64,000 nt of DNA. Source: Auanema rhodensis (taxonomy: Eukaryota; Animalia; Nematoda). How positions within the stretch are numbered: position 1 is the stretch's first letter; each line of letters opens with the position of its first letter. Location: the NCBI GenBank assembly GCA_964057225.1, contig OZ059895.1:13826001-13890000 (forward strand), given 5' to 3'. Under the pieces are notes generated by a model. That model did no database searches. It was not told where the DNA came from and saw only the letters and a program-made list of their open reading frames with translations. Below, one piece after another: positions 1 through 64,000 of the stretch. Both the position numbers and the translations under genes were made by a program.

Positions 1-3000
1 GCATCCATCCAAATGATCATGAAGTCGCTGGTTTCGAAAAGTTCACGTTTATGGTTGTCATCATTAAAGCTATATAATGACAGAAATTGGCTATATACAC
101 GTCGTGCTTATTATCATAGTGAAAGTTGACATAGGCTGACAGATGAAACATAAGAAACATGATCCTAACTAAAGTTAGAGAAAAGAAATGAACTGGGTGG
201 CGGGAGCATGACCGATGGAGGTATACTTGTTAAAATTTACGGCAATATCAAAGTTGTCCTTTGGAAAGGGAGAGCGGTGACAGCATGAGACTCGAGACGA
301 TGATGATAGGAGTCTGTAGATGTATTATCGACGGTCCAACTAACGGCAGTTGTACGTATAAGGCTGTAAACAGGTGAAGACAAGAAAAACTTGATAAAAA
401 GGTCAGAAGTCTGGTGACAAGTTTCTTCCAACGTTTTTTTTTTCATTGCGATTAGAGCAGGAGGGACTGTTTGCTGACACCCTGAACAAAAAATGAGACG
501 AGAGTTTGCTGGATGGTTGCCTGAACTTAGAACAAGCAACAGCTGACGCGTTTGATCGACAAACGGAGATCGATGGGTAATTTTCCCTAATGCGCAACAG
601 TTGGCGATAAAGAGCAAATACACTATCGTAGACAAAGCTATGAAAACGTTATATCAGCGAGTATGAAAAGATGCGACCTTTCCGATTTCATAGGCGTGTT
701 TTCAGAATCAGCTGACGTATTACGTAATTTTATCTTAACGATTAAAATAACGTGTCTCTAAACATCGCAGGTGTATCGAAGGGAGAGCAACCTAAATGGC
801 GCACACGTGGTTTGGGAATTGGATTCCGTCAATTCTTCATGCTGGTATGTTTGCTGCCATGCTTGGTACGTATTTCGTTTTCACAAACTGCAATGGTCAA
901 ATACGAAAGTACGTCTGAACTCACTGACTTCTTGATTAAGGCTCATGTGACAATGATATTACAGCCTCAGAAATAGTGGCTGACAGGCATTGTGGATGAT
1001 TCGAATCCAACAGAAAAACCATGGACGAATACAGGACAAAGAGACTGAGAGTAAGGCACAGAAGTACAGACATCAATATTTTCGATGGAAAACGTATTGT
1101 TAGACCTTTCACTACTTTCACCATAAAGGGATAAATGAGAGTTTTTCACAGTTTTGCTATTTTCACGTTAGAAATACAAGAAGAAAAGATATACAGTGAG
1201 CCAACAGTAAAGATAAATCATCAGAACGTCGTAATTCAAGTAGAGGGCAAAGCATAAAACCATATATAGGTTATGTAAATTATAATCTGTATATCATGCT
1301 TTATATGCAAATTATAATCATTATAGGTTGGAATAAACAAATAGATATGTATTTTAAAAGAATAGTTGAACATATACATAAAGATTTAGGTAAAGTAGTT
1401 CTTTTCTTTTCTTTCAATCTATCTCTCAATAACAAAATACGAATTACAGTCAAATAAAACGAAGAAGAAAAAGTTATTTGAAATTTGGTGGACATCAATG
1501 TCTACGAAACAAGTCACAATCAGACAGGGTGGTCTCTCACACACACTCTTCATACTCTCATTTCCCTTTGTATTTTTTTTGCATTTCGTTAACCTTCTTT
1601 TCAAACATATTCTTCTTACAGTACTAAGAATAGTATGATATCCTTTTTCAACTTAATTCTTAAATTATTTCCTTTTGATCCAAATACAATGTTCAAATCC
1701 AATCTTCTTAAATTTAGAGTTTGCCTTATTTTATTTAAAAATAAGAAAAAAGAATACTTTGTCGAATAAAAAACAAGATCTGTGTTTTTAAAGAAAAACA
1801 CTTAAATTCTGTCAATACTATGTTGGATTTGTTGAAACAGCACGTGATATTTTCCAGAAAAGTATCAAAACAGACTTTGTTTCTTGAATTTTGTTGTTTT
1901 TACGGTATGAAAATTTGATCTAGAAAAGCTCTTTGTTTAAATACGATTAATTATCTAATAGATCAATTAAAACTTTCTTGAAATAATACTTTTAAAAACA
2001 AATACATTTGTATTGTTTTATCTTAATGTGAACATCAATAAGTTCATAAGATTTACTTATATTCTCATATTTTTAAATTCCATATATGAAAAGAAATACT
2101 TTTGAAAAAACTAGTTTGCTCCAAACATTTTAAAAACTTCTGTCCCACGTTTCGTCTAGAATATGTTTGTCTACGACCATATTGTTTATGTAGACTTTTC
2201 GACTTTTCGTACGTAAGTAAGTGAGTGAGTGAGTGAATGAGGCATCGATATCTCCTTATTTCTAAATATTTCTGATGAAGTATTTCTTTGTTCAAATTAT
2301 TTATATTTAAAGGGAAAGTGAGACAGACGGGTGAATGGCTAGACAATTTTTATGGTCTCATAGGTCAGAAAGATATCTTATTATGCGAATTGTCTTGTAT
2401 TTCATCAGAAATATACAAATCTTTCGAATGTTATGATTGGAAAAATCATAAAAGAGAGAAGTAAACAATCATATCTAATCTGTCGGATTAATTTCCCTTT
2501 TATTTATAAGAGATTTCTTAACCTAATAACATATATCTTTTTCGTAATTTTACAATCTGACCTGTTTGACACATCTTGCATATTGCTATTCTACATTTAC
2601 AATCTCTGTATTTTATATATTTGTATTTATATATATGTATGTATATAATATACATATTTTAATATATATATAGATATATAATAAAATACAAAGACCCCCC
2701 ATGAATTTTGTAATACGAGATCAGAGAGGTAGCCGCAATATTTTAAAAGAGCTTGGTTATCTTGCATAAATTGAGGGATTGAACTGTATTTTGTTATATT
2801 TTGAGAACCAACAGCACAGAAAATAAGATGAAAAGACAATAAGAACAGAGTTTGACCAGTTCGTATTGCTTTTCATGTAGAAGGATGTGTATGATTTCTT
2901 TCTAGTGTTGCCATATGATTTCTTCTGTTTCTCTTAGCTCCTCGAAACATAATTTTGGAATCGAAATGGTTGATGGAATGTAACATACAGAGCACGATGC

Positions 3001-5427
3001 GTCAACCACCTTCACATGTACTTCATTTGCACTTTCGCTTTGTTCTGATGTTGCGTTTTGCCTCGGTCTAATCGTTGTCTCTCATCTATCTGCAATCACT
3101 CATTTAGTTCCGAAGCGGGGACACACACACACACACATACACACAACGGGATAAGATAATGGATGAGAGGGTATGATGGCTGATGGAAAACCATATGTTA
3201 TAAATCTGGGTGTATAATGAAAGAATTTAGAGATTATGCCTTCTGAGAGAGAGAGAAAAAGAGCTTGTCGATGAATTCCACGTCGATTTGATTCTGACAG
3301 AAGAGAGAAAGCTGTATTGGGTTTGACTAGCGTGCGTCATGTACTGGAAGCCAATCATTGATGATTTCATTTGAGGGATTCGATATTTAAAGAATTTGAT
3401 TTGCTATCTGTTTTGATTATTAAGATGACATTTGAGAAATTATTTCCATTTCCATAGAATAGAAATTCAATTTCAGTATGATATTTAATAAAAATATATT
3501 TAGTATCTTCTTTTCTATTGAGAAGTGTGACAAGATATTTTGAATAAGTGTAATGGACGAGTTGAGCTGGAAAATGAATTAATTAAAGACAATTGAACAG
3601 GAGGTATGAGTACGAATGCTCAACATACATCGGGCATTTATCTTGCCTTTATGTCTAATTTCTCCAGTTAAACTCACGATGTTTTACAGACTGCTCTTTG
3701 TCTAGTCAACAGAAAGGCTATTTCTCGCGAGGATTTGCTGTGAAAACGAGAGAAAACGAATAATCGGCATTAAGACCATGCACAAAACAAAGTTTTGGGA
3801 TTTTAGTGATATCATCACTCTTTACAAACAAAAATTTGATATTACTAGGGTTATGATTGTCAATTCATTTATGATTTTCCTCAGAAATAATTGAAGCATA
3901 GGTTTTGTCTCCAAGAAGGTGACAAGTGCAGTTGTTGCAAGTTTCAAAGACAGAAGGGCACGACAGACAGAAATACAAGTCATGGATGAGATAGGGAGAG
4001 CGCAAGGTGACAGTAAGTTTCTTATATAGATCTTGGCACTTTCTCCTTCTAGTCTCTGGCAACCGTTTCGTCTTCTTCATCCTGTCGGTCTCCTTGACGA
4101 TGCCGCCTGCCATCAACGAAAACAGGTTACTGATCAAGTCTGGTTGTCGCACTTTTCCTCTTGCCCCTATCGACTCTCAGATCATTAAAAAGGAAAACTG
4201 AAGGTGCTAGTATTCAATACTATTACAGGATGATGAAACAGAGGGATACAAATCATATGATGAGATATGCTTTTTCATAATAATGATAGTAAATATCTAT
4301 TTTTAGATAATCAATTCAACAAATGAATTATAGTTTCATAAATTCAAAAGAAACATCATTGTCATTTTATATAGTTACTTCAATAATGAAAAATCATTCA
4401 AAACTCGTTGTTTATATTTACTCAGGCATTATCTACAAAATCATTAATTCGCGGATGAAATTTATTCCAAAAAAAAGCAAAAATGAAATAAAACGATATC
4501 ACACTTTATCTTTTAACAAATGGCTAAATATGAAAAATACAATTATTTTTCGTTTCAGACTAATAAACATACGTTCACGAGATGAAGAACCATAAGATCT
4601 ACTGTTAATCATCTTAATAAACTATATGTATGTTTCTATTTCTTATCATTCATTATTTGAAAGATAGTAGCTTTAACAATTTTTCAAATCAGCTGATTCT
4701 TCTGATAGTATTGGAATAATTTTCCAAAGATATTATCGACCAATTTATAATCATAAAGTTTTTCTCGACTTTTATGCTTTTGTCTTTTTATCCTTTATAC
4801 CTTTCTCTCTCTCTCTCTCTCTCCCTCTCTGTCTCTCTTTCTCTCTCTATCTATCTATCTATGTTTCTCTTGTTCTCTTTTCGTTGTTTTCTTTTCTCTC
4901 ATTATGTTCTAAACGACTGTTTGCTCATCTAGATTACTATCCTGTTCGATGTTTTGAAAAGAAACAGCTCCAAACATAAAAGCCGAGGGATTGACTGAAA
5001 AAAAAACGGAAAAATCTAATAATTAAAACAAGACGAGAATGCCATATTCAGTCTGAAGATTATTGAATAAAATCCTTTGAACAATACTAATTCAAAGAAT
5101 GTCTTTCTTCGTTATCATTACCTCTAGATAGCTAAAGACCAGAAAATTTTTGTTTTGTAAATAATATAAATGTTTAGAGAAAAAAAAAGAAAAAGAAAAG
5201 ACAAACAAATAATAAAAGTCTAGTAGAAACAATACATACCTATTTTCATTAATAATATAATCATTTATGAAAAAAACTTCATAGTTTACTTTGTTTTGTT
5301 TACTTCTTACTTCATTAATCAAATCGAAATAAATGTTCTCAGAAATATATAAAAATAATTTAATAAGACTTAGATTTGATTGAGTATCATGGAATAGGTA
5401 AAAGCTTATTTGTTTTTGTTGATAAAA

Positions 5428-6573
5428 TCAAAAAGACAATCCGTATTTAGAAACCCAAGATAAATCATCAGACTTGGATGGATTATATTCACAACCAATA
5501 ATCCAATTAGAATTTAAATTACTTAATACCTGCAAGTTAAATTATATGATTATATGAAGTTATTTTGAAAAAAGCAACACCTGAAATACAAATCCATAGT
5601 CGATTTCACCAGAAAATGATGGTTCGTGGCGAGATGGCACTTGTGCAACTTGTATGTAATCTGGAACCATTTAGATTATTATGCAATCTCAAGTGCATTT
5701 ACCAATAATAGATTCATATTCACGAGCTGTATGTATTAATGCTCCGCATATCTGCTGAGCATGAAATATATCCTAAAAAGGTCTTTTCTCACTAAAATAA
5801 GAATAGGGAACAAACATATTGTAATTTTAAATTTGGTTGCCCGATATCTTCGATGAGTTTTTTAGCTGGAAAGTATATATTAGATTATAATATAAGTTAT
5901 ATTGTTACCCATTGTATATGAATTTAGAAAATATTTCGGTATAGTTATGTTGTTTATGGGCTCTATCAAGACAGTAATCTTTTCCTAAAATCAACCATAT
6001 TAGGAAAAGATATATGTTACAATACAAACTTGTCGACAAGCATATGCAGCTTGTTGAATATTTGACTTGTAAAGTTGATAAGTTGTAGAAACATCAGATT
6101 GTGAAATTCCAGCCATCACATGAACACCAAAGCGATGCGGTATGATGCTACTTCTATTGTATGAACTTACCGATGACAATCAAGCACTTTGGCATAGTAT
6201 ATTGCTTGAGAAATTCCATCTCGAAACTCTTTTTCTCGTCCAGCCAAAGCAGCTATCCCACGGCTGCCATTAGCCCAATCACCTATAATAGTATAAAATA
6301 TAAAATATAATAGATGATATAAGATTTAGGTAAAACTGAAATAACCTGCAGGAGCATTGATCAAAACATGACGAATTCCGTATTTATCAGCAGCTTTTTT
6401 GAGATCTTCGGCTGGTTCAGAATATGGAAGAGGTAGTTCTACAAGTTTGAAACCCTTCTCTGCAGCTTTCGCATATCTGATATATAATTGTTTAAAAATA
6501 TAATCTTTGTAATAAACCTCTCTAATAAGGGAACATCTGTGAAAAAAAAATTGAGGTTTACAGCGACTCTCAT
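5428..6573 (-). CDS. HYI: Hydroxypyruvate isomerase (HYI family, xylose isomerase-like TIM barrel), multi-exon
   Basis: Spliced translation MRVAVNLNFFFTDVPLLER|YAKAAEKGFKLVELPLPY...LINAPAG|DWANGSRGIAALAGREKEF...VHVMAG...VLIEPIN...DIFHAQQICG...IQVAQVPSRHEP...GEIDY...IGCEYNP...SWVSKYGLSF* carries the characteristic HYI motifs. A TTTTATAG acceptor lies about 10 nt before the ATG. Confidence 0.93.
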
Positions 6574-9500
6574 TGAATTTTTCTATAAAAATATAAATTA
6601 AATAATATTCTTTAAATGAAAAAACAATGAAATGAAATGAAAACATTGTATAAAGAACAACCGGTTAGTACTTAAGAAAATGAGAAAATGCTATCAAATG
6701 AATAAACTCAGAATAATTAAATTTTCAATTTAAAAATAATAAAAAAGCTAATGAGAATGAGGATATTACTAGAAAATTCATTTCTAATAAAAAAAAAAGA
6801 GGAAAAAACAATCGAAATGAAGGGTGCAAGGTACTGGTTTAGGTCATGTGATAATTTCATAATATTATATTTTTAAATAAAATATAAGGAACAACCTGAA
6901 AGTCATAGAAAATCAGGATTTCTATCTTAAATTGAAGCCGAAGAGTTCTAAGACTGAAAAGTCAAGTAATAAATGAACGAATAATCACAAAATAACAAGA
7001 TTGAAAATGAAAAATTTAAAACCCAAATAACTACGTGCAGTAAGATTACACAAAGATCATCGTTGTATTTCAGTTTTCTTAACATATCATATTTCTTTTT
7101 CAATTCAAAAATCAAAAAATTAGAATGAGGGTGTAGCCTTTTGGAAAAATATTATAGAGTTTATTACACAATCAGAAAATAATAATATATTATATAATTA
7201 GAAAGTTATGAAAATATTTGTTTTGAATCGCTTAAATAATATATATTTAACAAATAAAGTAAAGTATTTTAATAAATTTATTATGAAATGACTATAATTT
7301 CATAATTATTTCCTACAAATTAAAGATAAATGACAAATATGTTTAATTCTGAAAGAGCATACATTCAAAAGAATATACAACAGTGATCACTAATTTTATT
7401 TTAGCAAGGAACTTTTAAAACATACGTTACAAGACTAGAAACCAGATGAGACGTATCATCGCCTATCATTGAGAGTTCCCCAATGACTTGGTTCAACAAC
7501 GCTATTTTTAGTTTTGCAACTTAGCCGAAGACTATTTTGAAGACAAAGCGACCATAACAGCACCTGATCAGACAGATCATGCCGACTTCCGGCTCAAGTT
7601 TTGGTCGATTAAATTGTTACGACTACTATGATAACAAAATGATTCGTACTGATCGATGATGTTGACCAATGACGATCTTGGAACATATATACCATATAAG
7701 CTGCAATAAGTTTCACTAAGAAATATGATAATGATCAAAATTTGATCAACTCATGAAAATAAATGAACATATTAAAGTTCATTATTGTTTATGTGAAACC
7801 TTACAAACTAATTTTAATATATTAAAAACTGTCTGATGTAGGATTTGATGATGTATACTTGATACGACCTATCAGCTGAGAAATAATTGACCGATCATAC
7901 ATATACTATCAAAGCAGACAACAATCATGTGGAAGTTGAAATGAAATACACGACGATCATAACGAAGTTGTCGATCGTCCCTACTACGATGACATTAGAT
8001 CGGTTCATTTATAGATAAATGAAAACAAGGTGGCCAACGATAACAATGCATATAAGGCTAGCATTGGCTTTTTGATCGACAATCAGTTTTCCTATGACTT
8101 TCCAATGTTTTTAATTCAAATTATTCATTGCACTATACTAAAACTAATCATTTCCTGTTATTATAATATAGCAATATACTATAGAATGTATGATAATAAT
8201 TAGTATTTCATTTACTTTATGCTTTTAATAATTTTTTTTATTAAAGAAATGTTTCATTTTAATAAATGCTCAAGTTTAAATAGTTCATGTTCTAATAATA
8301 TGTTCAATTGATACCATATTATCCTTTCAATGTTTGAACTATTTTTTTTTGTACAAAGTTGGTTCAAATATAGGATCCACCAATTGAATGCTGCGTAGGT
8401 GTTTGGGTCAATTTCCTTGGAAGATCAAAAGACTTGTCTTATGATCTTGTTCACGAGAATTTGTAATTTACTAGTCTATTTTCGTTTGTTAGGCAATCTC
8501 TTCATACAGATCGCAATGAACTGAAGAGTGGCTTATGAGCAGTGAGATCATGCACTTACCCTACAAGGACACACCTCTATTACGATCATCAAGTTTTCAG
8601 TATATAAGGGGCTACCCCAACTATTCGTTTTTTAACCTCTAACTATTCTTATTTCCTTAGTCCTATCTTACCAAGTATGTTATATAGAAAATATGTTTTC
8701 TAACTTTTAACGGTATAACAACTACAACATCTTACTATATATTGAGAATATTGCTTCACTTTGTTTAGAAAATGTCTGCCTAACTACACAGACATTTTGT
8801 GATTGCGTCTTTATTTATCTCAAACGAAGAGCTACTTTACTATCTCTTTTACCTTCTTTATTCTCTTCATTTTATTTTTCTCAATATGCTCTGCTTCGTT
8901 CTTCTATAGATTCCTTCTTTACCATCCATTATCACGTTAAGATTCTTAAAAGAAAACAAAGCAGAGACTTTGTTACAGTCATCTCGCTTGTATAACTTCG
9001 GTATAAACAAACATCCGATCTCGACAACCCAAACCGGAAGACACAGGTAATACAAGCCAAACAAACTTACAATCCAGCCATTCATTCCTTAGAGACGTTC
9101 CTTTTTTGCTCTCAGCCATTAAATTTAAAACCAATTTCCAATACAAAAGTTTGCTCATTACTATTTATATTTTTGAGACTTTTTTAGATTTCATTTTATT
9201 TGGAAAATTTCATAATTTAACATTTTAATTGAAAATTCTTAAGAATAGAAAAAAGTTGAGAAAAAGAATCATTCTTCTTGATTATATATGAACACCTTTT
9301 CTCGATATCTTATATGTCATAATTCTTCTTTGCAGTTTTTAAAAAGCAATTCAATTGATATTTAAAAAGTTTATCTATATCATCATCATGACTATCACAT
9401 AAACCAAAATTTTCCTCTTTGTATTTCTCTTCGTGATCAGATTCTTTAGCGAGAACGTTCATTGTTCCGTATTTGGCCATCTGCTCAACAAAGATTTGGT

Positions 9501-10273
9501 GATAGTCAAACGGCTGAAAGAAAGCCGTTCACGTTTATCGATAAAAAGATAAATGACTTGAACAAAGAGCAAGCGAAAACAGATCATAACAGCTAAAGTT
9601 CAAAGCATGGGCAGTACGAAAAATGAAGTTCTCTCATCCATTTAATGGTTATCTCACTTCACTATCATAATATGCCTTCTCTTATATAACTTTTGTGAAA
9701 AAATAAAAGAGAAGAGAATGAACTGTAGTCGAAGTCGATTTGGTCTTTTTTGATCTTAAGGATGCGATGGTTGGGTATAATCATGTGACGTCATTCACGT
9801 ATTTCACGTCTGAAATCTTACACATTAGGTCACTCTCGTTATTCCCAACATAGCAGATAACAAAAGCGGTTGTGAATTCATCCTCTCTGCTATTGAGCTG
9901 AGCTGTTTCCCTCATACTTTTTCGTCACCGTTGACCACTGCTTTAGGCGAAAGGTGACTTTATAAGTAGTTGAGTCAATACAAGTCCCATAGGCCGAAAA
10001 GTACCACCCCTCTAACATTTTCCCTCTTCTTTTTCTCACTCTCGCTATCTTCACCTTAAAGAAGAGGGGAGGAGAACCTACATTGTCGAATGATGCTTTA
10101 GATGTTGCTTGTGACCCTTTCTGAGTGGTTGTCTCTCATTAACAAGACTTTCTCGGCAACTCTTCATCACTTCTCTTATCTAATTTATCAAACACGTTCT
10201 TTTGATGTTTTGTGTATTCGTGCCCAATATACTTTTCAAATCTCTCGCTGTATAGAATCACTTTTCAGGTAAT

Positions 10274-13015
10274 ATGGCCCCGAGAGTCGTAGGCTCCATC
10301 TTACTGCTTATCGCAGCATCTGCTATTTCCGCTAATGTTATTCCCAGAGAACTTTTATTCTCTGAAGCCAAATATTCATCAGTGTCATTGAGTCCCGATG
10401 GCCGGTAGGTTCAACAAAGAAAAACTCTTGAAAACCAACATCATATGTTCAGTTATCTTGGTTATATCTCTGCTGACGATAATGGTGTGAAAAATGTTTT
10501 TATCAAATGTATTAACTGTAAAAGTGAACGTCAAGTAACATTTGAAGAGCGTGATGCTGTTTTATGTGAGTATTTCTATCAGAAAACATATCAATTATCT
10601 TTGAACTTTATAGCTTATTCCTGGACAGCTTTACCTGATATTATCCTTTATTCACAAGATAATGAAGGAGATGAAAATACTCGACTTTACAAAAAGAATA
10701 TCTCATCAGTGAGTAATTTGAAATAGATGTCTCTTTAATTTTTGGAATATTAGGAAGCTCTTGAGGCTGACCCATCTCAACGTATTGTTATTAGTGAACA
10801 ACCTGGAGTTAAAGCCATGATTCTCGGAAATAATAATGTCGAGCCTTATGTAATCATCGGATTGAACGATGAGAATCCAGCGTAAGTTAAATAAAATCAG
10901 AAAATAATTTTTTAATAATAAGAAAGAAAAATGGAAGATTCAAACTTTTCTTTTTCAGTTATCACAACGTATATCTCTTTGATTTGGTCACGAATCAGCT
11001 CCGTTTGTTAATGCGCAACAAACGATTCCCTATGATTGTACTTGACAATGCTCTTCGAATCCGTTTAGCTAGTGAAGAACTTCCTAACGGCGACATTCAA
11101 TATTACAAGTCAGATAACTGTTGAGATAGTAATGAACTTATTTTCTTATTTCAGGCCCAGTCGCAAGTTCGATGGTCGTTTATTGACATCAGACAAGGAA
11201 GATTGGACCGAATACTTGACAGTAGCTGTTGAAGACAAGCCTGCTACAGTGTAAGCATCAAAGTTTTAACCGAACAACAATATGTTTTTTAAGTCCAATC
11301 AGCTTCGATAAGGATAATATGAACATGTTCTGGATGTGGGGAGAAGATTCGGATTTGGGAACATTAGTTACTTTCCCCTTCGAAGAACCAAAACGCAGAG
11401 AAGTTCTCTACCAATCAACTAGAGCCCAGATCGGGCATATACTCTTCCATCCAATTGATCGAACACTGCTCGCAGTCAGTGAGGTTTATCATAAACCAGA
11501 ACTACTTGTATCTAATGATACAATCATGGAAGATTTACAATATTTGGTTAATCTTAGACCTCATGGATCTCTTCAAATTCTCTCACTCAGTTTAGGTATA
11601 ACCATAAATTTTAAAATTCAATACAAAAACTTTTATTACAGATATGAACACATGGCTTGTCACGTATCTTTCATCTGATAAGCCATTTGAAGTATTTGTA
11701 TATCGTAGATGGGTTAAGACCGCCGAACTTTTGTTCAATACACATCCACAATTGGAAAACTACAAGCTCAATAAGCAAATTGGATTTGACTTCAAAACAC
11801 GCGACAATCTCGTTCTTCAAGCTTATCTCAGTCTTCCACCACATGCAAGACTTGCCAAGTCAAGCGACGTCCCTGTGGCCGATAAAGGATATACTGAATT
11901 AGGATTGATTCCCGATAAACCACAAAAGATGGTTATTCTTGTACATGGAGGACCAAAGGCTCGAGATACCTATGGATTTAGTCCACTCAATGCTTGGCTC
12001 ACCTCACGAGGGTACGCTGTTCTCCAAGTAAACTTCCGCGGAAGTGTCGGATTCGGAAAGAAACTCACAAATGCTGGTAATGGAGAATGGGGACGCAAGA
12101 TGCATTATGACATCCTTGATGCCCTGGAATTCACTGTAGCTAAAGGTATTGCTAATAGAAGCCAAGTAGCTATTATGGGTGGAAGCTATGGAGGATACGA
12201 AACACTAGTTGCTCTTACGTTTACTCCTGATGCTTTTGCTTGTGGTATTGACATCGTCGGACCTTCAAACTTAGTTTCATTAATGGGAGCTGTACCACCT
12301 TACTGGCGCGGATTCTATCAAGATTTAGTAAAAATGCTTGGAGCTGATATTAGCACCGAAGAAGGACGTCAGTCATTAATATCTCGTTCGCCACTCTATT
12401 TCGCCAACAAAGTTAAGAAGCCTATTATGATCATGCAAGGAGCCAATGACCCACGAGTTAAACAATCCGAGTCCGATCAATTCGTCAATGCACTAAAATC
12501 CAATAATATCCCAGTGACATACGTATTATATCCAGATGAAGGTCATGGATTCAGAAAATCAAAGAACCAACTGGCTAAATGCGGTTTTGTCGAACACTTC
12601 TTAAATCAATGCTTGGGAGGAGAATACGAACCATATCAAATAGGACAATACAATTCTACGGCTATAGTAAGTAAATCTAGCTATGATATCAAACTAACCT
12701 TTATACTTTAGTTGAAAGCTGATGGATATGCTCCAAAAGCAGTAACTACCACCACCACCACCACCACGACTACTGCGGCAACAACTCGACAACAAACTCA
12801 AGCTGTGCCTACAGCGCCAAGTCAATTTTTCTACCGACCAGTTCTAAATAGATTCCAGGTAAATTATAAAACATTTCATTTCTTAAATAACCTTTTCAAC
12901 AAGAATAAAAATATTAATTTTTTTATTTTAGCAGGTTCAACAACCTCGGCAAACGCCATTCTTTATACGACCAACTAACACATTCGCACACCCAGTCTTC
13001 CCACAACACGGGTAA
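10274..13015 (+). CDS. dpf-6: Prolyl oligopeptidase family S9 serine peptidase with signal peptide and Thr-rich tail (dipeptidyl peptidase family member 6-like)
   Basis: Signal peptide MAPRVVGSILLLIAASAISA, then IPRELLFS..SLSPDG. Catalytic domain has VHGGP, QVNFRGSVGFG, GGSYGG (Ser), GANDPRV (Asp) and YPDEGHG (His). Last exon VQQPRQ...PQHG*. TTTTCAG at 10262-10268 precedes the ATG. Confidence 0.9.
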
Positions 13016-13361
13016 TCTTCTAGTCAGTTATGAGAAGGAGGATATAAGGAAGCTTTATTAGAAACTTATCATATAGTCAATTTCTGTATCTAAAGAATTA
13101 TATAAGAAATGCAATACTATAATAGGGGGAGTTGCAATATTCAGTTTCTTAACTGCTATTCAATTATGTATGCACTTGAGTGCAAATTTATTATTCTTCA
13201 TGTTTACCAATAAAGCTTTACATGACTTAAAATATTCAAAAACACTACATAATACATAACAAAAATATAAAACATGTGAAGTTAAGTATCAACATTATAC
13301 AGAATAAAATACCGTTCAAAAAACCCGCACAGGAAACCCGCTGTTGAAAAAAAGAAAAACT

Positions 13362-14360
13362 TTATGAAGCATCCTGTGAAACCTAGAAAATAAATTTTCT
13401 TCGTCATTATGTATTAAAACAAACAAACCTCGATAACAGTACTGTTAAGAGAAGGCTTGGCTTCAATAATAGTATCATTAAGGGTTTCGCTTTCCGAATT
13501 ATCAGATGAATTTGATCGTCGTCTCTTGATCTCATTGAAAACTTTATAGAAAATATTTTGAATCCCAGGATTTGATATTTCAGAGGTGGCCAACATTTCT
13601 CTAAATATTTATTAAATAAAATATTAATTAAGCCTCATCAAAAATTCTAACCTAAGAACAGCATGCTCATGTCGAAGTTGCGAGACTTTTTCAGTAAAAT
13701 TATTGCATTCTTCTTCTCCTTTCTGAATATGACTAGTTAAATCATTGGCAATTTCTCTGAAAATACTTTGTATTCAACCGATATAAACGTTTTTACAAAC
13801 GTCAACTTGGATCTTGGAGTAGGACTATCTTCCATAAGCAATAAGCTCCAAATTTCATCATGCGATACTGCTGATCGGCTAAAAATTTTCCATAGCTATT
13901 CTAACAAAAACCTTATAGCATACTCAATATTTCGGACTTTATTCATGGTTTCTTTATGCTTTATCATAACAGTGTCAATAGTATTAAAACAATCTTCCAC
14001 CGCATCTTTTAAGATTCTATTTTGTTCCTTAAATAGTAAATCGTAAAGATATAATTTTGAAAAACCCTACATGGTAAGCCATTATAAGTTTATTTTCCTT
14101 CTGCAATTCGTCGAGCAAAACAGCCCTTTTCTGCCCATTCTTGGTAACTTCATTCACAGATTGAAGAAAATATTGAAAATCCCGTATACATTGACCTTTT
14201 CCTAATATAGCATTTCCATGCCGAACCATCTCTTCTATTTTATATTCACCTTAAATATTATTTTTGCATGATAATTCAAAAAAAAAAATTAACCAGAAGC
14301 AATTGATGTAGCCAATTTTTTACTGCATGATAAGATGGCGTCAATTTCAGGGCTTGCCAT
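13362..14360 (-). CDS. SIKE1/FGFR1OP2-family coiled-coil protein (STRIPAK-associated)
   Basis: Six exons splice in frame: MASPEIDAIL...RAVLLDELQKENKLIMAYH|EQNRILKDAVEDCFNTIDTVMIKHKETM...KLTEIANDLTSHIQKGEEECNNFTEKVSQLRHEHAVLR|EMLATS...|VSQDAS*. The pattern matches the SIKE family blocks I recall (QQENRQI..EN.EL...LELIMSKYREQM; ITEMA...QLE.EN..LREIL). Confidence 0.72.
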
Positions 14361-14712
14361 ATTTTTCTACAAAACAATTAGTTTCGTTTTAAACAAAGAA
14401 GTAAGAACAGAAATCGAATTCGAAAGAAATAATGAAAAAAAACTTTCATACAGCATTTAATCAGTAAGTTTGTACACTCGTTTGTTATTCTTCTTATTTT
14501 TCATTACATATTTTAAAAAAAAGTGAATTTGTATGATTTAATCTGATTAAACGAGATGAAAGAGCTTTAAATATTTAAAAATGATAAGAAATCTTTAAAA
14601 TAAGAAATAGCAGCAATATCCTATATGGTGAAAAGTGCTGACACAAATCATGTGCGTGATGTGCCATAATTGATTTTTCGGAACTCGAGCAATTAACATT
14701 TGTGTGCTTGAT

Positions 14713-15261
14713 ATGTCTGTTGAAGCATTTAAGGATATAACAACATTCAAAACTGTTAGTTTTCACAATAGATTATGCAAGAAAGAATTAATTTAAGGAA
14801 GAATACGTGGAAGCTGTAAAACTACTTCAAAACGCGATAGCTGCTGATGAGCATTATGATGTGGTCAGCTATAATGAATTCTTTGTGATGGTTCGAACTT
14901 TCATTTCATATTATTTATAAATATGATACTTCAGGAACATAATTTCAAGTTTTATGATCGTAGAATACGCGATGTTAATTATAAGAAAGGTTGCGGTATT
15001 TTACTTACTGTTCTGATGGAATTTTTTTCAGCACATAAGTATAATTCGAACATTGCAAGAAAACTTAAAAAAAGAAAAATGAAAGAAAAAAATGGTGAAC
15101 CATCAAACGAAGACTCTGATGAAGACTCTGAAGATGATTCGGAAGATGATTCGGAGGATGATTGGAAAGATTCGGAAGATGATTCGGAAGACAGTGACGA
15201 AGAGTTCGAATACGATTCATTTGAAGATGATTACTGTTCCACAACAACGGAAGAGGATTAA
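14713..15261 (+). CDS. Small orphan protein with Lys-rich patch and Asp/Glu/Ser acidic tail
   Basis: Exons MSVEAFKDITTFKT|EEYVEAVKLLQNAIAADEHYDV|EHNFKFYDRRIRDVNYKK|AHKYNSNIARKLKKRKMK...(EDDS)n...YCSTTTEED* join in frame through GT-AG introns. No recognisable domain. Confidence 0.5.
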
Positions 15262-15337
15262 TTTCATTCCTAACACTTGCTTTATTTGTATGTATAATTC
15301 GTATTTTAATTTAATAGAAAAAAAGAAGCATTTAATC

Positions 15338-15486
15338 TGAACATTGCAAGAAAACAGTGCCTCAGAAGAAGGGGACGACGAGTTTGATTTCGATGCATTT
15401 GACGACGATTACTGTTCCACAACTACGGATGTGGATTAATTTCATTCCTAACACTTGCTTTATTTATATGTATAATTCTGTATTTA
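15338..15486 (+). repeat. Diverged tandem duplicate of the last exon and 3' UTR of the acidic orphan gene
   Basis: GAACATTGCAAGAAAAC and GATTACTGTTCCACAAC...GGATTAATTTCATTCCTAACACTTGCTTTATTT..TATGTATAATTC occur both at about 15048-15306 and here. The acidic repeat block is missing in this copy. Confidence 0.85.
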
Positions 15487-15706
15487 TTACCGAGTGATGT
15501 GAAAAAGTTCATTATAAATATTAATTGAGTAAAGTGATTATCAATATTATAATTTTGCCTACAATTATACATAATATATACATATATTTAACTCTCTCTA
15601 CATAAATACATATATATTTATATATATATATATATGCAGTCGTGGTTTTCCGTATTAATTGAGACCTATGGTAAAAGATATGCATAAAAATTTAAATATA
15701 AAAGTT

Positions 15707-18700
15707 CTAGAATGTGTAGTCTTTTTTCTTCCTTTTATTCTTTTCGCAAGCGTTAGTATCATGGCCAAATTCTAGAACTTAGTTGTAAACTCCATCTAAA
15801 AAATTCATAAAGTTACCTTCGCATGTGTCACAGTATTCTCGTGGAGGTGGTTTTTCTTTCTTATTAGGTGTATGATGAGAGTGTCTAGCTACTTCTGCTG
15901 CCTCCATGGCCTTAAATTACTTGTATTAGTGTTAGAGCATGCAAGGAACGTACCTGAGTAGGACAATCTTCGGTGTCATGAACATCAAAGCTTTCACAAA
16001 TATCACAGTAAAGTCTTGGTTTAGGTTTAACTTTCTTTTCATAAGGCGTCGGAATTCTGAAGTAAATGTCAATGCCGAAATAAACTTTTATATTCTAACT
16101 CAGCGGCAGCAGGTTTTAGTAAATTATCTATTTCAGTCTTGAGTTGGATTTCCTTTTTCTGCTGATCAGCGATGATGGAGTTCAGGAAATTGACCTTAAA
16201 CATATTTATATGAGGAAATCTATTTTTTAATACCTGGTTTTGTAATGATATTATTTCCTGATTTTGAGTTCGATTTTTGGCTGTTTCTAAAGCAAATTCA
16301 AGCTCATCTACTTTCTCAGCAAGTGCCATATTTTTTTTTCGTAGATCTGCTTCTAACTCATTGAATAGTTCTCTTAATACCAAAATAGCATTAAAGAGGC
16401 AAAAATAACGATTACGACATACAATTGCTTGCGAGTATCAATCAGAGGACTTTGATTTGCTTCCTTTTCTTTTATAGATTCCAATAACTTTTCATTCTCA
16501 ACTTTCACAGAAGAGTTTTGATCGGAAAGTACTTTCAGCTGAACAGACATTGTAAGTCAAAACATTTTATGGCTATACCTGGGATTCAAGTTCGCGGATG
16601 CGATTCAAGTTGTCAGAAACGGTTTTCTGAGCATCGCTCAAGTCTGTTGAAGTAGCTATGTGATTTCTCAACTACAAATAATCTTTAAATATCACTTGAT
16701 TCCTAAAAAGTACCTCATTTTTAGCAATTTCTGCTTCAGCTTTAACACTATTAAGATCATCATCAGCTTTTTCTAAGGATTGTGATAACTGATTATTCTC
16801 AGCTTCAGCTTTTTCCAATAATTTAGATAACTGAGTTTTCTCAGCATCTGTCTTTTCCAAAGAGTCTGATAGTTGAGTCTTCTCAGCATCCGACTTTTCC
16901 AAAGATTCTGATAGCTGGGTCTTCTCAGCATCAGCCTTTTCCAATGATTCTGATAGCTTTAACTTCTCAGCATCAGCCTTTTCTAATGATTCTAATAGCT
17001 GTGACTTCTCAGCATCAGCCTTCTCCAACAATTGAGATAACTGAGTCTTCTCAGCAACAGCCTTTTCCAAGGATACTGATAGCTGTGATTTCTCAGAAGC
17101 TGCCTTTTCCAAGGATTCTGATAGCTCAGTCTTCCCAGCACCAGCCTTTTCCATTAATTCTGATAGCTGTGACTTCTCAGAAGCTGTCTTTTCTAAGGAT
17201 TCTGATAGCTGATTCTTCTCAGCACAGGCTTTTTCCAATAATTCTGATAGCTGTGACTTCTCAGCATCTGATTTTTGCAACAGTTCAGATAACTGAGTCT
17301 TCTCAGCAGCAGCCTTTTCCAATGATTCTGACAGCTGACTCTTCTCAGCATCAGCCTTTTCCAATGATTCTGATAACTGGGTCTTCTCTGCATCAGTCTT
17401 TTCCAACAATTGAGATAACTGAGTCTTTTCAGCATCAGTTTTTTGCAAGGATTCTGATAGTTGGGCCTTTTCAACTTCAGCTTTTTCTAACATTTGCGAT
17501 AGTTGGCTTTTTTCAGTATCAGATGTTGTCAAGGAATCTGATAGTTGAGTCATCTCGGTCTTCATAGCTTCAAGCAATTTTACTTGGTTATCTATCTGCA
17601 AACAACTTTCAGCATATTGATTTTGAACAGTTTTGAGTTCAGTTGAAACTTCACTATCAGATGTAGTTAAGAGATTAACCTAAACATAATTTTTAAAACT
17701 GCTAAAAACTATATGATTACTCTTGTTATTAATTCATATTTATGCTTCTCGGCAGCTTCCAATTTCTCTTCAATAGCACTAATTTCTTTTAATGAACATT
17801 CCAACTGAAATGACCATAATATATAAATATAGTAAAAACAAAGTGAAATACCTTCGATTTCAAATCTGAAGAGTTATTCATCAAGTTTTCATTCTCTTCA
17901 GTAAGTTTTGATTTGAATTCTTGAAGAACAGAAAGTTCTTTTTTAAGAGATTCAATCTAAAAAGAACATTGTATTAAAACGATTCAATTTACTTGTACCT
18001 CAGATTGACGTTCTTGTACTTCGGCATTTTTCTCTTCTTGCTGCTTTAGTAAAATAATCTTTTCATCAGAAACAATGGTCAGATTATCTTTTAATAATTT
18101 GATCTGTAAATAAAATGAGTTAAAAACGTTAATTGCTTTAAATATACTTCAGCTTGACTTTCCTCCAATTGTACTCTTGTGGAATTCAATGAAGCCAGAG
18201 TTGATTCACTCGATGATTCTGCAGAAGATACTTGAGCATTAGCCGCAGTGATCTGAAAAGAGAAGAATTATAAAATAATTTTGTTCATTCAATGCTAACC
18301 TGAGCATTAAGATTCTGAACTTCATTTGATAGTTTCTTAATCTGTTCTTCTTGGTTGCTTATTAAGGTACTTAGTTCTGTATTTTTCTTATGTTCTTGAT
18401 TAAGCTAAAAATGAAAATAAAACATTGGAATTGAATTATTAATCATTTTGATTAATCTATTTCTACAGTTGTTAAAGTACAATTCAATTATATGCATACC
18501 TTATCCTGTAATTGAGAAACTTCCGAACTCATCTGATCATTCTGAGATAACGATGCTTCACTCAATCTAAAACAAACTATAGAGTAAAGTAGACAATGAT
18601 AATACATACGCTTCTATTTTCTTTTGAAGGCTCGTGATTTCGTCTGATTTATTTCTCAGATCACCTTCGAGCTTAGAACGAATAGTGGTCTCAGCAGCAA

Positions 18701-21700
18701 GTGATCGTTCAAGCTAAAACTGAATAAAATAATGAATGCCCTTTATAGATACCTTTGTGATATTATCCGCCTGTTCATCTTGAGCACGCTTGAAATTTGT
18801 TTCATCAGCTTGTAGCTTTTCTTTCAAAGTGGAAATACAGTCAGATTGATTTTTAATTTCAATTTCTGCCCTTAAAATATTTTGTTCGAAGAAAATAAGA
18901 AATAAGAATATTTATACTCTTTGATTTTCCCCATTAAATGTTCAACTTCGGATACATTCTTGGCACATTCCGCTTTGGCAGCTTCCAAGTCTTTAGCCAT
19001 AGTGCTTTCTCCCATTTTGAAGGATTCAACAGAACTTTGAAGAGCTTCATATGAGTTCTTAACATTCTGCAATTCATTTTGCACAGTATCTATAATTTTA
19101 TTCTTCTCGGAAATTTCCTCAGTGCCAGACGATAGCAATGTTTGCAAGCTGAAAAAATAATAATATTAATAATTAAATAACAATTCATACTTAGAAGATT
19201 CTTCCTGTGCCTTATTAAGATGTTCTTCCAATTTTTTATTACTTCGCTCAAGAATACAAATCTTATCTTCCAACTCGTGCTTTAAGGAAATATTATTTTC
19301 CTTCTAAAAAAATGTTTTTAATAAACTAATCCTATATAGAAAACCTCTGAATCAAATTCATTAGTAATACCATCCAGCTTTTCCTTCAATGTTTTTCTCT
19401 CAACATCAATATCCGTCAGATCATTCGTAAGCCTAAAAAAAATACTTACTTACTTATGGTTTATCTGCAAGTCTTACTTTTCAACTTCTTTTACTTTATT
19501 TCTCAGCTCTCGTTCAACTTCATTTAGTTTCAGGTTTATATCTTCTTCTTGTTTTTTCGTAACTGACAATTGCTCCTTGATCTAAAAAAATTGTCATAAT
19601 GCAGTAAAAGGTACGTATAATACATTATTCAATAGAGTTTCATTATCAGTTGTCATTAATTCCTTTTCCTTCTCATACTGTTCTTTCAGAAGTTTTAGTT
19701 CTTCTTGGGCGGCGTTTACTTTCGCATGCTCTTCCTCAGCCTTCTGTTTCAGCGTTGCTTCGTTCTCTTGTTTCACCTTAATCTGATCTTCAGCAGCATT
19801 AGCAATTTGGGTTTCCAAATGAGTTATCTGAAACGTTTTCCTTACTCTGGATAAACATATATAGACCGCCTGCCTTTTCTTTTTCAGCTGATAGAGCCTC
19901 TTGTGCTTGTCTCAATTTGTCTTCCACGTCTGCTTTATCCTTCTCATACTGTTCTTTTAGAAGTTGTATTTCTTTTTGGGCGGCATGTTCTTCTTCAGCC
20001 TTCTGTTTCAGCGTTGCTTCGTTCTCTTGTTTCACCTTAATCTGATCTTCAGCAGCATTAGCAATTTGTGTTTCCAAATGAGTTATCTGTAATGTTTTTC
20101 ATATTCTGAATAAGCAGGTATAGATCAGCCACCTTCTCCTTTTCAGCTGATAGAGCATCTTGTGCTTCTCTCAATTTATCTTCCACGTCTGCTTTAGCCT
20201 TCTCATACTGTTCTTTCAAAAGTTTCATTTCTTCTTGGGCAGCATTTACTTTGGCATGCTCTTCCGCAGCCTTTTGTTTCAGTGTTGCTTCGTTTTCATG
20301 CTTCACCTTAATTTGATCTTCAGCAGCATTAGCGATTTGTGCTTCCAAGTGAATTATCTGTAATGTTTCTCATATTCTGAATAAGCACGTATAGATCAGC
20401 TACCTTTTCCTTTTCAGCTGCAATAGTCTCTTGTGCTTGTCTCAATTTATCTTCCACGTCTGCTTTATCCTTCTCAGCGATTTCCAAATTAGAAGACAAA
20501 GTTGCTATCTTCTCAGTTGATAATTCATGGTCTTCGTTCATTTGTTTTTTCATTTTTTCCAAACTTTCTGTATTATTGATAAATTCGGTTTGGGAATTCT
20601 AAATTTATATAAAAATTAACATATCATAAACTCTACTTTAATACCTTTATATCATCTTCCAATTTTTGAAGAATAATATTCTTTTCAGAAAGTAGTTCGT
20701 TAAGCTTAAAAAATTGATTTGATCATTCATAAACCAAAAATAGAATTTACTAACCTGCTTGACCTGTTCAATTTGAGATTTAAGAGCATTATCTAAGTCC
20801 TTGTTATGAGCCTCAAGTTTTGAATTATTCTCCAGAATAGTATTCTTCTCTTTCTCTTGAGCAGTAATGGTTTCCTATAGAAAATATGTGTAAACGAAAC
20901 CTAAAAAAGAAATAACTTGAAGTTGAATAGATGCAGTTCCTTGTTCAGCAGTTAATGATTTCAACAGTTCTTTCTGATTTGTGCTTTCCTTTTCACTTTC
21001 AGTTATTTTTTCTAAAATATTTTTTTAAAGCAATATTGACACATGTATATACGTTGAAGTTCCTTAATTTGTGATTCAAATTCACTTGTTGCGACATCAA
21101 ACTTGGATTTCTGTTCCGATAGTGATTTATCAGATAATTCAAGTTTTTGCATAAGATCTTGTAGCTCCTAAAAATAAAATAAAATGTTAGTGATAACAAA
21201 GAAAAAAAACCTTTTCAAATTGAACTTTCATCTCTTCAAAGTTGTCCTGTACTACTTTCAAAGAGTTTTTCTCATTTAACAAAGTATCTCTAGCCTAAAA
21301 CAACAGAAAATTAATTTTACATTGGAAAGAACTAACTGAATCGAGCTCAGAAACAGTTGAAGCAAGGTCGGATTTGAGAGCTTCATGCTGTTTCTCTTTT
21401 CCCTCATATTCGTTAACTTTATTCTAAATATACTCATAATTTTCATAAACAGAAATGTTTTACCTTCAAAAGACTTATTTCAGTTCGTAGAACTTTTATT
21501 TCGTCTTGAGAATTCTCATTATTAACTGCAGGAGCAGTTTGAAGTGAAGCTGATTCAACTTTCTGTTGTAAATCTTCAATCTCACACTGTCTCATAGCAT
21601 TTTCTTCTTCTAATTTGAAAGTAAGTTCTTCAAGCTCGTTTTTCTTCAGAAGCAGTTCTTCATGTATTTTCTTCTTTTCCTTTTCAGATACTTTTAACTG

Positions 21701-22919
21701 AAATCACTGTGTAAGACAGAGACACAACAGGAACTCAAACCTTATCATGAAGTACTTTCACTTCATCCCCTTGATTGCCTTCTAATTCTTTGATTCTGTA
21801 AAAATATTTTTTCAAATGAAGTTAAACTATGGCAAACCTATTAGTTAGCTGAGCTATTTCAGCTTTTTCCATTTCACGTTCGGCTATAATCTGCTCAATG
21901 TGTTTATCTTTTTCTTTCAGAGCGTCATGCATTGCTCCTTGTCCTGAACTACTTAATAACACTGGAGCTCTAAGTCCTGTTCTCATGACACCAAATCGAG
22001 ACGAAGCCACGCTAGATCGTCCAATCGAAGAGAGGGATTCTCTACTGCCTCGACTTCCAGTACGGTTTTGATGCCGAAGAATTGAAGTTTTGTTATGATG
22101 AACCTGTTCAATTTTTAAAATTATTTCAATTATTAAATAGTCATTGATTACAAAGCTTTTAGTCGGAGTTTGATTCACAGCTTTTTTCGTTTTTGTGGCT
22201 GGTGTAAATATGCCAAACATTGGTTTACAGGAGAAATATCTTTTACCCTGAAATATAATCTTTCTTCAAAAATATGATTTTAAATACCTGAACACTTCCA
22301 TCATTTTTTCCAAGAGGTTGGTCTAATTCAATTCCAGCCCAAACACCTTGAGCAAAATCAGTTGTATCCAAATATCTAAGGATACCCGTTTTATCACCGG
22401 TTATTACACGATCACCAATATCAATACTATAAAATCATATATAATACTGTTTAACATACAATGAAGCTACCCAAACTCCGCCGCATGTTTACTGACTGGT
22501 CTATCTGGAGTCGGGGATTTGAAGCGAGCAGGTGACATTAGCACCCTTTCTAATTTACTTGATTTACAAAACAGTCCATAATCTTGTGTACACTACAACA
22601 AAAAATTCACATAAAAGACAACATGTGTGAAAACATACTGTGAAATATCTATGTCCATTAACAGATCCATCATTTTTTCCCGCTGCCTCATCTAATACTA
22701 TTCCAATCCACTCTCCGGGAGCAAATTTCGTATTTCCTATAAATGCTATATTGCCAACCCGTCCATTTACTCGAACTCTATCTCCAATCTTAAAAGAAAA
22801 TATAATTTATTTTTAAAATCTTCAATAACCTGCCAACTTCCAATACCACTTACACACGAAGAAACAGAAAAAACAGACTCTCTACTGTCACTCCGTACCA
22901 ACCTGGACCCTATATCCAT
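15707..22919 (-). CDS. clip-1: CLIP-170/restin homologue: two CAP-Gly domains, long coiled coil, two C-terminal CCHC zinc knuckles
   Basis: Two CAP-Gly domains (IGDRV...[28 protein letters not shown]; IGDRV...[28 protein letters not shown]). Then [71 protein letters not shown], and an aromatic C-terminus DYTF*. Confidence 0.93.
16753..17550 (-). repeat. Coding minisatellite: 19 x 42 bp (14-aa, two-heptad unit [14 protein letters not shown]) in one CLIP exon
   Basis: Units counted directly in ORF 16672..17601. No indels between units. Confidence 0.95.
19668..20476 (-). repeat. Tandemly triplicated exon+intron unit (period 271/259 bp) within the CLIP gene
   Basis: Homologous 46-nt introns at 20358-20403, 20087-20132 and 19828-19873. 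Exons repeat [32 protein letters not shown]... The middle copy has a 12-nt in-frame deletion. Confidence 0.93.
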
Positions 22920-24513
22920 TATTAATCTGAAACAGGAAAATTATCATTAACACTAAAAAATACAAAATAAACTTGCTATTCAAAGCTATTCGAAAATGAA
23001 ATAATATCTGGTTTTAACTTGAACGTATTTTCTAGTGAATGACTATTCTTTTTTATTTGTGGCTGTACTGTACAATATGAAAATTTCCGAGTTAAATGTG
23101 AAGTTTCAAAACGAATAAAAAAATGCAAAAATATTGGCCATATAGTCTGTTTAGACAAAAAACAAAAACAACTTGTTTAATCCTACTTGAACCAACAGAT
23201 AAAGCCTTTTTGAATTCTAACGAGCAATTATCAGCTCGATAATGAAGAGCTAAATTATTCATATCACTTAATTCAAATAAAGCAAAATGATGATAATTAT
23301 ATTATCTTTTTATTTATTTATAATTTCATAGAAATATAAAGATAGTATAAGCAATACTGTACACAACACATATATATTAGTAGATATGCTTTAAGTATGC
23401 TTACTAAAACTGTAGTTTACTGTAATGTTCATGTTAATTTATCATAATTAGGCGCGTACGTAAAGGTGCATAGTTTATTTTCGTGTTTACTTTTTTATTT
23501 TACAAGAGAATAGCTCGGGGGTGAGTAACATAAACAACTTATGAGAAGATATCATATGAAAACAATATCAAAGAACAAATATATATCATGTATATATATA
23601 TATATTTATTATGTTATTTATAACATATAAATCACTGTATAACATATTACAAATCTAATTATTTGAAATAAACAGATACGTAAAAGTGTACTGTTAACTT
23701 TTGTATCTCTATGTTACTGCTGATTCAAGTGTCAAATAATAAAAACATGAAAGCAAATTGAAAATTTGAGATGAAAATTGGTTTATGAATGAGTTCAAAG
23801 AGACATGTCGTTTTTCTTCAAACAAAGAGTTTTCCTAAAGATTGCTCTTATTCCTTTCCAGTTTCAATAGCTAGGCACCTATCAGAATCTATTGTTCTGA
23901 AATATCCAAATATAAATGTTTCATCAAAAGTTAAGTAAAGTCACAACTTTTGGAAGGCAAATATCAGTACTAGCATTATCATTGTTAATTAGTTTTAAAA
24001 TTATAAATATACATAATTTGTAACAAAATAGGTAAATTTAGTGAACAAAAATTAGAAATTTATAATTGGTTAGTTTTAATAATATGTAATTAAATAATAT
24101 ATTTGATGATATAGTTTGTTATACATATAATTATTGTCATCATTATCATTACTCATATATTTTTTTTCATTTTTCTCACTTGTTAGAAAATTCTTCAAAT
24201 ATGACTCATTGCAAACATTTCTCGTCATCTGATTGTCTACAAAGCTTCTATCCGATATTTGCCTACCAATAGACAAATAAATAGTATTCAGTCTCATTTT
24301 GAACGATCCCTCCTCTCTTTTTCCTATTTCCTTCTCATTTTTCCATTCAATATCTGATAACGCGTTGATTTTCTATAGCATAGTTCCAAAATTAAAAAAA
24401 ATCAAGGTTTATTGAATATATTGTGTATGTCGTACTTCTAATCCATTGGTTTTTCAATTTAATGATTTAAATATTTGATGAATCATCATTGTCACATGAA
24501 TGTTTGTTCATAC

Positions 24514-24520
24514 TATATAA
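24514..24520 (+). promoter_or_regulatory. Putative TATA box of the micro-exon gene
   Basis: TATATAA about 50 nt upstream of ATG 24566, with a TGATAA (GATA) site at 24355. Confidence 0.5.
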
Positions 24521-24565
24521 GGAGATTCTAGTATTTCATTCAGACTCAGAAATACTTTCATCGAA

Positions 24566-25761
24566 ATGGGCAAAGGTAAAACTCCATTCCCCGAAAATGT
24601 AAGTTTCAACTATCCTATAGATTTCACCTATTGTTAAACATTTTCTAATAATTGATAATATTAAAGGCTCCTCCTATTGGATCTGGAATGAATGATTACT
24701 ATGATAATCAAGGAAATCAAGGAAATCAAGGAAATTACTCTCCGTATCAACAACAGCAACCACAACAACAACCTCAAGAACATCAGTATCCACACCATCA
24801 TGGCAATCATCATCATCACCATAATGGTGTAAGTATATTATTATATAATTTCATTTTCAAATTATAAAATAATCAATTACTTAGTTTCTACATAATCTCA
24901 ATCAAGAATTATTTTGTTTATTTGAAAAGAATGTTGATATGAATTCCAAATATTTTGATTTTAAAGCTTATTGTGTGATCATATGTAGTACGCATGTTTG
25001 CCAGTTCATTTGATGAAAACATGATGCTTCCAGGATTTCTATCAGATTTAACTTGTTCATAACACTTTTTGATACAAACATTATTATTTCAAAATAATAT
25101 TTAAATAAAAAAAAATGCTCACATTATCATTATTTTCAGATGTCTTCTATTGGAGAAGGTGCAGCTCCACCTTATTATGTTGGAGGAGAAGTTTGTAATG
25201 TTCTTGAATATTCTTTTTTATATTAATTTATTCAGAATCCTCCCATAGGTATGGGTAGTCAGCCATATATCCGTGATGGATTACAAGTATTTTCTATTAT
25301 TTCATTGATTTTCATTGTTTTTTTTAAATTAAGGGACCACCAATTGGATCAGGAGGAGAGCTCAACTATCATCCTGGTCAAGTAAAACATTATAATTTAT
25401 AAAATTATAATTATTTTATAAATAATTTAAGAATATTTCAATTGGACGAGCTGGTGAAATAACTCCAGAACCATTCACAAATCATTTTGCTAATGTAAAT
25501 ATATAAAATAATATAAATAATAATATTATAATTAAATTTATAGGCACCACCAATTGGATCAGGAGGTGCTCCAGTTGGATGGGTAAGTATCATCTATCAT
25601 ATAGTATTTTATATTTTTTTATATTTTAGGGTAATAACATTGGCAGTGCCAATGAAGGAGAAGTGGTATTACTAGTTTATATTTGTTTTTTAAATTATTT
25701 TTTTGATTTTAAGGAGAAAAAGCATGGATTTTTACACAATTTATTCCATCGTGATGGCTAA
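24566..25761 (+). CDS. Orphan 176-aa Gly/Pro/His/Gln-rich protein encoded by 9 small symmetric exons with one xPPIGxG-like motif per internal exon
   Basis: Exons 24566-24598, 24667-24828, 25140-25190, 25236-25286, 25334-25381, 25432-25494, 25544-25582, 25630-25665 and 25714-25761. All introns are GT-AG and phase 0, there are no internal stops, and AATAAA lies at about 25842. Confidence 0.85.
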
Positions 25762-26175
25762 GTCAATATCAATATTTGACAAATTTCATTCAAGTTTTAT
25801 ATAATAAGGCATATATACATATATTTCTGTACAATGTACAAAATAAAGATTATAGTAAAGTATTTATATTTATATAAGAAAATTGGTTAAATATAATTTT
25901 ATTTTAACTAAAAACTCATAACATTGATGATTAATGGGGAAATACTTTTCTAGATTTCCAACTGGAATTACTTAAAACAAGAGTTTCATGAAGCAGTTAG
26001 TTACTACTATTGTACTTCTTTGAGTAAATTAATGGTTCATTAATTGTTTTTCTAAATATTTTTATATGAACACAAGATGTAACTCTCATTATTTCCACTG
26101 AAAAGCTAATGTTAGCTGTTTCTTTGTACATTTTTAAACCTTGGAAATGATGAAATAAGTAAGAAAATAAAGTAT

Positions 26176-26178
<3 letters not shown>

Positions 26179-26220
<42 letters not shown>
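26179..26220. repeat. (GA)n microsatellite. Similar GA/CT tracts at about 4803-4850, 34361-34436, 41926-41982, 44576-44630 and 50765-50880
   Basis: Read directly from the sequence. Confidence 0.95.
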
Positions 26221-26223
<3 letters not shown>

Positions 26224-28263
26224 TATAAATTATCAAAGAAATATAATAATCAATATTATATATTTCTATTTTACTAACTATATATGCTTTATATAGGTTA
26301 TATTTATTTATTTAACAAACAGAAAGAACTATGTATATGATGAAAACAATTAAAATAAAATAAAAAATTCTTTTTTTTTTTGTTTTAAATTTCAGATTTT
26401 CTTAAAAATATTTGGATGACCTTGTCAAACTTGATTATTACTAATATTCCTTAAATATTTTATCTTCTTTATTATTTTCATTTTAAGGGAGGTGAATGCC
26501 GATATGCTTCTTAAAACCTGTTTCTATAGATTTGTGACGTCACAAACTAATATTTTGTTTTCTATAATATTCTATATTCTATATTATATTTAAAATAAAC
26601 TTTATTTATAATTTAAATATAAATAAATTATAAATTATATATTTACATAAATAAAGTTATTAAATTGAAGATGAACTTGATTTGCAGAATTTTCAAAGAA
26701 AACATATGATAGAATGTGTTTTTGATTATGCTATATAGTTATGTTTATAAGCCTGATTATATGACAGTTCGAATATGATAGACTAATCAACTAGTCTTTC
26801 CTTCTCCCCCCTTTTATAGATTATAGACTTAGATCTGTATGTTCCTTTTTTTATCTTTTAAACTAACTAACTAACTAACTAGCTAACTATATCATATAGT
26901 TAGTTAATCTTTTTGAAAATTCTTTTCTTCGCTTCTCTTTCAACTTTGATTTTTCTCTTTAAGTTCAATTAAGAGATATAAATCTCTATTTTAATATCAT
27001 AATTTTCATGGTAATAAAACAAAGAAAACGAGTGAAAGGAAGTCAAGATGACAAGGTCAAGTCATATTCCCTCCATTCATTCTATCTCATCCCTTCTATC
27101 AATTTCCTCTTCCTCTCACTCTCGTATGTTATTTTCTTTTTCATTCTTCTATTTTTTCAATATATTTTCTCTTATTTTAACATTATATTCGATTATAGCC
27201 TAAGGCAATACACATATATACACTCAGGTTTCACATTATATATATGAAACTTAAAGCTTTTATAACATTAATTTATAAAATTATTAGCTTATCAATGTGA
27301 ATGAAAAACTCACAGCTTTGTATAGCTTACTTAGCATTATGAATTCTCTATAGTTCTTCCTCTGTTACTGTTTTCTTTGTCTATTCGTTTCACTTATTGT
27401 TCTTTAGCTCAGTTGTCTAATCCTTCATATACTTCAGTTTACCTGATGAATTCAGATGACAAGAAAATGGAAAAACATCTTGTTTTCCTTTCAAAATGCC
27501 ATTTCCATTTGATCTCTATCGTTCTGACTCATTGCATATCGTTTGTACCGTTGGGTAATTCGAAAATCCAAAACACGGTGATCAACAAGACGTCGAAACA
27601 AGATGCCATCATCTTCATAAACGAGGACGTCATTCAATTCAACCTCTTCACTTTATCTATAACTCTTTTTTTTTTCTGATATTTTGATCATTTATACATC
27701 TTCATTCCTGTATTTCTTAGTAACTTCCAGCTTTTCCTTCTTATAATCCAGCTTTCTTTCAATTTATTTCAATGAAATGCATAAAGCAAATCATTAAACA
27801 TTTTTTGTTTTTCCTTAACGACTGACATCGTCTTCGTTCTATTATGACTGATCGTTCCCTCGGTTGCCTTACCTAGTTCCCACGCCCAATTCAGTCAATC
27901 TCTTCATGCCTATGTTGTCAATCTACAGTCTAACTATCCAGTTGCGTCATACCCGGTTGGCAAACTCGTTTTCTCGGATCTCGACTTCATTCAAAGCACT
28001 TCTAATTGTCTGAATTCTCACTCAATTCTATTCTATTTCTTTATTCACGTAACTATTTCAAAACGTGAAAAGCGAGACCTATGAGACCTATGTTAGAACC
28101 GCTTCATCATCTCATCTGAGGACATACAATTATTTTTTCTCACCAATCAGTATTTCTTATTTTCCTAAAGAAGTATTTCTCGATCATTTCTCTTATTTCT
28201 ATTTCATTTATCCTCCTTTTCCTCCTTTTCCTCCCAACTTTTCAAACATTTATTTCATTTAGA

Positions 28264-31200
28264 ATGGTCTCTTTGGCAGCCAAATTCTCACTACTACTTT
28301 TCCTAACCTTATATCATTATATAAATTGTGTTAAAATCATAGATAATGGATTAGCACCACCTGAAATAGTTCATTCACCAATTTCTTTAAAACGTAAGTT
28401 CTTCTTCTTCTTCTTATTTTATAAAAAAAAATATTTTCTATATATAGCTCGATGTGTTATACATGCTCCACCACTTGATCTAATATTCATTCTTGATAGT
28501 TCTGGATCACTTCGAGATAAATTTCAAGATGAAATTGATATTATACGTCGTATAGTTAATCATGTAACAATTGGAGATTCTGCTACTCGTGTAATGCTTG
28601 TTCAATTCAGGTTTTTTCAATATTTTTATTTTTTTAATTTTAAACATTTTCTTTGAAATATTAGTGGAACACAACATTTGGAATTTGATTTTCATAAATT
28701 TACTTCTCGAGAAGAAATACTTGAAGCTTTAAATGTTTTACGACATGTATCTGGAATTACACGTATTGGTGGTGCTTTTGAATTTACTTTGGACAAAATG
28801 CTCGATTCCAGCACTGTAAGACATGTGGTTTTTTAAAAAGATTATTTTCTTACAACAGGGAGTACGTGATGCTTCTGTACCGAAGATTCTTTATCTGCTA
28901 TCAGATGGACGAACTCATGATTTCCCGAAAGATTGGGAACAAGCTGATCTTGTTCGCAGGTTTCTCCTCCAAATACTTCTGTCTTCACATATTATTCTGA
29001 AATTTCAGAAAAGTTCCTAACATTGATATCTGGGCTTATGGTACTGGTGAATATGTAGCTATGACAGCATTAGTTAACTATACAATGGTTTTAACTATAT
29101 TTCTAAAACATTTTCAAATAATTTTATAATTTAGGATGCAACAAAAATTGTAACAAATAAGAATCTTGAACAACTTGAACCTCAATTTGATCGTTTTCGT
29201 GGAACTGAAATTTGCGAAAAAATTCCAAGTATAGTATAGTATAGTGAATATATTATATATTATTATAATATTTAGCTTGTGTAAAAGGATCTGATAAACC
29301 ATTAGATATGGTTTTACTAATTGATGCATCTGAATCATTAGATCAATTGTTCCGAGATCAAGTCAAGTTTGCTATTGATCGAGTTGTTTCAAATATTAAT
29401 ATTCATCCAGAAGCTGTAAGGTATGTTATCTATTAATTATAGAAATTAGCATAATTTACTTTATTTTTAATTAAAATATAGACAAATGCGGTTGTATTTG
29501 AAAATGTTTCTCTTTACAGATTAAGTCTTATAACATATTCTGGAAATTTCTTCAAACATTTTGGTTTTAATGATTTTCATTTTGGTAATAATACAGCTGT
29601 TGGTGAACATTTAAAAACATTAAGATCAATTAAGGTTAATTATATATTAAAATTATAAATAATTTATTATAAATTATAAATTATAGGGTACAACTAATAC
29701 TCATTTAGCTTTAAAAGAAGCTATGAATCAATTATTAACAACTGATCCTAATGCTGGAACTCGTTTAGGAGTTCCAAAATTGGTTCTTGTACTTACTGAT
29801 GGTCATTCAGCTAGATCACCATTAGGTACTGCTATTCAATTACGTGAAAAAGGCATGTTTCTTCTTAAATAAGAATATTAATTATGAAATTCAGGTATAA
29901 TCATATTAGCTGTGAGTGTTACTCCTCGTCCATTGGTTGATGAAGCTGAGCTATTGATGTTAGCTGGAGATCCAAGTCGAGTATTTACACCAAAAAATAT
30001 ACAAGTATTTTATAATATATAATCCAATTAAATATAAAATTATAGGATTTTGAAAAGGAATTTACCAAATATGTTGGATTTGGTTGTGAAGGTGTTAGTC
30101 TTGGAGCTGATTCTAGTATGTTAGATACAGGTAGATGGATTACATACAAACATCTTCAGAACCGCAGATTCGTGGTGCAACTGATGTTACATGTGACGCT
30201 CATTCTGTTACATTCACTGTTAGAACTCAGAAGCCAATGCAAGGACTCATGTATGCACAATACTATCATGATGATGAAAATTGTGTTTTAGTAAGATTAG
30301 AAAATCATTTGAATATGAAAAACATGAAACATGTTCAGGTAACAAGAGGTGATACTCGTGAAGTAACAATAACATTACGTGAAGGAACATGTGGAGTTAT
30401 CAAAACCCCAACAGCTGTATGAGCATCATCTGAATCTTCGATTTCAAATTTTTTCCTTTTAGAATGAAGCTGGAATTCAATTTAATGTTACAATCATTTT
30501 ACAATTTCATCCTTTGATAATGACAAGAGCTGATCAGGTAAAATATTAAAAATATTTTGAATTTTTAAATTTTTTTTTAAAATTTCAAGGGTTTGGATGT
30601 AAATTGTATTTTCAATCAACCACCAACAAGACAAGAATTAGATAGAGCTGTTATTAAACGTTTAACTGATACAACATGTTCATATACATTACACAGGTTT
30701 TTTCCAAAAATTTATTTTTTTATTTCAAAATTTTAAATTTTTGAAGATATAATCCACAACAATGTGTTGCATTAGATGCTAAAGTTGGAGAAACTTTATA
30801 TCATAAATGGACATGTGATACACGTAATTCTTTTTTTTTTTTTTTTAAATTAATTAATTTTAAAAATTAATTTTTAGCTCCACAATATAAATATTTGGTT
30901 CATGATTGTCAAGCAAAATCTGAACGAAATACAGTTCAAATAATTGATTCTAATGGGTATTTTTTTATTTTTTAAAATAATTTTTTATAAAAATTAAAAT
31001 TTAGTTGTGAAATTGATCAACATTTTGTCGAAACACCTAATTATTCACGATTTGAAAGAGATGGAAATGATATTATTAACTATGTATTCCAGGTTTTTAT
31101 AATTTTTATTTTAAAATTAAAAAAAAAAATTTTTTTTAAAGGAAATGTCTGTTTTCAAATTTCCCGGAGATGAAAATATTATTTTCCGTTGTCGAATTTC

Positions 31201-31669
31201 ATTATGTGATATGGAAGATCAAGATGCCGGATGTGCAGAGCAATTGGTTTTCATCAAATTTGATTTTGAAATGAAAATTTCTGAATAATTTCAGCCACCA
31301 AAATGTGCTGATAAAGCAAATACAATGAAATTACAGCGATCGAAACGGGATGATTCATCTGATATTCCAGGAAATACCACAAAGACCCCGATATTCCATC
31401 TTGATAAGCAAACAGTTAAGTTCTACAGTATACTAATAAATAAAAAATAAATAAATAATAATAAAAATTATAATTATAGATGCATCGTAATACAAGAAGA
31501 CATAATATAGTTGATACAAAACATGGTTTTGCTTTAACAGTTGAAGTAGAAACAAGGTTTCTTTCTTCTTCTTCTTCTAATTTTTCTTTTCTTTTTCAGA
31601 ACATTAAATATTCTTTTGGGTGAGAATGTACGACCAAAGAATTCATTGAAATATTGTGATATATCATAA
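28264..31669 (+). CDS. Cuticlin-like secreted matrix protein: signal peptide, two VWA domains, ZP domain
   Basis: Signal peptide and IDNGL. VWA1 LDLIFILDSSGS...GITRIGGA...LLSDG. VWA2 LDMVLLIDASES...GTTNTHLAL...VLTDG. ZP CDAHSVTFTV...LQFHPLIMTRAD...VGETLYHKWTC...VHDC...IDSNGC...VFKFP...FRCRISLC. Furin site RSKR. Ends KYCDIS* with no obvious TM anchor. Confidence 0.9.
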
Positions 31670-32357
31670 GAATATAATTCATATTAATATCATTTGTTTG
31701 TGTATTTTGATGAAAAAAAAGAAGAAAACCATATGATTTCACCCATTCTTTCTTTCTAATAACGGGTATTATATTAGTATAAATCACATATGTATGTATA
31801 TGTATAGTTAGATAGTATATTCTACATTTTCTTTTTTTTTTTTTAGAAATAAATGTTGTTATATTATTCTTATAAAATATATATTTTCTCTCTCTCTCTC
31901 TCTCTATCTCTCCCTCTATACATCGTGACCAACTCACAGATAAGTTTAATCGTATGACATGAAGATAGAAAAGCAAGAAATAGTGAATATGAGTACGGTG
32001 GTCTTTAATAAAATTATAAATTTCATTGTTTACACAATCATAATCAATTCGTTAAGTTGATAAGTTCTAACTTTGCTCCGAAATCATACTAAAGAGGAAT
32101 TTTGTGTTCAGAAATGAGTAACCAGAAATGCTTTTGCCAAGAAGGGAGGAAAAGCATTGATCAGACCACCACCAAATCAAGGAATAGAGGATAAGTCAAA
32201 AGAAATAGTTTTATGGATATGATTGATCTTCTTCTGATTTCAATTAGAATTTCAATTTTATTTGAATTATTAGAGATTTTCAGACTTATTCTTAAGTTAA
32301 TATAATATTTATTAATAAATAAATTTATAAATACAATAAAATAAAATATAATTTAGT

Positions 32358-33273
32358 TTATAAATTCTTTTGTGTTTCATCTTCTATATTTGTTTCCTCA
32401 ATCGGCATGAGTTGATTATCTTCACATATCTTCGTTTCTCGTTTTCCAACATATTTTTTAAGTTTAGGAACAAATTTTTGTTTACAAAAAAATATAATTT
32501 TAATAATTATACAAATTATATTAAATATAAAAGCTATAATAATATAATAATCTGATATATAACTTTTACGTAAAACACCAATTGCACATAAAACTGTATG
32601 TGATTTATCTGTATTTCTTGAACTTAAAATTAAAATTTTAATTATAAAAAAAAAATTAAAAAACAAACATATTTCTTCCATCTTGTGTTTTTCCCCAATA
32701 TTCTTTATTTCCTTTTATTCTTGTAACTGGTACTTGTATCATTGATTGAAGTTCTAAATGTATACGAACAGTCTGAAATATGAAATTTCCTTTTTCAAAT
32801 TCAAATTACTTACATCTTCAGTTATACATTCAATAAAACTATAATCATGTATTGAATGTGATACATCATATTCTAAATAATATCTGAAAAAATAAAATTT
32901 TATGAAATAAAATTTCATTTTCATTACGGAAATCCAGATTTATAGAAATGTGATTGAGCTACAATCACATCTTCATTCTGTCCAGCATTATTCAAACTAT
33001 AACATTTCAAATGTTCCGTTTCACATATAAATATTCCAAATGAAAAATTAATTGTTTCATAAATGATTGTATAATCTATAATAATTTATAAAAAAAAAGA
33101 AAAATAAAATATTAAAAAATACTTTTAACTGCAGATTTATCAGCTAATAACTTAATAGTTTCTCCATCTTCAGCATAATATATAATAGATTGATGTTTTA
33201 AATTAATATCAGCTTTAATATTAGATAAATATAATAAAAATAATAAAAATAATTGATGAAATATAGAATACAT
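32358..33273 (-). CDS. Orphan 245-aa type I single-pass membrane protein
   Basis: Five exons (33273-33123, 33075-32928, 32883-32814, 32772-32669, 32622-32358; 738 nt) join in frame via GT-AG introns. Signal peptide MYSIFHQLFLLFLLYLSNIKA, beta-rich ectodomain with 4 Cys, TM YYIIIAFIFNIICIIIKIIFFC, basic juxtamembrane tail. Confidence 0.75.
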
Positions 33274-34360
33274 TAGATATTTTAATAATAATAATGATAC
33301 TTTGATAAGATATATATATAGTAATATGAATGATAACATATTCTTATTATCTATAATGACTAATAAAATATTTATAAGATATAATTTATTATAAATAAAA
33401 ATGTATTTTAATTGTTTTTATTTCTTCATTCTCTTATAATATCAAAGAAAGATTAAATTTCTTAATGTTTCAACTTTTCAATTCATTTTTTGTTTCTCAA
33501 AAAGAAATTATCAAATGAAGATAAGGAAATTCTTATATTATAAGATAATAACATTTATATTATAGTAATTTATAAATCAATATGAATAAGAAAGGATATG
33601 AAAGACAAGATTCAGATGGAGACACATCAATACACGACATAGGACATCTGAAGTCTTCCTTTACACTTCTTCAAATTATTGTAAAAGTTAAATTATTCTA
33701 TTTTTACTTTATTGATGTTATACTTAACAAATCTCATAATAATCTAAAGACTACATTGAATTTAAATTGAAATTCTTAACTATAATTGGTTATTAAGAAG
33801 TTATTATTAATTATTTTAGAAAGAATATTATATTAAAATTAAAGTTTTAATGTAAAAAACATAAGAAGAAACATCAATATGATCAAGAATTATATGGAAA
33901 GATATTCCTCATGAAAGTATTTTTCAAATATTTGACGTCTTTTTCATTATTTGAAACTCGAATATTTTTTAAAATATACTTTGTATACATAGTATGTTTC
34001 TCATAAATTTAATATTTTATTTGTTCTTAATAACAAAAATTAATTTCATAACAGAAAACATGATAATCAATTACATATATGTATAGATAATCTGAAAAAA
34101 TTCATTTTCTTTGGAAAATTTTTTGTTTAAAATAGAAAAAAAAAGAAATTTTACTATTAATTATGTGATAGATAGAGATAAATAGTTATGAGTTCATGAA
34201 AAGCCTTATTTATGGCTTCGAGGTATTCAAAATGAACACAATAGACTCTCTTCATCATTATGTCATTATATATATTTTAAATATTATTTTATATAATACA
34301 AGTATGAGAGTAAATGAAAGAGATTTAGAAAGAGGAAGATGGTAGTGAGAGATTAGTTTT

Positions 34361-34421
<61 letters not shown>

Positions 34422-34447
34422 AAAGAGAGAAAGAGAGTTTTCAGAAT

Positions 34448-37400
34448 TTACACATATCGTTCTCGATCAAAATCCCGTAAGAAGGAGGCCAGACGTGAAT
34501 CTATTACAGGTCCAGACATGCTGGACATTGTGCCTGAATTATCAGATGAAAATCGGCTGATCGTCAAATTTGGAGATGAAACAGATGAAGGGCTGAAACC
34601 GATTTCAGATTCATCATCAATTGATAAATCACTATGTCGTGAAGATGAAGGTGAGTAAATACGGGTTATTAAGCCTGTTACTGTTAAAGCTAAGAAGAGT
34701 AATGCTACAACTCCAAGTGTAATTTGACTTGTGGCTACATCAGCTAAACGATCTCTAAATTCAGCTCCACGAGTTGTTAAATCAACTTCTGTTGATAATG
34801 CCGATGTTAAAGCTTTAGCCATAGCTGAATTAGGATGACGACTTCGACGAGTCAACAGTAAATCTGATCGATTTTGGGCTTGACCACAGATAGGAGGCTA
34901 AAATAAAGATTATTAGTTAAATATAATTAAATATAAGTTATACCGTAACACCTTCACATCCATCACCATCACGAGTACATAAACTTAATTTACAAACAAA
35001 TCTAAAAAAAGAAATATTAGAAGTAACTTGATTATAACTTTGAGATGTTACTTAAGAGATTCAGTATCTTTAAAACCAAAAGCATGTGAAACAGCAAAAG
35101 CTACAAGCTTTTCATCTTCATAAAATGGATCAGATAAAACAATTAAATCTGATGAACATCTATAAATATAAATATTTGTTGTTGAATATTTAAATTTTCT
35201 ATTTATACCCTCGATTATCAACAATTGGATATTTTTGTTCAACATCATCACTTGCAAAACAGTTATGAACTTGAATACCATATACATGATTTGCTTCTAA
35301 AATTAATGAAAAAATAAAAAAAAAATTTTGTTTTAGCTAAACCATCTCCTCCATCACATTCCCATCTATGATATACAGTTTGGCCAACTGTGGCTTTTGA
35401 TATAACAGGACCATCTGGAGAATCTTTACGTATAGAATACGTACATGTAGGTGGAACAGATGAAAGAGAAATCGTCTCAGCAACTGTTATTTCACTGAAA
35501 AAAAAGTTTTTTTTTCATCTGATTTTGAAATAATTTTGAAGAATATTACTTCTTAGTGACATCAAGATTTGTTGAAACTTCAGCTTCATTTGATTCTCCT
35601 GTTCCAACAAAACATTGAAGAAGGAAAGCTCTATCCTTATCAGTTCGAAGTGTACGATCATGTACCAAATGAAGAATTAAAGTAGAATTAATACCTTCAG
35701 GTAAAATCTATAATCAAATTTGAAATATTATTGATTGATTGATTGATAAACATACGGATTTTACTTTCTGAACTTCACAATCTTCAGAAGAAACATTGAA
35801 ATCAATAGTTTGATTATTTGTTTTCTTAGAAAGTGGTAGAATAGCCTTTAAAGAAAAGTAAATTTTGAATGATTTCAATGGAAAATTTCATACTTTTCGA
35901 CATTTTTCATTTTGTTCTTGTCCTTTAACAACAACATGTCCCATATAATCTGATGGTAAATTTAATTGAATCTGAAAAAAATATTTTTAATTTGAAAAAA
36001 AAAATTTTTTTTTCGAAAAAACCTTAAATCCATCTGGTGCACATTGTAAATTAATAAATTTATTATTATTATTATTATTATTATTTTGATGATTAACAAC
36101 AATTGGTTGAGATGTTACTGTATGTTCTTCTGAAAAAATAAAAAGAATTTGAGAATTTGAGAATATTTTGAAACCTTTGTCTTCATCTAAATCATTAATA
36201 TCAACAGGTTTTACAGGTTGAATGATTTCCATTGAATCAACATTCTCTAATATCGTTGGATTAGCTGTAAAAATTTAAAATATACCAAAGAAATGAGAAA
36301 TAAATGGTTTTACTTGGAGTTGAATTGGATGATAAACGAATTCTTTGAGCCAATTTAGCAGCTAATGGAGCATTAGGTGAGCCATCTAATTGGAAAACAT
36401 TCTCAGTATCACCTAGAAATATCCAATTTTATAGAAAAATATTCAAAATTTCTTTAAAAACCAGCAAGATTAAGTAAATATGATGGATCAGCTTCTAATG
36501 TTGCTATAACTAATACAGTCATATTATTCTGTTTTGCAATTTTCACAGGCTCTTGAATACGATCATCAGATTCTCCACCAGTTAGAATAATTAAAACATT
36601 ATCAGCATCAGGACGATCACCCTATATATATATAGATTAATATAATAAATAATTATAATTATTACTCTTTTCTTTGTAAAAGCAAACTTTGAAACTTTAT
36701 CTAAAGCTTTACCAAGCATACTTTGACCCTGAAAATATTGAAAAAACTTTAAAAAGAAAGAAGAAAAATAAAGATTCAACCATCATATATTCAGTATCAG
36801 CAATATCATCCATTAACCATTGTTTACAATTATGTTTTCTTAATGAAAATTCAAGATATGGTTCAATATTGTATTGAACAAGTGAAAACTAAAATAAAAA
36901 CTTGAAAAAGTTTGTTTTTTGAAATCAAAAACCTGAACTCCATCTGGTCCAATGTTATGGAAGTAATCAACAGTATGAAGAATTAGAGTTATAGCATGCA
37001 TAAACTTATCTTCATCAAATGAAGATGATGAATCTAATAAGAATAAGACATCACTTCGATTTTGATCATGAATATCATTTGGTGTTGGACATTGACCTTA
37101 AAAGGTTTTTTTTAAAAAAAAAAGAAAATAGATGTATATGGTTGGATATACCTTGTGGAAATACAACTGATTCTGGTTGCATTTGAACATCAGGTGATGT
37201 TGAAACCTTAAATGATTTTTCTTTTTTTTTTAATTTTCAAATAAAATAAAAAATATTTTGAAGTGCAGTAATGTGAAATAGCAAGATGAAGAAAGAAGAA
37301 GCATAAGCATACATACCTCTATTGGAATTAATGTTACAACATTTGAATTATTTGATTGTGAAGTGATATTATGAGATGTTGACAAGTGTTCAAAAGGCTC

Positions 37401-38874
37401 ATTATGATTGAAAGGTTCAAATGGTTTTGTATTATTATCAATAACACTTGATTCTGATGATTTAGGTGTAGATGATGATGGTGGTGCTGACGTCGATGTT
37501 GATTCTGATGTTGATTCTGATATTGATTCTGATGTCGATGTTGATTCTGATGTAGATGTTGATTCTGATGTAGATTCTGATGTCGATGTTGATGTTGAGT
37601 TAACATTGAATGTATTAGGAGAAACTTCAAATGGATTCATATCACTATGAGATACGGTAGATACACTTGAAGTTGACGTCAATATCGTTTCAGTAGTAGA
37701 TGATTTGAATTCTATATCGTCATCAGGTTCAGATAGATCAACGATAGATAGCTTTGGAAGTTTAGTTGTAGTGATTGCAGATAGACTATCATCAGTATTG
37801 TCTTGAGGTGAAGCAGAAGCAGTGGAAGTAGTTATGATATGGATAGTTGGTGTTGTATGTGTGCTTGTCTGAAGTGCATTGTAAAAAGAAAGTATAAAAG
37901 CATTAAACTAAATAGAAATCATTATCTAATTAAATCTATTAAATATGAATTCTAATAAAGAATAAGCATTCTACTAACTATACTATATAGTATTAAAGCA
38001 TCTAATATGTAAAGTAAAGCGAAAATATAGGCAAAAGCTTTGATTATGATATTATATTCAATCAATATTTGTTTGTTTTTTTTAATTAAATATAATATCA
38101 TATAATCAATTATAACTGTTTTCTATTTCTTTGATTACTTGTATAGTTGTGCGTGCAGTGGAAGCCTTTGATTCAAATTTTTCGAAAGCAGTTTCATCGA
38201 AAATTGAAGTTGTTCTGAATTCGCTCTGTAACCATATACATATATTCAATATATAACATATAGTTATTTCTTGAAAGCGTGATTATGTGTTGTGAATATA
38301 ATGAATTCAATATCTCTCTATACTCTCTAGAGAGGTAATAGCATACCTGAGTTGTTCGTTCACCACTTGATGGTAGCTCATCCACATCATCTTCGGGCAT
38401 ATGAATTACATCAGTTTCACTACTATCATAATCATCATCAGGATATGGTGTTGTTACAACTTTAAAATTTAATTTTTCATTTCAAATTATTTTTTAAATT
38501 TACCTTCTTTAGTCATTAATTCAAGTTCTTGTTTATTTGTTGTTGTTGTTGCTGTTGTTGGCTTTGTTATTGGAATACTAGCATCTTGATTTTCAGTATC
38601 AATTGTATTTTCTAATTCAAAATCGATTGTTGTCTAAATTTCAAAAATAAATAAATAAATAATCAATCAATCAATATACCGTTCGTGGTTTCTTTGTTGT
38701 TGTTGTTGTTGTAGTTGTAGTAGTAGTTGTTGTTGTTGGTTGTCTAAATAATAATTATTATAATCATTCCAACTTAAATTGTTTCAAGTTTCAAGTTTTA
38801 AAAAAAAGGTAAATTTACGTTGTTCGTCTTTGAGTTGTAGTTGTAATAGGTATTGTTGTTGTAGTAGTTGGTTC

Positions 38875-38907
<33 letters not shown>

Positions 38908-41900
38908 GGATGGAGTCGTAGTTGTAGTTGTAGGTACTGTTGGAGGAGGAGTTGGTCTACTTGTTGATGTTGTAGTTCTTCTCTGAAAAATTTAAATTAT
39001 TAAAAATAATAAAAAAATTGTAAATATACCGTAGTTGTTGTAGTTGAAGGTTCATTAGTTGTTTGTATTTCAATTGATCTTTCTGTAGTAGAAGTTGTTG
39101 GTCTTTCTGTAGTTGTTGTTGTTGTTGGAGCAAAGCTTGTTGTAATTATAATTCTTCTTGTAGTTGTAGTTGTAGTTGAAGGTTCAATTGTTGAGATTTC
39201 GGTTTTATCACTTTCAAATTCTTTTAATCCTTCTTCTAAAAATTTTTTTTTTTAATTTTAAAAATTTAAAATATTCTTGTTTACCAATAAGTTGAGTTAA
39301 ATCATCTTCAGTTACATCTGTACTTATTTCATCAATTGTTTGTCCAAGATTCTTAGCTATTTCATCAACAAGAGCTTGTTCAAGTTCTTTTCTTAATTCA
39401 TTATCCATACTATTCGTTACGGGACCACGGAATCTAAAATAAAATTTATATAATTAGAGATAATTACTTCATTACCTATTCAATACAACAGGTATAGCTC
39501 GATCAAGTTCACTACTAACAGCTTTATTCAATGTTGTTCCAATTTGTTGATCAGGTGAACTAACCATTGCTTTGACTTCAACTATATTCGTGGGACCTTT
39601 CTCCATCATGTTCTAAATTTTCTTTTTTTTTTCTTTTTTTTAATTTTAAATTTACTTCAGCTGTTCGTGAATCAACAAATTCAAGACGATCACGGTCAAA
39701 ATCTTTTGTAATTACTATTGGATTAGCATTCGTTCCAGGACCTCTGAATTTACTTTTTATTCTTTTCATTTGAAAATGTTTTAAGGTTACCCATGAGATG
39801 TTCCTACTCCAAATGTTCCATGGAATGGTCCAAGTTTGGTTGAAGCATGAGCAGATGGTCTTTTACCATCTTTAGCATTCAAAAAGATGTGAACAATGAT
39901 GTTATTCACTTCATTTGAATTCTAAATTTTAATTATTTTATATAAATTTTAATAAAAAATAAAATTATAATTTGTGTTAAAACTTAAAAATTAAAAAATA
40001 ATAAAGGTTAGTATCGAACCGAAATAGTATTAGAGGGATTCTGATGTGGTCGACTAGTTGAAGATCGTGTTCCAATGATTACACCCGGCTTTGCTGTAGT
40101 TACGACGATTCCTTGATGACTTAGAGGAGGAGGAGCTGGTGGTCTTGGTTCCGAATTCTAGAAAGCTTTAACTAAGAAAAACTAAATTATAATATGTTGA
40201 ATCTTAGCAGATGAATGTTAGATAGCACAGCAAACATGAATTATCGGAAAATCAAAATGAATCAAAGATAAATTGATTGTCCGACAATGAAAATTGTGAG
40301 TTAAGATGATAATCCGAGTGAATATATCAGGATGACAAGAGAAATAGAATGTTATCCTTCTCTTACCCTTTGAGAAATTGAAACAAGTGCTTGTGATCCT
40401 TCAGGCCATTCTGATTGTGAAGTTGTGTGATGGTGTTCTGAAGATCTATAACCAGCAGAAGACGATCTTGTTGTATAGATATTCGGTGAAGGTGGTTGAA
40501 GTGTTGATGAAACGGTGTTCGTGTAACTGTTAAGAGGCTTCACAGAGTTATAATCTGATGATTCTGAGGATGTTTGAGCTTCATATGGATCAACACGTTG
40601 TTCTTCAATACCATAAGATGATCGTGTAACAGCTGGCCGAGTTGTAGTTTCAAAACGACGTGAAGTAGTGCTAGTAGTAACTGGAGGATAATAAGGTCTT
40701 TGAGTTGTAGTTGTCGGTGGACGATACGGTTGACGAGTTGTAGTAGTCGTTGGACGATACGGTTGACGAGTTGTTGAAACAGCATGACTGTTATAAGCAT
40801 CTTGTGCTTCATAACCAGAAAAGTATTTAGGGTTTGGTTGACTTGAAGGTGGAGAACTTGGTAATATGGAAGTATCTTCTTTCGATTCGTACAGATCAGA
40901 TTCATAAAAGACTTTTGATCGTTGGGTTGTTGATGTGGAGATTTGGTTACTGTCATATGATAAAGCATTGTCTTTAGTCGTTGTTGCAACCCATGGCTTT
41001 ATGGTAGAAGACTTCTCGATGCGATTTGCGTCATCGTCATCAGGTGTTAGCCACATCTCTTGATATTCTGGTTTTGGTTTGATAAACATAGGTCGATGAA
41101 CAACATCAGATTGGGGCATTGAATGATGACCAGCTTGTTGATTGGCCATGAAAAATCGTTGTGGATGTTGCTCTTGCAGTTGAGCAAGACGCCAATCATT
41201 GAAGACGTCAGGAATAGCATTAGAAAGATGTGGAGAGTGCTGTAGAAATGGATTAGATTTGATGTGAAAAAAACAAATTAAAACACAGCAAACGTGTTAA
41301 TTTTTATAATTTTTGGTTGAAATTCACACTCAAATATTAGTTTTTGTAGTTTATTTTTAAAAAAAATTAAATTATATATTATAATATAAGTTAAATTTAT
41401 AAAAAAAAACTAAAATAACATAATATGTAATAGTTAGAATTATTTATAAATCAACTAACCTTTGGTGGTGCAAAATTAGCATTTGTCTAAAAAAAAAAAA
41501 GAAAGAAATATATATAACTATACGTATAAATTAAAAATAATAAAACATACTTGTCTAAATGGAGGTTGAAATCCTGGTCGTTGTGATTGAAAACCATTTG
41601 AATATGGTCTATAAACAAATTAAAAATTAATATAAATTAAAGATAATTAGAAGAGAACCCAGAATTACTATAACTTCGAGGAGGTTGGAAAAATGCTGCA
41701 TGTGGTGGAGCCTTAAAGATAAACATTTCAAATAAATATTTGAAATATCATACTTGATATCCTCTTGATGGAACGGGTCTTGGTACTGGTGGTACTGGCT
41801 GTCGAATCACAGGTGGAGATGCAGAATTAAAGTTAATTCTTTCAGCTCCATATAAATCATTTCGTTCAAATTGACAAGAGATCTTTAAAAATAAAATTTA

Positions 41901-42278
41901 GAAATTTCTTTTTTTACTTTTAAAAGAGAGAGAGAGAGAGATATAGAGAGAGAGATAGAGAGAGAGAGATAGAGAGAGAGAGAAAGTGATGATATCTCTA
42001 GAATATTTTTTTGTTTGATAAACATGTATAGACATTTAATAAAACAATTTGTTATTGTAAGATATAATTAATATACTTGTTATATCTTATATAATATCTA
42101 GTTTTATATAATATTTTCTATTATAATTAATAAACAAACGATTATAATCTGGATTATATGTATATAACATACAAGTTAATATATTTATATTTCTTTTTTT
42201 TTATTTAAGAACGAAAAAAAAACTTACAAAAGGTAAAAATACCAAGATTATAAAGCCCCATTGCCTCCGTCTTTTCAT
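34448..42278 (-). CDS. Large cuticlin-like protein: signal peptide, Pro/Thr/Ser mucin region, VWA, ZP, furin site, TM (DPY-1-like architecture)
   Basis: MKRRRQWGFIILVFLPF|ISC signal and many Thr-rich exons. VWA SDVLFLLDSSSSF...LTGGESDD. ZP CAPDGFK...VHDRTLRTDKDRAFLLQC...PTCTYSIRKDSPDGPVISKATVGQTVYHRWEC...HAFGFKD...FVCKLSLC...PPIC. Then RRSRR and TM ITLGVVALLFLALTVTGLI. Confidence 0.88.
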
Positions 42279-43859
42279 TTTAATTCTGAAATTAAATTAT
42301 AAAAATTATAATTAATAGAAATAGATATAAGAAAAACGATATGTTTACAGTAAAATCGAGAGCGTTGATGAATAATAGAGAAAAAGCCAAAATTAAGCTG
42401 GGCGGAGATACAAGAGAAGGAGTAGTGTTGAATGATCACAAGCGAAGGTAGCTTCTATGAGAAGCCGGAACAGCTCAATCTTGCTATCCAACTGATGGTA
42501 TGTATCCTTCATTTGGATGCTATTTAGCTGGAAATGCTTAAACGAAAAGGTTGATATGAGAAGATTTGAGAGAAATCTATCCGATCATCATCTGTATGCA
42601 GCAGCGGGTTAGCTTTCCCGGGTTTTGATGTGTTCGACACCTGTTCTATCGTTGATCAAATTCCCATATTGGGTTGTTACGATCATTTTCTATTCCTGTG
42701 AAGAGCTTGATGATAGTGACTAACGACTGGCTATCTCATCACAATGCAAAGCTATCATTCGAGATTTAAGGTCTGGCAATACGGATCTCGAGAGATAGAA
42801 AGCTAGACTTGATATGGAAATGAAAAACCAAATTGGAAATTGATTGAATAATAGCTGATTGGATGAAAGAAAATATTTGAAACATTGTCATGAAACATGA
42901 ATCATATGATATTAAACCTATTATAAATGAAGAAGACGAACAAAAATCCCTTAGAAACTGTCATTTTTCCACAAAAAAATTGGATATTTCTCCAGAATCT
43001 TGTAAGAATTGCAATTAACGATACAAGAATACGATGAATATAATGATCAATTGTTCATGTTGAAGACAACGGGATTCCATAGAGTTACGCAAGAGTTGAA
43101 GAAAAAGAGTTTTTTCTTGATTGAATTGTTCATGATGACAAGCTTTTTGGATGAAATATGAAGATAATTCACGTAAAAACTTGAAAATCAATTACAATTT
43201 ATCTCAATGAAATGTTAATTTAAATTTTTTTTTCACTTGAAATGTTAGTAAAATCTCAAAAAGGTTTGTACGGTAAAGAAAGTTGCAAAAACGGTTGAAC
43301 TTGTTTGATATTGGCCATTTCTTCTTGAATCTCATAAGACCTGTCTGGCAAGCGCCTGGGGGGCAAATCTGACGATATGAGGTGAAGTGAAGCAGATGGG
43401 ATGAGTACCGACGACTTGAGAGATGAGATAAAAGGGCGAGAAAATAAGGAGGAAGAGACTTCGTAAGAACTAGCAGTCTTAGCCAGTTTTCCTTTGTTCT
43501 ACCTTTCCAGCTCATACAAATGAAGACATTGAACTCTTGTTCATCCTCTTTACCTCCTTATTTCTCTAAAAAATATAAAAAAATTGGTCTTAAGAGGAAT
43601 TATTCAAATGAGATAAAATATAAATAATTCTAGAATAATCATTGAATAATCAATAAAATAAAAGGAAATATACAGTTGGTATGATGGATTTTCATGATCT
43701 GGTTAGGTTCAGCAGTAACCTGGTCGTAAGCCTTGATTGCATCTATAAGGGGGAGAGAGGGGGGTCAACATAGTCTTACAAGACATCATTACAAGATTGA
43801 TTAGAATGCATCATGTATTATAAATAAAGAAAATTTCTTTGAAAAGTTCAAAAGAATTC

Positions 43860-43924
43860 AAGTTTGAAGTTAAAGTTTGAAGTTAAAGTTTGAAGTTGAA
43901 GTTTGAAGTTGAAGTTTGAAGTTG
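43860..43924. repeat. 13-bp minisatellite (AAGTTTGAAGTTR x5)
   Basis: Read directly from the sequence. Confidence 0.85.
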
Positions 43925-44572
43925 AAAGAAAGAAAGAAAGAATAGAAGAAGATATAACCTTTAGTATTACAAGATTAGAAATGAGAGAAAACATTTGTTC
44001 AAATCATGCTGATAACCTGCCAAACACATTATAAACCATTAAGCATAGTGTATAGCTTAATAGACATAAGGTTAAAATCTGAGTTTGACATGCTTTACAA
44101 GCTATTTATGATTAGAAAATCGTTAATTGAAAGCATTTTTGTAAAAGAAAAACATAATTTATATAATTAGAAATCATTAATGTTTATATATGGAAAGATA
44201 AATAATTTGTTCTTCTTCTTCTTCTTAATTTTTCTTTATAAAAATAAAAAAAAATGAAAAAGAAGAAAAGCTGACGATTGTGAAACATCATTAAATGATT
44301 TGATAAAGATATAGAACTTGTCATCAGTGTAGTTATAACAAGATAATTAGAATGAAAGAAAGCTGGAAAACAGATAAAGTATTATAGTTAATCTAGATAG
44401 TTCTGAATTATATAGAAAAAGAGATAAAAAGACAAAACTGACACCGGAATCACCCTTTATCTCATTCTCTCTCTCTTTTTCTTTCTTTCTCTCTTTCTCT
44501 CTCTCTTCATCAAAGGCTTAATTCTTCTTATCCAACCTAACCCCACCCCCTCTATTTCATAACAACTATCAA

Positions 44573-44630
<58 letters not shown>

Positions 44631-45782
44631 TTATCTCTCACTCTCTTTCCTACTAGAATCGCATTCATTATACCACATTGTAGAATAATGATATGAAAGT
44701 ATTAAAAAGTATTTTTTCTTTCTAAAAGTACTTTCTTTAAGTTTTTTTTTAATGAAATTTCAATATTAATTAAAAGAAAATTAGAAAAACTAGAGGAAAT
44801 GTATGTTGTTGGAAGATGAAATAGGACAAAAAGAGGACAGATAGACCTGATTGATTAACTGAACCATACACAATTATTTCCGAAAAGGTAAGAAGATTTT
44901 AAAGATAATAATGATGAAGATATGAATAAAATAATTATAATATATGAATGAATGAATGAATAAATGAATGAAATATATATAAATTATTATGAAAAAAGAT
45001 TAAATTTTAAGATAAAACTTAACTATACTATGTATCTGTATATCTGTCTATATTCACACAAAAGATTTAAATCTCTTTTCTTTTCAAAATAATGAAAAAC
45101 AAAGATTTTCATAAGATTTTAAGTAAGAAGACGACGAAGAAGATCACGATGAATATCATGTTTTGAAACTATTTTGTTGTTGTTGTTGTTGTTGTTTATT
45201 AAATTTTAATTTGTTTTTAAATTTTTTTATCAAAAAAAGAAAAAAAGAAAATTACATCATAATCTCCATAAATAGTTGCCTTGAACATTAATCTTAATGA
45301 AAGCAATTAATAAAATCAAAAAAGATATTTGAAACTTTCCGGTTTTTTTACTTATAACCTTGCTTATCAAAACGTTTTTTTTAATGAAACTGGTATTATA
45401 AGAATAATATTAAGTTGATAATTAAAAGGAAAAGCTTGAATACTTGATACAAAAAGAAAAAGAAAGAAAAATGAAATTAATAAATTTATTGAAATGAAAA
45501 TGAAATTTTTAAAATAAAAATTATCATTTTATTATAAAAAAAACATTTTTATATATTAATAATATATAATAATAAGAAATAAAAGGAATTTGAATATTTT
45601 TTTCCTAGAAAATCATAAATAAGAATATAATTTGATAAACTAAGAAATGAATGAAGAATGAGGATCATCCTGTTTCAAGGTTAAATCTTAGGCATAAATC
45701 CAAAATAAATAATTAGAAAAGATATAGTATACTATGTATGTATATATTCTATATAACTATATGTATTTATATAATTTAATTA

Positions 45783-46038
45783 AAAACCGTACTGGAAGTC
45801 GAGGCAGTAGAGAATCCCTCTCTTCGATTGGACGATCTAGCGTGGCTTCGTCTCGATTTGGTGTCATGAGAACAGGACTTAGAGCTCCAGTGTTATTAAG
45901 TAGTTCAGGACAAGGAGCAATGCATGACGCTCTGAAAGAAAAAGATAAACACATTGAGCAGATTATAGCCGAACGTGAAATGGAAAAAGCTGAAATAGCT
46001 CAGCTAACTAATAGGTTTGCCATAGTTAAACTTCATTT
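45783..46038 (+). pseudogene. Duplicated fragment of the CLIP gene (inverted copy of 21814-22069)
   Basis: 255 of 256 positions match the reverse complement of 21814-22069 by manual alignment. It includes the exon 3' part, the splice donor and 24 nt of intron. Confidence 0.95.
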
Positions 46039-47850
46039 CAAACGCATGCCCCAGCTATTCCATAGGTGGATCTTGCGACAAGACTCAAAGGTTTGGTATA
46101 CTCGAGTTTGTATCCCCAATAAAGACTAATACAGAGAGAGAGAACCTTCATGCATGTTCCACCTATGTATACTCTATCGCTTAGATAAACCCGGACAATC
46201 AAAACTCATGAAATATTCCATTTGTCAAGTGACGACACATATTAAGATGGATTGTCTAAGAAGAGGAGTCGGGGTTCATGAAGTTGGCGCCAATATGAAG
46301 AAAAGAGATACAACGGAAAAGTTGAAGAAGGTTTTGAGAATTATACAGCTGGATCTTGTAGAACCCACAAAAGATTTTTCCAATCAAGGTTGTGCGGACG
46401 GAAAGTATTAGTTGAAAGTGACACATTCTCAGTACTCGCAGCCTCAATGCTGGAAGATCTAGCAACGGTAGTGATATACTGTAAAACATATTGAAGACAC
46501 AGCCATTTAAACTTTGAAGCATTGTTATAACATACGGTAGATGCAATCTCTTGCATAACGTTCCCTGTGATGTTACCATAGCAAGGTTTTCAAACTACAC
46601 AAGTAAAGATAATAGTTTCAGTGGTCAAAATTGTTTTCTGGAGCTCACATACTAGTATACCAGATGTAGTAGTGAGCTAAGAAGAAGATGTCAGAATATA
46701 CCGTATACTGGTGACCATAGACATAGCTATGATCCGGGTCCAACAACTCGTTGTCCATTAGTTACGCAAGTTGCTAGGTAGGTACACGGATGTTTTAGCA
46801 CATCTGAACAAGATTCTGTCACATCTCTGGCTTATATACATACTGAGGATACCACACAAATCGTTCAACGGGCTCGTCCCGTGACAGTGATAGCACAAAC
46901 GGAATAAACAGACGCGATCACCCTTAGTATTAGCTCGAAAACGGGGCAGCAGTTTACGCATTTCCGTAGAATATATGATGCTTAATCAGGTTATAAATTT
47001 GGATACGTATTCGTTGCCTTCTGTAGAAGTATCAACGACTATCGAGACAGCGTTATTTTTCGTCAATCGATTGTTTTTCGGGCTTTTGGCAAGTATGTTT
47101 GTGGTCCGCCGCATGGGAAAGAACATTCGCAAAGCTTTACGGATTGCTTCTGTTTTTTTTGCATTTCTTTGAAAATTGAAAAATGCAAACTAATGAGGGA
47201 AAATATTGAATAGTTAAGTCATGTGGTCACCACAGTAGGATTGTAGTTGGATGAAAGCAAACGACTGCAGTTGAAGAATTCCTAGTTCCAATGAGAGTTA
47301 CGGAGGTACGATCCTTCGTTCAGATGTTGACCTGTTATAAGAAGTTTGTCAAGCGATTTGCTCTGATCGCAAGTTTGATATATCGGTTGATGCTCCATAA
47401 GAGGCAGTTTATCAACAGAAATAGATCATCACCAGTTCTAATACAACCCGATATAGAATCTGTCTGGGATGGTACTTTACCATTTATAATTTACTCGGAC
47501 ACTACCATAAGCAAACTAAAGCAATACATAGCTAGCAAGGCTTGGATAGGGTTTTACACCCAAATACGTTAAACAAACATGAAAACAACTGTATAATCAG
47601 GGGACTGAGTATTGTACATGTAATACAAAGATTTCACCAACTAATATATGAAAGTTTAAGTGATTATTCGCACAAAACATCAACCGTAATTGGAAATATT
47701 GAGTAGAATAGCATCGTCTAAGATATTAATAGACTTGACTTTCCAACTTTAGATATAGTATATTGAAATAGAAGACGTCAACGGCAAAACGAACATAGTA
47801 TCTGACGGACGCATTCAGCAGATGGCCGATCCAAGAACCGAAGAATAGAC
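46039..47850 (+). mobile_element. Decayed Ty3/Gypsy LTR-retrotransposon internal (pol) fragment, no LTRs seen
   Basis: RT remnants SPLVLARKRGSSLRISVEYMMLNQVINLDTYSLP, NRLFFGL, KCKL..E*LSHVV, FLVPMRVTEVRSF...YKKFVKRFALIA. RNase H remnants SSPVLIQPD...PFIIYSD, LSIVHVIQRFH, IRTKHQP, VNGKTNIVSD. Many stops, frameshifts and deletions. Boundaries are approximate. Confidence 0.88.
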
Positions 47851-48613
47851 AAGAATTACATATTATAAAAATATTTTATTTTTTCAAATAATACGTATAG
47901 TAATCTTAATCTTTATTATTTATATCAAACTTTATTTTAATTTGGAAAATTATTTAATATATTCAAATAAAATAAAATAAAAAATAGATGTTTCCAACAA
48001 TAGAAGTTTATTTCATGGAAATGGATCATCAGTGAACCAAGAGCATCAGAATATCAAACTGAAATGAATGAAAAGCTAAGACAAAGAGAAATCTTTGATA
48101 GCAAAAGTCTTGTAAACTTAAGATTTCAAGTAGAATTCTATTTCCTTCTTCCATCAATTCTTCGTCAGCAACATGTATCTCATCATCTTTCGATTTCCTG
48201 GTATTGTATTCAATAGAATTTTTAGATCATACTGAGGTATATATCTAGAATTTTTTGAAAATATATTTCAAAATATTGAAATTTTAAATTTAAAAAAATT
48301 AATTTTTTTTTGAAATTTTCATTGGAAACGTTTTTAAAAATATTATTAATGAAACTTTTCATCATTTTTCCGATTTAGCTACTGTTTCACATCAAATTTA
48401 TGTTCATTCTTTTTATTTATATAGAAATAGTAATAAAATATTCTTATTATTTATTTGTTTTTTATGAATATTGTATGATATGTTTGGATTGTTACTATAG
48501 TTTACAAAAGAACTTTAGATGATAAGCTAGATAAACAAAACTGATAAATTACTTATATAGAAATGAAAAAAAGAAAGAAAGAAAACGGATTTTCTTCCGT
48601 CTTTCCTACCAAA

Positions 48614-50026
48614 ATGTCTTGGTTATACAAGTTCTTACTTGGATTTGCTATAGGTTTGTATTAACTTATATGTTAAAATCCTTCAGATTTATTCTAAAAT
48701 TTAAATTTTTCTTTATTTTCGAAGATCATTTTAGTTGTTTCGTCGGCTTCGGCTTTTCTATTTTGGCATCGAAATAAGACTTTAATTACAACTAGAACTG
48801 ATTGTGGTAGAACTCCAGTTAGGCCGATGGAGGTAATTTTTTTAATATTCTTCTTGAGACCATTATATTTTCTTTTTTTTTCTATTTAAGAGTCGCATTG
48901 TTGGCGGACAACCAGCTGTACCATATTCTTGGCCATGGCAAGCGGAGATTTGTATGAAAAGCTAGTATTTACATTTATTTTATAAAAAATATTATTTTTT
49001 CATTAAAATGAAAAACGTTTATTTCTATAGTTCCACCTGGAATACAACAAGAACAACTACAAGCAACATGCAAACTTAGATGTGGAGGATCTTTGATTGA
49101 TCAACAATATATTCTAACTGCAGCTCATTGCACGTAATTCTCAAAAATTCCTTTTTTTTTCTTTTCATCAAAATATTTTTTGCAAATTAAATATTTTTTC
49201 TCTTCAATTGCAGCATTGGTGTTGCTGAAACACCAGAAAAGGTTGCTGTCAAATTAGGAACATATGATTTCCGAAATGATAATGAGAATGGAGAAGAATA
49301 TTTAGATGTTGAAAAAATTTATGTTCATCCAGATTTTTCTGATCCATATACATATTCTTATGATGTTTCTCTTTGGAAGGTTTTTTGTCTTCTTCGTTTT
49401 CCTTGATTTATTTTGATTTTGAAGCTTTCGAAGCCTGTAAACTTTACTGAGCATATTCAACCTGTTTGTATTCCGAAAAATCAGGATAAGCTTGTAAAGA
49501 CTGGACGAACAGCTTTTGTTACTGGATGGGGAACAACATCCGGTTTGAATATTCACTAATCAACTAAATTTGAAAATTTGATAATTGTGTAGAAGGTGGA
49601 CCAGCATCTCGTCAGCTTCGTCAAGTATCAGTTCCATTTATTAATATAAATACTTGTAAACGAGAGTACGAAGGCCATTTAGATGAAACAATGCAGTGTG
49701 CTGGAAGAGGTGGTCATGACAGTTGTCAGGTTCTTAAAGCTTTAAAGTTCTAAAGTTTTGCTCATGATTAATGCTTAAGGGAGATTCCGGTGGACCATTA
49801 GTTATGAAGAGAAAAAAGAATGAGGAAAACTGGTATCAAGTTGGTGTAGTGTCATGGGGTGAAGGGTGTGCAGACCGAAAACATGCAGGTTTCTATTCAT
49901 TTTCAAGCATTCTTTCATCTTCTGTATGTATCTCACTCATCTATTTCAGGAGTTTATTCAAAAACTTCAGCTCATTGTAGCTTTTACAAAGAAATTATTG
50001 GACGTGAGATCTGTGTTGATGTTTAA
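48614..50026 (+). CDS. Secreted trypsin-like S1A serine protease
   Basis: Signal peptide, DCG pro-region, R|IVGG...PYSWPWQ, CGGSLI..ILTAAHC (His), YDVSLWKL (Asp), VTGWG, HDSCQGDSGGPL (Ser; Asp in the S1 pocket), [13 protein letters not shown]. Confidence 0.95.
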
Positions 50027-51155
50027 AATTATTTTATTTTATATTTGTAATAATAGAAAAAAATAAATATTATTCTCATTTTACTAAATAAAGAAATTGA
50101 AAAAAATCTTTTGTTTATTCTAAAAAAAAATATTGCCTCGTCTTTTTCTATAAGCACAACATTCATTTCAAAATTTCTTCTGATATTGGTTATGCCTTCC
50201 TCCCCCTCCCCCCCCCCCCCCTCTCTCTTTCTCTCAATTTTTTTTATTTTAAATTATATAAAATTAAATATATTTTATGCAATATTATGTGAGCTTTTAT
50301 AAGAATTCTAAGGATTAATTTGCGTTTCTCCTATTTTCTGAATATAGTTCGATTCTAGAGCAGGTGTATTATCAAGTTTTTTTTAATTTTTTTTCATCCA
50401 ATTATACAAGTAGATTTGTAATATCTAAAGATATTAATGTTTACCTTCTTTCAATAACATTTTCTCTTCTTTCTTTTGTTTTTTATTATTATTTTTTACA
50501 TAATATAAAGAAATAAATTATAAATAGACATTCAATTTTTATATTTTATATATAAAATTACTTTTTTTTTATAAAACCGTTTCGTTATTCACGTGAATAT
50601 GTGAACTAAATTGATTTTCTCAAAAAAAATTGTATTAAGTTTTTGATTTATAGGATATGAAAGTATCACATTAATATTTTGGAAAAGAAAAGGTAGGAAA
50701 AGGAAAATGAACATAATAGAGAAAAGGAAAGAAAGAATGAATGAGGAAAATACATATATCTAGATAGAGAGAGAAAGATATATTGATAAAGAGAGAGAGA
50801 GAGAGAAAGTAGAGAGCAAGAAGGAGAGAGAGAGAGAGAGAGAAAGAGTGGGGGAGTGAAAGAGTAGGAGGGAGAGAGAGAAAGTCTATCTATGAGATTA
50901 ATAGGTGAGACGAGGTAACAAAGTAATAGAATTCTAATTGACTACCAGCCAACAAGCATAACCACACCTTCCAGCATTTCACTTTTTCTGCTTTTTATTT
51001 CTTTCAGCTCTTTTAGTGCGTATCATAATCTTTTTCAACATTTTCTTTATTTAAATTTTAAATTTAACTTTGAATTTTTAATTATATATATCATAAACTA
51101 TGTTCATTTTATAATATATATATATATATGTAGAGAGTAATAGAAGAACAAGAAT

Positions 51156-52353
51156 ATGTTTTCGGAACACAAAAAATGGTCCCAGGGACATAATCAGGTA
51201 TAAAGATACGTCAAGTTTTTCATTTTCTATTTGTATGATTTTGAAGGGAAAAAAGTTTGATACATTAGAGGAAAAAGCTACAAATGGCATTTCACAGATC
51301 AGTCTTAAAGAAGGAAAAGCATTGAAAAGTAATCTTTGACTTCAATATTCTCTCATATCTACATTATTTTTCTTGTTTTCAGAATATACACCTGAATCAA
51401 CTCCGGAGGCAAGATCAGAATATATTTGTCGAAACAAAAATTGAAGAAAGTATTCTTTTCAGAATCGAAAAACATTGAAGAAAGATGGAACAACTTTATC
51501 AGCTTCTCTAATTTTGCGATCAAATTCTAAAAAAGGAGAAGTTCAACGATGTAATAGTGAAGATAAGAAAGATTTGGTTCGCAATTTTCTTACTTTTACA
51601 TGATTTTTAATTTTTGAATATACACATGTATATGAACATCAATTATAAACTAAATTAAAACTTTTTCTTATTAACTATATGAAATTATTCTCCTGGTTAC
51701 CTAAAATAATTATATTTTCATTGATATCTGGTTGATATTGAAATTATTTTAATTAAGAAATTGAAAAACATAATGAGAATATGAAAAACTATTTGAATTA
51801 CTCCCTCATTTAATTATATTTTAAGTTCAGATTATTCTCTATGAAATAGAAAATATAAAAGAAACAAAAGATTTTCATTCGTCATACTTAAACTTTCTTG
51901 AGAATTTCTTGAAACATAAACAATTATTTTCAGGGGAAAGGTCTATTTGAAGCTGCAAGTGTGATACGCAATATCGGTTTGTTACCATTTATGTTACTTT
52001 TTTTTTTTATAAAAAAAAGATATGATTATAATATTTATTTTCTATTAAATTTTTTGATTACAATTTTAAAAAATAAGATAATATTGATTATTCAGTTGAT
52101 ATTACAAAGGATTCTACAATGAAAAATGGACAGAATAATGAACGAAACTCTCCATTGGAAACAAAATTTCATGCCAAACCTAATAAAAGTGCAAGTAAAT
52201 GTATGTTTCTTGTTTTCTTTTTTTTAATAACAAAAAAAAAACAAATAAATTTAATGTTTAGTAAGTCTTGGTTCATCACAATCTGGTCCTTTTGCTGCTT
52301 TAAAAGAAAATGCTGAAAAGAAAAAGAAAAGTGTTGACGATGGAGATGAATAG
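51156..52353 (+). CDS. Orphan small Lys/Ser-rich hydrophilic protein (5' end uncertain)
   Basis: Exons EKATNGISQISLKEGKALK|KYTPESTPE|NRKTLKKDGTTLSASL...KKDL|GKGLFEAASVIRNI|VDITKDST...SASK|LSLGSSQSGPFAALKENAEKKKKSVDDGDE* join in frame (one GC-AG intron). The first exon and start codon are a guess. Confidence 0.55.
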
Positions 52354-55300
52354 GTTTAACTACACAAGACCATCACTAATGTTTCTCTCTAATTATTTTA
52401 TTAATGATTCTATTCAACAAACAAACAAGCAATTAAAGTTCTTTTTTATGTAAAAATGTAATTTCATTTCCTTTTTTTTTCTTTTTCATTTGAATAAGCT
52501 TTGATTTTTCGATCTACTATTCATAGAAAGCCTTTAAAATTTCTCCATTTGCCAATTAGTTATGATAATTTAATTCTTAAAATCAAACTTATTAAGTTTC
52601 AAATCCTATAAATAATCCTAAACTTACTTGAATTATCTAATATATAACTATTATAACCAAAAATATATTGCAATATATAATGATTTTATAAGAATTGCTT
52701 ATTTAATGATAAAATATCAAAATAATTCATATATTATAATTCGCTTTGCTTTGTTTGTATTCATCTTTTCTAAATAATTTTTCATTTTTCTTTGTTATTT
52801 TTTAAAATTTTTAATTCTTAGGCTAAATCTAAATTCTTTAAATACCAATATTTTATGATTATATTTATAATATTTATGTGTTTATGTATGTAGTTTGTAA
52901 GAAAAGATTGATTACGTGAACATTTACGTGAGATTTACGTGTAATTTTCATAAAAATTTGCATACATTTGAATTAAAAGTTTGTTATTATCTAAAAGCAA
53001 AAACAAAATTTATAATGAAATATGATATATGACATATGATATTCAAACATAAGACTATTTTCTAAAATCTCTAATCAATTCAAACTTAAATACTTCCAGA
53101 AAACTTTAAATCAACATCAAGCATTACTGAATTTTACTTATTTTATGAATATATATATATATATATAACATATAATATAGTATGTAGTATGTATAAGATG
53201 TTAGAAGAAATATTCAAACTGGAATTAAGCTCTGTAAAACTAGATGTGAGCAAATGAAAACATAAAGTTTTATCATTAAACGATAAAATATTTTTGTCTG
53301 ATTTCATTTAAATGTTTCAAACTTTAAACAAAAACTATAAATATACAAATTCATATATTCAAATAGATATGTGTGGCACATAAGGATCATTTTTTTTTTG
53401 ATTGAAGAGCATATGTGTGGGATATATTTGATTAACAAACGACAGATCTACGACCACCTGCATTCTTTAATCATTTTAGACAAGAAATATTTATAATGAA
53501 CTGTTTGGATTGAATAACATATAACTAGAAATGACATAGAATTCACGTTTTGTACATTTGTATCTGCCTTAATCTGATTATCGCCCAGACTTACGACATT
53601 GCTTCATGAATATTGGCACTTCTGTCCTTTCATATTATCGTTTCTAATCTACATAAAGACTTTGACTTTCTCTAATTAGAAAATCTTTAAAGTGTTGTCA
53701 TTCAATGTGCATCTGTATAAACAGTTTGTTGTTATGACATTGCGGTTATTTTAGAGCAAAGTAGCTAAAATAAACAAAACAGCTTGACACCTAAATAGCT
53801 GAACAATCTATGCTGGCATCTCACAATATTCTGTTAGTTATCATTATTTTATGTGATTTTTGATGTGTTTATACATATATCTAAGTATATAACCATTTTT
53901 TATCTATATATTATGTACGATTAGGAATATATACATACATATATTTCAAATAATTAATTGTTATTTGAATTTCAGAACTAGTTCCTTATATTATTATCAA
54001 GACGTAACTAGATTCCAGGCATTTCACTGCTCAAATATGCCTGCTATTCAACCATTTTTTTTTTACAATCTTCAATTCAGTCTCCGAAGTTTTCATCTTC
54101 ACAATATTTTTTGGACCATTTATTCGTTTAGTCTTGCTTTAATTGGTCATCTTTGCCATGAACTAATAACACGAAGAAAGTTTTTATATCAAATATTTCC
54201 TGTCCCTTTTTTTTCTGCGCGATCGTCAATATAGATAGAAACGATTAAGAGGCCAATAAATTTCTTGGGTAACCAGCTTGCTTACAGAGTATCAAACAAA
54301 AATAATTGTAGAAATAATGCTAAAAGTCACATGTAACTTGTAACTTTTTATCGTTGTTGACACGATGAAATACTCAACTTCCTTTTCAATTAGTCCTTTA
54401 TTACTCTGCTAAACAATGTTCATTTAAAGATGTAAAAGATAATGAATAAATCTTAAATACCTCTTCTTTCATATATATGTCGTACATAGATCTATGCGTT
54501 TTTTGCTTTTAACTTTCTATTCTCTTTTACGGTATATAAACAATGACACAAATCACTGAAGATGTCATCCGTCAAATAGGTGTGCGCGAAAAAAAACATT
54601 GAAAAATCTGAAGGTTTTGATAAGAAGATGAATCGCATTTGAACTTTAGACCTAGATTTATGAACTATAATTCTTTTTTTTCACTTCTCACTTCTTTAAT
54701 TTTCATTTTCTATCTTACCTTCCAAGATGGTTCAGCTAATATTATAATCAACAGGAAACCAATACACTATGACTATCAGCATCGACCTGCCAGAATCACT
54801 AAGATTCTTGTCTGTAATCTTGCTTTAATTAGAATTTCCAGTTTTCGTAACCTCGATCACATGCCTAATGGGCATCATAATGAACAACTTTATGCCCCCA
54901 TAGTCGTTTTCTATATAATTCTTATATTGCTTAACTAACTAATTTTCGGTTAAATTGCTATGTGTAAATAAAGATTATAATCTTGCTCACTTTAGGATAT
55001 CTTGAAAGCAGCAGCTGCTGCAACCTGGACCGTCATGGAATTATTCCAACGGTCCTTCGACTACAGCGATTTCCTACCGATATTTAGTGATGAGGTCGTA
55101 ATGCATTTTCAAAATCAAACTATGACTTGGGAAGAACCAAAGGAGTACGTTCTACCTATTTATGAAAACATCAGATAAGAAAATGAACTAAATTACTTAT
55201 AAGATAGCAGTAGATTAGATTCCTTTTCTCGAAGCAAATTGGAACAGCTGTATTTTCGTTAGAAAGGTAGCTTCCAACGGCAATTTGCGTACCACGTGAT

Positions 55301-56154
55301 ACACACCAAGTGTCTGTCTGCGTAGGCGTCTATGCTTTAACTAAGCTTCTCTTAATGCTCAATTTTCTATTGAATCCAATAATTGAAACTGTTTCCAATT
55401 TTTTTGCAATATAAGTTTTACACGTATCTATGATTTGGATCATATTTGTACTTTGCCCCCGTTTTTTTAATAAAGAAAGAAAGAAAGGGAGAGAGAGATT
55501 GTATTGCCGTACATCTATGCAACACACGTGAATTACCGATAGTTTGATTCTTACTATGAGCTGATAAAGTTCATTCATTACGATCTGTTTCACTTGGAAT
55601 CCGTTTATAACGACTCTCCCAGTTTTATATATGAAGGTTGGGCAGTGGGTGAAATGGTAATAGTTTAACACTCAATTGAAATATTAAATTTGTGAGGTAC
55701 GAGGAGTATTGATTTCCTGATTAAATTCACTACGATTGTAAAACACTGTACTAGTAATAATTTATAATCTATCATCATTTTTAATTTTCATGTCATTGCT
55801 TTGTTATGCATCTGCCGTGAATCAATTTTCATGCTAGATGAGATAGTAGCAGAACACTATTTCATATAGTGTTCTTTGTGTTGCTGAATTTATTCTCGAA
55901 CACTCAAATGCTGACGTCTCCTTACATGAAAAAAATATGTTCACTGATATAAAAACATTTTATGTGACAAACTTTCATTAGAGATTGGTCATACTAGATT
56001 TCAACCTTTAAATCAATAACAGTGAAAGAGTTGTATACTATCTTTTCTTTTAGAAATAAATGTTTCCATTGTTTTCTCATTTTTGTATTGGTTTTTTAGC
56101 ATTGTGGACTTGCTTGGAAAATTATTACGAGCAACAGCATCTACCGTTTGGTGG

Positions 56155-58340
56155 ATGCTGTTTGGTCGTAGCGAATCTGAGGAAGAAATTCGAAGACGAG
56201 CACTTGAAGAGCAAGAACGAGAATTTCACTCATTTGTCCGCCAGCAAATTGTAAGCTTTTATTGAACAGAAAAATAATAATATTGTATTCATTATAGGTA
56301 TGTCTAATTCTCTTTATGACGCTTTATTTATTATCCTACTGGATAATATCAAAATTCAAGTCAAAATCAGATACTGATTCCCTCTATTCTGGCGACGAAG
56401 ATTATTTTGTATATAGGATTAGGTTAGTCAATGTTCTCTCTTTTTGGAAATATCTTCTCTCTCTCTTAGTGTTTGGATATGTACATTTTCTTTGGCTGTT
56501 TCTATCGGATCCATTACTCTCTTGCCCTTCTCAGTGCTGGCTGCTGAGTTGATTCAAAGTTATCCTGGTAGTTACTACCTTCAGGTATGCACTTGAACTT
56601 ATAATATCTTTTAAAATATCTATTCTATATAGTGGTTGTCATGGTCTCTGATTAATAGTCTATGGAATTATGTATTTATTTTATCGAATCTTAGTCTCTT
56701 TGTGCTTCTGCCTTTCAGTTATTTTTTTATTGAATCACAGGGCTTTAGCAAACGAAAAAATGTGAGTTTCATTTCATTTTAAAAGTTTTATTTGATCTTT
56801 TCAGGGCATTATGCAACGAGTTTATGAAACCCTTGCCGTTTGTGCCCTCCTCATTGTCGTAATTTTATGTCTTGGAGATGTCGTCCTCACGTTAATGTCA
56901 TCAACAGTAAGTTCATACGTAGTACCACATACATTAATATGTAATAATTTAAGGTATCCTTGTTAAGTATTACATCTGTTAATCTCCCTCTTATATATTC
57001 ATGTGTATCACTTTGTGGTGTTGCACTTTTGCTTCTTTCTACTCCTATAGGCTTTGCGAAAATGTTTGGAATCGTTGGTGAAATGGCTATGGTAATTTTT
57101 TCTAAATCTACCTTATTATCTTTTTTTTTTCAGAGACCAATCCCCAACGTTGACGAGTTAGCTATTGGTACTTTAGAGAAAAAAGATCAAGAAAGAAAAC
57201 TAGCTTTGAACAGTACAACACCCAAATTGAGGAAAGGTTTGAATTATATATAAGGCATCCTTAGTTGATGCTCTGTATTTCAGAGGTGTCAGCGATACTT
57301 CAAACGTCAGAAAATTATCAGCTGGTTTATCGTGTAAATGGTACGTATCAAATTTTCTTATTTTTAAAAATTTTTTCCACAATATTGTAGCTTCTCCTGC
57401 TATAGGAGTTGGGGAAGACACGCTATCTGCTGATTCCTCCATTCGAAGTTTTTCCACCCCAAGAGCGCCTTCGATAACATCGAATGAAAAAGTAAGTTTT
57501 CGAAAGATTCTAATTATATATTAATTTTGATCCGTTTAATTGTTTTGTTTTCGTTTTGGGTTCCATTGGGCCAGAAATCGCTTCGGTGGTATCAGCATGT
57601 AATGCATATTTTGAAATATCCTGTCATGATCGTTATTCTTCTTGCATTAACGGTATTTCTTTTATTGTGATTTTACTGTTAATCTAAGAATTAATAGGTG
57701 ATTTCATTGTTGATGGTAGTGATTAATTCATTGAAGCTTACATTTGGCTATAGAGGCCTTCCTGTTTATGCTCAATACATGGAAGTTCAAACACGTCATA
57801 CTTTAGGAATGGTTGGGGTTATTGTGGAGATAGTTATAATTTTGTAAGAAGAAAATTTTAATATTCATTATGATTTCTGATTATAGATATGTTATGGCAA
57901 CATCTCTGATTGGTGTTTATTCAATGCCTTTCATTCGCTCACTTCGACCGCTGAATAAAGGAACGTCAATGACATCCATTATTATGAATTGCAGCGTTGT
58001 TCTTGTTTTAAGTTCAGCATTGCCTGTTTTAGCTAACACACTTGGTTTTCTCTTTCAGTTTTTTGTTTCATTTTCAATCATATTCTAGGAATTACAACCT
58101 TTGACCTACTGGGAGCATATTCATCGTTAGAGTGGTTGAGTAATTTTCGACTAGTATTAGCCTACAACATCATGTTCGCGGTAGTTACATTGAGTTGTAT
58201 CACTAACCAAATTACAAGTCCTGTAAGGAAACAAATTATGAAGAGGTAGTTAATACTGTTCTCACATATCTAAATCTCTTTTTAGATTGAATGATCTTCG
58301 GTGTCGCCGTGAGCGAAAGGATGATATTGGAGTAGATTGA
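56155..58340 (+). CDS. LMBR1/LIMR-family multi-pass membrane protein
   Basis: EREFHSFVRQQI, VWICTFSLAVSIGSITLLPFS, SYYLQWL..SLINSLWNYVFILSNLSLFVLLPFSYFFIESQGF, LPLIYSCVSLCG..LLLLSTPIGFAKMF, TSMTSIIMNC...LVLSSALPV...LGITTFDLLG. Stop at 58338-58340. The start may extend upstream. Confidence 0.92.
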
Positions 58341-60465
58341 GTTTTTTTTGCTAGTTTTAATTTTCAAGTTAATAACAAATGAGCTTTCCAATTTTGACGA
58401 GTATTCAACGGTTAAGCAATCTTTTTTGCTTGCTTATTGGTTTAGTCTAAGAGGCACAATTTTTTGTCAAGTCAGCATTTTGTTTATTTATTGTTTTTCT
58501 TTTACTTTTAGTCAACTTTGATGTTACTTAATTGCAGTCATTATTACGATTCTCTTCTGACCTCACTCCTTACTTTAGCAATAAGCTAGTCCCGTAGTTC
58601 TGCAGGGTTTTTTTTTTCGCAATCAGCATGTATCAGAAAGTCTGCATAATTCAGTAGATATATTGTTTGGAGAGACAACGGGATTTGTACATAAATTAGC
58701 CATTTATTGCTTTTACTCATCGGTATTATCTCATTTTCGTTGATCTGTGAATGGTTCAGCATCCTTAGAATCCGGTGCTTTTTCTGTACTAATAATAAAT
58801 CTTTGATTTTATCGCTGTTTTTAAATCGGCGGATTTTATTTTATTCAAAATATGCAATAACAGTTCACTGACATGAGGTATTATGTGAAAAATTAACATG
58901 AATCGTACATGTTAGATTATTATAAATATATGTATAATATTTATATTGTGGAACGGACAACCCCGTTGATTTTCTTGAATTATAAGCTGTTTATACTACT
59001 CATTTGTTATTACAAAGAATTCAAAATCTAAATAGATATGATTTCCATTAAGTTTTTGTTTAATTTCCGTTTTATCCGCAAACAGTCGAACGTTTAGGGG
59101 GATCAAGTATGGTAGGATAACCCCAACGGCGCGCATTATCGATTATGTCTTTAGGCGTTTATATAGAGCGATATATGTATGAATATTGCTTTTTTGAAGA
59201 GTAGGAAAAAGTTTTTTCTTTGTATGACTTTGTCAATGATTTCATTCAGAATCAGTATATTTTATAATTTTTTAGAATTTAAGGAAGATACTTATTTACA
59301 AATGAAGTTTACATAGTTATATACGAAATATCTGTTTGTGATCATTACATTACGTTCTCTGAATACTGCCCAATTACATATATGATTGATGATATTTTTA
59401 AAGTGAATAATCTTCTATCACTTACAATATTCTTAAGGTGTTTTAAACAACTTCTCATGTTTGTTACCGGTATTTGAATTTTTTGTTTACTTTCAATATT
59501 AAATATGAATTTTAACAGTTGTATCTTTGAAGGAGATTTTACGAATTGTTTGTTATTCTGGAGCTAATGCTGTTTTTTGTTCAAAATAATGCAGTCAGTT
59601 GTATTTTTATTTTGGTCACTTGAGTTCGCTTTTGTCCAACTTAATCTTTAAAAATTAATGTGTTTGGAATAATATAGTTTTGAAAAAAAAACTCTTTTCT
59701 TCCTTTTCGATATTTCGTGAGGTTCCGATCTTTATATTCAGTGAAAGTGATCATTTAAGAAAGAAAACTATATCGCAAATGCAACAATCTAGTGCTATAA
59801 TCTTACATGTGAAGACAAGATGAAGTGTGTCTCTGGGTAGTTTTCCTTTATACATGTAGAAACGTATGTGAATTTGTTATGTTTTGTGTTGCTTGTGCAG
59901 ATATTAGCATTATCTATATCATTAAAGCTTATATATAATCTTTGACTTCTCATTTTGCTTATTTTTCTTGTCATAGAGGCAAATCAAGATCCTTAGGGCA
60001 GGCAAAAGACACATGTCCTTGGTTGAAAGTCTCGTACAGCTAGGTCAACTAGTTGTCGGCTTTTATAGCCCGGAAACGCATCGATCATAATTCCAAAATA
60101 CGAAGGAAGCTTTGAGTATAGCCTCCTTCGTTCGATTTTCACATTTAACAAGTCCTCACAATCTTCTAAGCATACTTGTTGTCGAAATAATCATTAGTAT
60201 TAGTGATTTGCTCGAATGTCCACTTGAAAATATTGAACTTGGTACACTTGGTTGCTGCGTATTTCAGCTAAATTTGAAGTATCGAACAAGTGGTTCTTTG
60301 TTGTTTAATCTTTCAATTAAGTTTCGATTTTATGTTCGTTGATCATGAATTTACCTGTCTTTTTAAATTCATCTTATTTATTCATTTCAGATATATAGAA
60401 GTCCTGTTGACTATATATTTGATTTCCTGGAATGGTATAAAAGTTTTAAAATATTTTCAAAAAGT

Positions 60466-62872
60466 ATGCGGTTCGGTCGAGCGAAATGCCTTCGTTTACT
60501 ATTATTTGCTGTACTCACTTCTACATTTATATTAATTTCTAATCATATGAAAGATGCTCATCAAACATATGCTAAAGCTATTGAGCCTCCGGGAAATAAA
60601 GATGGTGATGAGGTGATTATATTCGTCCTGATAATATTTTTATTTCGAATTCTTACAGGAAATAATCTACTCGGAAGACCAAAAAATGAAAATTAATTTA
60701 AAAAATAATTTGTTAGATTTGAAACCATTGCCAATTGCTTCTGCTGAGGAGGATAATAGTGTTGATATTGCTCGAGTGGATGGCTTTCAAGATCAATTAC
60801 CGTATGTGATTATAATTTAAAACTTGAATAAGCGTTATGTTGTTATAGAGAAGCAAATCGTAAAGCTCCAGTTTTGTCACAAGCTATAGTCAATGGTCAA
60901 AAGTATCCAGTATTGAGTCAGTCCGGTAACTTTATCCCTCAGCGGCGTGTAATTCATTTAGATATGAAAGGAGCACCCTATAAGGTTTTATATTTGTAAT
61001 TAAGGTCTTATCCTTTATTGATTTTCAGCCTGAATTTTTCACTGAATTGTTTTACTTTTTGAAAAGAATAGGAGCAACAGGAATTGTAATAGAATGGGAA
61101 GATATGTTTCCTTACACAGGAGTTCTTTCTGAAGCTGTTAATGGAAATGCTTATTCATTGGATGATGTAAGTTTAAAAAGAAAACTTATTAACTATTTTT
61201 CTTTTTATTACAGGTTGAGAATATTCTTAAAGAAGCGAAACGACACCGTCTTGATGTTATTCCTTTAGTTCAAACATTTGGTCATTTGGAATGGATTTTG
61301 AAGTTAGATAGATTCCAGCATCTTCGTGAAGATATGAGATTCCCTCAAGTAAATTATAATTTTATTTTTTTTCTAATATTGAGAACGTTAACATTAGGTG
61401 ATCTGTTTCCCCTTGCCAGAAGCTTGGAAGATGATCACTGATATGATTGATCAAGTTGCTGCTGTTCATAAGAAATATGAAATGCCGTATTTTCATATGG
61501 GTGCTGACGAAGTTTTTCAGGTTTCCCATTTTATATCATTTCCGTATACTTATTTTGTTGTTTTCCAGATAGGAGTATGTAATGCTAGTGTTAAAGAGTT
61601 GGGAAAACAAGGCTCAAGAGATCGTTTAATGCTGTGGCATATAAGTCGAACAGCTAACTATATCAAACAATCACATAACGTGAGCTAATCAAAATAGAAT
61701 ATACATAGATTTTTCTTAAATTTAAGACTACAGTGTTAGCTTGGCATGATATGTTTGTCCAAGCGTTTGAAGCGGATGTAATTCGCTATAACTTAACCAA
61801 TGTATGTTCCCCATTTTTATTTTTAAAAATATTTCACAATTCTTAGCTTTTGGAACCCGTTTTATGGAGTTATGCAGAGGATTTAGATATGTATTTACCT
61901 TATAGTACATGGAATGCTTTAAAGGTTTTATCGTTTGCTTTTTGTTTTATCTTATCATTATAATTTGCAGCCTTTCAACAATGTGTGGGGAAGTTCGGCA
62001 TGGAAAGGAGCTGACGGACCAGCAAGATATAATTCAAATCCTATACATTATATCAAAAATCATCAGTCATGGACTACTCAACTTACTAGAGTTTACAAAG
62101 AGTTTGGCTCCATTCAGGTGTGGCGATAATGTTTTTCTATTAAATATTGTCACTTTAGGGGCTAATAATGACGGGATGGTCACGGTACGATCATCTAGCT
62201 TTACTTGCTGAGCTTTTACCAGTAGCATTACCCTCGTTATCAATGTGTATGGAAACGATATTGGTAATGTTTATTACTTTTATATCTTGGTTACCTTTAT
62301 TCTATTTGTTTTAGGAAGCTAAACCCATTACTCAATTTCCTCAAACATATGAAAATATGAACTGCAGACCTCCTGTTGAAATGGGTTATGCTAGGGGTTG
62401 CCAATTTCCTGGAAAAAATGTATATGAAATAGTCAATGAATATTACCGTTTTCATAATGAATTGAAAAAGTATCAGGAAGATTATGAGCTTAATGGATGG
62501 CTTAGTAGAATGGCTGATAATCAGCTTGTTTCCAGTAAATGGTATATTGATGTAAGTTTTATTGTTCAATCCAATCCTCGATCAATTTATTATTTATTTT
62601 AGAAAATTGAACCACTGGTTACTGATAAATATGAAAGAATTAAAGATATTGAATCAAGATTAAGATTCGAAATGGGAAAAATCTTTTTCCAGGTTTATAA
62701 TTCTTATTAAATCGACATTTTAAAATATTTATTTCAGGATGCCATTGATGAATTTATTTTCACCTACATGGGCAATGATATAGAATGGTTAAAAAAGAAA
62801 GTTGATACAATACAAAAAATTTCTGGAGTCAAATCGTTCCCTAAACGCCCTCTGAAATTAAAATCCCTTTAG
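60466..62872 (+). CDS. hex-3: GH20 beta-hexosaminidase, HEXD-like subfamily, type II membrane protein
   Basis: N-terminal TM, IHLDMKGAP, GATGIVIEWEDMFPY, IPLVQTFGHLEWILK, FHMGADEVF (catalytic DE), LAWHDM, VWGSSAWKGA, MTGWSRYDH. The family call is secure. The specific paralogue name is less so and rests on remembered linkage with TMIE. Confidence 0.88.
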
Positions 62873-63481
62873 AACAATATATACCAGCATTAATGGTTTT
62901 ATATTCTGGTAATAAACATACGAGTATCTCTTAGGTGCCAAATGCCTCACTTGCTAAATGATAACAAACTTATTGCCCTTTTATGCCCCGTGCCTCATCT
63001 TGTATAATTTGCCTTTTGAATATTTAACCAACGAAATTGCTGCCTCTTATTTTATAATTTGCTCTATCATATGTTTGTTGTTTAGTTATTAAAAACTGTT
63101 TTAAAGTGTTTTTTAAATTTGATTTAAAAGCGTCTTACCGCTTCATATATTCAATTCAGTTTCCTTCAGAATATTGCGATTTGTGCGTTAAAGTATTTTA
63201 ATTTCCTTTCCACTTTACTTAATTAATTTCATCTCTGAAGGAACACGAGGCTGCTTCGAGACCCACCAGGGTCCTAATGGTGGCGCATTAATAGGTGGCT
63301 AAACGTTACTTTACAACCAACCTAAGAGCTCCGATGAAAATCATTCGGGCATAACTATTGGTCTTTGCACCAATACCACCTGTTGGCACTTGCCATTTTG
63401 TCTTTTGTCACTGTCGTACTCCTAGATGTCCTTTTTCTTAAAGATCTTACATTTTTTATTCAAAACATGTTTCAGAGCATA

Positions 63482-64000
63482 ATGGTTATGGACACAAATA
63501 GCCAATTATCTGCGTTAGATCAGCATGTTGCTCCAGGGTTAAGGCTATGGATGTTAATAGCTCTGGTTTCTGGAGTACTCCTCATTATGGGTTAGCAATA
63601 ATCCAACAAATATATGCAAAAACATATATATTTTTAGTTGTTCTTGTTTGTTGCTTTATGCGTATTCGTATTCCACGAACAAAAAGGCAAATTGATTTGA
63701 TAGCAGCTAAACGCAAAATGAGGAGTAAGAATAACAAGCAGAACACAGGTTTGTCATGTGATTCATATCTCGTTTAAATTCAATTTTTACTGGCAAATCA
63801 ATTTTCCTTTTTTGGTTCTGCCATCGTCACTACAACTCTAATGAAATTTAAAAAATTTAAAGTTTTTTTTATAGCTGATGAAAGAGCTCAAGCTATCGTT
63901 ATGAATTCTATGAGACCGAAAGGAAGTGTTCATCGTGCAGCTCCTGAGAATAGGGAAAAGGAAATCATGCATAAGGGTTCAAAAACCCAAACTGAAGTTT
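63482..64000 (+). CDS. TMIE: TMIE homologue (TMC channel complex subunit); 3' end beyond window
   Basis: Spliced GLRLWMLIALVSGVLLIM|VVLVCCFMRIRIPRTKRQID matches the TMIE signature (RLW-TM-CC-x-RxPRTxxxI). TTTCAG acceptor 6 nt before the ATG. Confidence 0.88.

Follow-up and report, generated by a model that had tools for sequence, protein, structure and literature searches.

What kind of gene is built from a succession of very short exons, seven of which open with variants of the same few amino acids, how did it come to be assembled in this way, and what might its product do? The question is raised by a locus on the forward strand of the window (the whole 64,000-nt stretch of DNA analysed here), for which a preliminary description had proposed nine exons at 24566-25761 encoding 176 residues. 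Rebuilding the gene from the sequence gave exactly this nine-exon model of 176 codons, which on joining encodes a single product of 176 residues. The quoted starts of exons 2-8 also matched exactly, with Ile-Gly at codons 4 and 5 in all seven, and the His/Gln tract and PPYY sequence that had been remarked upon are both present, in exons 2 and 3 respectively.

Exon 1 (24566-24598, 33 nt) contains the start codon and encodes the hydrophilic sequence MGKGKTPFPEN, with no signal peptide. Exon 2 (24667-24828, 162 nt) provides 54 of the 176 codons, or 31% of the coding sequence. It begins with APPIGSG and continues with a stretch rich in N, Q, G and Y, an NQG repeat, a Gln/Pro tract and the histidine tract HHHGNHHHHH. 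MSSIGEG opens exon 3 (25140-25190, 51 nt), and NPPIGMG opens exon 4 (25236-25286, 51 nt). Exon 5 (25334-25381, 48 nt) begins with GPPIGSG and has 21 identical nucleotides in common with exon 7 (25544-25582, 39 nt), which begins with APPIGSG and has Trp as its last residue. The motif is degenerate in exon 6 (25432-25494, 63 nt; NISIGRA) and exon 8 (25630-25665, 36 nt; GNNIGSA), and is not found in exon 9 (25714-25761, 48 nt including the stop codon), which encodes EKKHGFLHNLFHRDG with His at positions i, i+4 and i+8.

The length of every exon is divisible by three (33-162 nt, with eight of the nine in the range 33-63 nt), and the eight introns (68, 311, 45, 47, 50, 49, 47 and 48 nt) are all bounded by GT..AG and lie in phase 0, so that the symmetry ascribed to the exons is confirmed throughout. 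The exons are 33-56% G+C compared with 4-22% for the introns, and the exon acceptors are weak and AT-rich. As had been stated, the open reading frame listing misses the gene. It contains nothing of 90 aa or longer over the locus, the open frame around exon 2 being 71 aa, yet spliced contigs exist. The locus thus illustrates why annotation based on open reading frames misses genes made up of short-exon arrays.

The splicing was analysed using contigs from a 2019 study with four public runs (X1-X4), placed on 24200-26200. The runs are catalogued merely as 'RNA?', and the spliced contigs show that they contain RNA. All eight predicted junctions were found base-exact in these contigs, with GT..AG borders and no additional letters. 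The first junction (24598>24667) is present in X1-X3 and the second (24828>25140) in all four runs; exons 7 and 8 are supported by X2 and X4, and exon 9 by X4. Only consecutive junctions were observed, and no joint that skips an exon was found in the contigs of the four runs, in which rare variants are dropped. The dominant mRNA in these contigs is thus the form containing all the exons. The earlier suggestion that the number of motifs is tuned by exon skipping is not borne out at this level, at which rare isoforms are invisible and expression levels cannot be read reliably.

At the 5′ end the contigs of X1-X3 remain colinear with the genome as far upstream as 24328-24359, giving a leader of 24328-24565 on the forward strand. 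The leader contains at least five upstream ATGs, a TGATAA sequence at 24355, a TATA box (TATATAAGG, 24514-24522) and a good acceptor (tttcattcag/A, 24543/24544) located 22 nt 5′ of the initiating ATG. The upstream piece is a separate contig in X4, with a depth of 3.1 compared with 151.8 for the gene body. A minor cis-intron of 42 nt with GT..AG ends (24502-24543) is removed from the leader in X4, where the joint 24501>24544 has a depth of about 3. The TATA box falls within this intron, and we note that the acceptor of the intron resembles a typical SL1 trans-splice site. From the low depth of the upstream piece, the leader intron with its acceptor, the number of upstream ATGs and the TATATAAGG box we suspect that the main mRNA begins near the ATG, being either initiated past the TATA box or trans-spliced to SL1 at 24544.

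An SL1 RNA model gave at least 51 arrayed matches at G000:C3:6741531-7099372, on the same contig as the window and about 7 Mb before it. These have tandem spacings of, for example, 252 and 504 nt, and score 54-62 bits against an Rfam cut-off of 75. Their 5′ end is GGTTTAATTACCCAAGTTTGAG followed by GT, i.e. the canonical 22-nt leader, and the presence of this leader in arrays identifies the host as a nematode.

At the other end of the gene, the 3′ untranslated region is 25762-25810 on the forward strand, with AATAAG at 25803 and AATAAA at 25842; the contig from X4 (record 7) ends at 25810 and the true 3′ end may lie beyond this. A further contig of 192 nt and depth 2.9 lies within intron 2 (24880-25071), and is probably pre-mRNA. 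The possibility that this intron, the only long one in the gene, hosts a small RNA was considered and rejected. No Rfam family came near threshold, and the folding of the contig was no better than that of its shuffles (z of +1.95 and +0.88 for the two strands).

One contig departs from the simple order of the exons. Record 5 of X3 contains, in frame, the body of exon 5, exon 6, the dinucleotide GC and then the body of exon 5 again (covering 25336-25495 of the window). This dinucleotide and the 21 bases common to exons 5 and 7 together form the start of exon 7, beyond which the sequence of the contig is that of exon 5. In X3 the main contig ends at 25365 and in X1 the end is at 25362, while the contigs of X2 and X4 run through. 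Position 25365 is the end of the last 31-mer starting before the shared stretch, which is where a merge node in the assembly graph would be expected to break a contig. There is a possible structural variant at exons 5-7 in two of the four runs (X1 and X3). Back-splicing can be set aside as the origin of the hybrid, since the contig has GC at the junction, as at the start of exon 7, where exon 5 would start with GG. The hybrid may reflect an allele carrying one more exon 5-6 unit, gene conversion between exons 5 and 7, or template switching by reverse transcriptase.

What is conserved between the exons is small. When the seven motif exons are aligned, invariance is confined to Ile4 and Gly5; four of the seven have Pro2-Pro3 and five have Gly7, the prolines having been lost in the other three motifs (SSIG, ISIG and NNIG). 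An aromatic residue follows 3-8 residues past the motif in six of the seven exons. The 64-kb window was scanned in six frames with the relaxed motif.[PSN][PSN]IG.[GA], giving six matches. All six are inside the gene and each is directly 3′ of an acceptor AG, where shuffled sequence would be expected to give 0.52 matches in total and 0.04 following an AG. With the prolines gone from three of the motifs, any binding unit might amount to no more than IG and its context.

The codons of the motif vary at their third positions (CCT, CCA and CCC; ATT and ATA; GGA, GGT and GGC) while the residues remain constant, with TCT, TCA and AGT all used for Ser. This pattern of third-position changes, with Ser codons of both the TCN and AGT types, fits a constraint on the peptide and not one on an RNA word, for example a splicing enhancer. 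The conserved block occupies nucleotides 4-21 of the exon, and the sole RNA core common to the exons is ATWGG. Wobble-only variation at the Pro, Ile and Gly codons likewise agrees with the original proposal of selection on a short linear motif, selection being judged here entirely by comparing the exons of the gene with each other.

The gene body shows the trace of an exon having been copied in tandem along with its intron. From exon 3 onward successive exon starts are separated by 96, 98, 98, 112, 86 and 84 nt (about 97 nt), and the DNA of exons 2, 5 and 7 is 69-78% alike over 32 nt covering the acceptor and the motif, both of which are in accord with the old exon duplication that had been proposed. 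Outside the acceptor and motif the repeat units no longer align, from which we deduce that the duplications are old, with the possible exception of conversion between exons 5 and 7; the identity of these two exons could be the result of recent gene conversion rather than constraint. The phase-0 symmetry is the automatic outcome of copying one exon-intron unit, and needs no selective explanation. Exon 2 also contains a perfect 9-nt repeat (AATCAAGGA x3.3) at 24706-24735, encoding NQGNQGNQGN, which is likely to be polymorphic in length. The 9-nt repeat and the CAA runs are a sign of continuing slippage in this exon.

The gene is single-copy. The 181-Mb genome (112 contigs) was searched with the DNA, with the protein encoded by exon 2 and with a profile built from the seven motif exons, and in each case the gene itself was the only match. 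Exon 2 is the sole exon that is long enough for protein searches, in which single exons were used as queries. It had no matches among 1.84 billion representative proteins, a result that excludes close kin only. Its self score is 104.6 bits, and we estimate that about half of this (some 45-55 bits) is needed for a match in such a library. Nematode genomes are thinly represented in the protein databases searched, and the genomes searched include no relatives of this one. Exons 2 and 6 matched no Pfam family at E values of up to 1, the Atlas gave no usable match for exon 2, and the motif strings appear in none of the papers covered by a full-text search. The description of the gene as an orphan is consistent with the searches made with exon 2, and extends as far as the close kin of that exon.

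Divergently upstream (16675-22265, reverse strand) lies a gene of CLIP-170-type appearance, with a piece of a CAP-Gly exon at 21825-22265 (E 5.6e-4) and, at 16.6-20.4 kb, long coiled-coil exons containing internal tandem repeats. The forward strand has two ordinary neighbours, a large exon of a serine peptidase of the prolyl-oligopeptidase family (S9) at 11608-12711 (E 2.3e-42) and, at 28264-28656, the beginning of an exon for a VWA domain.

The protein is 18% G, 12% P, 10% N, 9% Q and 8% H, so that Gly and Pro account for 30% of the residues, and it contains no Cys; 66% of all residues are G, P, N, Q, Y, S or H. The normalised hydropathy of 0.377 is to be compared with a charge-hydropathy boundary of 0.428, so that the composition predicts an unfolded chain, in agreement with the disorder expected for it previously. 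The N-terminal sequence MGKGKTPFPEN has a mean hydropathy of -1.35 and no hydrophobic core. This supports the earlier statement that there is no signal peptide, as judged here from hydropathy. No other first exon was found in the contigs, and the upstream frame is closed by in-frame stops. Taken with the hydrophilic N-terminus, these indicate that the product is probably intracellular. N-myristoylation was considered for MGKGKTP, but its Lys3 and Pro7 are both disfavoured under the PROSITE rule. The suggestion that the terminal segment is amphipathic is not supported. The helical moment of the exon 9 peptide (0.29-0.40) is ordinary for its composition, being reached by 33-41% of its own shuffles.

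Two genome-wide pattern scans for clusters of P-x-I-G-x-G found just two loci, the present gene and an array on another contig (G000:C7:15473202-15473981). The latter contains nine units of 25 residues with the consensus NPTIGGGNADGTxNNYNNGQPNxYG in one exon, with no introns between them, and their coding DNA is a young tandem repeat of 75 nt (82% matches). The two arrays are alike in having the P-x-I-G-x-G core followed by aromatic residues in a context rich in N, Q, G and Y, and comparison of their repeat profiles by hhalign gave a probability of 59% (P 9e-5) over 10 columns covering the motif only. They differ in that our gene has one unit per exon, whereas the units of the array on C7 lie together in one exon and have a carboxylesterase-family neighbour. 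The C7 repeat exon has no relatives in a word-indexed protein search and no Pfam family.

The carboxylesterase-family exon (E 2.6e-18) lies about 950 nt upstream of the C7 repeats, and there is an ORF resembling a signal peptide in the region of the repeats. From these neighbours the C7 protein may be extracellular or secreted. We note that GDG replaces the usual active-site GxSxG in the carboxylesterase-family exon, and that a Gln-rich ORF lies downstream of the repeat exon. The likeness between the gene and the C7 array may be due to descent, to a shared reader or to convergence of low-complexity sequence.

We conclude, with a probability of about 0.55, that this is a single-copy nematode gene made from tandemly duplicated units, with a motif maintained by selection and a disordered, multivalent product that acts inside the cell. 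A unit of about 97 nt, comprising a phase-0 exon of 36-63 nt and an intron of 45-50 nt, would have been duplicated in tandem to give the gene body. If the intron was copied with each exon, every internal exon would come to open with xPPIGxG, usually with an aromatic residue 3-8 residues later. Selection on the protein would then have preserved the motif as the remainder of each exon drifted. With all nine exons joined constitutively, the product would be a flexible chain carrying seven Ile-Gly motifs, which could bind several molecules of a single folded partner or self-associate weakly, and to which the His/Gln tract might add sensitivity to pH or metal ions. A role as multivalent ligand is suggested by the strict conservation of the motif amid spacers that vary in both length and sequence.

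Other readings of the same features can be envisaged. The internal exons are multiples of three and the introns are in phase 0, so that any exon could be skipped in frame, and regulated skipping of these symmetric exons might tune the number of motifs in each protein. Such symmetry is the expected by-product of unit duplication, and by itself is no evidence for combinatorial splicing. The contigs of the four runs contain only consecutive junctions, and even allowing for the loss of rare variants from contigs we regard this scheme as improbable. It is slightly harder still to sustain the idea that constraint acts on the RNA, with the bases following the acceptor forming an exonic splicing enhancer for very short exons and the peptide a by-product. 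The conserved block does always lie at the same place in the exon, beside weak AT-rich acceptors, but the synonymous changes preserve the peptide and leave little common sequence in the RNA. Nor do we think it at all likely that this is a young or weakly constrained gene, i.e. a transcribed and recently expanded repeat ORF with no important function. The absence of detectable relatives of exon 2, the slippage in that exon and the possible structural variant in two of the four runs would be in keeping with youth. However, spacers that have diverged beyond alignment, around an Ile-Gly that is invariant in seven exons, indicate age and constraint, and splicing is clean in all four runs.

A different view of the product is that it forms a self-associating low-complexity material, in which Ile and aromatic residues act as stickers separated by spacers of Gly, Pro, Asn and Gln, giving a condensate or an elastomer-like assembly with no specific partner. 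We consider this rather unlikely, though it accords with the composition of the protein and with the aromatic residue that follows most of the motifs. Furthermore, the sole other motif array in the genome is similarly rich in N, Q, Y and G, its profile aligns over the motif, and its NPxIGGG..Y..YG repeats may behave likewise. Against this, a strict motif of 2-7 residues among drifting spacers would more typically mark a ligand array than assembly by composition, and the C7 protein may be extracellular, unlike the product of the gene.

An extension of the multivalent-ligand reading is more doubtful than self-association. PPIGxG might be an undescribed short linear motif of nematodes with a specific folded reader, so that the protein would be a seven-valent ligand and the C7 array a second client. 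The number of motifs would then vary between individuals by unequal recombination among near-identical exons, and not by splicing, and the hybrid of exons 7 and 5 joined to exon 6 in runs X1 and X3 would be an instance of this. If PPIGxG does have a specific reader the gene would be an easy handle on a lineage-specific interaction module.

Our preferred reading, a duplicated array of constitutively joined motif exons, makes the locus a clean, RNA-verified case in which duplication of exon plus intron has built a protein predicted to be disordered and multivalent. Since there is no sign that the exons are mixed and matched, the design is tidy but fairly ordinary. As things stand, one well-defined uncharacterised gene is added to the nematode annotation.

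Lastly we compare the gene with known systems. The micro-exon genes (MEGs) of schistosomes, to which it had been likened, are flatworm genes with secreted products, having exons of 3-81 bp and introns of up to 5 kb (PMC10526429); the likeness is architectural only, and does not extend to signal peptide, intron length or taxon, three of the five features that define MEGs. Both have small symmetric exons, a disordered product and the property that any skip is neutral to the reading frame. The MEGs have introns of up to kilobases whereas those of the present gene are 45-68 nt plus one of 311 nt, and their secreted products carry a signal peptide where our gene encodes MGKGKTPFPEN. MEGs are alternatively spliced, while the form with all the exons is the only one in the contigs of the four runs, from which rare isoforms would be missing. 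Eight exons of the gene (33-63 nt) are within the MEG range of 3-81 bp and exon 2 at 162 nt is above it. Finally, the gene is from a nematode and not a flatworm, and each of its exons 2-8 carries one copy of a repeated peptide motif.

The MFP3/SSQ proteins of nematode sperm, with repeats rich in Gly, Pro and Tyr and sperm-specific expression, are a tentative candidate for comparison. Arrays of short motifs in disordered proteins are well known, including the FG repeats of nucleoporins and GLH proteins, the GW repeats of GW182 and the NPF/DPW motifs of endocytic adaptors. While PPIGxG fits none of these classes, the gene has the same general construction, i.e. 5-10 copies of a short motif combining a hydrophobic residue with Gly or Pro, separated by variable spacers.
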